From positions 1 through 44,589 of the forward strand of contig RKRO01000509.1 in NCBI GenBank assembly GCA_007571355.1: a stretch of 44,589 bases of DNA, written 5' to 3'. Under the pieces are notes generated by a model. It saw nothing but the letters and a program-made list of their open reading frames with translations. It was not told the DNA's origin and made no database searches. Below, one piece after another: positions 1 through 44,589 of the stretch. The stretch's first letter is position 1. Every line of letters starts with the position of its first letter. A program made the translations under genes and the position numbers. The stretch is from Candidatus Poribacteria bacterium. Its GTDB lineage: Bacteria; Poribacteria; WGA-4E; WGA-3G.

Positions 1-34
1 ATTCTAAGATATTGGTTTAACAAAGGAGCGTAGA

Positions 35-832
35 ATGTTTTACGAATTATCACGTCTACCCATCGGAAAGTTACAAATGGTCTTTGTCGTTGTTGCGGTG
101 ATCATAGCCTTCGCAGCTTCAACGGATGCCGATCTCAGCGACCCGACGCTATCTGTCTACTATAGTTTTGACGAGGATGGCGATACCGTCAAAGACGGCT
201 CCATTTACGGTAACGACGGGACAATTGAAGGAAAATCTCAGCGAGAAGATGGTGTTATCGGCAAAGCTGTTGTTTTAGAACCACAAACGTGGGTGAACTT
301 AAACGGACCGGAATTTGAAAATGCGCCGGTTGAAGGTTTCACCCTCGCTGTCTGGATCAATCATAACGATTCCCCCGAACCCCAGAGCATCTTCGACGCG
401 ATTGGCACTGATCACGCGAGCGGTCTCTTCCATGTGGAAATCCGTCCCGCCGGCTTCAGATGGTTTCATAGAGATGGTGCCCAGGCAGAAGTTTTCAATA
501 TCAACCCCGGCCCCGTTATTGACGGTGGGGAGTGGGTCCATTTCACCGGGACTTATGATAGTGGTAGCGGTGACACGAAAATCTACGTCGACGGGAAAAT
601 GACACACGAGGCGAAAGGTAAAGGCGAACTTTCAGACAATTGGGGAGTCTCGGCAGCGATCGGACACCATAAGAACGGTCGCTGGTTCGATGGCCTGATG
701 GACGAGTTCTATATTTTCGGTCGCGCCCTATCCGAAGATGAAATTAAAGAGGTAATGGACGGTGAATTTTTGGCGGTAGAACCGGAGGGTAAAATCGCCA
801 CAACTTGGGGCAGTCTTAAAACGCGACGCTAA
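35..832 (+). CDS. secreted or anchored LamG (Laminin_G_3 / concanavalin-like jellyroll) domain protein
   Basis: 265-aa ORF. AAGGAG lies 6 nt upstream of ATG 35. Hydrophobic N-terminus (VFVVVAVIIAFAAS). The body and the tail GLMDEFYIFGRALSEDEI look like LamG-type lectin-fold domains. Confidence 0.75.
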   Translation: MFYELSRLPIGKLQMVFVVVAVIIAFAASTDADLSDPTLSVYYSFDEDGDTVKDGSIYGNDGTIEGKSQREDGVIGKAVVLEPQTWVNLNGPEFENAPVEGFTLAVWINHNDSPEPQSIFDAIGTDHASGLFHVEIRPAGFRWFHRDGAQAEVFNINPGPVIDGGEWVHFTGTYDSGSGDTKIYVDGKMTHEAKGKGELSDNWGVSAAIGHHKNGRWFDGLMDEFYIFGRALSEDEIKEVMDGEFLAVEPEGKIATTWGSLKTRR

Positions 833-860
833 GATTACCGATTGAATCGCGAACGAAGCG

Positions 861-899
861 GCTCGAACACAGTGTTTTTGTGTGTCTGAGCCGTTTTTT
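861..899 (+). terminator. rho-independent terminator candidate after the LamG gene
   Basis: Imperfect hairpin GCTCGAACACA...TGTGTGTCTGAGC (861..891), followed by CG and a T6 run (894..899). Confidence 0.5.
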
Positions 900-907
900 G
901 TGCTGAA

Positions 908-1813
908 CTATCGATGCGGCGCATATTCCCAATCGAAACGTTGCCGTCCGTAAAGTGTGCCGTTAATTTCGGCCTGGTGGCAGATGAGGCACCGGTGAGC
1001 CTCGGTAACACCGTGCAGTTCATGCGCCAACTGAATCTCTTCTGTGTTATGCACGTGGCATTTGAGACACGTATAACTCCGGTAATCATTATCGGCGTAG
1101 ATGGCGACTTGATCTGCAGCCTTCCGAACGTGGTAGGTGCGTCCATCCTCGGTATCGGTAACCGTCCACGCATTTCCGGGTGCCTTGATTGAGATGGACG
1201 CGGTTGTCGGTACCCTGCTTTCATTTTGTAAGAACCACCAGTGCAGGTCTTCAGGGATAGTCGCCGACGCATCCAAATCCTGTGGAAAGGTTGTACGGAC
1301 ATGGAACAGCAGCCGTTCAGGCGTATGACACCTTGCACACGGTACATCGTGGACCTCGGTGAGCGGGAAGAATTCGTCGTGTTCTAATTTCTGTTGGCCG
1401 TGAAGTACGATGCTAATCAGCAGAATCGGTGCAAGGATGAGGTGGCATCGGAGCAGAATCTGGCGCGTCTTGCGAGTTGTTAGACTCACAGCGATCCCAG
1501 TACCTAAATTCAATAGCGCGAGTAGGAGCGTCAGCCATGAGTGCCACACGAGCGGTTGGAACGCGGAATGGTATAGCACCAAGCATAACCCCATGGATGC
1601 AAGGCGTTGATGGTATTTCAGCCATGTTTGGCGACTGCCCCACCGAATCCAGCGACTTCGCAGAAGATAGAGGCTGGCAATGACAATAGCAATAGCCCCG
1701 ATAATGCTAATCGTATGTCTCGCCTCCCCGAAACTGCCCGCCTGATAGATACATAGCCCAGAAATAACAGCGGCACCAACAATACCGTGTCCAATTTGGA
1801 TAAAGACTTTCAT
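908..1813 (-). CDS. membrane-bound multihaem c-type cytochrome (polytopic N-terminal domain fused to a tri-haem domain)
   Basis: 301-aa ORF with ATG at 1813. The N-terminal half has 4-5 hydrophobic helices with conserved His (cytochrome b / DUF4405-like appearance). The C-terminal half has three CxxCH motifs (CARCH, CLKCH, CLICH). Confidence 0.7.
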   Translation of the reverse strand: MKVFIQIGHGIVGAAVISGLCIYQAGSFGEARHTISIIGAIAIVIASLYLLRSRWIRWGSRQTWLKYHQRLASMGLCLVLYHSAFQPLVWHSWLTLLLALLNLGTGIAVSLTTRKTRQILLRCHLILAPILLISIVLHGQQKLEHDEFFPLTEVHDVPCARCHTPERLLFHVRTTFPQDLDASATIPEDLHWWFLQNESRVPTTASISIKAPGNAWTVTDTEDGRTYHVRKAADQVAIYADNDYRSYTCLKCHVHNTEEIQLAHELHGVTEAHRCLICHQAEINGTLYGRQRFDWEYAPHR

Positions 1814-1924
1814 GCTATCAGTTTAGCATGGATATGAAGTGGAGGCAAGAAAAATCTCATCGCTATATGAAATTTGGGATAATGCAAGAGGATACCTGCG
1901 AAAGCGAAGAAGGTGCAAGCATAT

Positions 1925-3968
1925 CTATTGGAGTGGTAAATTCTTGTCGATTTCAGGGAACCCTGTTTTGAGGTATTTCGGATCGGTTTGGATGTCGGGG
2001 GGATAGTGGATCTCCCAGGTTTTGATAGGGGCATCGGCAAAATTCGCCCTTGGATAGATCGGTACAAATGCTTCGCTCAATGTGCCACGCAGAAATGAAT
2101 CTTTTGGATCCTTGCCGGTGAGCATGAGGTGCGTTGCGCCGTGTGTCTTTAGGTATTCCAATGCCTCGCTTTCGGAAGTCGCGTTATGCACATGTTGGTA
2201 ATAGAGAAGTATCCAGTTTTGGAGGTAGGTGTCTTGGTCGGTGATCGTTTTGACCCCCGCAAGGACGTTGAGCTGACTGCCATAGGCCCAATGTGCTGTG
2301 ACAACCGAGTTCTGCGGCAGTTCTGCTTTTATCCAAGCAAACGTCTTTGCCACATGGGGTGTCGGCTTAGGGCTCCGGAGTCGAGCGGTATAAATGGCGC
2401 GTGTTGCGTGTGCGCCGAGGGGTGGGAAGAACAGTATCCCCGCCAGTAAAGCGATCGCGGCACCGTTTTTCAGGGCAGCACGGAGTCCGATCGGTTTAAC
2501 TTTATCGCTCAGGGCATTTGAAAAGCGGTGTATGAGTTCTGCGGTGGTGTATGAGTTCTGCGGTAAAGAAGGCGAGCGGTACGCCGATAAAGAAGTCGTA
2601 ACGTTTCGCGTCACGGGCGAGTGCAACCCAGAAAACAAACCACGCGAGGAAGGCAACAATCGGCATCAGGGGCTGTGCTTTGGACGTTTCACGCCACGCG
2701 GACATCAGGAATCCGACACCGATACATATCACAGCCAACGAAAAGAAAAAAGAGACCTCGGATGCGTCAAAGAGATGTTTTTCAAGGGGTTCTCAGAAAA
2801 AGGTAGTCGCTATGAAAAGGACGAGTGGGACGATCAGGCAGGTCTGATCCGAGTAACGTTGACAGGCGATTATCAGTCCCATACTGCCAATAATAAAGAC
2901 ACCGCCGTATCTGAAGACCCAAAACCCGAAATGCGGGGCACGGAGTTCTGTCATCGCTTGCATCACAGGGGTGTCACTGATCGGGACGGTGGTATCGGCA
3001 AAGGTGTTTTGTTGTGTCCAGACATAGCCGAGGGCAAGCGTAACACATGTGAGTGTTAAGACGAGAGAAATGGTGCGTGCATGCGGGCGGTATCTTTCTA
3101 CTTTCACAAGGAGTAGGTGTCGGATCGTGCGCATTGCCAAAAGCATAAGGGGCGGTATCAGAACGAATGCGGCGAGGTGTTCGGCGAAGCCGTAGCCGTC
3201 TCTATAGGCGGGTGAGGCGAGGTAAAGCGTCGGCACAAAGCAGCACACCCAGAGGGCATAAGGAACTAATCCTTCCTCTGTTTCGGTCGTTAGAAACCGC
3301 CACAGCTCTACGGCGATGATGACACTCAGGAACACGCCGAAACCTTCCCAACTCAGCCCGCCCAGAAAGACAATAACGCCACTTGTGAGCGTCCAAATCA
3401 GGCGTTTGCGTGACGTGTCGACTTGTAGGGAAACGAGATAAGTGACGACAGCAAGAATACCTATCATCAGGCAGAAGGCATCGCGATCCCCGAACCCCGC
3501 AGTGCTTCTGTTGATGGTCCCTGGGAGGGTTGCCAAAATCACGCCTGCAATGAACGAAAACATCAGCCCGTAGGTGTGATATAAGTAGAGGCAGAGCGCG
3601 CCGAGCCCGATACAAAAGCAGACGACAGGCATGTAGCGGCAGACGTGATAGAGCGTGAGGTTCGGAAAGACCCACATGATCACTTTATGGGTATACGCAA
3701 GGACGTAGCCGTAAAGGTTGAGGGTTTGTCCTAAATCTCTGCCGAGGGGCAGCCACCGGTGCATGTCGCGCGCCGGTAACTGCCCGTGTTCGGAAATCAG
3801 CGATGCCTGCCAATAGTAGAAGTAGCCATCGTTGCCAGTGAACTGCCCATCGGGAATGTCCCCTACGTCTCCAAGGCGGATCCAGAACGCCAAAAAGAGT
3901 AGAGACACCAGCACAGGGATGCAACTAATGTTCTTCAGCACCTGCATCCGTTTCTGTGAAATGTTCAA
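1925..3968 (-). pseudogene. STT3/AglB/PglB-like oligosaccharyltransferase, disrupted by an in-frame TGA and a 19-bp tandem duplication
   Basis: Three consecutive minus-strand ORFs (2793..3968, 2502..2738, 1925..2659) read as one roughly 700-aa polytopic protein. An N-terminal loop GNDGYFYYW is DxD-like, and a C-terminal soluble domain carries HWAYG in place of the WWDYG motif. ORF1 and ORF2 share a frame and are separated only by TGA 2795..2793. ORF2 and ORF3 differ by +1, caused by the duplication at 2527..2564. Confidence 0.6.
2527..2564. repeat. perfect 19-bp tandem duplication (GGTGTATGAGTTCTGCGGT x2) causing a frameshift
   Basis: 2527..2545 is identical to 2546..2564. Both flanking ORFs translate the copy as TAELIH. 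Deleting one copy joins ...FFTAELIH to RFSNALSDK... in frame. Confidence 0.95.
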
Positions 3969-4221
3969 AGTATTCAGCGATCTCTGGATCGGACTGTTTC
4001 AGATGCTGGAGTCCTTCTTTGAGTCCGTATGTCCGTATCAGTTCAGAGGCTTTCTGATACGCCAACTGTTGTTTTCGCAGGGATGCCAGCCGTTCTCGCA
4101 TCTCTGCGACATCTTCTGCAGTCGGTTTGGCGCAGCACTCACAGTCTTTTTTAGCCTGTGTCGTCGCAATGTCCGCAGATTCGACTCGCGGGGTCGATGT
4201 TGGAAGGTTTCCTGTCGCCAA
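3925..4221 (-). CDS. hypothetical small protein (CECC motif, helical acidic C-terminus)
   Basis: 98-aa ORF with a TTG start, overlapping the OST start by 44 nt. The frame stays open upstream to 4311 and encodes a signal-anchor-like segment (IKETRFLYSIATLAIGSILAIFVGLATG) with no canonical start. GAGG lies 8 nt before an ATA codon at 4293. Confidence 0.4.
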   Translation of the reverse strand: MATGNLPTSTPRVESADIATTQAKKDCECCAKPTAEDVAEMRERLASLRKQQLAYQKASELIRTYGLKEGLQHLKQSDPEIAEYFEHFTETDAGAEEH

Positions 4222-4336
4222 ACCGACAAAGATCGCGAGGATGCTACCGATGGCAAGGGTCGCTATGCTGTATAAAAAACGTGTTTCTTTTATGAGGAAC
4301 GCCTCTTTCGTTTATTTCTGTCCAATGTGTGAGCCA

Positions 4337-5017
4337 TTATTCTATACCGGGAGGCAATGTATAGCCGTACGTGACAAGGTTATCGAGATAACGTTGCCAA
4401 GCCGTCTCCTGCAGCTCACGGGGCGTGGCAACGTCCTTGAGAACAAGACCAATAAGACCACTACGATTCATGAGCATGTCCTTGACTTCCACCAACAGAG
4501 CCACTTGTTCTTCCATCGGCATGGATTGAAGCCCTCGAACAAGTTCAGGCGTTTTCCGAGCTTTCAACTGATCCGCTCTTGCTTGTATTTCTGCAATCTC
4601 TGCTTTTAGGGCGGGCATTTCTGCTAATATACGATCTGATTCCTCTATGAGCCACTGTGTATCTGGATCAAGTGCTTCGTCTGTGTCGAGTGTCGCCGCT
4701 TGGACACTTGTGGAACCGTTCGGTGTCTCTGCATCTGTTTCGGCCGCGGGTTTTTCAAAAGTGTTGTTCATAAGCGTGGTATCAGAATGAAGATCTGCCG
4801 TTTCTATAGGGGCAGTGTCCGTTGGTGGGACTACCTGCATTGTGGACACGGTCGGTTGTTGGGCAACCGTCGTCTTTTGGTTGGCAATCGGTGTTACGGT
4901 CTTATAGACTTTCTTCGGTTCCGCCTTTAGGATTTTCTGAGCCGGGCGATGATGTCCGAAATACCAGATTGCACTCAAAAAGACGGTTACAAGCGAAAAT
5001 ACGATTACTTTTTTCAT
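4337..5017 (-). CDS. hypothetical signal-anchored protein (TM helix, Thr/Pro/Asp-rich linker, helical C-terminal domain)
   Basis: 226-aa ORF. GAAGGAA lies 8 nt upstream of ATG 5017. N-terminus is MKKVIVFSLVTVFLSAIWYF. Confidence 0.6.
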   Translation of the reverse strand: MKKVIVFSLVTVFLSAIWYFGHHRPAQKILKAEPKKVYKTVTPIANQKTTVAQQPTVSTMQVVPPTDTAPIETADLHSDTTLMNNTFEKPAAETDAETPNGSTSVQAATLDTDEALDPDTQWLIEESDRILAEMPALKAEIAEIQARADQLKARKTPELVRGLQSMPMEEQVALLVEVKDMLMNRSGLIGLVLKDVATPRELQETAWQRYLDNLVTYGYTLPPGIE

Positions 5018-5043
5018 CTGTCATGTTCCTTCTATGGGACGAT

Positions 5044-5086
5044 CCCTCGGTTGTTACTTCTTCTAAAACAGCGTAACAACCGAGGG
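5044..5086. other. perfect 14-bp stem with 15-nt loop, intergenic hairpin
   Basis: CCCTCGGTTGTTAC (5044..5057) pairs with GTAACAACCGAGGG (5073..5086). There is no U-run on either strand. It lies between the 133-aa and 226-aa genes. Confidence 0.8.
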
Positions 5087-5124
5087 GTCACGTCTGATTT
5101 GGCAGGCATTCCTACCACTGCGGA

Positions 5125-5526
5125 TCAGTCACTATCACAGTCGTCACTATCACAGTCGTCACTATCACAGTCGTCACTGTTCTTGCAGTTTTCTAACGCT
5201 TCTTCTGCAGATTCAAGTAAATCCTCCGCTAAATCTAAAGCCGCTTGGGCTACCTCAAGTGCAGCCTGTGCTATGGCGATTTGCTTGAGCGTTTTCGCAT
5301 TTTTTAGCAGTGCTTCGGCCGCTGCTACGGCTACTTTAGCTGCCGCTACGCCGAGTTTCGCGGCAGCTACCGCCGCACGCTCGAGCAGGCACCAACTTGC
5401 CACAGCAGGTGAAACGGTGAGGAAACACATCGCACAAATCAGAATCAGGGCAACAACTGAAAGTAGATTTGTGTTGATTTTCGGCCCTTGAAACGGTTTG
5501 TGGTTCAAAGTCAATGTATGCGTCAT
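5125..5526 (-). CDS. small membrane-anchored Ala-rich helical protein with a C-terminal (DDCDS)3 repeat
   Basis: 133-aa ORF. GGAGAA lies 4 nt upstream of ATG 5526. One TM helix (LLSVVALILICAMCFLTV), an Ala-rich coiled-coil-like segment, and the tail CKNSDDCDSDDCDSDDCDSD. It sits downstream of the ECF sigma gene, so an anti-sigma or partner role is only a guess. Confidence 0.6.
   Translation of the reverse strand: MTHTLTLNHKPFQGPKINTNLLSVVALILICAMCFLTVSPAVASWCLLERAAVAAAKLGVAAAKVAVAAAEALLKNAKTLKQIAIAQAALEVAQAALDLAEDLLESAEEALENCKNSDDCDSDDCDSDDCDSD
5128..5178. repeat. 15-bp tandem repeat (GTCACTATCACAGTC x3 plus a partial copy) encoding DDCDS units
   Basis: Three perfect copies at 5128..5172 and a 6-nt partial copy. 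Confidence 0.95.
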
Positions 5527-5540
5527 TAAGTTCTCCTATG

Positions 5541-5570
5541 ATTATATCAAGTTTTAGGATAAATTGTCAA
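5541..5570 (-). promoter_or_regulatory. consensus sigma-70 promoter (TTGACA-18-TATAAT) for the 133-aa gene
   Basis: On the minus strand, TTGACA is at 5570..5565 and TATAAT at 5546..5541. The SD and ATG follow within 15 nt, which implies a very short leader. Confidence 0.6.
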
Positions 5571-5729
5571 GAAAATCGTTTTTGATTTTTTGACATTCGG
5601 ATACAATTGTTAATCGTTGTCCAAACGGTAGTATCGTTTGGGTGAACTTGCACCAGCTGCGAAGTTCCCTAATAGGATGCCAACATTGACTGAACAGCAG
5701 TCAATCTGTGTCGGCATCGGGTTGAAAAG

Positions 5730-6524
5730 TTATCTCTCGTTGTCCACCAGTGCGGAAACGGGATCCGCGGGGTTAGCCTTCGCGGCTTTCTTCCACTGTA
5801 CAATCACGCGTTTCACAGTCTTCTCAACGGTGGCAGGAGAGATGCCGAGTGCCTTTGTGATCTCCGAGAACGGTTGCCCATCCAAGTGCCGTTCCATAAT
5901 GTATTGCTCCTTGACTTCAGGGAGGCAGTCCATCAACACTTCTAAATTGCGAGCGATGGGTGTTAACCATTCAAGAAGGCGTTCCCATCTTTTCTGAACG
6001 GCACCTGATGTTGCGCCTATCGTTTGTGCGATCTCTCTAATCTCAGCTCCCTCAAGTTTGAGTTCTACGACTTTTCGGTCATCCCCTTGGAGGAGATAGA
6101 GGCATTGTTGCAGTCGATACCGATTTGTCTCGGTTTGTTCGGCATCGGTTTTGGCGATAAATGCGGCGTAGGGTGCCTCTTTTTCGCTGTCAGAAAGGTC
6201 TTCAAGCAATTTGAGGGATCCGGAGCCTGTTTCCCTTCGACGCTTCGCGTCTCTAATTTCATTCAGCGTTAAATTTTTCGCGATAGTGAACAGCCACCCT
6301 GGTACCTTTTCCGGTTCTCGGACTTCGTTCTTCTTTTGCAAGGCTCTGATAAAGGTTTCTTGCGTTAGGTCATCGGCATCTACAGCGGGATCCGAATGAT
6401 CTCGCAGCATTCTGTCAATTGAACGAAAAATGGCCTTGTAATACGTTTTGAAAAGTAGTTCAAAGGCGTCGTTGTCGTCATCCGTTTCCAAGAATCGCCG
6501 GTTTATAGCAGTATTGTCATCCAC
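5730..6524 (-). CDS. ECF-type RNA polymerase sigma factor with two tandem sigma-4 (HTH) domains
   Basis: 264-aa ORF with a GTG start. Region 2 is DLTQETFIRAL...WLFTIAKNLTLNEIR. The first region 4 is DDRKVVELKLEGAEIREIAQTIGATSGAVQKRWERLL. A second region-4-like unit is VKEQYIMERHLDGQPFSEITKALGISPATVEKTVKRVI. Confidence 0.8.
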   Translation of the reverse strand: MDDNTAINRRFLETDDDNDAFELLFKTYYKAIFRSIDRMLRDHSDPAVDADDLTQETFIRALQKKNEVREPEKVPGWLFTIAKNLTLNEIRDAKRRRETGSGSLKLLEDLSDSEKEAPYAAFIAKTDAEQTETNRYRLQQCLYLLQGDDRKVVELKLEGAEIREIAQTIGATSGAVQKRWERLLEWLTPIARNLEVLMDCLPEVKEQYIMERHLDGQPFSEITKALGISPATVEKTVKRVIVQWKKAAKANPADPVSALVDNER

Positions 6525-6904
6525 CTTTATCTGTCATGAGCCTCCTATGTCGGGCAATCGGTTTGTAATGGATTGCCCTCGTATATACATGACACCAACT
6601 TGGGGTGGATTCCGACATATCGGGTTATTTTTTTTATAACCCAAGTTGCTACGGACGCAATTTTAGAGATTCATCTATTATTTTCCATTGCAAATACCGT
6701 CCTCGAAGAAACACCCCAGCCCCCACAAGCAGGGGAAATCAGAGGGCATCGCTTCTATTTGATGTGTTTCAATCCTTACGGACTTTACTATAATGTGTGG
6801 GTTTGAACAGTATGGGAAAAGTGAAGCGGATGTAAACTTTTTTTACCGTTTTCTCGTATAATATGTTATAATTGACCAAGATTCATGGATAGGAGGAGAG
6901 AACA

Positions 6905-7483
6905 ATGAAGCTGCAATCTACTTTTCTGCTGTTGTTGCTTCTTGCAGGGGTAGCATTTGCCGGGTGTTATACGCAACTCGGTTATCATGTGTCTTCAAAC
7001 TTTGAACATGGACACCCTTATAGAGGTGTAAGAGATACTGACACGGCGCACACTTCCGAAGCAGAATCAGAAAAGTTTGAACAAGAACACACAGATGCTG
7101 AGGTGTCGGAAGGTTATTACGGACGACGGAAGCGGACTTCGCGTACCGTCTATGCTTATCCTGATGGATACCGTACCTATTCGGTGCCTTACACTTATGC
7201 GTATCCATCCTTTTTTTATTATCCGTATCACCCATTTTACGGATACCGGTATTATTACGGATATCGCGCGCCGTATTCTCGCTACTATAGAAGTTATTAT
7301 CCATATACAAACGTCTATCGGCGGTATCACAGTGGAAGTCGGTGGGCACCACTTTCACGGCGGACTAACAAAAAAGGCGATCTACGGCTAGAAAACCGAC
7401 GTTCTCGCAGTTCGCGCGGCGTGACTTCGCCAAGGTCGGAAGCAGGGCGGCTGCGAACAAGAAATCAGAACAGAACACGATAA
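6905..7483 (+). CDS. Tyr/Arg-rich low-complexity lipoprotein
   Basis: 192-aa ORF. GGAGGAG lies upstream of ATG 6905. Signal peptide with a lipobox-like LAGVAFAGC. Core sequence YPSFFYYPYHPFYGYRYYYGYRAPYSRYYRSYYPY. Basic RS-rich tail. Confidence 0.6.
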   Translation: MKLQSTFLLLLLLAGVAFAGCYTQLGYHVSSNFEHGHPYRGVRDTDTAHTSEAESEKFEQEHTDAEVSEGYYGRRKRTSRTVYAYPDGYRTYSVPYTYAYPSFFYYPYHPFYGYRYYYGYRAPYSRYYRSYYPYTNVYRRYHSGSRWAPLSRRTNKKGDLRLENRRSRSSRGVTSPRSEAGRLRTRNQNRTR

Positions 7484-7499
7484 GGGAGGGATCAAAACG

Positions 7500-8780
7500 A
7501 TGAAACGTGTAATATATGCAAGCCTCATCTGTTTATTTGGCGTGGCGGTCTTTGTACCTGGCAGCGTGGCGCAGGTAGAAGAGATGGCGATTGGGAATAC
7601 GTTCGGCGTTGGTGCGCGGACAATGGGAATGGGCGGTGCTTCGCTTGCACTCGCTGATGATTTTACTGCACTCTATTGGAATCCAGCCGGGATGGCACAG
7701 ATCCAAAAATTTGAGCTTTTTAGCAGCTTCTCACACAATAGGGCAAGTGCGCATACGTATTTTACCGGTGATGCTCTAACGGAGACGAGTCGATCACAGA
7801 TGCGGCTGAATTCTATCGGATTTGTTTATCCGCTAATGGCGAGACAAGGCGGTTTGGCAATCGCTTTCGGTTACAATCGTCCTCAAAATTTTGATTATCA
7901 GACTGCGATTACCGGTATTGATCCGAGCTCTGGAACCGATTTTAGTGGACTCTCTGTTGACGAAATTGATGCCAACAGCGGTGGGATTGGAATATGGAGT
8001 TTTGGCGCGAGTGTGTACGTCGCAAAACGCGTTCTGGTTGGCGGTTCATTGGATTTCTGGCACGGTAACAGCCTGAATCAATTGGATACAACCGCCACTG
8101 ATATCGTGAACGTAGACAGCGAGTTATCGCGTTTCAGATACGACGATGAGGTTGATCGAGAGTATTCAGGCGTTGGTGGTCGGATAGGTCTTCTTGCGCA
8201 TCTGACAGATAATATTAACTTCGGTCTAACACTCGTTGCCCCTACTGAATTAGGTGTTGACGAGCTCTGGTACCAATCGACTTTAGAGGTCTATGATGAC
8301 GGAGAGGAATGGTCGGATTCCGCAAGCGGGTCTCAAACCTACGACATTGAGCGTCCGTTTGAAGTAGGGGCGGGAATCGCTGTCGAATTGTTGAACAAGC
8401 AACTGATCTTGGCAGGCGATGTCCAGCTCACGGATTGGACGCAGACGCGCTACGACCCGGCACCCGCTAAGGATATTTCGGAGGATAACTTTGAGAAATT
8501 CTATGCCATGACACTTCAGGCGCGGCTCGGTGCAGAGTACAGGGTGCCTGTTGTTGACACACATATCCGCGTCGGCTATTTTCGGGATACGGTTCCGTTC
8601 ACAGATGCTGAGATTGAGAATACTCGCGATTTCTTGACGCTCGGCATCGGTAAGATTTTTGAGGATACGATAAAATTTGATATGGGGTACATGCTCGGTA
8701 CATCGCAGCAGAACAGAAATGAATTAACGACGGAGCGGCGGACGCATAGGGTCTTCGCTTCTGCGGCATATCGGTATTAG
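7500..8780 (+). CDS. outer-membrane beta-barrel protein (FadL / PorV / UPF0164-like)
   Basis: 426-aa ORF with a signal peptide. The N-terminal GARTMGMGGASLALADDFTALYWNPAGMA motif is typical of this barrel family. Alternating beta-strand pattern and an aromatic C-terminus (AAYRY). Confidence 0.7.
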   Translation: MKRVIYASLICLFGVAVFVPGSVAQVEEMAIGNTFGVGARTMGMGGASLALADDFTALYWNPAGMAQIQKFELFSSFSHNRASAHTYFTGDALTETSRSQMRLNSIGFVYPLMARQGGLAIAFGYNRPQNFDYQTAITGIDPSSGTDFSGLSVDEIDANSGGIGIWSFGASVYVAKRVLVGGSLDFWHGNSLNQLDTTATDIVNVDSELSRFRYDDEVDREYSGVGGRIGLLAHLTDNINFGLTLVAPTELGVDELWYQSTLEVYDDGEEWSDSASGSQTYDIERPFEVGAGIAVELLNKQLILAGDVQLTDWTQTRYDPAPAKDISEDNFEKFYAMTLQARLGAEYRVPVVDTHIRVGYFRDTVPFTDAEIENTRDFLTLGIGKIFEDTIKFDMGYMLGTSQQNRNELTTERRTHRVFASAAYRY

Positions 8781-8806
8781 GTTTTCGGGTTCCAGCAGTG
8801 ACAAAA

Positions 8807-8845
8807 GACACGGGCGGAGTTGAAACTCCGCCCGTGTCTTTATTT
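8807..8845. terminator. bidirectional rho-independent terminator between the convergent OMP gene and rplQ
   Basis: Perfect 14-bp stem GACACGGGCGGAGT/ACTCCGCCCGTGTC with loop TGAA. TTTATTT follows on the plus strand and TTTTGT on the minus strand. Confidence 0.85.
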
Positions 8846-8879
8846 CAACGTCTTTATTTTCACCCGTTAATGAATGCCA

Positions 8880-9284
8880 TCAAACGAGTTGAATGTACCC
8901 CATCTGTGTGCCATCTCCTTTTCGGAGTTCGCCTCTGATGATACGTGTATAGCCTCCGTTCCGATCTTGGTATCGGGGCCCGATGTCATCGAAGAGTTTA
9001 CGTAGCACAAAATGCTTGTCAAGGGAGGCAGCTGCCTCACCTCTTCCGGGCTTGTAATGCAAATCTGACCCGTAGAGCATTTTTGCGGCTTGCCGACGTG
9101 CCTGCAGGTCACCCTGTTTCGCGAGCGTAATCAGTTTTTCTGCGACGCGACGGAGTTCTTTGCACTTAGGCAGCGTTGTCCGGATCTGTTCGTGTTCAAA
9201 TAGCGCGGTGGCTTGGTTACGAAAGAGTGCCTTTCGATGGCTTGATGTTCGTCCCAATTTCCTGCCGCGTTTTCTATGACGCAT
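8880..9284 (-). CDS. rplQ: 50S ribosomal protein L17
   Basis: Starts [30 protein letters not shown]. Ends in TGA. Confidence 0.95.
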
Positions 9285-9317
9285 CGTCTTCCTCCATGTA
9301 TGCGTTATCGTGAAGAG

Positions 9318-10337
9318 TTATATTGGTGGCTGCAACGGCACTTGTGCCATATCATCTTCGCTGATGTTCGCGTCGTCCATATCGTCTAAGTCCATTCCGA
9401 GGGCAAGTCCCATGTTGGCGAGTTGTTCTTTGATTTCGTTTAGCGAAGTGCGCCCGAAATTCTTGTATTCCAACATGTCCTTTTCCTCTTTTGTGACGAG
9501 TTCGCGTATGGTTTTAATGTTTGCGGTTTCGAGGCAGTTGCTGGCTCGGACTGAGAGTTCAAGTTCAGAGACAGGCTTTGCTAAATAACGATTTCGCCGT
9601 AGTTTTGCCTCATCAATTTCGGGTTCCGGTTCAACGTAATATTCATCAAATTCTGTAAAGAGATCAAACTGTTGTAGTAAAATGGTAGCCGCGCGGATGA
9701 CAGCCTCTTTGGCTGTGATCGTTGCATCTGTCCAGATTTCAAGGTTGAGTTTATCGAAGTTCGTCATATCGCCGACGCGCGTTTCTTCGACCCAGAAATT
9801 GACTTTCTGAACGGGTGAGAATTTGGCATCCACTGGAATTAGGCCGATGTCCTGTCCTGAAGGTCTATGTTCTTCAGCAAGCGAGTATCCTCTGCCGGTT
9901 TGCGCATGAATTTCTATATCTAAACCCTCACATTCGTCGAGTGTGGCGATGTGCTGGTCAGGGTTGATGATCTCAACGCGTGCGTTTGGACGGATATCGG
10001 CGGCGGTGACTTCACCGGAACCTTCCGCTTTCAAGGTCAGCTTTACCGGTTCATCTATTTCTATCTTAAGTCGGATCTCCTTGAGATTGAGAATAATCTG
10101 TACAACGTCTTCTACGACTCCTGGAATCGTGGCGTATTCGTGTTTTACCTGCTCAATTCGAACTGACGTAATCGCTGCCCCTTTGATTGAGGAAAGGAGT
10201 ACTCGGCGTAGTGAATTGCCGAGGGTCATTCCAAATCCGCGCTCGAAGGGTTCAGCGGTGTATTTTGCGTAGTCGGGCCGTAAGGTTTGTAGATCGGTTT
10301 TTAGTCGCTCAGGCATTTCCAGTTCGGATCTTATCAT
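9318..10337 (-). CDS. rpoA: DNA-directed RNA polymerase subunit alpha
   Basis: 339 aa. Contains EPFERGFGMTLGNSLRRVLLSS and a C-terminal domain with LELSVRASNCL. GGAGGAA SD. Confidence 0.97.
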   Translation of the reverse strand: MIRSELEMPERLKTDLQTLRPDYAKYTAEPFERGFGMTLGNSLRRVLLSSIKGAAITSVRIEQVKHEYATIPGVVEDVVQIILNLKEIRLKIEIDEPVKLTLKAEGSGEVTAADIRPNARVEIINPDQHIATLDECEGLDIEIHAQTGRGYSLAEEHRPSGQDIGLIPVDAKFSPVQKVNFWVEETRVGDMTNFDKLNLEIWTDATITAKEAVIRAATILLQQFDLFTEFDEYYVEPEPEIDEAKLRRNRYLAKPVSELELSVRASNCLETANIKTIRELVTKEEKDMLEYKNFGRTSLNEIKEQLANMGLALGMDLDDMDDANISEDDMAQVPLQPPI

Positions 10338-10603
10338 TGATTCCTCCTATGGGATTAAACGAAGTATTAGCACACAGATGAACTGGGGACAGTGTTTTGT
10401 AAGGCTACACATTTGCCACTTCCTAATTCTGTGTCGGAGTCTTATTATTGGACATCCCTGATTCCCACGATTTTTCTAATCAAGGTCTCTTCTGCTTGCA
10501 GCAAGCGGGTATGCGTTTAGCAACAATCCGATTTTGACAGGTGCCCACCGGTTATGGGAAAAGAGAAAATCGGAGCAGAGACCTAGTAATTAAAAATATG
10601 TGC

Positions 10604-11236
10604 CTATCGGGAGTAAAGTTCAATGATGAGTTGCGTCTCAAGGTCTACGGCGATCTGTTCTACCACCGGTGCGCCTTGAACACGTCCTTCTACTTTATCG
10701 GTGTCGACTTCGAGCCATTCGGGGGCACCCCGATGCTGGGCGTATTCTAATGCCTCCTGAATAGTCGCCAGATTTCGGCTCCGTTCACGTGGTGTGATGA
10801 CATCACCGATTTGCACGATATAAGAAGGAATGTTAACTCGCTTACTGTTAACAGTGAAGTGGTTATGCTTCACGAGTTGACGCGCTTGATTGCGAGAGGT
10901 GGCGAACCCGAGCCGGTAAACGACATTATCTAAGCGGCGTTCAAGAAAACTAATTAAATTCTCACCAGCAATACCTGATTGGCGTGCGGCTTTGAAATAG
11001 TAGTTCCGAAATTGTTTCTCAAATACACCATAAGTACGTTTAACTTTCTGTTTTGCTCGTAGCTGTCGACGGTAGTTGTCCCTACCGCGGCGCGGTGGGG
11101 TCTGTCCGTGTTGTCCAGGTGGATAACTCCGGCGTTCAAACGAACATTTTGGACCGTTACAGCGCCGTCCCTTCAAAAATAATTTTTCGCCTTCGCGGCG
11201 GCATAATTTACAAACTGAATCTAAATATCTGCTCAT
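10604..11236 (-). CDS. rpsD: 30S ribosomal protein S4
   Basis: 210 aa, starting MSRYLDSVCKLCRREGEKLFLKG. Conserved position in the operon. Confidence 0.96.
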   Translation of the reverse strand: MSRYLDSVCKLCRREGEKLFLKGRRCNGPKCSFERRSYPPGQHGQTPPRRGRDNYRRQLRAKQKVKRTYGVFEKQFRNYYFKAARQSGIAGENLISFLERRLDNVVYRLGFATSRNQARQLVKHNHFTVNSKRVNIPSYIVQIGDVITPRERSRNLATIQEALEYAQHRGAPEWLEVDTDKVEGRVQGAPVVEQIAVDLETQLIIELYSR

Positions 11237-11254
11237 TCGATTTCCTCAGCGTCC

Positions 11255-11626
11255 TCAAACCCGTCGTCTCTTCGGGGGACGACATCCATTGTGGGGGATA
11301 GGTGTCACATCTTTCATCAAGCTGATTTCCAGACCTGCAGCGGCGAGTGCTCGTATAGATGACTCGCGCCCGGATCCAGGGCCTTTAACTCTAACCTCCA
11401 CGCGTTTCATGCCGTGATCCATTGCCCGGCGTGCGCAGGCTTCGGCAGTCTGTTGTGCCGCAAACGGTGTTGACTTCCGTGAACCCGTGAAAGTCATCCC
11501 CGCATTCGCCCAAGCAACGGTGTTTCCATTTAAATCTGTAATTGTAATAATCGTGTTATTGAAGGTCGCTTGAATATGTGCGATACCTTCAGGAACGTTC
11601 TTGCGTTCTCTTCTTCTACCACGCAA
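11255..11626 (-). CDS. rpsK: 30S ribosomal protein S11
   Basis: Contains [21 protein letters not shown] start with AAGGAG 7 nt upstream. Confidence 0.95.
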
Positions 11627-11742
11627 AACGGTTCTCCTTTCTTATGAGTGGTTGCCAGTTGCCAGTACGGTTTTCTACGAAAAACCTTTCAGTTGACAAC
11701 TATTCTGCTGATGACTGACAACTGATGGTACTCTTAACACTA

Positions 11743-12135
11743 CTAGCCACTCTTGCGTGCTGTCTCTTTGGCTTTTCTGCCGACAGAGATCGTCCGCGCT
11801 TTTCCTTTACGGGTTCGCGCATTCGTATTCGTGCGCTGACCACGGACGGGCAACTGCCGCCGGTGACGTAAACCGCGATAACTATTGATGTCCATCAGGC
11901 GTTTGATGTTCTGATCGACTTCGCGTCGCAAGTCTCCCTCAATTTTGTAGTTTTGAATCTTGTCCCGGAGTAGGCTAATCTCGTTTTCTGCGAGGCTATC
12001 AACTTTCTTCCCCGGATCAATACTAAGGTCATTGACGATTTGCGAGGCAGTGTAACGGCCGATACCGTAAATCGCTGTCAGGGCAATATCGATCCGTTTT
12101 TCTCGGGGCAAATCAACCCCTGCTATCCTTGCCAT
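11743..12135 (-). CDS. rpsM: 30S ribosomal protein S13
   Basis: Starts [26 protein letters not shown]. Confidence 0.96.
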
Positions 12136-12205
12136 GCGTCTCCTCCATTTCTGGGTGCCTCTGGATTCTCCAAGGTTCGGAGTATCATCCGGAGGTATGA
12201 ACCTG

Positions 12206-12322
12206 TTATCCTTGTCGCTGTTTGTGCTTCGGGTTTGAAGGACAAATAACTCGAATAACGCCTTTTCGCTTAATAATTTTGCACTGGGAACACATCTTTT
12301 TAACAGAAGGTCTGACTTTCAT
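12206..12322 (-). CDS. rpmJ: 50S ribosomal protein L36
   Basis: Absent from the ORF track because it is under 60 aa. Manual translation gives [38 protein letters not shown] (38 aa) with a TAA stop. Confidence 0.93.
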
Positions 12323-12347
12323 AGTATCCTCTTTCAGCAAAAAGTGC

Positions 12348-13682
12348 TTAACGCCTTCTACCTTTCAGTTTACGATCTTTAAGGAATCCTTCATAATGGC
12401 GGACTGTCAAGTAAGATTCGATTTGTGACATTGTATCCAATACGACCCCTACAACAATCAAGATAGAAGCACCGTCCACCATGGTAGCTCCGATATTGAG
12501 GCGTGCTGTGATAATCATTGGGATCACGGCGATAGCGGCGAGAAAGACTGCGCCGGGCAGCGTGATCCGTGTGAGTGTCGTATTGATATAATCTGCTGTC
12601 TGTTTGCCTGCCCGGATACCCGGGATAAAACCGCCATATTTTTGCAAGTCCTCAGCCATTTGGACCGGGTTGATTTGTACGGCTGTGTAAAAATAGGTGA
12701 AACCGATGATTAATAACGCATAAAAGGTAAGCCACAACGGTGTCCCTGTCTGAACGAGAGCTAATGCCCCAGCTCGCCACTCCCAATCTGCTGGCAGGAA
12801 ACTAAGTGCTGTCTCAGGAAATTGAATAAGTGTAATCGCAAAAATGATTGGAATCATACCGGCTGCATTAACGCGGAGTGGCAGGTGTGTTGATTGTCCA
12901 CCAATCACTCTACGTCCACGTATCTGCCTACCGTATTGGACTGGAATCTTCCGAACAGACAACGTGATAAAGACAGTCCCCGCAATCGCTACAATGATGA
13001 GTATAACGAGAACCGCGAGGTGTGCGATCCCAAATTCCGGTCTCTCAAAAAGACTGTTTATGACTGTGGTAACCCCACCTGGTAAACCTGCGATGATCCC
13101 AACGGTAATAATGAGCGAAATGCCTTGCCCAATGCCGCGCTCTGTGATCTGTTCACCGAGCCACATAACAAAGGATGTTCCGGCCGTAAGGGTTAGGACT
13201 ACTAGAAAATGCCACCATAAATTCGGATTGCGGACAATTTCGCCTGCTTGACCGGTAATGGTTTCTGGATTCCGCAAGACGATACTAATCGTTATACCTT
13301 GGATGATGCTAAGTATAACAGTCCCGTATCTTGTGTACTGCGTCATCTTTTTTCTACCATCGGGTTCTTTGGAGAGTTTTTCCAAAGAAGGCACGATGAC
13401 ACCGAGGAGCTGCATAATGATTGAGGCACTAATATAAGGTTGTATACCGAGTGCGAAAATAGTCATCTGACTAAACGCGCCCCCGGAAAACAGGTCTATG
13501 AACCCAATGACATTGCCCCCACGTTCCATGAGTTGTTGAAAAAACGCTTCAAGTGCCACATCGTCAATACCGGGCAATGTAATGTGTGCACCGAGGCGGT
13601 AGACAATCAAGAGCAACGCTGTAAAAATGAGGCGTTTTCGCAATTCTGGGATTTTAAAAGCGTTTTGGAATGCCTTAATCAC
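12348..13682 (-). CDS. secY: preprotein translocase subunit SecY
   Basis: 444 aa, 10-TM pattern, starts [21 protein letters not shown]. Conserved position after rplO. Confidence 0.96.
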
Positions 13683-13712
13683 TTATTTTATATCCTCCTC
13701 GTTTACAGCCTC

Positions 13713-14189
13713 TCAAGCAGCATTCTGGGTATTGCCGTGTCGTCCAAGCACCTCAGTGGTACCACCTCTGGACTCAATTTTCTCAATCGCTGATTTTGAA
13801 AAACGGTGTGCTTGTACTTTTAATTGTTTTTCGAGTTCGCCATCCCCAAGTATCTTGATCAGGGCGTTCTTCCGTTTGATTAAGCCTGCTTCGCGAAGGG
13901 ATTCAGGGGTTACCACTGCAGTATCGGCGAAAAGGTTGAGTGCTTCTACGTTGATAATATCGTATTCGAGGCGTTTGTGTCCGGTACGCCGGGGGCCGCG
14001 CTTCGGAAGTCGGCGCACGATCGGCATCTGTCCACCTTCAAACCAAGCTGGTATCGAACTGCCTGCTCTCGACTTTTGTCCCTTATGACCGCGACCACAG
14101 GTCTTCCCCCAACCTGAACCAGGCCCTCTGCCAACTCGCTTTCGTGCGCGTTTCGCACCCGCCGCGGGTTTCAGTTCATTTAATTTCAT
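13713..14189 (-). CDS. rplO: 50S ribosomal protein L15
   Basis: Starts MKLNELKPAAGAKRARKRVGRGPGSG. I chose ATG 14189 (GGAG 9 nt upstream) over the ORF-track TTG at 14240. Confidence 0.93.
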   Translation of the reverse strand: MKLNELKPAAGAKRARKRVGRGPGSGWGKTCGRGHKGQKSRAGSSIPAWFEGGQMPIVRRLPKRGPRRTGHKRLEYDIINVEALNLFADTAVVTPESLREAGLIKRKNALIKILGDGELEKQLKVQAHRFSKSAIEKIESRGGTTEVLGRHGNTQNAA

Positions 14190-14243
14190 TTGGCTTGCTC
14201 CATTCCTTACATGGCTATTCCGCTGATTGCTGATTGCCAATTT

Positions 14244-14756
14244 TTAGCGTTTCTGGCGTAATTCTTCAACCGATAAATCTCGTAAACGTGCGACTTCATT
14301 AATATCCTTGAGGTTTTTCAATCCGAGCATCGTTGCTTCAGCGATATTTTTCACGTTTCGTGAGGATAAGCATTTCGTCAGCGCGTCTCGGACCCCCGCA
14401 AATTCGAGGATCGCGCGCGTCGCGTGCCCAGCAATGATCCCTGTTCCGGGGCTTGCCGGTTTCAGCAAAACTTTCGCGGATTTAAATTCGCAGGTAATTT
14501 CATGCGGAAGTGTCCCGTTGGTAATAGGCACCCGAATCAGGTTTTTTCGTGCATCGGCGAAACTTTTTCGGAGTGCCCCAGCGACTTCGCTCGCGCTACC
14601 GAATCCGATACCGACAATACCGTCGCGATTTCCAACAACCGTCAGCGAGTTAAAGCTTGGCGTACGCCGCCCTTTACCGACCCGCATCACGCGGTTAATC
14701 GTAATCATACGTTCCTCAAATTCAAATTCATCGGGGTTGATTCTTTCTTTCTGCAA
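14244..14756 (-). CDS. rpsE: 30S ribosomal protein S5
   Basis: 170 aa. Contains VMRVGKGRRTPSFNSLTVVGNRDGIVGIGFG. Confidence 0.95.
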   Translation of the reverse strand: MQKERINPDEFEFEERMITINRVMRVGKGRRTPSFNSLTVVGNRDGIVGIGFGSASEVAGALRKSFADARKNLIRVPITNGTLPHEITCEFKSAKVLLKPASPGTGIIAGHATRAILEFAGVRDALTKCLSSRNVKNIAEATMLGLKNLKDINEVARLRDLSVEELRQKR

Positions 14757-14826
14757 AAAACTCTCCTATCCGGTTCAGTTTCTGTTCCACCGCTATGGGC
14801 GGTGCAGGAACCGGTTTGCGGTGCGT

Positions 14827-15195
14827 TTAGAACTTCAAACCGCTTGCTCTCGCTGCTTCTGCAAGGGCTTTGATACGTCCATGATAGAGATGCCCACCCC
14901 GATCAAAGACGACCACCTCAATTCCTTCCTGCTTGGCTTTTTGTGCGATAAGTGTACCAACGCTCTCCGCGGCCGCTATATTTCCACCGTTCGGCAAAGA
15001 TGCTTTCAACTCAGGTGACAGAGTAGAGGCTTCGGCAACCGTTACGCCAAGTTCATCATTAATCAACTGTACGTATATATGTTTAAGACTTCTGAAAACG
15101 GTGAGCCGCGGTCTTGTGCCTGTACCGCTAATCTTTTGGCGGACGCGCCTGCGCCGCCGTAGATGGTTCGACCGTTTCTTTTTTATAAGTGTCAA
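14827..15195 (-). CDS. rplR: 50S ribosomal protein L18
   Basis: 122 aa. TTG start with AAGGAG 5 nt upstream. Contains [20 protein letters not shown]. Confidence 0.94.
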
Positions 15196-15278
15196 GGGAT
15201 CTCCTTATTACCGTGGGCGCACGCTCTATTTCATAAGGCTCGGAAATTACACCTTATCGCGTACAAGACAGAGTACCA

Positions 15279-15848
15279 CTAACCAACGGCAGCTTTCCCC
15301 TCTTTATCAGGGACGCGCTCGCCATCGTAGCGGATACCTTTACAAGGTTTATACGTATCCGGTTTACGGATTTGACGAATAGTCGCTGCAACCTGTCCAA
15401 CAAGTTGTTTATCAATACCCCTAACGATGATAGGGGTGTGTGCTTGACCGTCTATGGTTTCAGAGGCTTCAACATTTAACGTTATGCCTTCAGGCGGTGT
15501 GTAAGTAACAGTGTGTGAATAACCGACATCAAGCACTAGATCCTTATCACGGTTGACTTCCGCGCGGTAGCCTGTACCTACGACTTGCAGTTTTTTTTCA
15601 AAACCGTCTGAAACACCTGTAACCATATTTGCGATGAGGCTCCGCGCCAAACCGTGTAAGGCCTTGTACTGTTTAAGTTCACTCTTTCTTTGGACGGTTA
15701 GAACGTTCTCTTCAAGCGTCACATCAATTCCGTCTGGGAGTTCCCAATTCAGGTTCCCTTTAGGGCCCTCTACTTGTACATCGTTCTGATTTAAAGCAAC
15801 TTGTACTTTGTCGGGCAACGGAATCGGTTTGAGTCCAATACGTGACAT
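15279..15848 (-). CDS. rplF: 50S ribosomal protein L6
   Basis: Starts MSRIGLKPIPLPDKVQV. I took the internal ATG 15848 as the start. Confidence 0.93.
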   Translation of the reverse strand: MSRIGLKPIPLPDKVQVALNQNDVQVEGPKGNLNWELPDGIDVTLEENVLTVQRKSELKQYKALHGLARSLIANMVTGVSDGFEKKLQVVGTGYRAEVNRDKDLVLDVGYSHTVTYTPPEGITLNVEASETIDGQAHTPIIVRGIDKQLVGQVAATIRQIRKPDTYKPCKGIRYDGERVPDKEGKAAVG

Positions 15849-15893
15849 GCTATTTCTCCAAATGCGTTGAGAGCTATGTACAACCACAAAACT

Positions 15894-16295
15894 TTACCAG
15901 ACGTAACATAACACCTCGCCGCCGATCTTCTCCTTGCGGCACTCCGGTGTGGTTTTTATGCCGTTGGATGTTGATAAAATAGCGACACCGAGTCCGCCGT
16001 AAACACGTGGTAGGCTATCAGATTTAGCATAAATCCGCCTTCCCGGTTTACTAATACGTCTGAGGTTTGTGATGACCTTCTCTTTTTTGGTATTTCCGTA
16101 TTTCAAATAAATTCTTAAAATCCCCTGTTTCCCATCATCAAGCAGACGATAGTTTCGGATGAAACCTTCTTCAGTCAAAATTCGCGCTATTTCCGCTTTG
16201 ACTTTTGAAGAGGGGATTTCAACGCGTTCATGTCCTGCCATGTTGGCATTGCGGATACGTGTCAGCATATCTGCAATCGGATCGGTCATCGACAT
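15894..16295 (-). CDS. rpsH: 30S ribosomal protein S8
   Basis: Starts [20 protein letters not shown]. Confidence 0.96.
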
Positions 16296-16382
16296 GAAAG
16301 ATTCTCCTTATTTCGTTCTCTGTTGTGAATAGCCGCTGTACGCTTTGTGCATTTGTTGTTGGGCTACACAGGTTTCCGTTTT

Positions 16383-16568
16383 CTACCAACTAGCCTTGCG
16401 GACCCCAGGAATTCTACCTGCCCGAGCGAAGAGACGGAAACAGATACGACACAAGTTAAACTTGCGAAGATACCCGCGCGCCCTTCCGCAACTTTGGCAA
16501 CGGTTATATTGTCGAGTTCGGAACCGCGGGGTTCGCTTCTGTTTGGCAATCCATGCTTTACTTGCCAC
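16383..16568 (-). CDS. rpsN: 30S ribosomal protein S14, short zinc-binding (type Z) form
   Basis: 61 aa with [20 protein letters not shown] (CxxC...CxxC). Confidence 0.93.
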
Positions 16569-16702
16569 GGTCTAAGTGCTCCTTTGTTTATTTGTCCAGA
16601 GTGTTATCATTGACCTGCCTGGATCTTAGAAATTAGCTGTGCGTCAGGTCGTGTGGGATTTAGGCATCGACTGAGTGATAAACTTTCTCCAACCGTTCCA
16701 CC

Positions 16703-17242
16703 CTATTTTCGGAATGGCATCCCCATCAATCTGAGCAACTCTCGACCTTCTTCGTCTGTTGGGGCAGTGGTAACAACCGTTACATTCAATCCGCGGATAT
16801 CGTTAACGTTATCGTAATCGATTTCTGGGAAAATTAGCTGCTCTGTCAGTCCGAGGGAATAATTACCTCGACCATCAAAGGCATCCGGTGAAACACCTCG
16901 GAAATCCCGAATTTGTGGCAGGACAACGTTCACCAATCTGTTGAAGAATTCATACATCCGCTGCTGTCTGAGTGTGACTTTGCATCCGATAGCGAAACCT
17001 TCCCTGATTTTAAAAGCAGAAACTGCTTTTTTTGCATGGGTGATAATCGCACGTTGTCCAGCAATAAGCGTCAATTCTTCAACAGCATCTTCCAATGCTT
17101 TCGGGTTCTGCAGGGCTTCTCCAACACCGATATTCAGTGTAATCTTTTCCAATTTCGGAATCTGCATCACATTTTCATAATTAAAATGTTTCATCAATGT
17201 GGGCATGATTTCCGTTTTGTAAAATTCCTTGAATGGGCTCAT
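16703..17242 (-). CDS. rplE: 50S ribosomal protein L5
   Basis: 179 aa. Contains [15 protein letters not shown]. Confidence 0.95.
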
Positions 17243-17314
17243 GAGCCGTGTATCCTATAAATCGTTTATGCAATAAGGTCAATTTGGTAATGCTGCCTGT
17301 CTCAGTATTCTTAC

Positions 17315-17545
17315 CTACTCAACCTTTTTGAGGTTAGAAACATGAATCGTACCTTCGCGTTCAACCACACCGCCTTCTCCCATTTGACTGGGGCGGAGGT
17401 GACGTGTAATGATATGAACACCTTCAACGATTGCACGTTGTTTTTTTGGGTATACCTCCAAAACGACACCTTGCTTCCCTCGGTTTTTTCCGCTAAGGAC
17501 TACAACCGTGTCATCCTTCTTAATATGCAGCTTTGATCGTGCCAC
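17315..17545 (-). CDS. rplX: 50S ribosomal protein L24
   Basis: 76 aa. Contains IKKDDTVVVLSGKNRGKQG (KOW motif). Confidence 0.94.
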   Translation of the reverse strand: MARSKLHIKKDDTVVVLSGKNRGKQGVVLEVYPKKQRAIVEGVHIITRHLRPSQMGEGGVVEREGTIHVSNLKKVE

Positions 17546-17555
17546 AATTGTCCTC

Positions 17556-17924
17556 CTAAATTACCTCCGGCGCAAGTGAGACAATTCGCGTGAACGCTTT
17601 TTCTCTGAGTTCACGCGCAACCGGTCCAAAGATCCGGGTCCCCCGCGGTTGATTCTGCGGATCGATGAGGACAGCAGCGTTTTGATCAAATTTAATATAG
17701 GATCCATCAGCACGACGGTACTCTTTCGTAGTGCGAACGACAACTGCCCGGACGACTTCGCCAGCTTTGACCTGTGTATTCGGTGCTGCTTCCTTAATAC
17801 TCGCGACAATCACGTCACCAACGCGTGCATAGCGGCGGCGAGTCCCGCCTAAGACGCTAATACACATTAATTTTCTTGCGCCAGTATTATCGGCACAGGT
17901 TAATCGAGTATATGATTGAACCAT
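17556..17924 (-). CDS. rplN: 50S ribosomal protein L14
   Basis: Starts [18 protein letters not shown], 122 aa. ATG 17924 follows AGAGGAGGA. The ORF-track extension to 18017 was rejected. Confidence 0.95.
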
Positions 17925-18078
17925 TTTTGTATCCTCCTCTATCGCTTTCAAAACGGTCCGTTTTGAAAACGTCAGAGTGTGGATGAAAACCTTCCTTCTC
18001 AAGTGCCAGGCTGGCACTACTTATTATTCCTTCGCCCCAAGTATCAGAAGCGGGGAAGAACATTGGTGTTCGCGCTTG

Positions 18079-18354
18079 TTAATCGTTGGCACCTTCTACA
18101 GCACTGATAATCGTTTGAACACGCCAACGCTTACGGCGACTCAGTGGACGGGTCTCAACAACCTGCACCACGTCACCAACGTTACAATTATTCGTTTCAT
18201 CGTGAGCCAAGAGTTTCTTCGTTTTTCGGACAACCTTCTTATAAAGCGGGTGTTGATAGCGACGAACAACCGAAACAGTAACAGTTTTATCCATACTGTT
18301 ACCCGTCACAAGACCTGTCCGAATTTTACGATGTCTTCGTTTTTCTTCGTTCAA
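18079..18354 (-). CDS. rpsQ: 30S ribosomal protein S17
   Basis: 91 aa. TTG start with GGAGA 6 nt upstream. Contains GLVTGNSMDKTVTVSVVRRYQHPLYKK. Confidence 0.93.
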   Translation of the reverse strand: MNEEKRRHRKIRTGLVTGNSMDKTVTVSVVRRYQHPLYKKVVRKTKKLLAHDETNNCNVGDVVQVVETRPLSRRKRWRVQTIISAVEGAND

Positions 18355-18447
18355 ATTTATTCTCCAAATCAGTCAAAACCTATGCGTGTGTACACTTTAG
18401 AGGCAGACAGTTATAAAAAATCAATGAATTGGATTGCCGAGATAACT

Positions 18448-18654
18448 TTACGCTTCGGATTCTGGTTGTTGGGCGCGCATCTTGAGAACAGTTTTCACAC
18501 GTGCGATATCCTTGCGGAGTTTACCGATGCGTGTCGTGTCTTCTTGCTGCCCTAGGGTGCTTCTGAATCTCTGGTTAAACAAATTTTCCTTCAGTACCTG
18601 GAGTTCGCTTTCCAATTCTTCGGTTGTTTTTCCGCGTAACTCATCCGCTTTCAT
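18448..18654 (-). CDS. rpmC: 50S ribosomal protein L29
   Basis: 68 aa, starting MKADELRGKTTEELESELQVLKENLFNQRF. Confidence 0.94.
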   Translation of the reverse strand: MKADELRGKTTEELESELQVLKENLFNQRFRSTLGQQEDTTRIGKLRKDIARVKTVLKMRAQQPESEA

Positions 18655-18737
18655 GTTTGTGCCTCCTTAAGTGTTTTCAAAACGACTCCAGGGTTTACAC
18701 GGGCGTAATTTCCCCTACATCGGAGCCGCAGATGGAA

Positions 18738-19151
18738 TTATTCATTCCGTGCAACGAACTTAGTTTTGATTGGCAGTTTATGGGCAGCTCGTTCCATCGC
18801 CCCTTTGGCATCTTCAAGCGAAACGCCACTGAGTTCAAAAAGGATTCTCCCTGGTTTAACAACAGCGACCCAATGTTCCGGTGGCCCCTTCTTGCCTTTA
18901 CCCATACGCGTTTCAGCAGGCTGTTTACTCAATGGTTTGTGCGGAAAAATTTTGATCCAGAGTTTTCCGCCGCGACGTACATATCGCGTGATAGCGACAC
19001 GCGAAGACTCAATTTGGTTGCTTGTAATCCAACCGGCTTCCATTGCTTGCAAACCGAATTCGCCGAAGTTGATTTGTGAACCGCGAATTGGTTTTCCGCG
19101 ACGTTTTCCGCGATGCACATAGCGACGCATCACGCGTTTTGGCATTAACAC
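18738..19151 (-). CDS. rplP: 50S ribosomal protein L16
   Basis: 137 aa, starting [19 protein letters not shown]. Confidence 0.95.
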
Positions 19152-19172
19152 CTTATAGCTCCTTAAAATCTG

Positions 19173-20003
19173 TTATTGTGACGGTGTATTGTTTCTGGAT
19201 CCCTGGTTACTCTGACGACGCCTCCGTCGACTTCTGCTGCCAGACTGTCGGGAGCGCCCTTCTTGAGGCCCAGAACGTCTGTTGCTGCTACGGCGGCGAT
19301 CAGAACGTTGAGAACCTGTGTCTTCACGCCGTCTCGATTGACGACGATCCGGTGTTCCTCCCTTTAATTCGTCGGGGACCCCTATAACTTCACCTTTGAA
19401 AATCCACGTTTTGACCCCGATTTTACCGTAGGTCGTATTCGCTTCGGTAAAGCCGTAGTCAACATCTGCTCTGAGCGTGTGGAGCGGGACCCGTCCCTCA
19501 ATGCTTGATTCGGTGCGGGCAATCTCCTTGCCGTCTAATCTACCGCTTACCATAATTTTTACACCCAGGGCACCCGCTTGTATTGAACTCGTAATATTCC
19601 GGCGCATGGCCTGTTTAAAACTGGCACGTCGTTCTATTTGTGTCGCGACGGCTTCTGATACAAGTTGGGCATCGAGTTCAGGTGTCTTGATTTCGGAAAC
19701 ATTAATCCGGACAGGGCAGCCTACCTCTTTTTCGAGCAATGCCTGTAGTTTCTCAGCTTCTGCCCCACGGCGCCCAATAACGATGCCGGGGCGTGCTGTA
19801 TGAATATTAATGCTACAACGATCCGCGACACGTTCTACTTCAACGCGCGAAATTCCTGCACGCGCAAGCTGCTCTTTGACGAACTTCTGAATCTTGAAAT
19901 CCTCATGGAGCCACTTCGCGTAATCCCGTTCGCTGTACCACTTTGAATCCCACGTCTTAATGATACCTAAGCGTAATCCACGGGGGTGAGTTTTTTGTCC
20001 CAC
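19173..20003 (-). CDS. rpsC: 30S ribosomal protein S3 with an approximately 60-aa Arg/Ser-rich C-terminal extension
   Basis: 276 aa, starting MGQKTHPRGLRLGIIKTWDSKWY. The tail is DRRQSRRREDTGSQRSDRRRSSNRRSGPQEGRSRQSGSRSRRRRRQSNQGSRNNTPSQ. Confidence 0.95.
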   Translation of the reverse strand: MGQKTHPRGLRLGIIKTWDSKWYSERDYAKWLHEDFKIQKFVKEQLARAGISRVEVERVADRCSINIHTARPGIVIGRRGAEAEKLQALLEKEVGCPVRINVSEIKTPELDAQLVSEAVATQIERRASFKQAMRRNITSSIQAGALGVKIMVSGRLDGKEIARTESSIEGRVPLHTLRADVDYGFTEANTTYGKIGVKTWIFKGEVIGVPDELKGGTPDRRQSRRREDTGSQRSDRRRSSNRRSGPQEGRSRQSGSRSRRRRRQSNQGSRNNTPSQ

Positions 20004-20088
20004 GCAAACCTCCTGTCAAACTTTCATCTGTCCCTTCGTGACGTGGAGGTAAGGGAATTCTATTGGTGCTAAGTAAACGTATACACCT

Positions 20089-20442
20089 TTACTCACCATC
20101 TTCTGTACTCTCCTCGTCAACGACGACGGTAATATGACTGCTCCGTTTTAAAATCCTGTTTGCCATACCCCGCGCTCGGGGACGTATCCATTTCCGCGTA
20201 ACCCCTTCATCGACACGAATTTCTTTGACATATAACCCTGCAATATCAATGTTAGGATCCTGATATTGAGCGTTCGCAGCCGCTGACTGAATCAGCTTGT
20301 AGATGATGGGAGACGCAGCCTTATGTGTAAAACGTAGTTGACTTAATGCGTCTTCAACGTATTGATTACGAACCAGATCGGCTACCAAACGCGCTTTACG
20401 TGGTGCAACCGATGCGTTCCTAATTTTAGATCGGGCTTCCAT
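20089..20442 (-). CDS. rplV: 50S ribosomal protein L22
   Basis: 117 aa, starting MEARSKIRNASVAPRKARLVADLVR. Confidence 0.95.
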   Translation of the reverse strand: MEARSKIRNASVAPRKARLVADLVRNQYVEDALSQLRFTHKAASPIIYKLIQSAAANAQYQDPNIDIAGLYVKEIRVDEGVTRKWIRPRARGMANRILKRSSHITVVVDEESTEDGE

Positions 20443-20580
20443 CAGTATCTCCTAATAAAAGCAAGTTTCTACAGACATATCACCCCTCCGCCTTCCCAGC
20501 AACGGATGGTCCTCTTGGGGTGAGGAAGTGTGTGAAAAATCTTCTTGAACCTTATGAATCTACCATGAACAGACAAAAAA

Positions 20581-20847
20581 TTATCTTGAACCTCCTGCGT
20601 GAGAACGGAAAGTGCGAGTTGGCGAGAACTCTCCGAGTTTATGTCCGACCATATTCTCTGTAATATACACAGGAAAGAATTTTTTTCCATTGTAAATTGC
20701 CAAGGTATGTCCAACCAGCTCAGGTGTAATCGTCGATCGCCGGGACCATGTTCGGATTACCCGTTTCGTACCAGCGTTTTCCATAGCGGCGACCTTCTTG
20801 GCGAGTTTTGGGTCGATATAAGGCCCCTTTTTGATAGAACGTGCCAT
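20581..20847 (-). CDS. rpsS: 30S ribosomal protein S19
   Basis: 88 aa, starting [19 protein letters not shown]. Confidence 0.96.
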
Positions 20848-20906
20848 TCTGTTTCTCCTCTATCTTATAGACCGTAAACTTTCTTAGCAAGCCAGCCGAG
20901 TCGTAC

Positions 20907-21722
20907 TTATTTTCGTTTACCAAAAATATAGCGGCTCGATTTCTTTTTCGGATTTCGGGTTTTATAGCCTTTGGTCGGAACACCCCAAGGTGTAACTGGG
21001 TGTCTACCGCCCGAACTCTTGCCTTCACCTCCGCCGTGGGGGTGGTCAATCGGGTTCATCGCAACGCCTCTCACCTTCGGGCGTTTACCAAGCCATCTTG
21101 AGCGTCCGGCTTTACCAATAACTATCTGACTGACATTGCCAACCTGACCGAGCGTTGCCATTGCCTGTACAGGGACAAGTCGAATTTCTCCAGAGGGCAA
21201 GCGGATACGCGCATATTTTCCTTCACGGTCAACCAATTGCGCAGCAGTACCAGCACTGCGGACGAGTTGTCCGCCTTTACCTGGCTTCATCTCAATATTG
21301 TGGATCGAAGAACCGAGCGGTATTCTTTCGAGCGGTAAGGCGTTGCCAACGCGAATTTCAGCGTCAGCACCGGAACTCAGCATATCACCGACCTGAATAC
21401 CGACGGGTGCCAGGATATAACGTTTCTCACCATCGACATAGTGGAGCAGCGCGATGTGTGCTGAACGGTTCGGATCATATTCAATTGAAGCAACTTTCGC
21501 GGGAATGCCAAATTTATCCCGCTTAAAGTCAATGACACGATAGCGGCGTTTGTGACCACCGCCGCGCCGCCTGACCGTCAAACGCCCCTTCGAATTCCGA
21601 CCAGCGTTCTGTTTGCTCCCTTTAACAAGAGATTTTTCCGGTTTACTCCGTGTAATCTCTTCAAAGGTATACCCTGTCATGAAACGACGACTTGGGGTTA
21701 CAGGTGAATATGTTTTAGGCAC
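20907..21722 (-). CDS. rplB: 50S ribosomal protein L2
   Basis: 271 aa. Contains [26 protein letters not shown]. Confidence 0.96.
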
Positions 21723-21856
21723 TTTAATTTCCTTTTTTAGTAGCCATCAGCGGCCAGGGGCGGTTTTTAGTAGAAAAACCCCTTCAGTTCTACTATGGAT
21801 ACTTCCACAAGAGAGCGGAATTTCACAAGGTATTAATTGACTGCTGACTGTTATTC

Positions 21857-22156
21857 CTATATAGTGTCAAACTCTTGGATGGTTGCGCCTTCTCTTAAGG
21901 TAATAATTGCTTTCTTCCAATGTGGTTTTCTGCCGCGCTGATAACGCAGCATTTTCCCTTTTGGTTTGCCACGGACGTGCATTGTACGCACCTTGAGAAT
22001 ATCACCTTGGATGTCAAACAATTCTTCCACTGCGCGCCGAATCTGTGGTTTCGTTGCCTTGCGATTAACGACAAACGCGTATTTGTTATCTTCACGAAGG
22101 ATTGTGCTCTTCTCCGTAATTAACGGTTGTAGAATAATCTGATATGCGTCTTTCAT
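21857..22156 (-). CDS. rplW: 50S ribosomal protein L23
   Basis: 99 aa. Contains ILQPLITEKSTILRE. Confidence 0.94.
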   Translation of the reverse strand: MKDAYQIILQPLITEKSTILREDNKYAFVVNRKATKPQIRRAVEELFDIQGDILKVRTMHVRGKPKGKMLRYQRGRKPHWKKAIITLREGATIQEFDTI

Positions 22157-22809
22157 CAGTCTTGTCCTTCCGCCTCTGAACCGGTGTTAACGAACTTGGC
22201 TTCGAGTTTATCAGCAGCTTTCTCGGTGATTATCAGGGTATCATGCCACATAATCTGATAGACATTAAGCGTATTCCATGTGCAGCTATGAACTTTCGGA
22301 ATATTGCGTACAGAAAGATGGATGTTTGGACTATGTTCATCAAGAATGATCAACACCTTTCCATCAACGTTCAATGCCTTTAATATGTTGATTATATCTT
22401 TCGTCCGTGGGCGTTCAAGCGTGAAATCTTCAATGAGAAGGCACTGCTGATTCTGGAATCTATCAGCGAGTGCACTATGGAGTCCCAGGCGTCGTACCCT
22501 TTTCGGGGTTGCCTGTCGATAGCTACGCGGTTTGGGTCCGAATGCTACACCGCCGTGAACTCGATTTGGTGCCTTACCATCTCCAACACGGGCCCTGCCA
22601 GTCCCCTTCTGACGATAAAGTTTTTTTCCACTGCCTCTCACTTCACTTCGAGACTTCGTAGATGCGTCTCCTTGCCGCTGATTCGCGAGATAGGCAACAA
22701 CACATTGGTGAATCACGGGACCATTGACCTCAACATCGGTGAATGCCTCGGATAATTCCTTTTGGTGAAGAACCTTTCCTGACTTGTTGTGTACGTCTAA
22801 GGTTGACAT
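22156..22809 (-). CDS. rplD: 50S ribosomal protein L4
   Basis: Contains QRQGDASTKSRSEVRGSGKKLYRQKGTGRAR. I preferred ATG 22809 (MSTLDVHNKSGK) to the upstream GTG 22836, but the start is uncertain. The stop overlaps the rplW start by 1 nt. Confidence 0.9.
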   Translation of the reverse strand: MSTLDVHNKSGKVLHQKELSEAFTDVEVNGPVIHQCVVAYLANQRQGDASTKSRSEVRGSGKKLYRQKGTGRARVGDGKAPNRVHGGVAFGPKPRSYRQATPKRVRRLGLHSALADRFQNQQCLLIEDFTLERPRTKDIINILKALNVDGKVLIILDEHSPNIHLSVRNIPKVHSCTWNTLNVYQIMWHDTLIITEKAADKLEAKFVNTGSEAEGQD

Positions 22810-22858
22810 ATTTGTCTGCTCGTATTGTTTTGGCACTCGTTCAATGACGCTTGCCTGT

Positions 22859-23500
22859 TTATGATTTCGGTGTCTTCGCTGCTTTTCTGATCAGAAGCAA
22901 GCCATTAGGGGGGCCAGGAATCGCGCCTTTTACGACCAATAAATTCCGCTCGGGATCGGCTTGCACCACGAACAAATTTTGAACGGTGTGCCGTTTGGCC
23001 CCGTGCCGTCCAGCCATCCGTTTGCCTTTAAAGACGCGCGACGGTGTCGCACTTGCACCGATGGAACCGGGACGTCGGAGGTCCTGTTCGCCGCCGTGGC
23101 TTTTCTTACCACCGGAAAAGTTCCAACGTCTGACAACACCAGAGAAACCCCGCCCCTTTGAGGTCCCTGTCACATCAACGCGTTCACCTTCCGAAAATAC
23201 ACTTGCATCTACAATGTTCCCGACAGCTACATCGTCAAGACTCTGGACACGAAATTCGCGAAGCACAAAGGATGAATCAACACCGGCTTTTGCTAAATGC
23301 CCACGTTTGGGGTTATTCATGCGGCTCTCTTTCTGTTTACCGAAACCCAACTGAACAGCTTGATACCCATCTTTCTCTTGCGTTTTGAGTTGGACAATTG
23401 GGCACGGGCCTGCTTCAATGACGGTAACAGGCACCGCTTCTCCTGAATCTTCAAAGATTTGTGTCATGCCGACTTTACGGCCAATAATTCCAGTAACCAT
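22859..23500 (-). CDS. rplC: 50S ribosomal protein L3
   Basis: 213 aa, starting [16 protein letters not shown]. Confidence 0.96.
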
Positions 23501-23608
23501 TTTTTTCGCTCTCCTCCTTTAGTACCCAGAAACCAGAGGGTAGTTTACATATGCACACGCACCACGTGATTTCCAAACCTCCGGAGTGGAGAACAATCAT
23601 CTCTCCGC

Positions 23609-23920
23609 CTACAATAGTGTGATTTTGACATCGACACCTGCAGGCAGATCCAAACGCATCAATGCATCAACCGTTTTAGGCGTAGTCTCTAAGATATCCA
23701 ACAACCGTTTATGAATACGCATCTCAAATTGTTCACGCGATTTCTTGTCTGTAAAAGTTGAACGTTGAACGGTATAGATGTGCTTTTTTGTCGGCAATGG
23801 GATTGGACCGGAGACAACTGCGCCTGTCCCTTTCGCTGTATCTGCTATCTGCTTTGACGAGTGGTCTAACAACCGATAGTCAAATGCTTTGAGTCGAATG
23901 CGAATTTTTTGATTGTCCAT
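23609..23920 (-). CDS. rpsJ: 30S ribosomal protein S10
   Basis: 103 aa, starting [19 protein letters not shown]. Confidence 0.96.
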
Positions 23921-24036
23921 TTTTTCATATCGCCTTCACCCAACAGAGGGCGTGATCAATAGACATTTCAGAGCATGCCCTTACGCTTCTGTTTTGGTGT
24001 TCTTAGGAAGGCGGGGTTTACACCCCACCTAGTCTT

Positions 24037-25236
24037 TTATTCGAGAATTTTGGAGACAACACCGGCCCCGATAGTTTGTCCGCCTTCTCGGATAGCGAAT
24101 CGGAGTTGTTCTTCCATCGCGATTGGTTTCGACAATTCGACGGTAATCTGTGCGTTGTCGCCGGGCATAATCATTTCGATGCCTTCAGGGAGATCCATCT
24201 TACCGGTTACGTCAGTCGTCCGGAAATAGAACTGCGGTCTATACCCGCTAAAGAATGGGTTCCAGCGTCCACCTTCTTCTTTCGTCAGGATATACGCTTC
24301 GGCTTCAAATTTTGTATGGGGCGTAACGCTATTGGGTACCGCCAAAACCTGTCCGCGTTCAACATCGTCACGTTCAATACCACGGAGCAGCGCGCCGAGG
24401 TTGTCGCCTGCGCGTCCTTCATCGAGGTTCTTATGGAACATTTCGACTCCTGTGATAACGCTGCTTTGTGTTTCACGGAGTCCCACGATTTCAACGGGGT
24501 CTCCGACATTGATGACCCCGCGTTCAACGCGACCTGTAGCAACCGTGCCACGTCCGCTGATGGTGAAGGTGTCTTCAATGGACATCAGGAAGGGTCTATC
24601 TGTGTCACGGACGGGTTCAGGTATATAGTCATCAACAGCCGCCATCAGTTCAAGGATCGGTTGACAGGCTTCGTTTGTCGGATCTCCATCGGCTTCCATA
24701 GCTTCAAGGGCAGAACCTATAACAATCGGAATGTCGTCACCCGGGAACTCATAATCGCTGAGTAATTCGCGAACTTCGAGTTCAACGAGTTCAAGTAATT
24801 CTTCGTCATCAACCATATCGGCTTTATTGAGAAAGACAACAAGAGAGGGTACATTCACCTGCCGCGCGAGAAGGACGTGCTCACGCGTCTGCGGCATGGG
24901 ACCATCGGCTGCGGATACGACGAGAATCGCGCCGTCCATTTGTGCTGCACCGGTAATCATATTCTTGATATAGTCGGCGTGTCCAGGGCAATCCACGTGT
25001 GCATAGTGCCGATTTTCAGTTTCATACTCTACGTGTGCAGTATTGATAGTAATGCCACGTTCTTTTTCTTCGGGTGCCTTGTCAATGTCCTCGTACTTCT
25101 GGACGTAGTCTGCATCGGCAAGTTTAGACAGCACCATGGTAATCGCTGCCGTCAACGTGGTTTTACCGTGGTCAACGTGACCGATCGTCCCAATATTAAC
25201 GTGTGGCTTAGTCCTTTCAAACGTTTGCTTAGCCAT
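24037..25236 (-). CDS. tuf: elongation factor Tu
   Basis: 399 aa. Contains [18 protein letters not shown] and NKADMV. Confidence 0.98.
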
Positions 25237-25424
25237 TTTTATCCGAGCTCCAGTAAAAGAGTATTATTTTTTGGATAAGCACGCTTTTACCAAACTGTGC
25301 TTACCCCTTTCTGTCCGATGTCCCAACGTTTTCGCGTAGGGTATCACCTTTTACCTAAATCTTATGTCCGCTTATGGAAAGTTGAGGACTCCCACAGTTC
25401 GGACACTTCACAACTATTTAACAA

Positions 25425-27548
25425 TTACGTATTATGATTCGTTGATGAAACGATGTCCTCCATTACGTTTGTGGGGACTTCGTTGTAATGTGCAAACTCC
25501 ATAGTGTAGTTTGCCCTACCTTGTGTAAGTGATCTAAGGGTTTTGACGTACCCAAACATCTCTGAGAGGGGGACATCAACCCGGATAACTTGAATTCGAG
25601 ATTTCGCCTGCATTTCTGTTTCACGTATCTGTGCACGACGCGCATTCAAATCGCCAATAACTTTACCGAGGTATTCGTCTGGGACGATCACCTCAACTTT
25701 CATAATTGGCTCAAGCAATAATGGGGTCGCACGTTTCAAGGCATCTTTGAACGCCATTGACCCTGCAATGGAGAACGCCATTTCTGATGAATCCACTGCA
25801 TGGTATGAACCATCAACCAACTTCACTGCGACATCAACGACCGGGTAGCCGGCAAGAATCCCAACGTTCATAGCGTTTTCAATGCCTTTTTTCACTGCCG
25901 GGATGTATTCTTGAGGAATTACGCCACCTTTGATTTCGTCGATGAATTCAAAACCACTCCCTTTTTCAAGCGGTTCAACTTCAATCACAACGTGACCAAA
26001 TTGACCTCTACCCCCTGATTGACGTACAAATCTTGCTTCAGCATTGACAGGCTTGCGGACAGTTTCTCGATAGGCAACTTCCGGGTTACCTACATTCGCT
26101 GAGACATTAAACTCGCGCACGAGTCTATCAACGATAATTTCAAGGTGAAGTTCACCCATACCTGACAATAAGGTTTGTCCGGTCTCAGGATCCTGATGAA
26201 CTTTAAAGGTTGGGTCTTCTTCAGCGAGTTTAGAGAGGGCGAGGTTAAGTTTGTCGATATCGGATTGCGTACGGGGTTCAATTGCAATGGACATTACTGG
26301 AAGCGGGAACACCATGTTTTCTAAAGTGATATGCGCCTTCGGATCACAAAGTGTGTCCCCCGTTGAGAGGTTTTTTAAACCGATTGCAGCAGCAATATCG
26401 CCAGCGTAAACAGCTTGTATCTCTTCCCGCTTGTTGGCGTGCATCTGCATCAAGCGGCCTATCCGTTCGTGCTTTCTCGTTTTGGTATTGTAGAGCGTAT
26501 CGCCTTTTTTAAGTACACCGGAGTAGACCCGTAAATAGGTGAGTTTACCAACGTGCGGATCTGTCATAATCTTGAACGCTAACGCACAGAACGGTTCGTT
26601 CTCGTTCGGATGGCGAGTGATCTCTTTTTCTGTTTTCGGGTCAGTTCCAACGATTGGGGGCACGTCTGTCGGTGCAGGTAGATAAGAGACGATTCCATCT
26701 AAGAGCGGTTGGACACCTTTATTCTTTAGAGCGGTACCGCAGAGAACAGGTACAATATTACCAGCGACCACGGCGTTGCGGATTCCTGTTTTAATTTCTT
26801 CGGGCGAAATTTCGACACCGTCTAAGTATTTTAGCAAGAGGCCTTCATCGCAATCGGCGATAGCCTCTAACATCTGATCGCGATATTCGTGTGCCATATC
26901 CTGCATCTCTTCTGGGATGTCTGTCTCTTGGATAACGGTGCCATCGTTGCCAGCATTTGTGCCAATGTTCCAAATTTGACCTTTCATAGAGATGAGGTCT
27001 ACAATCCCTGTGAATTGTTCTGCTGAACCGATTGGCAGCTGCACTGGAATTGCGTTGGCACCGAGCCGCCCTTCCATCATTTCGACAGTGCGGAAGAAGT
27101 CAGCACCGGTTCTATCCATTTTATTAACGAATGCGATCCGAGGGATTTCGTATTTATCTGCTTGCCGCCATACGGTTTCGGATTGTGGTTCAACACCGCC
27201 GACAGCGCAGAAAACAGCGACTGCACCGTCAAGCACGCGAAGTGAACGTTCAACTTCTACGGTAAAATCAATATGCCCCGGTGTATCAATAATGTTTATG
27301 TGATGTTTTTTCCAGTGACATGTCGTTGCGGCACTTGTAATCGTGATACCGCGCTCTTGCTCTTGAACCATCCAGTCCATAGCAGTTGTACCATCATCTA
27401 CATCACCGATTCGATAGAGTCTACCGGTATAATACAAAATGCGTTCAGTTACGGTAGTCTTGCCGGCATCGATGTGTGCCATGATACCGATATTTCGCAT
27501 GTGGGGCAGTGCTAAGCGTTGTGGAATGCTATTTTTCGTATCTGCCAC
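25425..27548 (-). CDS. fusA: elongation factor G
   Basis: Contains [20 protein letters not shown] and NKMDR. I placed the start at GTG 27548 (AAGGAG 10 nt upstream), giving 707 aa. The ORF-track extension to 27815 would overlap rpsG and was rejected. Confidence 0.95.
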
Positions 27549-27612
27549 GGTTGAACGACTCCTTTTTAATTTTACGGATGTATATATTTCGGCGGGAACC
27601 GCACCTACACTT

Positions 27613-28083
27613 TTACCAACGATAATGCGCAAAAGCGCGGTTGGCTTCCGCCATTCGATGTTGTTCCTGTTTTCTACGGATCGCGCCACCTTCGTTACGC
27701 GACGCTTCAAGTATTTCACCGGCAAGGCGTTCTGCCATACGTCTTTCACCCCGCGCACGAGCGGATTGAATAATCCACGTGAAAGCCAAACGTTGTTTCC
27801 GTTCAGCCTTGACATCTACGGGAACTTGATAGGTCTGGCTACCTACACGGCGAGGCCGAATTTCCAGCACCGGTTTTACATTATTAATCGCTTGACGGAA
27901 CACGGTGAAACCTTCTTCATTCGTTCGGTCTTCAATGATCTTGAAACTTTCATACAAGATGGCTTGGGCGGTACTCTTCTTACCATCCAACATGAGGTTG
28001 TTGATAAATTTTGATACCAGTTTACTGTTATAAGTTGCATCAGGACTGACATCCCGTTTACTAATGTTTCCACGCCTCGGCAT
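27613..28083 (-). CDS. rpsG: 30S ribosomal protein S7
   Basis: 156 aa, starting [15 protein letters not shown]. Confidence 0.96.
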
Positions 28084-28100
28084 CGGGCATTCCTCCGTAA

Positions 28101-28472
28101 TTATTCAGGTTTCCGTGCACCGTACTTTGAACGACCTTGACGGCGATTCTCAACACCTGCTGTATCCAACTGTCCACGGACAATATGATAACGCACGTTT
28201 GAGAGATCCTTCACTCTGCCACCGCGAACCAAAACGACCGAGTGTTCTTGAAGATTGTGATCAATACCCGGAATATAACATGTAGCTTCGTAGCCGGTAG
28301 TGAAACGCACACGGGCAACTTTACGCAGTGCCGAATTCGGTTTTTTCGGCGTAATCGTTTTTACTTGTAGACAGATGCCGCGCCGCTGCGGACACTGTTC
28401 CAGCACCGGTGATTTCGTTTTCTTCCGCGATCTCTTGCGCGGTTTTTTTATTAACTGATTAATCGTTGGCAT
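28101..28472 (-). CDS. rpsL: 30S ribosomal protein S12
   Basis: 123 aa. Starts [13 protein letters not shown] and contains [16 protein letters not shown]. Confidence 0.97.
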
Positions 28473-28517
28473 TTCGTACCTCCGGGGTAAAATCTCTATA
28501 TAAGGGGTTCCAACATT

Positions 28518-28537
28518 AAAAAAGCCCCGCGCGGGGC
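28518..28537 (-). terminator. intrinsic-terminator-like hairpin with U6, located between the str promoter and rpsL
   Basis: The minus strand reads GCCCCGCGCGGGGC followed by TTTTTT. It lies 46 nt upstream of the rpsL ATG and about 120 nt downstream of the -10 box. Confidence 0.6.
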
Positions 28538-28655
28538 ATCACAACTTCATCTGAACAAACAAATTAACGTGAGATGTACGTAACAACGTTAGAATGTTTT
28601 CCGATAGTCGCCCCTTTCTCCCAAAAAAAGATTTAGTAGGGTTTCCAAAGTAAAT

Positions 28656-28684
28656 ATTATACACTGTGAAAGTCCGTTTGTCAA
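28656..28684 (-). promoter_or_regulatory. perfect consensus sigma-70 promoter (TTGACA-17-TATAAT) upstream of rpsL
   Basis: On the minus strand, TTGACA is at 28684..28679, the 17-nt spacer is AACGGACTTTCACAGTG, and TATAAT is at 28661..28656. Confidence 0.65.
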
Positions 28685-28731
28685 ATTTTTCAGGAAAAAA
28701 TGCAAAAAACACCAAAATTTTACTAAGTTTC

Positions 28732-29991
28732 TTAGGTTTTTAGTAATTTTCCACGTAAAATAACCGTTTTAACGTTCAAATTTTCGTCCACAATAACAAT
28801 ATCTGCTGTCTTACCGGTCGCAATTGACCCGACGGATGTTGCGATCCCTAAATTTTGAGCGGGTGTTAACGTTGCCATAGTTAACGCGTCACTTAAAGGA
28901 TGCCCCCAATTAACGACATTTCGGACTCCCTCCATGAGCGTAATCGTCGCTCCAGCGAGACGTTCCGTCGGTCTGCCGACATCGAGCCACATCGCGCCCT
29001 TGCGGACGTACTTCTCGGTGGTACCTGCTTCAAAAGCGGTGTCGCTTTCGGCAATCGCGTTTTCGTTGAGTTTGTAAGCATCAAGTTCCGGGATGTATGT
29101 CGCTGATGCCTGCCAGTCTTCAGGCGGAACACCGGCCAGTTCTGTGCAGTCCGTAATTAACCCGACCGCCTGAATCCCTTTCTGCTGAATGAGGTTATTC
29201 CCCCAAAATGGATGGACATGATGTTCGTCGACAATGAGTTCTGCATGGATATTCTGGTGGGAAAGGACCGCTTCAACTGCCCCGAGTTCACGATGATGCA
29301 TGCCACTCATACCGTTGTAGGTGTGTGTCGCCCGTGTTATACCCGCATCAATTGCTGCCATTGCCTGTTGATATGTAGCGTTTGTGTGCCCCATGGCGAT
29401 GATGATATCGTTGTAAGCGTCTGTCTTGTAGGTTGCAAGGTGCTTGATAAACTGGAAATTCTCATCGTTTTCTGGGGCGACCGAGATCACTTTCAGTGTG
29501 CCATCCGCGGCTGCCCACATGGCATGGAACTCTTCAAAGTTCGGCGGTGTAATATACTTCGCGTTCTGTGCGCCATTTTTCGCGAGACTCCCGAATTTCC
29601 CTTCAACATACGAACCTAAAACCCGTGCACCGTCCGCTACGGGTTCATCAACGACGTGGGCAATAGCCTTTAAGGCAGTGTTAATTTGCGCCATGCTGCC
29701 AGAGGAGATGCCTAACACCAACGAAGTGACACCGCTGCGAGCATGCGCCCGTGTGATCGTTGCTATGTCTTCGACCTCACCTGTCATCGTATCACAGCCG
29801 CCGCCGCCGTGTATCAATCCATCAATCAACCCTGGAATTACAAGGCAGTTAGAGGCATCGATAACCTGTCCTGCCCGTTGATGTGTCTCTGTTGTTATTT
29901 CTGAAATTGTGTCGTCTTGAATAACGATACTCCCGTGTCCGAAATGTGTTGGAGTATAGATATCGCCGTTCACTATCGTGAGTGTTTCCAT
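28732..29991 (-). CDS. amidohydrolase, N-acetylglucosamine-6-phosphate deacetylase (NagA)-like
   Basis: Contains PGLIDGLIHGGGGCD, like the NagA PG-ID-H-HGG-G loop, and the overall metal-dependent hydrolase pattern. I chose start ATG 29991 (METLTIVNGDIYTP) rather than 30036. Confidence 0.65.
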   Translation of the reverse strand: METLTIVNGDIYTPTHFGHGSIVIQDDTISEITTETHQRAGQVIDASNCLVIPGLIDGLIHGGGGCDTMTGEVEDIATITRAHARSGVTSLVLGISSGSMAQINTALKAIAHVVDEPVADGARVLGSYVEGKFGSLAKNGAQNAKYITPPNFEEFHAMWAAADGTLKVISVAPENDENFQFIKHLATYKTDAYNDIIIAMGHTNATYQQAMAAIDAGITRATHTYNGMSGMHHRELGAVEAVLSHQNIHAELIVDEHHVHPFWGNNLIQQKGIQAVGLITDCTELAGVPPEDWQASATYIPELDAYKLNENAIAESDTAFEAGTTEKYVRKGAMWLDVGRPTERLAGATITLMEGVRNVVNWGHPLSDALTMATLTPAQNLGIATSVGSIATGKTADIVIVDENLNVKTVILRGKLLKT

Positions 29992-30014
29992 AACACAAGT
30001 GTGCCTTAGTTTCG

Positions 30015-30647
30015 CTAAATCTCCTCTGATATCCATAAAATGCTTTGCGCCAGAAACCGAAGAAAGGGTTCTACTTCAAAATCACTTTGATGCCCTAATG
30101 AAGTATAACAGACGCGACCGCCGTTATGCAAGCGCGTCCATGCTATGGGTTCTGAATGTTCATCTGTGTGTCCCATTAACAGTAGAGATGTATCATCACA
30201 AAGCGATGGATTTTTGTAAAGACTTCCGTAGCAATTAAACGCGGGAATCCCCTTGAGAATAGGATGTTCCGCCTTTACTATTTCTACACGAGTCATCGGT
30301 CCGGAACCGTAATGCCCTTGATAGTCGCCGCCGAGAACATCTTTGTCAAATGCAAGCCAGTTTTGATACGCGTGACTGGCTGTCCTAACCCCAACAATGG
30401 GTCTGCCTTGTTCACAGTAATTTTGAAATTGCCTGAGTGACGCCCCATCTGTATTGAGACGCCGCGTGAAAACTAACAGAGCATCTGCGTCATCCAACGC
30501 AGCCAAAGATGGATCATCGTCTTCTGAACTATAGGCGATTAAATTCGTTTTGATCGGATACTGTTTTTCAACATACGCCCTGAAAGTTGTCAAAGATACT
30601 TCAGAACCATATTCAAAGGAACCTGAGAGCATACACAAATTAATCAA
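30015..30647 (-). CDS. ThuA-domain (trehalose-utilisation-like) protein
   Basis: 210 aa. The C-terminal GGRVCYTSLGHQSDFEVEPFLRFLAQSILW matches the ThuA signature. It overlaps the folA stop by 8 nt. Confidence 0.65.
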   Translation of the reverse strand: MINLCMLSGSFEYGSEVSLTTFRAYVEKQYPIKTNLIAYSSEDDDPSLAALDDADALLVFTRRLNTDGASLRQFQNYCEQGRPIVGVRTASHAYQNWLAFDKDVLGGDYQGHYGSGPMTRVEIVKAEHPILKGIPAFNCYGSLYKNPSLCDDTSLLLMGHTDEHSEPIAWTRLHNGGRVCYTSLGHQSDFEVEPFLRFLAQSILWISEEI

Positions 30648-31149
30648 GGATGTATTCCTCTTTCTCTTTTTCTAAAAACAGGAAACTGTACGAATGCGGG
30701 TTTTTTTTGTCAGGTTCGTTATCAATCCGTTTTACTTCCTGCCACGCTGCAATGTCAAATTCTGGGAAATAGACATCACCTTCAAACGTCGCATGGATCT
30801 GTGTGATATAGAGCCTGTCGGCGTGCGGTAAAAAGGCTTGATATATCGGTGCACCCCCACATATCATGAGTTCTTCTACTTCCTGAGAACCTTTAATAAC
30901 TTCTTCTACGGAGTGTGCGACAACACAATCTTCCGGTGCCTTGTAAGTCGTGTTCCGTGTGAGAATGATGTTCTGCCGCTTGCCTAAAGGGCGTTTGAGG
31001 GTTTCAAAAGTTTTGCGTCCCATAACGACGGGCTTACCGATGGTCATGTCACGAAAATGTCGTCGGTCAGCAGGCATCTGCCACGGGATGTCCGGTCCGT
31101 TGCCGATCAACCTATTTTTGTCCATCGCGGCGATCATTGAAATTAACAT
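30640..31149 (-). CDS. folA: dihydrofolate reductase
   Basis: 169 aa. Contains ISMIAAMDKNRLIGNGPDIPWQMPADRRHFRDMTIGKPVVMGRKTFE. Confidence 0.92.
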   Translation of the reverse strand: MLISMIAAMDKNRLIGNGPDIPWQMPADRRHFRDMTIGKPVVMGRKTFETLKRPLGKRQNIILTRNTTYKAPEDCVVAHSVEEVIKGSQEVEELMICGGAPIYQAFLPHADRLYITQIHATFEGDVYFPEFDIAAWQEVKRIDNEPDKKNPHSYSFLFLEKEKEEYILD

Positions 31150-31176
31150 TTTACGGTTCTACTCCTTATTCTCCTC

Positions 31177-31974
31177 TTAGACAATCAGAGGTGCGCGAAT
31201 TGCGTCGTGGTGTTGGTAGCCCTCTAGCTGAATGTGCTGCATTTTGAAAGCATCAATTGACTTGATTTTCGGCTTCAAAACAAGTTTGGGGAGCGGGTAA
31301 GGTTCCCGTTTCAATTGCATCTCGACGGCTTCAAAATGTGCGTGATAGATGTGAGCATCCCCTAACGTATGAATGAATTCATGAGGCGTTAAATCTGTTA
31401 CTTGAGACACCATGTGGAGGAGAAGGGCATACGAGGCGATATTAAAAGGGACACCTAAGAACATATCACAACTCGGTTGATACATCTGAAGCGACAACTT
31501 GCCATCTGCGATAAAGAATTGAAAACACATGTGACAGGGTGTCAACGCCATCTCGTCTAATTCGGCTGGATTCCACGCCGTAACAATATGTTTACGGCTA
31601 TGTGGGTTTGCCTGGAGTTGTTCAATGACTTTGGCGAGTTGATCAATTGTGCCTTCTTCCGTTTTCCACTTTCGCCATTGGACACCGTATATCCGTCCAA
31701 GGTACCCGTCTCGTCCCCAGGCATCAGCGTTAGCGTTCCATATCTGTGTCCCGAGTTTTTCAAACTGTTCAGCGTGATCGTAGCCGCGCAGGAAACCCAA
31801 AAGCTCGGCTTTAACAGATCGGAAAGCGAGTTTCTTAGTTGTTACAGCAGGAAATCCGTCTTCCATGTTATATCGCATCTGCATCCCGAAGATAGCACGT
31901 GTCTTCCCGTTTCTACCGATTCGGTCGACACCGGTATCCAATATCTGTTGAAGTCCTTCAAGGTACTGTTTCAT
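31177..31974 (-). CDS. thyA: thymidylate synthase (ThyA type)
   Basis: 265 aa. Starts MKQYLEGLQQILDTG and contains LTPCHMCFQFF and DMFLGVPFNIASYALL. Confidence 0.96.
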   Translation of the reverse strand: MKQYLEGLQQILDTGVDRIGRNGKTRAIFGMQMRYNMEDGFPAVTTKKLAFRSVKAELLGFLRGYDHAEQFEKLGTQIWNANADAWGRDGYLGRIYGVQWRKWKTEEGTIDQLAKVIEQLQANPHSRKHIVTAWNPAELDEMALTPCHMCFQFFIADGKLSLQMYQPSCDMFLGVPFNIASYALLLHMVSQVTDLTPHEFIHTLGDAHIYHAHFEAVEMQLKREPYPLPKLVLKPKIKSIDAFKMQHIQLEGYQHHDAIRAPLIV

Positions 31975-32075
31975 CTAATTCCGACTGATTGCCAACGTTT
32001 GCTATTGGCACTCCTCCTATACGTAACGCAAATTTTAGCTGTTGGAGTTGAAAACCTCTTCTACATAGCATAAGG

Positions 32076-32513
32076 TTACCGATCTGTGCTACCAAATCCG
32101 CCTCTTGAAGCGGCGGTCATCTGTTCGACCTCATTCCATTCTGCTGTTCCTACACGGACAAAGATCGCTTGTGCGATCCGACTGCCTCTTTCGACATTCA
32201 CGATTTCGTCAGTAAAATTATAGACCTGGATTTTCAATTCGTCTTCCTCGCCACAGTAGTCATTGTCAACGATACCGACCCCTTGTGGCATCATCAGCCC
32301 CAATTTGCGTGGCGTGCTGCTCCGCAAACAGACCATCAGCGTATAACCTGGGGGAGTTTCGACGATAACATTTGCAGGGATGAGGACAATAGATTGGGGC
32401 GGAATCTCCGCGGACTCTCGACAGATAAGATCGAAACCTACGGAACCCGCTGTCTCATATTTTGGTAACGGCAGCGTTTTATCTATGCGTTTGATTTTAA
32501 TTTGTATTGTCAT
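32076..32513 (-). CDS. dut: dUTP diphosphatase
   Basis: Contains AGSVGFDL, GVGIVDNDYCGE and a C-terminal SRGGFGSTD motif. Start ATG 32513 overlaps the upstream TAA by 1 nt (TAATG). Confidence 0.85.
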   Translation of the reverse strand: MTIQIKIKRIDKTLPLPKYETAGSVGFDLICRESAEIPPQSIVLIPANVIVETPPGYTLMVCLRSSTPRKLGLMMPQGVGIVDNDYCGEEDELKIQVYNFTDEIVNVERGSRIAQAIFVRVGTAEWNEVEQMTAASRGGFGSTDR

Positions 32514-33397
32514 TAGGGGACTGAGACTCCGACTGTTTTGCATGCTATACGATAGACGGAGGTACTCGCTGTAATAAACAGCGTTTTCCAATCATCACCG
32601 CCCCACGCCAAGTTCGCAGCACGCTCAGGAACAGGGATAACGCCGAGGTGTGTTCCATCCGGTGTGAAGACCCAAATCCCGCCAGGCCCCGTTAGATAAA
32701 CATTCCCTTGGATGTCAACCTTCATGCCGTCAGGTTTCCCGCCATCTCCCTCTTCTTCGCCGAAGACGCGATCGTTGGTAATTGTGCCATCAGATTGAAC
32801 GTCAAATGCGCGGACATGCATCCGTTCAGTATCGTTAATATAGAGGGTGGATTCGTCCGGTGAGAAGCAGATACCGTTGGGTCTATTAAAATCGTCAACG
32901 AGGAGTGTCAGCGTCTCATAGTCCGATGATAAGCGGTAGACCCCTTGAAAATCGAGTTCTTTTTCTGATTCCGCCCCGTATGCTGCGCTGAGGCCGTACG
33001 GTGGGTCGGTGAAATAGATGCTCCCATCAGATTTTACAACGATATCGTTCGGACTGTTCAGGCGTTTTCCCTGGTAGTGGGAGGCAATTGTGAGAACGTC
33101 GCCATCGGCTGTTGTGAGTGATACCCGCCGGTTCGCGTGTTCACAAGCGATGAGGTGTCCACCTTTGTCGTAAGTCAATCCGTTTGATTTACCGGATGGG
33201 TCGCGGAAGACGGTCATCCCAGTTTCTGCGTCCCACTTCCGCATTTTATTTGCCGGAATATCGCTAAAGAGCAGGAATTGTCCGGTGGCGTGCCAGAGGG
33301 GTCCCTCTGTGAATTGGCACCCGGTTGCAATTTGTTCAATGTCTGCTGCCGCGTCAACTAAGTTTAATAATCGCGTGTCGCGTACGTCAAGTGGCAT
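32513..33397 (-). CDS. SMP-30 / gluconolactonase / LRE-like beta-propeller protein
   Basis: Contains FTEGPLWH, NGLTYDKGGHLIACEH, LNSPNDIVVKSDGSIYFTDP and RPNGICFSPDE. I chose start ATG 33397 (AAGGGGA SD). Confidence 0.85.
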   Translation of the reverse strand: MPLDVRDTRLLNLVDAAADIEQIATGCQFTEGPLWHATGQFLLFSDIPANKMRKWDAETGMTVFRDPSGKSNGLTYDKGGHLIACEHANRRVSLTTADGDVLTIASHYQGKRLNSPNDIVVKSDGSIYFTDPPYGLSAAYGAESEKELDFQGVYRLSSDYETLTLLVDDFNRPNGICFSPDESTLYINDTERMHVRAFDVQSDGTITNDRVFGEEEGDGGKPDGMKVDIQGNVYLTGPGGIWVFTPDGTHLGVIPVPERAANLAWGGDDWKTLFITASTSVYRIACKTVGVSVP

Positions 33398-33410
33398 ATT
33401 TCCCCTTAAA

Positions 33411-33430
33411 ATGTTACACTGGTGTAACAT
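33411..33430. promoter_or_regulatory. 20-bp perfect palindrome ATGTTACAC-TG-GTGTAACAT, candidate operator
   Basis: It lies 14 nt upstream of the SMP-30-like start codon. An extra half-site GTGTAACAT is at 33523..33531, and a related palindrome ATGTTAACAT is at 33633..33642. Confidence 0.5.
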
Positions 33431-33613
33431 TAGCATATTAAGAAGCATCGCGTGCGAACCTATACGGTGCATTGCTTCTAAGGCATTTTCGTTAAAAAAT
33501 CTGTCGCGAAAATTTATTAAAAGTGTAACATTTTCCGTTAGGTGCTACACATGGAGGAGGCGCTAAGTTTATTATGAAGTCAAGATGCATACGGTGCGAA
33601 AATTAAAAAATCC

Positions 33614-33642
33614 TTGACAGTTATCCTTTTTAATGTTAACAT
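33614..33642 (+). promoter_or_regulatory. sigma-70-like promoter (TTGACA-17-TAACAT) pointing antisense into tRNA-Arg
   Basis: TTGACA at 33614..33619 and TAACAT at 33637..33642. There is no obvious plus-strand gene before 33896. Confidence 0.3.
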
Positions 33643-33714
33643 ACTCTAAAGTGTAAGTATGGAATTTTACGGAGTGCTAATGTGTTTTGCATACTATTCA
33701 TTTAAAGCAAAGAA

Positions 33715-33788
<74 letters not shown>

Positions 33789-33834
33789 ATAAGGATCTCA
33801 TGAGCGAAATCGGTAATGTATAAATTCCTATAAT

Positions 33835-33863
33835 ATTTTAACAAATTCAATATCTTTTGTCAA
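33835..33863 (-). promoter_or_regulatory. sigma-70 promoter (TTGACA-17-TAAAAT) for tRNA-Arg
   Basis: On the minus strand, TTGACA is at 33863..33858 and TAAAAT at 33840..33835, about 45 nt upstream of the tRNA 5' end. Confidence 0.6.
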
Positions 33864-33895
33864 GTCTTTAACGTAAAAACCCAAGGAGGCGTAGG

Positions 33896-35023
33896 GTGAA
33901 ACGCAAATTAAAACAACTTTCAGTTCTTACCGTTTTGGTGGTCTTTCTATTCAGTCTCGCGCCGGATATTGTGGAGAGCCGCCGCGGCGGGCGGAGTTTC
34001 AGTCGTAGCCGGAGTTTTAGTCGCAGCTCAACCCGGCGAAGTTACAGCGCGCCGAAGCGCCCCACGAGCAGCACACGGAGTCAGAGCAGTACCAACCGCT
34101 CTTATAGCAGCCCCCGATCGACAACACGGACAACCCGCAGCACAGGTAGCACCTACAACAGAAGTAGTTCAACGAGAACTACCGGCACGCGTACCAGCAC
34201 GGCAGCACGACAAAGGCAGACAGCTACAAATAGGGCGAAAGCGACACCGCCGAATTCAACCCGAAGCACAACGGCGACGCGGAACGCATCCCGCACGCAA
34301 CAACGCGCAACGACTGCACAAAATCGGAAACAGGTCCGGCAACTCAAGGCGGAAAACCGCACTTTGAAACGCCAGGTCAGAACAACCGATCGTCGAACTG
34401 CAAAGGCCCGTCGAGAACAACGTTCTACGATTAATATCAACAACTACGGTGGTTATTACCCGGTCATGGGGTACTCGATGTACAGCATGGCAGCCTCCAT
34501 GGCGTTTAATAACCTGATGTTCGGTATCTATTTCCATGATTACTACAACCACGCGATTCAACGAAGTTATCTCTGGCACTATCACCATCCGAAATACGAT
34601 CGATCCCATTGGAGTGCCGAAAAGCAAGCCGAATATGATTTTTATAAGGAGTACTACGAAAGTCAAGGTATTGAACCGAACTCGAATTACGTCGATCCCG
34701 GCACAAATCGCGATGAAGACTACGCAGCAAGTTATGTTGAAGCAAACCCCGATGAATTTTATGGCGATAATGTGGAGGTCTTCACTGTTGACGAACTACC
34801 CGATGAGGCAGCAATAAAACAGGAACTCCTCGCAGCCGCCTCAGACACACCAACGGTAACAGCAACCGCTGCGACAACAGCACCCGCGCGAGCACCACCA
34901 GCCACACAGACTGTTATTGTAAAGAAAAAGACCTCCGGGGCAACTTGGTTCCTCCTTATTTTTGGAAGTCTCCTTGTTGTGGGTGTTATTATGTTAGTAA
35001 TGTATAACAAGGGTTACTTTTAG
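33896..35023 (+). CDS. hypothetical secreted protein: signal peptide, about 150 aa of Arg/Ser/Thr-rich low complexity, Tyr/His-rich domain, C-terminal TM anchor
   Basis: 375-aa ORF. GTG start after AAGGAGG. Contains RSFSRSRSFSRSSTRRSYS...TRSTTATRNASRTQQ, and the C-terminus is ATWFLLIFGSLLVVGVIMLVMY. Confidence 0.6.
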   Translation: MKRKLKQLSVLTVLVVFLFSLAPDIVESRRGGRSFSRSRSFSRSSTRRSYSAPKRPTSSTRSQSSTNRSYSSPRSTTRTTRSTGSTYNRSSSTRTTGTRTSTAARQRQTATNRAKATPPNSTRSTTATRNASRTQQRATTAQNRKQVRQLKAENRTLKRQVRTTDRRTAKARREQRSTININNYGGYYPVMGYSMYSMAASMAFNNLMFGIYFHDYYNHAIQRSYLWHYHHPKYDRSHWSAEKQAEYDFYKEYYESQGIEPNSNYVDPGTNRDEDYAASYVEANPDEFYGDNVEVFTVDELPDEAAIKQELLAAASDTPTVTATAATTAPARAPPATQTVIVKKKTSGATWFLLIFGSLLVVGVIMLVMYNKGYF

Positions 35024-35030
35024 GGTGATA

Positions 35031-35663
35031 ATGATGGCACTATTTGGTAGAGGCAAAAAAGATGGGAGATCCCTGTTCGGTAGACGCAAGAATGCCGAAT
35101 CTAAAAAGCCAGTACGGCATGAATTGGTCGATATTCCGATTAACAGTATGATTGAACTCTCCGATATCATCACTTATGAGAAGACTGGAGATACTTCACA
35201 TGCCTTCAAACTTGTCACGCGAAAAAAATATGAAGGCGAAAGCCTTCAGCGTTATATGTATCACATTCGAGACGCAGAAGAAGAAGTCGTACTTGGTGTT
35301 GACCATATCGCAGGGACAAAGGAGGAATACGAGGTTTCTCGCTGGATTGTTGATGATGAGTGCGCGCTCGGAGATCCGCTGCCCGATCACATGACGCTCT
35401 ATTTTCCTGATCCAGATAACGAAAACGAGGAAATTGCCGTTGCGTACACTCGACAGGATGTTGTGCCTGCAATCCTCACTGTTACCAATGCCCAGGGTGA
35501 AGAAAAATTTGACGTTGAATTGCACGAGTACGCCAGCAGTGATGATGCGTTTATGTCTATTGAACTCTGCGGGGATTGGCTAACCTTCTACACCGGTGTA
35601 CTTATCACGCGTTCTGATATAGAAATCTATCCAGCGATGGAGCCCGCGTCTGAAAGCAAATAG
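35031..35663 (+). CDS. hypothetical cytoplasmic protein (possibly DUF4178-like)
   Basis: Starts 8 nt after the upstream stop. I preferred ATG 35031 to GTG 35025. The DUF4178 resemblance is from memory only. Confidence 0.5.
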   Translation: MMALFGRGKKDGRSLFGRRKNAESKKPVRHELVDIPINSMIELSDIITYEKTGDTSHAFKLVTRKKYEGESLQRYMYHIRDAEEEVVLGVDHIAGTKEEYEVSRWIVDDECALGDPLPDHMTLYFPDPDNENEEIAVAYTRQDVVPAILTVTNAQGEEKFDVELHEYASSDDAFMSIELCGDWLTFYTGVLITRSDIEIYPAMEPASESK

Positions 35664-35824
35664 GTTTTGTCCCAATTTATTCATCAGGTGGGGTTTTGGT
35701 GCCTCGCCTTGTGTTGTATGTGGTTACGGGCAGTGATAATAAAATTAACGTGACCTGAAGGCAATAATAGAGTCTGAAACCCAGAATACTTAAACAGGCA
35801 AATGCAAGTGCGTATGCTAAACGG

Positions 35825-36751
35825 CTAACGCCGCATGTTTACCAAATAAATCCCGCCCGCTACGAGAATAGCACCGACGAGCAGGCTAATTGTTAGTTCG
35901 TCACCTAAGACCAGATAACTGAACACAACACCCGAAAGCGGCGTTGCAAAGAAAAGTACCACCAGTTTACTTGCGCTGTATCTTTCAAGTATTGAAGTCC
36001 ACGCTAAGAAACAGTAACCAGCGACAACACCCCCTTGATAAAGGAGTGCGGCAGCACTTGAAAGGGTCAGTCGCATCGGTTCGCCCCGCTCGAGGATCAA
36101 ATGCATTGCGGCATAACAGGGGAGACTCAAACTTAAATACCAGACGAGAAGTCGGTACGGGTGAATGGATTGGATGAGGAGTTTTGTCACGACGACACGT
36201 AGCCCCAGGAACCCACCACTGATGAGTACAAGAATATCGCCAAGGATACTCGTTTCGCCTTCTCCGAGATTCGGGGCGACGGTTATGAAGACACCACTAA
36301 AAGCGACAATAATGCCCAAGGTCTTTGGGACAGAGAGGCGTTCACCGGGAATCCAGAAATGCGCGAAGAGTGCGGTGAAAAAGGGGTAGACGTTAATAAA
36401 AATAGTAGAGCGGGATGCTGTCGTGAATAGGGTACCGGTGTTCAAACAGATAATTTGGAGTATGAAAATCGTTGTCAGCAGCATCAATCGCGAAAGTTCG
36501 CCGCGGCGCAAACCGAGTGAGACACGGCGAAACAGCGACCAACCGCCAACAACAACAAGACCTATCACAAAACGGAAAAATGCCAACGCCATCGGTGGGA
36601 AATCTTGCAGACCGACTTTTATTGACGGTGAATTCCCACCCCAAAGAAACGCGAGGAGCAGACTGAGGGCAATAATTTTCCCGTGTGGCTCCTCGCTGAT
36701 AACGTCGGGTCTGGGTGGTGTTTCGATAGTTTCGTTTCTATTTGAAGGCAA
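35825..36751 (-). CDS. EamA/DMT-family transporter
   Basis: 308 aa, about 10 TM helices in two repeated halves. GNSPSIKVGL is typical of EamA domains. Confidence 0.75.
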   Translation of the reverse strand: MPSNRNETIETPPRPDVISEEPHGKIIALSLLLAFLWGGNSPSIKVGLQDFPPMALAFFRFVIGLVVVGGWSLFRRVSLGLRRGELSRLMLLTTIFILQIICLNTGTLFTTASRSTIFINVYPFFTALFAHFWIPGERLSVPKTLGIIVAFSGVFITVAPNLGEGETSILGDILVLISGGFLGLRVVVTKLLIQSIHPYRLLVWYLSLSLPCYAAMHLILERGEPMRLTLSSAAALLYQGGVVAGYCFLAWTSILERYSASKLVVLFFATPLSGVVFSYLVLGDELTISLLVGAILVAGGIYLVNMRR

Positions 36752-36795
36752 CTGTTGTCCTCGGTGGCAGTTATTATTCTCTGAAAAAAATTAGA

Positions 36796-37599
36796 TCAAT
36801 CGTAGGCACCGGGGCGGTGGTTGCCCATTAATCGTTGTTGACGTTCTGTTGCCTGTTCCAAGATCGCCGCATCGAACTGAAACCGGTTCAGGTAAGGCGG
36901 GAATTTTTGCGTGATCATACGGTTCGCGTAATGCACTTGTAATAGGTAGCGCGTTTGATGGCTACGGTTTGCTGTGCCTCGGTGCCAAACCTCACTGCGG
37001 AAAAGCACGACATCACCAGCGTTACAGAGGATACTCTGTTCTTTAGCCCCTTTCCATTCCGTTTCACCATCCGGTCGCCGTCCGGACAGATGACTACCGG
37101 GAACGAACTTCGTCGGACCGAGAGCTTCGTAGAGGTTGTCCAAGTAATAGTGCGCTGTTGTGATAAAAATGGGCACTTTCACCCGCGGGTCTTCTAAAAC
37201 ATCTGTGGGCAGCGGAATCGGCAGCCAATCAGTGTGCAGCCCTTGGTCGGGACGCCCCGGACCTGTTATCCAAGCCGTCATACCGATGACGTGGCAATCG
37301 GCCCCGTGAACCGCCTCTGCTAATTCAATGACCGGAGACTTATCTAAATATTGCAGAAAGACGGGGTCGCGATTGAAGGCGTTATTGATGTGTTTGTTAA
37401 GAAAACCGTTTCCGTTTTCTGGGACGCTGTGCCGATCAAAACTTTCAGGGATCGCTGTTAGCCGATCCATCGCTGCCCGAAGTTCGGCAAGTTCTGTTCC
37501 CTCAATAACCTTCGGAAGATAGGCGTACCCATCCTCTTCCATCGCTTTCACGCGGTTTTCGAGGTCCGGATAGGCAACGAGAGGTAAGGTTTGGCTCAT
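36796..37599 (-). CDS. phytanoyl-CoA dioxygenase (PhyH) family Fe(II)/2-oxoglutarate oxygenase
   Basis: Contains GLHTDW and VVLFRSEVWHRGTANRS (HxD...H plus R pattern). The start was moved to ATG 37599 because the ORF-track start 37671 lies upstream of the -10 box. Confidence 0.75.
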   Translation of the reverse strand: MSQTLPLVAYPDLENRVKAMEEDGYAYLPKVIEGTELAELRAAMDRLTAIPESFDRHSVPENGNGFLNKHINNAFNRDPVFLQYLDKSPVIELAEAVHGADCHVIGMTAWITGPGRPDQGLHTDWLPIPLPTDVLEDPRVKVPIFITTAHYYLDNLYEALGPTKFVPGSHLSGRRPDGETEWKGAKEQSILCNAGDVVLFRSEVWHRGTANRSHQTRYLLQVHYANRMITQKFPPYLNRFQFDAAILEQATERQQRLMGNHRPGAYD

Positions 37600-37655
37600 T
37601 ATCCTTGTTTTCCCCCTTTTATGAAAAAAGCCGAAATAGATACTTCCACATGCGT

Positions 37656-37684
37656 ATTTTACAACTTTCAAGATGTTATGTCAA
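37656..37684 (-). promoter_or_regulatory. sigma-70 promoter (TTGACA-17-TAAAAT) for the PhyH gene
   Basis: On the minus strand, TTGACA is at 37684..37679 and TAAAAT at 37661..37656. Confidence 0.6.
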
Positions 37685-37769
37685 CTTTTTTCCGAACAAA
37701 ACGTTAGTTAAGTGCATCCAAAATAGTGTAACAGTGAAATAACAGTTATCAAAAAAGGAGAAAATTCAG

Positions 37770-38036
37770 ATGAAAAAAGAAAGAACATCCCCTGAAACTC
37801 ATGAATCTCGTAATAAAGATACTGCTATCCGCGTCTTGGGGGTCGTCATGGAATCTTTACCGGGCAACCTTTTTCAGGTGAAGTTAGAAGAGAACGACCA
37901 CAAAGTGGTAGCGTACCTCGCAGGTAAACTGATGCAGCACAAAATCTGGGTGCTTCCCGGTGATCATGTTACCGTCGAACTTTCTCCGTATGACTTAACG
38001 CGCGGACGTATCATCTGGCGGAATCCGGGTGCGTAA
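37770..38036 (+). CDS. infA: translation initiation factor IF-1 with an approximately 15-aa N-terminal extension
   Basis: 88 aa. [33 protein letters not shown]...[21 protein letters not shown] matches the IF-1 S1-fold. AAGGAG SD. It lies outside the r-protein cluster. Confidence 0.88.
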
Positions 38037-38103
38037 CTGGTTTTTGCGAAGTGTGTAGTGCTTCGGAAAACTAAAAGTTTGTTCTACATTCGGTGAATCT
38101 AAG

Positions 38104-39093
38104 ATGGAAGGTATTGTCATAAAAGCAAGAGGTGGTGCCTACGAAGTACAGGTTGGTAACCGTTGCTATATCTGTACTGTACGGCACCACTTGATTGAAG
38201 AAGAGAAGCGTCGTCTCGATGAAACGAAAGAGATGCCTTATGTCGATTTAATTGCAGTCGGCGACCGGGTCCGTATTTCGACACAGGTACCTGCTGAGGC
38301 TAACGGTTACATTGAGGAACGTCTCCCGCGTGAAACGCAGTTCGGACGTATACGCATGGACGGTTGGCGGCAGGTCATCGTTACTAATTTAGAGATGCTA
38401 CTTATCATCTTTGCCGCCCGGCACCCGACACTCAAACTGCGGATGCTTGATAGATTCCTCGTCACTGCTGAGGCTTCGGATGTAGAACCCGTTATCTGTA
38501 TCAACAAAATCGATTTGGCAAAATTGGAGAACGTACAGCGCGAACTTAAATTATATGAAGAATTAGGCTATAAGGTAGTTTATACAAGTATTGTAACTGG
38601 ACTCGGTGTTGCTGAGTTAAGAGAAACAATGCGAGATAGGATTTCTGCAATTGTTGGTTCGTCGGGTGTCGGGAAATCCTCTCTGCTTAATGCACTACAA
38701 CCCGGACTCCGATTACGCGTCGGTGAAGTAGATGAACGAATCCACAAAGGGCGGCATACAACAACAGAAGTTATGCTGCTACCGCTTGAATTTGGCGGTT
38801 TTGTCGCAGATACGCCCGGCATCCGGACGCTTGGGCTGCTTGAAGTTGATGACGAACAGGGGTTAGATATCCATTTTCCTGAGATGCGCCCCTATATCCC
38901 GGAGTGTAAATTCGCTGCATGTACGCACCAGCATGAACCTGCATGTGCGGTCAAAATGGCAGTTGAAACCGGTAACATCAATCCACTCCGGTATGAGAGT
39001 TATCTTCGGATTTCTGGATTTAAGGAAGGGAGATATGAACGAAACTCAGATAAGCGAAGAGCGGACCGAAACACGCGAAGACGCAAACGCTGA
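38104..39093 (+). CDS. rsgA: ribosome small-subunit-dependent GTPase A
   Basis: 329 aa. Circularly permuted GTPase motifs (INKIDL, then GSSGVGKSSLLNAL, then DTPGIR) and a C-terminal zinc cluster CKFAACTHQHEPACAV. Basic tail. Confidence 0.9.
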   Translation: MEGIVIKARGGAYEVQVGNRCYICTVRHHLIEEEKRRLDETKEMPYVDLIAVGDRVRISTQVPAEANGYIEERLPRETQFGRIRMDGWRQVIVTNLEMLLIIFAARHPTLKLRMLDRFLVTAEASDVEPVICINKIDLAKLENVQRELKLYEELGYKVVYTSIVTGLGVAELRETMRDRISAIVGSSGVGKSSLLNALQPGLRLRVGEVDERIHKGRHTTTEVMLLPLEFGGFVADTPGIRTLGLLEVDDEQGLDIHFPEMRPYIPECKFAACTHQHEPACAVKMAVETGNINPLRYESYLRISGFKEGRYERNSDKRRADRNTRRRKR

Positions 39094-39865
39094 CCTTCAG
39101 AAGTGGGCGGATGCTATTAACAACTTACTCCGCATTATTGAGAGGAGTGAACGGAAACTCGGATACTTTCAGAATAGAGTGAAACAGGCGAAATTCATGG
39201 ATCGCCCGAATCAACGTAAGATTCGCACGGCTGGTGCGCAAGTTGGGGCGCATTCGGCACAACTTGAGGGTTTGCGCAGTGAATTGCGACAATTGGAACG
39301 CCTCTACAGCGGTGGCATCCACCTCCGGCAAACCACGGAGAACGAACTTCGCCAAATTTGGGGCTGGATCAACCGACCCGGCATCAGGAACCTGCTTTAT
39401 GCTGCGCGGGTCTCATTTGAAACATTTCTCGACGATTGGCACCGTTGGGCAGCCGACGCGGAAACACTGCCGCTCGCTATTGAAATCCGAACGACCCGTT
39501 TCCTTATCGGGTTTACCCTTCTTAAACGCGACATGGACACTGTTACGATTAGGTTCGTTATCATTCGACCAGACTATCGCGCTCGCGGCTACGGCACGGA
39601 CACACTCGTTGAGACTGTCCGATATGCCTTTGAGGTACTAGGTGCTGCGCACATTACCTTAGAAGTCTTGGCAGACAATGGACCTGCACTTACCTGTTTT
39701 GAAAATGCAGGATTCCAATATCTCAGTTACACCGATACAGCAGGACAGGTATACACGATGGGGATTGAGCACAGCGAATGGGTCGGTGATAGAGTGGTAG
39801 ATGAACAGAATATTATGCCACAGTTGAGTGCCCCGCTCAAATTGTTCTTTGATTCCGATGAGTGA
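39035..39865 (+). CDS. GNAT-family N-acetyltransferase with an approximately 110-aa coiled-coil N-terminal domain
   Basis: ATG 39035 follows GGAAGGGAG. The GNAT motif A is FVIIRPDYRARGYGTDTLVETV. It overlaps the rsgA 3' end by 59 nt. Confidence 0.7.
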   Translation: MNETQISEERTETREDANADLQKWADAINNLLRIIERSERKLGYFQNRVKQAKFMDRPNQRKIRTAGAQVGAHSAQLEGLRSELRQLERLYSGGIHLRQTTENELRQIWGWINRPGIRNLLYAARVSFETFLDDWHRWAADAETLPLAIEIRTTRFLIGFTLLKRDMDTVTIRFVIIRPDYRARGYGTDTLVETVRYAFEVLGAAHITLEVLADNGPALTCFENAGFQYLSYTDTAGQVYTMGIEHSEWVGDRVVDEQNIMPQLSAPLKLFFDSDE

Positions 39866-39889
39866 TCTTCTCATAAAATTGTAATGTAT

Positions 39890-39928
39890 AAGGGACAGAA
39901 GTGACACGTTTCTGTTCCTTATTTTTTT
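39890..39928 (+). terminator. rho-independent terminator after the GNAT gene
   Basis: Stem AAGGGACAGAA/TTCTGTTCCTT (11 bp, one G.U pair), 9-nt loop, then ATTTTTTT. Confidence 0.8.
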
Positions 39929-40032
39929 GTAGAATGACTTGTAGATTAGGGTTTGCCCATTTCGTTTGCCTAATTCTATAAACATTCTTGCTTTCAAGAG
40001 CGGTGGGGTTGTTTCCGAATCCAACGCATCAC

Positions 40033-40398
40033 CTACAGAGACAAAGTGTGTCGTGGTGCCACCTGTTGTCTCAATAATCGCTTTGGGGGCATCTTCGAAT
40101 CACGAGGGAAGATCGGACCAAGCAGGCGACACAATTCAAGAGGAACAGACGGGGGCCAGCCGAGCGGACAGAATAGGTTGTTGTCTATGATGGTGCGGTA
40201 GAAGTCGCTTGGTTGGAGCGCGTGTCCGGTGTCTGCCCCCGGTGCTGCTGTTGGACGCACTGCCTCGCTCTGAACACCCGTGACAGGCACGGCGGCCTCC
40301 ACCTTCGCATTCAAAGAACGATACACACCGATAACAATGAGTATGAGAAACGCGCCCGCTATCACAAGACAACAGGCACGTCGGTTGAAATGTAACAC
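40033..40398 (-). CDS. hypothetical single-pass membrane protein (last gene of the envelope operon)
   Basis: 121-aa ORF with a GTG start and weak SD. One TM helix (CCLVIAGAFLILIVIGVY). FYRTIIDNNLF loosely resembles the motif after the TM helix of GspC/PilP-type proteins. Confidence 0.4.
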   Translation of the reverse strand: MLHFNRRACCLVIAGAFLILIVIGVYRSLNAKVEAAVPVTGVQSEAVRPTAAPGADTGHALQPSDFYRTIIDNNLFCPLGWPPSVPLELCRLLGPIFPRDSKMPPKRLLRQQVAPRHTLSL

Positions 40399-40422
40399 TT
40401 TTTTTCCCGAGTGCTGCCAACA

Positions 40423-41484
40423 TTACTCTGAAGAATGCCAACCATCCGGACTTGATGAGCAATCGCCCCATTCACTTGTGCAGATGTGGTAGGTCACACC
40501 GCAGTGGATACAGGTCACATCATCCGGATACCAACAGTAGTCCTCTGGACAGCCATCCTCATCCCCTTCATCGGGCGGATCGTTTTCGTCCTCGTCCTCA
40601 TCATCCTCATCATCGTCCTCATCACAAGACGAACACCCCTCCGTGCAATAACTACAATCGGGCGTGTTGTCTACAGGATCACTCGGACTGCTGCCCGAAC
40701 CACAGGAATCGGGATGCCCAGAACACGCATAAACCGACGCTTGATTGCAACTCGAACAGGTCGCCAGTAACGCATGACTCGACGGAACACCATAACAATT
40801 CCAATACGTACCGCCCTCTTGACAATACATATTCGGACAGGTCACATAATGGGCTGTCGGTGAGGAAACTCCGGTTTGTTTGCAAAGACTACAAACGTTC
40901 GTTTCTTTCACTTCCCATGACCCTGAATCGCTTGTCGTATGTGTATACGAGGGATCCGACGTGTCATTATGGACAATCCAGTCTCCTCCTGACCATCTGG
41001 CGAGTTTTCTAACGGCTTGACCGCTCGCGCTCCAATTGTAAGTGCCAACATCATCGGACCAATCGGAAACGTTATTAACAGTGAACGAGAAGTCGTCGTT
41101 TTCTGCCGTATCGTACATCGGAACCCCCAGCGGATATAAGATCCCCATGTAGCCAATCTCCTCTGTCGGTGCCTCCCCATACTGGGGGTCTGCCATGTGA
41201 TTCTCGCCGTTGATCGTGATGGATGTGATTTTGAAATCTATCCAACCGAGTCCCATTGCCGTTCCACTTATCGTCATCGTAACGGGATCGGGGTGTGCGG
41301 GTTCCACGGTGTGGTTTTCATGGATATAATACGTATACGTCCCTGATGCATTTGACGATATCGACGGACCACTACTGATCGCTAAATACGGATCGGGTGC
41401 ACCGATGATCGGGATGCCCCAAACATAGAGACCTACGCAAAGAAATACGAAAAAGAGCGTGCACAGTAAAATCAATGTTTTCAT
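40423..41484 (-). CDS. secreted Cys-rich, highly acidic protein of unknown function
   Basis: 353-aa ORF. GGAGG lies 6 nt upstream of ATG 41484. Signal peptide present. The C-terminal 150 aa has 27 Cys, including CSLC, CSSC, CSYCTEGCSSC and CIHC, plus an acidic run CDEDDDEDDEDEDENDPPDEGDEDGC. Confidence 0.65.
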   Translation of the reverse strand: MKTLILLCTLFFVFLCVGLYVWGIPIIGAPDPYLAISSGPSISSNASGTYTYYIHENHTVEPAHPDPVTMTISGTAMGLGWIDFKITSITINGENHMADPQYGEAPTEEIGYMGILYPLGVPMYDTAENDDFSFTVNNVSDWSDDVGTYNWSASGQAVRKLARWSGGDWIVHNDTSDPSYTHTTSDSGSWEVKETNVCSLCKQTGVSSPTAHYVTCPNMYCQEGGTYWNCYGVPSSHALLATCSSCNQASVYACSGHPDSCGSGSSPSDPVDNTPDCSYCTEGCSSCDEDDDEDDEDEDENDPPDEGDEDGCPEDYCWYPDDVTCIHCGVTYHICTSEWGDCSSSPDGWHSSE

Positions 41485-41505
41485 TCTAAACCTCCAGAAG
41501 GGTCT

Positions 41506-42345
41506 TTAATCATTCAAGGGTCGGGGTCTTGGAACTTTCCCACCAATGCCCGTGCCAATAAGATGCCCGAGTCCAAAGTCTACAAGGGCTTGATCGAATG
41601 CCTCTCTTGAGCGCTGAGCGACTCTGCTTCGTGCGGCTCTCCCGGATGCAGCGGCTGTAACGAGCGGATACGGCCCTTGGGCAGCGTCTACAATCCGATA
41701 CATTTCAGCGCGGATCTCTTCCAATTCTGCAAATTTCCCTGCTGCATGAAGACCGCGCCGTTGCATTCTCAATTCCTTATATCTTCGCGCTTGCTCGGGG
41801 TTGGGTGCGAATGCGGTAATCGTATGGACTTGGATGTAAGGCTCACCAATCTTGTTGATGACAGGTTCACCATTTGCATCTCGTTTGACAACCCAGGCAT
41901 CATCCCAGATATATTCATAGCCTCTCGGCGGTGGGGGAACACCTGCTTTTTCAAACCACGCCGACATCGCCCGTTTCGCCTCTGCTGGCGAGAATTGCGA
42001 CAGATATTTCGCAAGGAACGACCCCGGACGCGGTGCCAAATCACCTGCATCGTCTGCTGGAGGTGCCGGTGTTGTCTGCGGTGCCTGTGCGGCCGCTACC
42101 TGTTCTTGCGCCCCGTCGTGCCATGTCCCATCCGCATGGGTATGTCCGCCTTGTTGCGCTTCAGGCGTTTCCTGCACAACAGGCGATTCTGTTTTCGGTT
42201 TTTCCGGCGGTTTCGCTAAGGGTTCTACGGGTGTGTATGTCACAATCGGTTCGGGCGGGGGTTGTGTCGCGAGGTAATAAATCCCCACACCTGCAATCGC
42301 CACAAGGAACACCGCGAGCGGTATCCAATACTTTTTGATAAACAT
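41506..42345 (-). CDS. signal-anchored protein with a Pro-rich linker and a His cluster (GGHTHADGTWHDG)
   Basis: 279-aa ORF. AGGAG lies 6 nt upstream of ATG 42345. One N-terminal TM helix. Confidence 0.65.
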   Translation of the reverse strand: MFIKKYWIPLAVFLVAIAGVGIYYLATQPPPEPIVTYTPVEPLAKPPEKPKTESPVVQETPEAQQGGHTHADGTWHDGAQEQVAAAQAPQTTPAPPADDAGDLAPRPGSFLAKYLSQFSPAEAKRAMSAWFEKAGVPPPPRGYEYIWDDAWVVKRDANGEPVINKIGEPYIQVHTITAFAPNPEQARRYKELRMQRRGLHAAGKFAELEEIRAEMYRIVDAAQGPYPLVTAAASGRAARSRVAQRSREAFDQALVDFGLGHLIGTGIGGKVPRPRPLND

Positions 42346-42356
42346 ATTTCGCTCCT

Positions 42357-42641
42357 TTATTTGACAACTTCTGCACCGAACCCCGCATCTGCCAACGCGG
42401 ATATCAGCACATCACTTTTAACGTTACTTTTTACCACAACTTTTCGGTCTAAAACCGAGACCGAGACAATCTCTAACTCACCTTCAAGGTTTTCAAGTGC
42501 AGACCGCACTTTTTCGGCGCAGCCCGGTCAGTCCATCTTTGGGACACCCAACGCTATCACTTCTCGCGTGGGACTGCACCCGATACACAGCACACAGGCG
42601 AGCAAGAACAACACAAACGATATACGGGTTAGGGGTTCCAT
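42357..42641 (-). CDS. HMA (heavy-metal-associated) domain lipoprotein with in-frame TGA at the first Cys of MxCxxC; candidate selenoprotein (UPGC)
   Basis: Manual translation gives MEPLTRISFVLFLLACVLCIGCSPTREVIALGVPKMD[TGA]PGCAEKVRSALENLEGELEIVSVSVLDRKVVVKSNVKSDVLISALADAGFGAEVVK. GGAGG lies 7 nt upstream of ATG 42641. The TGA is at 42530..42528 and the TAA at 42359..42357. It is missed by the ORF track because both halves are under 60 aa. Confidence 0.6.
42495..42511 (-). promoter_or_regulatory. SECIS-like stem-loop downstream of the in-frame TGA
   Basis: The minus strand reads AAGUGC-GGUCU-GCACUU and starts 16 nt after the TGA. As I recall it, the loop and 3' arm (GGUCUGCAC) match the apical E. 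coli fdhF SECIS string. Confidence 0.45.
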
Positions 42642-42835
42642 GCCGGCACCTCCCACATCTCACACGATGCCTGCAATAACGGGCTCACCCGCTCACAATC
42701 GGGCGGTTTCACATCGCGGATGCATGGGGTGCGCGCGGAACACTCGGACATCGCTGCACGTGCGCGGTATGTGAACACCACCGACACGCCGATAACCCCA
42801 CACAACAAAACAATCAAAAACAATGATCGGAACAT
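42629..42835 (-). CDS. small membrane-anchored protein with four Cys
   Basis: 68 aa counted from ATG 42835 (GGAG 8 nt upstream): MFRSLFLIVLLCGVIGVSVVF...SECSARTPC...PDCERV...ASCEMW. The stop overlaps the start of the HMA gene. Confidence 0.55.
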   Translation of the reverse strand: MFRSLFLIVLLCGVIGVSVVFTYRARAAMSECSARTPCIRDVKPPDCERVSPLLQASCEMWEVPAWNP

Positions 42836-42963
42836 CGATGCACTCCTAAAACGGTTGAGCCCAGCTGTCGGAGGTATGCAACAGCGAAAAAGAAGACGCG
42901 GCAATTCTCCGTCAGTGAACTACAGTCCTATAGCATATAACAAAAACGGCTGTCGTGCAACAC

Positions 42964-43012
42964 AAAAAACCCGCTATGCAGTGCCTTGTCTGTGACAAAG
43001 GCAGCACGCGGG
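42964..43012 (-). terminator. terminator-like compound hairpin with U6 inside the operon leader
   Basis: The minus strand reads CCCGC-GTGC-TGCCTTTGTC-ACA-GACAAGGCA-CTGCATA-GCGGG followed by TTTTTT. It lies about 130 nt upstream of the first CDS. Confidence 0.45.
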
Positions 43013-43073
43013 AACGAAAGGTTTCCAGAACTATACGAACCTTGTGAAGTAAAATACTTAACGCGTGTGAAGT

Positions 43074-43083
43074 GGGGGGGGGG
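43074..43083. repeat. G10/C10 homopolymer tract in the leader
   Basis: Ten consecutive G on the plus strand. Three overlapping short minus-strand ORFs cross it. Confidence 0.95.
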
Positions 43084-43290
43084 CCAAGGGCCACAACAAA
43101 ACAGGAGCAGACACGCTACACTCAGTAGACGCAAAAATACCTACCAACGCACTTATGCAAACTTCTCCTGAAGAACCCAAAAATCTGATGCCCATTACTA
43201 CCACTCCATTAATATCGACCTCAGTTGTATATCGGGGTTACAAACCCCTCCTACAAGCGTTTCTCGGAAAGATAGAAACTTATGGAATTA

Positions 43291-43319
43291 ATTATACCCA
43301 CGCAAAAGGGGTTTGTCAA
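43291..43319 (-). promoter_or_regulatory. perfect consensus sigma-70 promoter (TTGACA-17-TATAAT) driving the envelope operon
   Basis: On the minus strand, TTGACA is at 43319..43314 and TATAAT at 43296..43291. Confidence 0.65.
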
Positions 43320-43556
43320 GTTTAAAATTTAAAAAAGCGTTTTTTTGGGGATTCATGTTTTACACAAAAATTATTCTCGATTATTTATCAAATTCACGCC
43401 GTTTTTTGCACTTGATAAATAATTTTCTCATTTTTTTCGCAAAAACGTGCAAAAGTGCATCCGAAAATGTGTTTAAGTGAATCATTGTCATTTTTTAATG
43501 GCGATGATATCCTAATACCGTTTTATCGCGGTAGAGAGAAAAAGGAGGAAATTGTT

Positions 43557-43589
43557 ATGTTAGCAAACCAGAGGAGGTGTGACACTTAG
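43557..43589 (+). CDS. possible 10-codon leader peptide (MLANQRRCDT)
   Basis: AAGGAGG lies 7 nt upstream of the ATG. Tandem AGG AGG Arg codons. The stop falls inside the first palindromic element. Confidence 0.3.
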   Translation: MLANQRRCDT

Positions 43590-43624
43590 TGTTACGCCCT
43601 TGTGGTGTGACACAAGTGTCACAC
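43577..43624 (+). promoter_or_regulatory. paired GTGTGACAC-type palindromic elements (operator or alternative RNA hairpins)
   Basis: GTGTGACAC-TTA-GTGTTAC at 43577..43595 (imperfect) and GTGTGACAC-AA-GTGTCACAC at 43605..43624 (perfect 9+2+9). Confidence 0.5.
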
Positions 43625-43632
43625 GCTTTGGA

Positions 43633-43671
43633 AAGGGGCGGGGGGCTGAAACCCCTCTGTCCCTTATTTTT
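43633..43671 (+). terminator. strong rho-independent terminator/attenuator
   Basis: 13-bp stem AAGGGGCGGGGGG / CCCCTC(T)GTCCCTT, loop CTGAAA, then ATTTTT. Confidence 0.75.
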
Positions 43672-43739
43672 GATAGGTGCCGTTTTTTTACCCTGAAAAC
43701 AGCATCCGCCAAATTTTCATGGCATATTTTTCTATCTTT

Positions 43740-43748
43740 TGGTATACT
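43740..43748 (+). promoter_or_regulatory. extended -10 promoter candidate (TGGTATACT)
   Basis: TGn plus TATACT, with no good -35 box. It is followed immediately by the palindrome TACACTT-AGAA-AAGTGTA at 43755..43772. Confidence 0.35.
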
Positions 43749-43847
43749 ATCCGGTACACTTAGAAAAGTGTAATCTTTGCCAACATGTTGTTAATTTTTC
43801 AATCCTGCTAAACTACAAACAGAGACAAAAAGGAGGAGGTACCTATT

Positions 43848-43931
43848 ATGCTACGTTTGAACCACGCTACACTTCATCTAAAGACATGCAGTCCACGGCG
43901 ATGGTGCCTCTGCCCGTTATCGACGATTTGA
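43848..43931 (+). CDS. possible 27-aa Cys-containing peptide (MLRLNHATLHLKTCSPRRWCLCPLSTI)
   Basis: Strong SD AAGGAGGAGG 8 nt upstream of the ATG. No other support. Confidence 0.3.
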   Translation: MLRLNHATLHLKTCSPRRWCLCPLSTI

Positions 43932-43981
43932 TTGAAATGGCATAGGCACAGTCGCCTCACACGTGAGGAGTCGCTCTATCT

Positions 43982-44356
43982 ATGCCCAAATTTAATCCTG
44001 AATTTTGGGAAATTCCGGTACCCCCGGAATATTTCGATCAGTTTACGACAGAAGATTATCTTTGGTATCGAGCACCTGATGACGGATATACCATAGCCCG
44101 TCGTCTCAAACGTCAAGCGGTCTTAGAACAAATTCATCAGATTATCGCAAACGACCTAACCCACCGCCAAGCCGAGTGCGTCCAACTTTACTTCTACCAA
44201 GGCAAGACCCAAGAAGAGATTGGCTATATTCTTGGCATCTCCCGGCGTGTTGTGAGCCAACACCTCTTCGGTATCACACGAAACGGGAAACAGATAGGCG
44301 GCGCGATTAACAAGATCCGCAAGATGTGCCGAAAACAGGGAATAGAATTTCCTTAG
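43982..44356 (+). CDS. stand-alone sigma-70 region-4-like HTH protein
   Basis: 124-aa ORF. The C-terminal LTHRQAECVQLYFYQGKTQEEIGYILGISRRVVSQHL matches the sigma-4 HTH pattern. No region 2 is present. The GAGGAG SD lies in the hairpin CCTCA-CACG-TGAGG (43955..43968). Confidence 0.65.
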   Translation: MPKFNPEFWEIPVPPEYFDQFTTEDYLWYRAPDDGYTIARRLKRQAVLEQIHQIIANDLTHRQAECVQLYFYQGKTQEEIGYILGISRRVVSQHLFGITRNGKQIGGAINKIRKMCRKQGIEFP

Positions 44357-44563
44357 TGCTAAAGAGTCAATTTATCTATAAACGCTACAAGTGCAATTCA
44401 ACGCGAGAGGAACCTTCAACGGTTACTTCTCGCTTGAAAGCACTTCTGTCCCACCCACAAAATAAAATCATCTAACCGCCAAAACATACCTTGCCAAAAA
44501 GGGATATTTCGTGATATTGTAACCTATATCATATTTGGTATTTCTGCCGAAAAGGGGAACACT

Positions 44564-44589
44564 ATGGCGGTTCAGATTGCAATTATCGG
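44564..44589 (+). CDS. 5' end of a gene truncated by the window edge (MAVQIAII.., possibly a Rossmann-fold N-terminus)
   Basis: The ATG is preceded by AAGGGGA. Only 8 codons are visible. Confidence 0.3.

Follow-up and report, generated by a model that had tools for sequence, protein, structure and literature searches.

A 3.5-kb segment in a poribacterial genome belongs, as an accessory and partly damaged copy, to a large, uncharacterized family of gene cassettes. The window, that is, the whole 44,589-nucleotide stretch of Candidatus Poribacteria DNA analyzed here, carries five co-directional minus-strand ORFs, p1–p5, behind a promoter and a leader (Table 1). Comparison with related loci (L002–L010) shows that the constant unit of the cassette is the p3–p4 pair, not all five genes. 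The reading we favor, with confidence just short of even, is that the cassette specifies a diversifying set of envelope or secreted proteins, to which a putative HMA-domain selenoprotein would be an optional redox or metal accessory. Judged by the sequences that name their source (2 of 13 p4 matches and 8 of 60 p3 matches, every one Candidatus Poribacteria), the family appears so far only in this sponge-symbiont phylum.

Table 1. Features of the cassette, in window coordinates
Feature	Coordinates	Strand	Basis
Whole cassette	39879..43416	-	3.5-kb indel that includes promoter, leader, and all five genes
12-bp perfect inverted repeat ATTATTTATCAA-N20-TTGATAAATAAT	43380..43423	.	Sequence read
Sigma-70 consensus promoter TTGACA-17-TATAAT	43291..43319	-	12/12 match, inside the inserted segment
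5' leader, ~449 nt	42836..43284	-	C10 tract and blocks shared with L005
p1, 68-aa single-pass membrane protein	42629..42835	-	ORF, Shine-Dalgarno, TM segment
p2, HMA-domain lipoprotein with in-frame TGA, putative selenoprotein	42357..42641	-	Pfam HMA, conserved TGA
SECIS-like hairpin	42500..42526	-	Directly 3' of the p2 TGA, includes GUGCGGUCUGCAC
p3, signal-anchored protein	41506..42345	-	Alignment, AF2 model, family profile
p4, secreted protein	40423..41484	-	Orthologues, Cys/His module family
p5, GspC/PilP-like	39960..40398 (annotated ORF 40033..40398)	-	tblastn, alignment

An accessory operon

The five genes are tightly packed. p1 and p2 overlap by 13 nt, and gaps of 11, 21, and 24 nt separate p2 from p3, p3 from p4, and p4 from p5. 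A Shine-Dalgarno sequence (AGGAG or GGAGG) precedes p1, p3, and p4, and no minus-strand terminator-like site was found inside the five-gene unit. The promoter is the sole 12/12 match within 39500..44589. Thus far the sequence bears out an earlier note on this DNA, which had described a perfect promoter, a leader of about 450 nt, and five co-directional genes that overlap or lie at most 25 nt apart; the unit is real and probably co-transcribed. That note had also placed all five products in the envelope, in agreement with the single hydrophobic segment that each possesses, always N-terminal (KD19 2.2–2.8) and with none elsewhere in the protein.

The leader matches no Rfam family and its folding is not unusual (z +0.72). 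Its C10 tract (43074..43083) is the window's only homopolymer of at least 8, and L005, which shares leader blocks, has a C9 tract. The inverted repeat, located 60–100 bp upstream of the -35 element and spanning the indel junction, is a possible operator.

The accessory status of the segment is evident from an L004 contig (~85% nucleotide identity) that aligns to the window up to 43417 and resumes at 39878, with 72 bp between. Neither target-site duplications nor terminal inverted repeats are seen at the indel, and the GC content of the inserted unit is 0.503 versus 0.479 in the remaining window. A gene encoding only a sigma70_r4 domain flanks the cassette on one side and a GNAT gene on the other. 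The earlier note had held that absence of synteny in any relative would tell against the module; gene neighborhoods are conserved in relatives, and therefore that objection fails. It had missed three features: the accessory 3.5-kb indel, the likeness of p5 to GspC together with its damage, and the constancy of the p3–p4 pair.

The p3–p4 pair

p3 consists of an inner-membrane anchor (TM residues 7–26), a Pro-rich tether, a His hairpin motif, and a globular C-domain (110–260); the linker and the GGHTHADGTWHDG cluster previously ascribed to this signal-anchored protein are both present. Among aligned p3-type proteins, three positions, H70, D72, and H76, never vary, and four more (H68, G73, T74, H80) are almost as constant. 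The family motif, at the linker end, reads HxHxDGxWH, or, in its fuller form, HxHxDG(T)WHxxxH. The AF2 model of p3 (pLDDT 74.8 overall, 85–98 in the C-domain) has no structural neighbor in the PDB, searched with Foldseek, or in BFVD, and p3 matches nothing in Pfam or NCBIfam. Among clusters at 50% identity, a p3 profile collects 473 with E<=1e-3 and, at the stricter E<=1e-10, 294. A Pfam scan of 100 family members gave no consistent domain. The C-termini, 100–150 aa long, are variable: a constant module of TM anchor, tether, and motif is fused to many different C-domains.

p4 comprises a beta-rich N-domain (~30–195), a conserved Cys/His module (198–261), an acidic run (288–310), and a C-terminal Cys module. 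The module has a C2HC-like spacing, C198-x2-C201-x10-H212-x3-C216. The claim of a secreted protein with CxxC motifs and an acidic run stands, with corrected counts: 21 Cys in all, 19 rather than 27 of them in the C-terminal region (the last 160 residues), five CxxC motifs, and a run of 23 rather than 25 residues. We collected 13 p4 orthologues and 67 proteins with the Cys/His module; the AF2 model of p4 is unusable (pLDDT 38.6). Searches of p1, p3, and p4 against Pfam, PDB, PHROG, and PADLOC returned no match, in keeping with the earlier view that these proteins belong to no known family.

The pairing itself is close to invariant. In L002–L009, the gene directly downstream of a p3-type gene encodes a signal-peptide protein in 15 of 16 cases, and at least 10 of those 15 partners carry Cys/His modules. 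The partner gene starts at once after the p3-type gene, often overlapping it, and encodes a variable N-terminal domain and then, usually, modular Cys/His-rich C-terminal repeats. The pair frequently precedes a p5-type, GspC-like gene and follows a small Cys-bearing membrane protein gene (p1).

An expanded and recombining family

The core cassette genes belong to a family that has expanded enormously, recombines, and is hypervariable, with its members set in tandem arrays. L010 possesses three successive p3–p4–p5 units plus many fragments. Paralogues at the same locus are 76–96% identical over the first 150–270 nt of the p3 gene and unrelated beyond, remnants of p3 N-termini precede p5 and other p3 genes in L003, and the arrays hold truncated "orphan" copies. 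The cassette occurs in five different genomic contexts with differing regulators: a sigma-70 promoter in the window, a sigma-54 promoter and a bEBP in L006 and L008, HTH_3 in L003, and a sigma-like gene in L010.

This architecture invites comparison with polymorphic toxin/immunity-like systems or contact-dependent competition. p3 would be a delivery module with a variable effector, the downstream gene would protect or partner it, and displaced orphan modules would be stored in the arrays. A constant 5' module joined to unrelated 3' parts, variable C-termini of 100–150 aa, and tandem arrays that contain N-terminal remnants alongside truncated copies are all as such systems would have them. However, Pfam, PADLOC, and PHROGs reveal no toxin, immunity, Rhs, CDI, or T6/T7 domain, the p3 N-terminal anchor is uncleaved and is not a secretion domain, and the partner is large, secreted, and hypervariable, unlike immunity proteins. 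We consider this explanation improbable.

An optional HMA-domain putative selenoprotein

p1 is membrane-anchored and 68 aa long, as earlier described, with five rather than four Cys: four extracytoplasmic and one within the TM segment. It has no Pfam or NCBIfam match, and p1-like genes lie upstream of p3 in L002, L003 (twice), L005, and L006. p2 was correctly read as a TGA-containing HMA lipoprotein. It matches Pfam HMA PF00403 over residues 33–88 (35.1 bits, cutoff 24.8, 1.8e-8), it has a lipobox-like IGC, and its PDB sequence matches are ScAtx1, CopZ, MerP, and the N-domains of HMA4 and RAN1. The in-frame TGA (42528..42530) replaces the first Cys of GMxCxxC: the loop reads K-M-D-U-P-G-C, and its L002 counterpart reads G-M-D-U-G-G-C.

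p2, whose TGA takes the place of the first CxxC cysteine, is credible as a putative selenoprotein. Over the 56 codons after the TGA, the window and L002 show 23 identical, 19 synonymous-only, and 14 non-synonymous codons, with no stops or frameshifts, a pattern of purifying selection past the UGA. The hairpin 3' of the TGA (-14 kcal/mol, z -1.9, 4 of 200 shuffles as good) retains GUGCGGUCUGCAC in all homologues and contains GGUCUGCAC, which we take to be identical in E. coli fdhF. No compensatory changes were found among the hairpin's three distinct sequences. The window and two L002 copies have TGA at this codon, the L008 lineage reproducibly has TAA (5 assemblies), and no Cys-codon orthologue was found. 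Genes for SelA, SelB, SelD, and tRNA-Sec are not in the window, whose sole tRNA is Arg. Sec-containing hydrogenases have been reported in Poribacteria (PMC13582414), as have SelA/SelB in most sponge-symbiont bins (PMC5649159).

The HMA gene is present in 3 of ~10 cassette lineages, located between p1 and p3 and with TAA fixed in one, and is absent from the cassettes of L003–L007, L009, and L010. This distribution bears on the proposal, made in the earlier note, of an extracytoplasmic metal/metalloid or redox module. On such a reading, the HMA-Sec protein would capture a soft metal (Cu(I), Hg(II), or similar) and pass it to the p3 His hairpin and the Cys/His-rich p4 for sequestration or buffering in the envelope. 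The UxxC HMA domain, translationally coupled to p1, suggests as much, as do the HxHxDGxWH motif of p3, the C2HC-like spacings of p4, and a cupin gene downstream in L003. p2 also weakly matches the related Sec metal-binding families NF041115 and NF045683, which are among the prokaryotic selenoproteins tied to heavy metals (PMC13188914). Set against these points, most cassettes lack HMA, one lineage has TAA in five assemblies, and regulators differ between loci. Genes for P-type ATPases, RND, CDF, MerT/MerA, and MerR/ArsR are absent from the 10 related neighborhoods, as the earlier note had found for P-type ATPases, RND pumps, and MerR/ArsR here. Moreover, massive paralogy, hypervariable domains, and orphan-bearing tandem arrays are unlike known metal-homeostasis systems. 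The metal proposal survives only weakly: its one recognizable metal protein, HMA-Sec, occurs in 3 of ~10 lineages, and no metal transporter or metal-sensing regulator lies in the 10 neighborhoods. We regard it as unlikely, and metal homeostasis as a weaker reading than the diversifying cassette. Nonetheless, a metal-centered function would also accommodate the invariant p3 His motif, the abundance of Cys and His, and the HMA-Sec gene.

We also rejected a mer/cop metal-resistance operon: no linked MerT, P-type ATPase, reductase, or MerR/CsoR/ArsR gene exists in the flanks or the 10 neighborhoods.

A damaged GspC-like protein

p5 has one N-terminal hydrophobic segment, as expected of the single-pass protein earlier described, followed by YRTIIDNNLF-PLGW and then an HR-type domain. 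It is not the intact 121-aa protein that had been supposed. A 1-nt frameshift lies at ~40080 in an A-run, a second tblastn HSP continues in the shifted frame, and the window copy is the front of a 236–241-aa GspC-like protein, lacking the conserved C-terminal tail. The window p5 itself has no Pfam match. Full-length homologues score 16.9–18.4 bits against T2SSC PF11356 (cutoff 27; best 1.5e-5), with sub-threshold matches in 3 of 5 members scanned (18.4 bits in L010). Four independent homologues match below threshold, and in each case the aligned portion of the model is its HR region. The matches are consistent but below threshold, and therefore we call p5 only "GspC-like," not an established GspC member. 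A p5-family profile found nothing in the PDB, and no secretin gene occurs in the window or in the loci read.

Given this damage, the window copy may be only partly functional. Similar lesions occur elsewhere: p4 is split in L005 and L009, and the L008 HMA gene has TAA. Frameshifts and truncations are frequent, and many cassette copies are possibly decaying. In its strongest form, the argument is that the window copy is a functionless remnant, a pseudogenizing accessory island that resembles an operon; the p5 lesions, the comparable damage in other loci, and the fragments in L010 point that way. However, p1–p4 are undamaged, their Shine-Dalgarno sequences are strong, and the promoter is perfect. 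p3 and p4 are ~64–68% and ~70–82% identical, respectively, to orthologues in L002, L003, L006, and L008, in alignments without stops, and synonymous changes exceed non-synonymous ones downstream of the TGA. L010, too, has a short p5, of 161 aa, ending right after the HR domain; a p5 of reduced length may therefore be tolerated. Alternatively, the single-base frameshift may have arisen during assembly. A functionless remnant is, in our judgment, quite unlikely.

How the cassette could work

If the cassette is a diversifying envelope or secreted-protein set, the constant p3 module would hold its variable docking domain on a tether that crosses the periplasm, and the His hairpin could bind a divalent metal, in a structural role or as part of docking. 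The variable p3 C-domain would bind the variable N-domain of its own p4, which disulfides and/or Zn sites would stabilize. The cassette's own GspC-like adaptor may then pass p4 to a secretin-type export route. The outcome would be diversifying surface or secreted proteins for interactions with the host sponge, phages, or neighbors. The UxxC HMA lipoprotein and p1 would be optional helpers from which the Cys/His-rich partner obtains a metal or thiol/selenol redox chemistry.

We speculate further, and consider it a doubtful proposition, that Poribacteria possess an undescribed genome-wide "plug-in" secretion or display system, in which hundreds of docking domains would be recombined onto one constant membrane tether bearing a metal-binding His hairpin. 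Each docking domain would have a dedicated Cys/His-rich secreted partner and a dedicated GspC-like secretin adaptor, and some cassettes would carry a periplasmic UxxC selenoprotein helper. If so, its surface or secreted proteins would form a diversifying repertoire that serves to evade the sponge host, phages, or neighbors or to be recognized by them.

Poribacteria are dominant uncultured sponge symbionts whose interactions with their hosts are largely unknown. Hundreds of clusters, no relative detected outside the phylum, and a recombining modular layout single the cassette out as a strong candidate for an envelope or symbiosis system that defines the lineage; the confidently predicted p3 domain lacking a PDB neighbor and the invariant metal-type motif are also part of that case. 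Concrete test proteins are at hand: the p3 ectodomain, p3–p4 pairs, and p5 for secretin binding. The putative UxxC HMA lipoprotein would be an extracytoplasmic addition to the few known metal-binding proteins that contain Sec, and, were the metal-buffer explanation true, the cassette would be an unusual multi-copy one.

Relation to known systems

p2 resembles CopZ/Atx1 and MerP in its HMA GMxCxxC loop, MerP in its N-terminal export signal, and known Sec metal binders in using TGA for a motif Cys with a hairpin after it. Its motif is UxxC, whereas that of NF041115 is UxxU. Unlike HMA systems, p2 is a lipoprotein and scores far below equivalog cutoffs (NF041115, 26.9 versus 95; NF045683, the MerT/CopZ fusion selenoprotein, 17.1 versus 375; TIGR02052 MerP, 26.7 versus 92.55). 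It is an optional insert among unrelated genes, with no MerT, MerA, CopA, or regulator nearby.

GspC is a substrate-specificity determinant in the Dickeya T2SS. Like GspC/PilP, p5 homologues have an N-terminal TM, a linker, and an HR-type beta domain of ~60 residues corresponding to the C-terminal portion of the T2SSC model. In contrast to GspC, they lack PDZ or coiled-coil regions and have instead a basic tail ending in SDWET..GDARLKNP.KW.L.RR, and they are encoded once per cassette, outside a gsp operon; the copy in the window carries a frameshift and is truncated.

p3 shares with TonB-type anchors a signal anchor, an (E/K)P-rich extended linker, and a C-terminal globular domain. It differs in lacking TonB_C and SxxxH, in having no ExbBD nearby, in a linker that ends in a unique His hairpin, and in C-domains that vary between paralogues. 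We rejected TonB identity for p3 on the Pfam/NCBIfam and Foldseek results given above.

Finally, the cassette resembles CDI, Rhs, and MafB loci in a constant N-terminal module recombined with unrelated C-terminal domains, in truncated, displaced copies held in arrays, and in a tightly linked downstream partner. It departs from them in having no recognizable toxin, immunity, or delivery domains, and in the proteins themselves, which are small and membrane-anchored, with a partner that is large, secreted, and Cys-rich.

An envelope-directed five-gene unit

The five minus-strand genes p1 to p5 form a real, conserved, envelope-directed, and accessory unit. Its family is large, modular, and recombining, is so far found only in Candidatus Poribacteria, and has as its constant core the pairing of p3, a signal-anchored His-motif protein, with p4, its secreted Cys/His-rich partner. 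The promoter proposed in the earlier note matches consensus at 12 of 12 positions, the only such match within 39500..44589, and the leader, put at some 450 nt, extends about 449 nt to the first ORF. The genes are indeed co-directional and closely packed. AGGAG or GGAGG sites lie upstream of p1, p3, and p4, in keeping with the claimed Shine-Dalgarno sequences, and no terminator-like site interrupts the minus strand inside the unit. Each product has a single N-terminal hydrophobic segment and no other, as expected if all face the envelope. A 121-aa ORF at 39659..40024 is rejected as a sixth gene; it corresponds to the antisense of the 3' end of the GNAT gene plus the shifted p5 frame.

Positions of the promoter and genes of the window cassette, and of TAA at the HMA "Sec" codon in related contigs
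Feature	Contig	Position	Strand	Remark
Promoter	window	43319..43291	minus	TTGACA-17-TATAAT
p1	window	42835..42629	minus	ORF
p2	window	42641..42357	minus	ORF; 13-nt overlap with p1
p3	window	42345..41506	minus	ORF; 11-nt gap before p3
p4	window	41484..40423	minus	ORF; 21-nt gap before p4
p5	window	40398..40033	minus	ORF; 24-nt gap before p5
TAA codon	L008	6842		= L011 2774
TAA codon	L012	2774		
TAA codon	L013	755		
TAA codon	L014	245		
TAA codon	L015	101		

With respect to riboswitches and small RNAs, the leader has no Rfam match at the gathering score, and matches at E<5 are at chance level only. Its folding is not unusual, and it holds no sigma-54 promoter with correct GG-N10-GC spacing. The operon strand carries a C10 tract (43074..43083), the sole homopolymer of at least 8 nt in the 44.6-kb window. 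The homologous leader at the related locus L005 has C9, and conserved blocks (CACTTCACA, ATAAGTATT, CTTCACAAGGT, CCCGCGTGCTGCC, and GTGTTGCA) flank the tract, which may serve as a site of slipped-strand phase variation or belong to a short ORF within the leader (42928..43134). Farther upstream, 60-100 bp from the -35 box and exactly at the indel junction described below, lies a perfect 12-bp inverted repeat, ATTATTTATCAA-N20-TTGATAAATAAT (43380..43423), a possible regulator binding site.

The p3-p4 pair across loci

The neighborhood conservation that the earlier note suggested checking is borne out at the related loci L002 to L010: in 15 of 16 cases the gene immediately after a p3-type gene encodes a signal-peptide protein, and most of these partners carry Cys/His modules. 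Around the pair, composition shifts. Genes resembling p1, which encodes a small Cys-bearing membrane protein, lie upstream at L002, L003, L005, and L006, and p5-like genes lie downstream at L003 (twice), L006, L008, and L010. Tandem p3-p4 units, two to five with fragments, occur at L002, L006, L007, L009, and L010. Paralogues at the same locus share 76-96% nucleotide identity over their first 150-270 nt and nothing beyond; at L003, N-terminal p3 remnants precede other genes. Regulators and genomic contexts vary from locus to locus. A scan of GTDB representative genomes returned one locus only, and all homologues bearing a source name come from Candidatus Poribacteria.

Two contexts deserve description. 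At L006 (5149..6470) and L008 (5319..6627), a gene for a sigma-54 enhancer-binding protein that lacks a receiver domain precedes the cassette, with a near-consensus sigma-54 promoter, TGGCATGATACTTGC, downstream of it; the window copy has the sigma-70 consensus instead. L003 (6059..16415) holds a tandem duplication, with a period of about 5.3 kb, of the cassette together with the HTH_3 regulator upstream of it and the cupin gene downstream. The p3/p4 pairs of the two copies differ, the p5 and HTH genes are identical, and a DDE transposase adjoins the array.

The relatives of p3 join one N-terminal module to many unrelated C-termini. A p3 profile search of 1.84 billion representatives yields 473 clusters at E<=1e-3 and 294 at E<=1e-10, many matches being confined either to the N-terminal 80-100 residues or to the C-domain, and Pfam finds nothing consistent among 100 family members. 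Across 20 full-length relatives, H70, D72, and H76 are invariant and H68, G73, T74, and H80 nearly so; this His motif comes after a TM anchor and a linker rich in (E/K)P. The AF2 model of p3 is confident for the C-terminal domain (pLDDT 85-98 over residues 110-260), for which Foldseek finds no neighbor at E<0.001 in PDB or BFVD. Sequence-profile searches of PDB with the p3, p4, and p5 alignments likewise return no matches.

For p4, the 27 C-terminal cysteines of the earlier note are too many: we count 21 in total, 19 of them within the last 160 residues. The CxxC spacings stand, in five motifs, as does the acidic run, at 23 rather than 25 residues. The 13 orthologues, the only ones found, have in common a beta-rich N-domain, an invariant module with the pattern C198-x2-C201-x10-H212-x3-C216-x4-C221...C261, a variable low-complexity stretch, and a C-terminal Cys/His module. 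Searching with the Cys/His-rich half of one orthologue reaches 67 proteins, at least seven from one 5.06-Mb contig, and none of the 67 has a Pfam domain. A JGI metagenome scan for p4 relatives found nothing, and the AF2 model of p4 is unusable (pLDDT 38.6). We have considered whether these pairs could constitute a toxin/immunity-like system, and we regard that as the least probable of the readings weighed here.

Accessory genes: p5 and p2

Homologues of p5, 236-241 aa long, consist of a TM segment, the YRTIIDNNLFRPLGW motif, a roughly 60-residue beta domain, and a basic tail that closes with SDWET..GDARLKNP.KW.L.RR. Pfam T2SSC is matched by four of them, in each case over the HR part of the model and with a sub-threshold score. 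The window p5 is not the intact 121-aa protein first described: its frame breaks at about 40080 (CCAAAG versus the expected CCAAAAG), homology runs on in another frame to about 39960, and no tail follows, since the next features are the indel boundary and the GNAT terminator. L010 has a 161-aa p5 with the same end point as the window homology. That the unit is a non-functional remnant is improbable in our estimation. The JGI contig L001, which carries p3/p4 identical to those of the window, was rejected as a fusion of p5 to a Cys-rich module. Its terminal 120-nt segment (2202..2321), which matches an internal stretch of p4 at 93% identity, is joined to p5 codon 91, and the junction is most likely an assembly chimera due to repeated Cys-rich sequence.

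The HMA domain of p2 scores above the Pfam cutoff, with Atx1/CopZ and MerP as nearest solved relatives, and the protein carries a lipobox-like IGC. TGA replaces the first Cys codon of GMxCxxC in p2 and in both L002 copies. In the 56 codons after TGA, window and L002 differ by 19 synonymous-only versus 14 non-synonymous changes, with no stops, a pattern that argues that the frame is read through. A hairpin starts 2 nt past the TGA (z -1.9), its 3' arm within the conserved string GUGCGGUCUGCAC; the GGUCUGCAC part of that string is also present in the E. coli fdhF SECIS, which served as the control. Sec-containing hydrogenases are reported in Poribacteria (PMC13582414), and SelA and SelB are common among sponge symbionts (PMC5649159). 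Catalogues already include Sec-containing HMA-like families that bind metal (NF041115 and NF045683; PMC13188914); p2 scores far below the cutoffs of both. A JGI metagenome scan for the HMA-SECIS DNA motif found nothing.

Among the compared loci, HMA genes occur only in the window, at L002 (twice), and at L008. Five independent assemblies of one Poribacteria lineage, that of L008 (GCA_026706025.1 and four others from different runs), carry TAA in place of TGA at the "Sec" codon, with the downstream frame intact. TAA is a real allele, and the HMA selenoprotein gene has probably been inactivated there recently.

These features bear on the reading of the earlier note, a metal-handling module. It keeps some credit, since it accommodates the His motif, the richness in Cys and His, and HMA-Sec. 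We nonetheless consider it unlikely: the HMA gene is sporadic, the layout is multi-copy and hypervariable, and the lack of a metal transporter or metal-sensing regulator, already remarked for the window, extends to every cassette context examined.

A 3.5-kb indel in a core chromosome

The window is otherwise core chromosome (SecY, RpoA, EF-G, and RsgA). The L004 contig, a relative with about 85% nucleotide identity, is collinear with the window on both sides of the cassette, matching to 43417 and resuming at 39878 with only 72 bp between. Thus, promoter, leader, and five genes constitute a 3.5-kb indel, located between a sigma70_r4-only gene and the GNAT gene. Its junctions show no target-site duplication, terminal inverted repeat, or transposase, and IMG/VR contigs, PLSDB, PHROGs, and PADLOC give no match indicative of phage or plasmid origin. 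A distant p3/p4 pair is present in L004, on the opposite side of the same sigma70_r4 gene.

The 124-aa sigma-70 region 4-only protein adjoins a cassette in both the window (43982..44356) and L004 (10507..10881), though on opposite sides of the cassette, and a 195-aa sigma-like gene (L010 2292..2879; Sigma70_r2, 22.6 bits) heads the L010 array. Small sigma-like proteins are possibly linked to the cassettes.

Elsewhere in the window, the region 33896..35663, which has a strong AT skew (+0.25), holds two genes without Pfam match. One product, of 375 aa, combines an N-terminal signal, an extended low-complexity region rich in Ser, Thr, and Arg, and a TM segment at the C-terminus; the other product has 212 aa. 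A 391-aa ORF (2793..3968) aligns with the N-terminal portion of STT3 oligosaccharyltransferases (57 bits), a family uncommon in bacteria. The EF-G ORF (25425..27815) spans 796 aa with its GTPase domain from residue 106; either translation truly begins farther downstream, or the protein carries roughly 100 extra residues at its N-terminus.

A working model and its relation to known systems

The notion we favor is that p3 would tether a variable docking domain to which its own p4 binds, while the His hairpin of p3 may bind metal. Stabilized by disulfides or Zn, p4 would be exported by a secretin route via p5, the GspC-like protein of the cassette, and HMA-Sec and p1 could serve as optional redox or metal helpers. 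We hold this model as a whole tentatively, our doubt slightly outweighing our confidence.

As the earlier note surmised, p1, p3, and p4 fall in no recognized family: these proteins and the cassette layout have no match in Pfam, NCBIfam, PDB, PHROGs, or PADLOC. Searches of the accessible literature on Poribacteria with selenocysteine, cysteine-rich proteins, or type II secretion turned up no account of the cassette family. HMA-Sec, for its part, adds a member to a kind already known. We therefore rate the unit as apparently outside the known kinds of system, a rating based on the absence of detectable homology rather than on a demonstrated new mechanism.

Follow-up and report, generated by a model that had tools for sequence, protein, structure and literature searches.

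The window, by which we mean the whole stretch of Candidatus Poribacteria DNA analysed here (44,589 nt), carries on its minus strand a gene for a small HMA-domain protein (the HMA gene) that is interrupted by an in-frame TGA. It stands between two further genes of the same orientation, A and B, and a third, C, follows. The features of the locus are these:

42629..42835, minus strand: gene A, 68 aa, membrane-anchored or exported; four of its Cys are conserved (C-x6-C-x8-C-x10-C), and it runs into the start of the HMA gene
42649..42654, minus strand: Shine-Dalgarno sequence GGGAGG, 7 nt before ATG 42641
42357..42641, minus strand: candidate selenoprotein gene (the HMA gene), encoding a predicted preprolipoprotein with an HMA domain; identical in an independent assembly (L028), and with orthologues
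42576..42641, minus strand: predicted signal peptide (residues 1-21) and lipobox Cys22 (C-I-G-C), with R6 in the n-region and a mean hydropathy of 3.2
42378..42545, minus strand: HMA domain, residues 33-88 (Pfam PF00403, E=1.8e-8; PDB matches ScAtx1, E=6.6e-7, and MerP, E=3e-4)
42528..42530, minus strand: in-frame UGA, predicted selenocysteine at residue 38 and putative first ligand of the metal loop M-D-U-P-G-C; aligns with the first CxxC Cys
42519..42521, minus strand: Cys41 (TGC), putative second metal ligand of the UxxC motif; an invariant residue with synonymous TGC/TGT variation
42495..42511, minus strand: putative apical hairpin of a SECIS, 16 nt past the TGA, with the stem AAGUGC/GCACUU and a loop, GGUCU, that begins 22 nt past the UGA
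42471..42530, minus strand: the 60-nt region from the UGA used for folding, including an alternative G.U-rich hairpin (42520..42494, loop CGAAAAA)
42359..42357, minus strand: TAA stop of the HMA gene
41506..42345, minus strand: gene B, 279 aa, membrane-anchored; translationally coupled via AGGAG 42356..42352
42106..42147, minus strand: His/Asp motif G-H-x-H-x-D-G-T-x-H-x3-H of protein B (residues 67-80), a candidate metal site, seen across 21 homologues
40423..41484, minus strand: gene C, 353 aa, exported, Cys-rich in one region and acidic in its tail; it follows gene B and is read in the same direction

The HMA gene (42641..42357) consists of 94 codons, namely 37, the UGA and a further 56, followed by the TAA stop. 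An earlier note on this DNA had described a gene split by TGA into pieces of 37 and 56 codons, starting at ATG 42641 within the last codons of the 68-aa gene A (42835..42629), with a ribosome-binding site 7 nt upstream and tight coupling to the next gene through AGGAG (42356..42352) and ATG 42345, 11 nt past the TAA; we confirm each of these coordinates. The start codon, ribosome-binding site and signal peptide are conserved among orthologues, all of which have GGAGG or AAGGAG at the same distance from the start. Gene callers annotate the part after the TGA as hypothetical proteins of 50-51 aa (50 aa from GTG 42509 here), and in the one related genome in which we checked the NCBI annotation at the locus, it amounts to a 51-aa 'hypothetical protein' fragment.

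Neither Pfam nor NCBIfam has a match for any of the proteins A, B and C, nor for homologues of these. Genes resembling A stand before the HMA gene or before gene B in other Poribacteria loci, and the family of protein B is found only in Poribacteria. In its His/Asp motif H70, D72 and H76 are invariant, and G67, H68, G73, T74 and H80 occur in at least 90% of the 21 homologues. The structural model of protein B has a pLDDT of 77 with a confident C-terminal domain, and a Foldseek search of the PDB with it returned no fold match (nothing better than E=1.4). The type of N-terminus found in gene C recurs at rearrangement junctions in one related locus, L010.

With U read as C, the protein encoded by the HMA gene matches PF00403 at 35.1 bits against a gathering threshold of 24.8, the match covering positions 4-61 of the 62 in the profile. 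In alignments the TGA column coincides with the first CxxC Cys of ScAtx1, of HMA4 and RAN1 (HMA domains of Cu-ATPases), of MerP and of the Pfam HMA family, which bears out the initial proposal that the TGA falls on the first Cys of M-x-C-x-x-C in an HMA fold. The gap-poor alignment to solved HMA structures suggests a beta-alpha-beta-beta-alpha-beta fold, in which the metal loop would lie between beta-1 and alpha-1. As to the lipobox-like signal peptide that had been proposed, the signal peptide with Cys22 is upheld as a prediction, but the lipobox is slightly atypical, with a Cys at -3. We applied a strict pattern for signal peptidase II substrates, modelled on the PROSITE rule, which demands Cys at position 15-35, K or R within the first seven residues and a hydrophobic h-region. 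Six of nine orthologues match it; the Cys at -3 is all that keeps the window copy from fitting, and L011 carries an Arg at -1.

Orthologues of the HMA gene were collected from NCBI MAGs, JGI metagenomes and Logan assemblies (L001, L004, L006, L007, L008, L009 and L011). Eight distinct sequences, that of the window and seven further Poribacteria orthologues, have TGA at the Sec column, and Cys occurs there in none, which answers the question of Cys or TGA among homologues. Purifying selection is seen on both sides of the TGA, with pooled dN/dS of 0.35 upstream and 0.17 downstream and pS of about 0.5; the downstream frame is thus not only intact, as first noticed, but constrained. Over the six codons from the TGA to the first possible restart codon the changes are almost all synonymous, so that this segment must be translated in the frame of the HMA gene. 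Of the 41 columns at which the other six TGA copies all agree, the window copy itself differs at only three. An assembly error is likewise excluded as the source of the TGA: an independent JGI assembly of the same strain (L028, 99.87% identity over 4.7 kb) has the identical gene, TGA included. A metagenome scan for relatives returned only an unrelated Cys-HMA protein of 31% identity (L013). The family is confined to Candidatus Poribacteria, and none of the copies seen is a Cys orthologue.

The 6-bp stem AAGUGC/GCACUU with its GGUCU loop lies at 42511..42495, just where the earlier note had put it. The fdhF SECIS string which that note quoted is exact in E. coli fdhF, and the nine-nucleotide identity, GGUCUGCAC, is real. 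In all TGA copies the hairpin has a 5-nt loop GGUCN, an upper stem of 4-7 bp, a spacing of 22 nt and a stability of -11.5 to -16.6 kcal/mol, values that agree with the bSECIS constraints given in PMC13188914. Synonymous sites in the hairpin codons GTG CGG ... GCA are invariant across orthologues; the lower stem is not conserved. Hairpin and TGA also occur together: every TGA copy has the hairpin, and the one copy with Gly (GGA), itself degenerating, has lost it.

By itself the hairpin is only moderately specific, since 0.6-6% of TGAs would have a comparable one by chance. The window contains 1555 TGA triplets, of which 34% precede some SECIS-like hairpin, 5.9% one of at least equal stability and 0.6% a stem of at least 6 bp closing a loop that starts with GGU. 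It is therefore the conservation of the TGA across orthologues that constitutes the decisive evidence. Comparison of the two candidate folds, with RNAalifold included, revealed no compensatory changes: the four core pairs never vary, the sequences being too similar there, no pair has changed on both sides, and the rival fold is equally compatible with the alignment. The competing G.U-rich hairpin is thermodynamically preferred in four of nine sequences, that of the window among them. A search of Rfam at gathering and permissive thresholds found no SECIS family and only a chance sRNA match (E=8.7), a result that is uninformative because the SECIS models there are, we believe, family-specific.

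Among relatives, loss, truncation or rearrangement of the HMA gene is frequent, as in L003 (a deletion), L010 and L012 (a relic), and relics of it are also present in L007 and L009. Only one copy has no stop codon at the Sec column. This is L014, with Gly (GGA), a broken hairpin and eight radical changes at 37 otherwise invariant columns, as against one to three per TGA copy; it is a decaying copy. In one species, represented by GCA_026706025.1 and three more independent assemblies (L017-L020), the codon at the Sec column is TAA, and in this copy the SECIS hairpin, the start codon, the lipobox and every conserved residue are intact.

We consider it very probable, judging from the sequence comparisons above, that 42641..42357 on the minus strand is a genuine UxxC selenoprotein gene of Poribacteria, with selenocysteine at residue 38. 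Translation would begin at ATG 42641 and the ribosome would not terminate at the UGA (42530..42528), the downstream hairpin with its GGUCU loop recruiting SelB.GTP.Sec-tRNA(Sec) so that selenocysteine becomes residue 38; we infer this insertion step from the anatomy of the gene and the known bacterial mechanism. The signal peptide and lipobox would then direct export and lipidation at Cys22, leaving a mature protein of about 73 residues as a membrane-tethered periplasmic HMA domain. Its loop M-D-U-P-G-C would offer a selenolate and a thiolate to a soft metal, for example Cu(I) or Hg(II) and possibly Ag or Cd, and the protein is probably a periplasmic soft-metal binder. It may buffer the metal or pass it to partners, likely candidates being the co-transcribed exported proteins A (with its four Cys), B (with its His/Asp motif) and C (with its Cys-rich region).

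The machinery that this requires is on record for the phylum: SelA, SelB and SelD COGs are present in Poribacteria bin70, bin44 and WGA-3G (PMC5649159 Table S4), and Sec-type hydrogenases have been found in Poribacteria (PMC13582414). Within the 44.6-kb window there is no selA, selB, selC or selD, and tRNA-Sec was not found in the window or nine related loci, as is to be expected for so little DNA. When about 250 kb of Poribacteria sequence was searched for a second TGA-split selenoprotein gene, 154 mechanical candidates came up, none of them convincing.

The coding constraint is silent on which residue is inserted, and with no Sec machinery gene in the window the UGA might be read through without Sec, either as Cys by a SelB-dependent tRNA(ReC)-type tRNA or at a low level by near-cognate tRNA(Trp) or tRNA(Cys), stimulated by the hairpin. 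In its survey of genomes, PMC13582414 reports such tRNA(ReC)-like tRNAs, which recode UGA with a SECIS, from 13-17%. Yet if Cys were inserted, TGC or TGT would serve at no cost, and no copy has Cys while the sole copy with a sense codon is decaying; Trp at the position of a metal ligand would destroy the site; and SelA and SelB are present in Poribacteria. We regard readthrough of this kind as very unlikely.

We give still less credence to the TGA being a true stop that separates two products, a 37-residue lipopeptide and a 50-aa protein from GTG 42509, although gene callers annotate exactly such 50-51-aa fragments and the TAA of one species is what a free interchange of stop codons would give. 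The HMA domain spans the stop, and beta-1 with the metal loop would be cut from the rest of the fold. No Shine-Dalgarno sequence precedes GTG 42509, and the codons between the stop and this GTG (G/P-G-C-A-E/Q-x), none of them a start codon, vary synonymously while the amino acids are kept. Moreover, TGA is kept in eight of nine stop-bearing lineages despite the pS of about 0.5.

Last comes the suggestion that the window gene is a recent nonsense pseudogene, or its TGA a sequencing artefact. The frequent decay in relatives (a deletion in L003, a relic in L012 and degeneration in L014) would fit it, and the TAA allele in L017 could itself be such a nonsense mutation. It is largely refuted, and scarcely credible, in the face of the identical TGA in the independent assembly, of a TGA that eight diverged lineages share and that is flanked on each side by sequence whose dN/dS is well below 1, and of the few changes in the window copy at otherwise invariant columns. 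An independent origin of the orthologous TGAs is implausible given their shared codon position and the conserved hairpin. TGA conservation, purifying selection, the pattern of the hairpin and the independent assembly all support Sec recoding over a recent nonsense mutation, as the earlier note had favoured.

TGA is an ordinary stop in rplQ (8880..9284), the gene to which the earlier note had correctly pointed, and also in rpsK, rplO and rplD; it ends 10 of 46 long ORFs. A reassigned code in which TGA means Gly or Trp is ruled out because ribosomal protein genes end in TGA.

Returning to the selenoprotein reading, the intact TAA allele allows an extension of it. To read TAA, a tRNA-Sec would need an anticodon other than the usual UCA. 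A review (PMC10778597), with reference to Mukai et al. 2016, describes SECIS-directed recoding of UAG and UAA by tRNA-Sec of matching anticodon in some species. Unless the TAA is a fresh nonsense mutation, one may speculate that Sec is likewise inserted at UAA, directed by the SECIS and by way of an anticodon-variant tRNA-Sec, and that the family is a Sec-obligate periplasmic metallochaperone in which a Cys form is not tolerated, because Cys is found in no copy and the sole sense-codon copy is decaying. We think this extension improbable. Protein-level confirmation by Mukai et al. in 2016 reportedly covers UAG and UGU only.

The bacteria that carry the gene, Poribacteria, are uncultivated symbionts of sponges, and these sponges are said to accumulate metals. 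An exported, lipid-anchored member would join the few proteins in which Sec probably serves as a metal ligand and not as a redox catalyst. The TGA copies, the one TAA, the one decaying GGA and the several relics form a natural series in which the contribution of Sec to an HMA site could be tested, and the same TGA/TAA/GGA series lends itself to a test of the tolerance of SECIS decoding. Gene callers split Sec genes of this type, and current selenoprotein models do not cover the Poribacteria HMA family.

The earlier note had called a selenolate ligand in a metallochaperone-type domain unusual, which overstates the case: NF041115, NF045683 and a UxxC P-type ATPase (listed since 2008) precede it. 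The UxxU metal-binding (seleno)protein NF041115, formerly the 'putative mercuric reductase' of the Olavius symbiont set, appears among the selenoprotein families of PMC13188914 and PMC9312934, neither of which reports a Poribacteria origin. It resembles the Poribacteria protein in being a small stand-alone HMA-type protein with Sec in the metal motif. Residues 27-93 match its profile (positions 4-72 of 74) at 26.9 bits, below the cutoff of 95, and the motif is UxxU with two Sec, unlike the UxxC (U-P-G-C) here; the Poribacteria protein is therefore not a member. The MerT/CopZ fusion-like selenoprotein NF045683 is more distant (17.1 bits against a cutoff of 375), the 94-residue protein having no MerT part. 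The Sec P-type ATPase of the E1-E2 family (UxxC; ABB15669.1) shares the replacement of the first CxxC Cys by Sec in a metal-transport protein. Its UxxC presumably lies in the N-terminal HMA domain. There the domain is cytoplasmic and part of a large membrane ATPase, whereas here it is predicted to be a free-standing exported lipoprotein of 73 residues, and within 10 kb of the HMA gene no ATPase gene was found in any locus.

Among Cys-only proteins, the periplasmic Hg(II)-binding protein MerP (TIGR02052; PDB 1afi) is likewise a small exported HMA protein with a two-ligand loop, and its PDB match (E=3e-4) covers almost the whole domain. It differs in its Cys-Cys ligands, and the Poribacteria protein scores 26.7 bits with TIGR02052 against a cutoff of 92.55. 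MerP has an ordinary signal peptide. By Pfam, no merR, merT or merA was found among the neighbours of the HMA gene in the window, L001, L003, L004, L014 and L017. A 'MerP' selenoprotein of the GOS survey was considered as a precedent and rejected, as it is a 33-aa fragment (GTUCQSG) with no similarity. Within the Atx1/CopZ group (ScAtx1, PDB 4a47, 1sb6), ScAtx1 is the best match among solved structures (E=6.6e-7), its loop context T-I-A-C-E-A-C-A-E matching M-D-U-P-G-C-A-E of the Poribacteria protein; the best NCBIfam match is the CopZ family NF047957, and all scores lie far under the family cutoffs. Unlike the Poribacteria protein, these are cytosolic, Cys-only partners of P-type ATPases.

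The nearest likeness of the hairpin is to the E. coli fdhF SECIS, with which it shares the nine nucleotides that make up the loop GGUC and the 3' arm. In E. coli, a G and a U of the SECIS loop contact SelB, and the Poribacteria hairpin has G and U at the corresponding positions. The loop starts 18 nt after the UGA in fdhF and 22 nt after it in the Poribacteria gene; the Poribacteria loop has 5 nt and no bulged U, unlike that of fdhF, which has a 4-nt loop and a bulged U. HMA-type selenoproteins are already curated (NF041115, NF045683 and the Sec P-type ATPase), and the Poribacteria family, which is unannotated, would add a further family to the prokaryotic selenoproteome.

The minus strand of the window very probably carries a genuine, unannotated selenoprotein gene of the UxxC type, encoding a protein with a heavy-metal-associated (HMA) domain. 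The elements located in the earlier note, from the ribosome binding site to the start codon of the following gene, all proved correct when we re-read the minus strand:

42641..42357, minus strand: HMA gene, from ATG 42641, MEPLTRISFVLFLLACVLCIGCSPTREVIALGVPKMD-TGA-PGCAEKVRSALENLEGELEIVSVSVLDRKVVVKSNVKSDVLISALADAGFGAEVVK-TAA
7 nt upstream of ATG 42641, minus strand: Shine-Dalgarno sequence GGGAGG
42530..42528, minus strand: in-frame TGA, the putative selenocysteine (Sec) codon
42511..42495, minus strand: hairpin AAGUGC-GGUCU-GCACUU
11 nt past the stop, minus strand: ATG 42345 of gene B, with AGGAG between the TAA and this ATG

The ATG at 42641 is embedded in the 3' end of the 68-aa gene A, and in a mechanical ORF list the two halves of the HMA gene appear as separate ORFs of 42 and 50 aa. 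With the TGA read as cysteine, the joined protein matches Pfam HMA with E=1.8e-8, exceeding the gathering score. A PDB sequence search returned the copper chaperone ScAtx1 (E=6.6e-7), HMA domains of plant Cu-ATPases and MerP; in the resulting alignment the TGA column falls on the first Cys of the CxxC loop of all three, just as the note had proposed.

A protein search returned four relatives only, each a C-terminal fragment of 51-61 aa and the named ones all from Candidatus Poribacteria; they are annotated as fragments because, as the DNA of the loci reveals, their genes are split at the same site as that of the window. The annotation of one orthologue that we looked up in NCBI, L001, is a 51-aa hypothetical protein. 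Orthologous loci in other assemblies and metagenomes (L-numbers) were collected by a one-genome-per-species scan, which added six Poribacteria loci, and via the neighbours of the downstream gene. The window itself is assigned to this phylum: all genome-derived orthologues (NCBI MAGs) belong to Candidatus Poribacteria, and window positions 34-1854 are 85% identical to a contig likewise bearing the HMA gene. As to whether homologues carry Cys or TGA at the Sec column, a question raised in the earlier note, TGA is present in eight distinct full-length sequences (the window, L007, L001/L002, L006, L004, L008, L009 and L011) and in the rearranged copy L010, TAA in one species (L017-L020), GGA in another (L014-L016), and a Cys codon in none of the full-length copies found. 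An independent JGI assembly of the same strain, L028, matches the window at 99.87% identity across 4,733 bp and has an identical HMA gene, TGA included, which excludes an error of assembly or sequencing.

Every copy with TGA contains the core GUGC-GGUCN-GCAC, with the loop beginning 22 nt past the UGA and outer pairs lengthening the stem to 5-7 bp. GGTCTGCAC, made up of GGUC of the loop and the 3' arm, is shared with the selenocysteine insertion element (SECIS) of E. coli fdhF; the fdhF string containing it, as the earlier note gave it, is found exactly in 5,413 E. coli genomes. Synonymous sites do not vary in the GTG, CGG and GCA codons, from which the stem and the loop's GG are formed; elsewhere in the gene, 6 of 20 comparable codons are invariant. 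With the GGUCN hairpin imposed, the energy of the 60-nt region is -11.5 to -16.6 kcal/mol, and this fold is the unconstrained optimum in five of nine sequences. Loop, spacing, stem and energy of all TGA copies fall inside the limits published for bacterial SECIS elements (PMC13188914). A G.U-rich hairpin with the loop GAANAG, 12 nt past the UGA, is equally compatible as the recoding fold: it is the more stable of the two in four sequences, the window included, and no hairpin pair in the alignment of TGA copies shows a compensatory base change. As a measure of chance, a generic SECIS-like hairpin follows 34% of the TGAs of the window, an equally stable one 5.9% and an fdhF-like one 0.6%. Spacing and the loop sequence shared with fdhF lead us to favour the GGUCN hairpin as the candidate SECIS.

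Two species depart from TGA. The GGA (Gly) copy, at L014:6001-6291, serves as a natural control: the 3' arm of its hairpin is altered from GCAC to GCCC, so the hairpin is lost together with the TGA, the result for which the earlier note had suggested looking, albeit in a gene that is decaying in its entirety. Of 37 residues that do not vary in the other copies, 8 are radically substituted (among them L to R three times, G to R, G to C and I to S), while each TGA copy alters just 1-3 columns invariant among the remaining copies. Gene A is likewise missing upstream of this copy, and L014-L016 include a 5.05-Mb contig, its name ending in '_c', that is maybe circular. One species, assembled independently four times with the same HMA gene sequence, carries the TAA allele (L017:2780-2782; the same in L018, L019:761 and L020:251); its hairpin is intact, and over the 37 invariant columns there is one conservative change only (V to I). 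It can be read as a very recent G-to-A nonsense mutation or as SECIS-directed UAA decoding by an anticodon-variant tRNA-Sec. SECIS-directed recoding of UAG and UAA is described in some species with complementary-anticodon tRNA-Sec (review PMC10778597, citing Mukai et al. 2016); for the present allele we consider it improbable. Follow-up is best directed at this allele and at the Sec-only distribution.

Among the TGA copies, pooled pS is high (0.54 upstream of the TGA, 0.45 downstream) and non-synonymous divergence low (dN/dS of 0.35 and 0.17, respectively). Start codon, Shine-Dalgarno sequence, positive n-region, hydrophobic core and lipobox Cys are kept across orthologues, and the six codons from the TGA to the GTG start chosen by gene callers read G/P-G-C-A-E/Q-x, with almost solely synonymous changes (GGC/GGG/GGT, TGC/TGT, GCC/GCT/GCG). 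Since this constrained stretch contains no start codon, it is translatable only by ribosomes arriving through the TGA. For the TGA copies this rules out a two-ORF arrangement as well as a pseudogene; of the two possibilities set out in the earlier note, Sec recoding and a very recent nonsense mutation, the results favour the former. A reassigned genetic code is dismissed, as TGA terminates 10 of 46 long ORFs, among them four ribosomal protein genes: rplQ (L17), which the note had already cited as a genuine TGA stop, and those of S11, L15 and L4.

The window and ~250 kb of related DNA, too small a sample to inform on the Sec machinery, contain no tRNA-Sec, sel genes or second selenoprotein; the phylum-level machinery is instead supplied by published COG counts of three Poribacteria genomes (Slaby et al. 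2017 Table S4, PMC5649159). These are SelA 2, SelB 1 and SelD 1 for bin70, SelA 4, SelB 1 and SelD 2 for bin44 (GC 47%, similar to the window), and SelA 2, SelB 1 and SelD 1 for the single-cell genome WGA-3G. Poribacteria are also among the phyla listed for Sec-type group 4 hydrogenases (2026 survey, PMC13582414).

The product of gene A is small, exported or membrane-anchored, with four conserved Cys. Gene B (window 41506-42345, minus strand) encodes a membrane-anchored protein of a Poribacteria-only family (~60 matches) with the nearly invariant motif G-H-x-H-x-D-G-T-x-H-x3-H (42106-42147, minus strand); the confident structure model of its C-terminal domain has no fold match in the PDB. Gene C, next in line, encodes a Cys-rich secreted protein, and an ECF sigma factor lies upstream in one clade. 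Neither mer genes nor P-type ATPases occur near the HMA gene in the window or the related-locus neighbourhoods. Some A-B cassettes lack the HMA gene (L021, L029-L031) and some are multi-copy (L022-L027), so the selenoprotein appears to be an optional element within a larger, uncharacterised family of envelope genes. The multi-copy cassette (ENA ERZ25069191 and ERZ25068966) consists of B, a 402-aa protein and a 343-aa HTH protein; of the six places shown, one sample supplies five, including two on the same contig. An A-like gene lies immediately 5' of B in the same MAG as L001.

Truncated or rearranged HMA relics are present in tandem cassettes: L007:9087-9242, L009:12799-12909 and 15857-15967 (identical, ~3.06 kb apart), L010:10001-10240, L012:10004-10129 and L003:9980-10186. 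Breakpoints lie at or adjoin the TGA or hairpin (at the hairpin in L007, just 5' of the TGA in L010), and a ~14-nt deletion takes out the TGA in the L003 relic. In several independent assemblies (L001 ~9650-9860 and also L002, L006 and L008) gene A is broken by a CGCGTGTGTGT run whose length differs by 2 nt, and it is intact in L004:1839-2114; a genuine frameshift, phase variation and a programmed shift are candidate causes. Downstream of the HMA stop and ahead of the gene B ribosome binding site, L001:10157-10180 forms a conserved 8-bp hairpin, CCGAURCA-GACG-UGUAUCGG (z-scores -3 to -4), with equivalents in L003, L004, L008-L012 and L017. No U-run follows it, and it is missing from the window and L007, where the HMA gene and gene B are tightly coupled.

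In the window, neither strand of the ~1 kb 5' of gene A (42905-43980) contains a long ORF; this stretch includes nine or ten consecutive C's near 43070, and past it 43982-44356 (plus strand) encodes a 124-aa protein consisting solely of a sigma-70 region 4 / LuxR-type HTH. Downstream of gene C, a 121-aa ORF without Pfam match (40033-40398, minus strand) is 72% identical at the nucleotide level to L009:12368-12552 and to L001:12631-12761, where the gene of L001 weakly matches T2SSC (type II secretion protein C); on sequence grounds, the cassette may reach as far as this ORF. The EF-G ORF (25425-27815, minus strand; 796 aa) has its GTPase domain from residue 106, with either an N-terminal extension of ~100 aa or a true start downstream of the first ATG.

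To judge by its sequence, the N-terminus of the HMA protein looks like a lipoprotein signal: the strict lipobox rule is satisfied in six of nine orthologues, the window copy having an unusual Cys at -3. Once processed, it would form an HMA domain that is held in the periplasm by a lipid anchor and bears the metal loop M-D-U-x-G-C. Its nearest relatives of solved structure are binders of Cu(I) or Hg(II), so the most economical reading is that it would buffer or hand off soft metals through a selenolate-thiolate pair.

We rate the gene as of moderate interest. HMA-type selenoproteins are already known: NF041115 (UxxU metal-binding selenoprotein) and NF045683 (MerT/CopZ fusion-like selenoprotein) are curated NCBIfam families, and a UxxC cation-transporting ATPase features among the selenoproteins in reviews. 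In the selenoprotein reviews consulted, neither Poribacteria nor a family named for HMA or of MerP type is listed, and the 'MerP' selenoprotein of the GOS survey, considered as a precedent, is an unrelated fragment. The Poribacteria protein has one Sec where the UxxU family has two, bears an export signal and stems from another phylum; its scores lie far under all curated cutoffs, at 26.9 against NF041115 (cutoff 95), 17.1 against NF045683 (cutoff 375) and 26.7 against the MerP family (cutoff 92.55). It would therefore work like known Sec-HMA proteins and is a new family among them.
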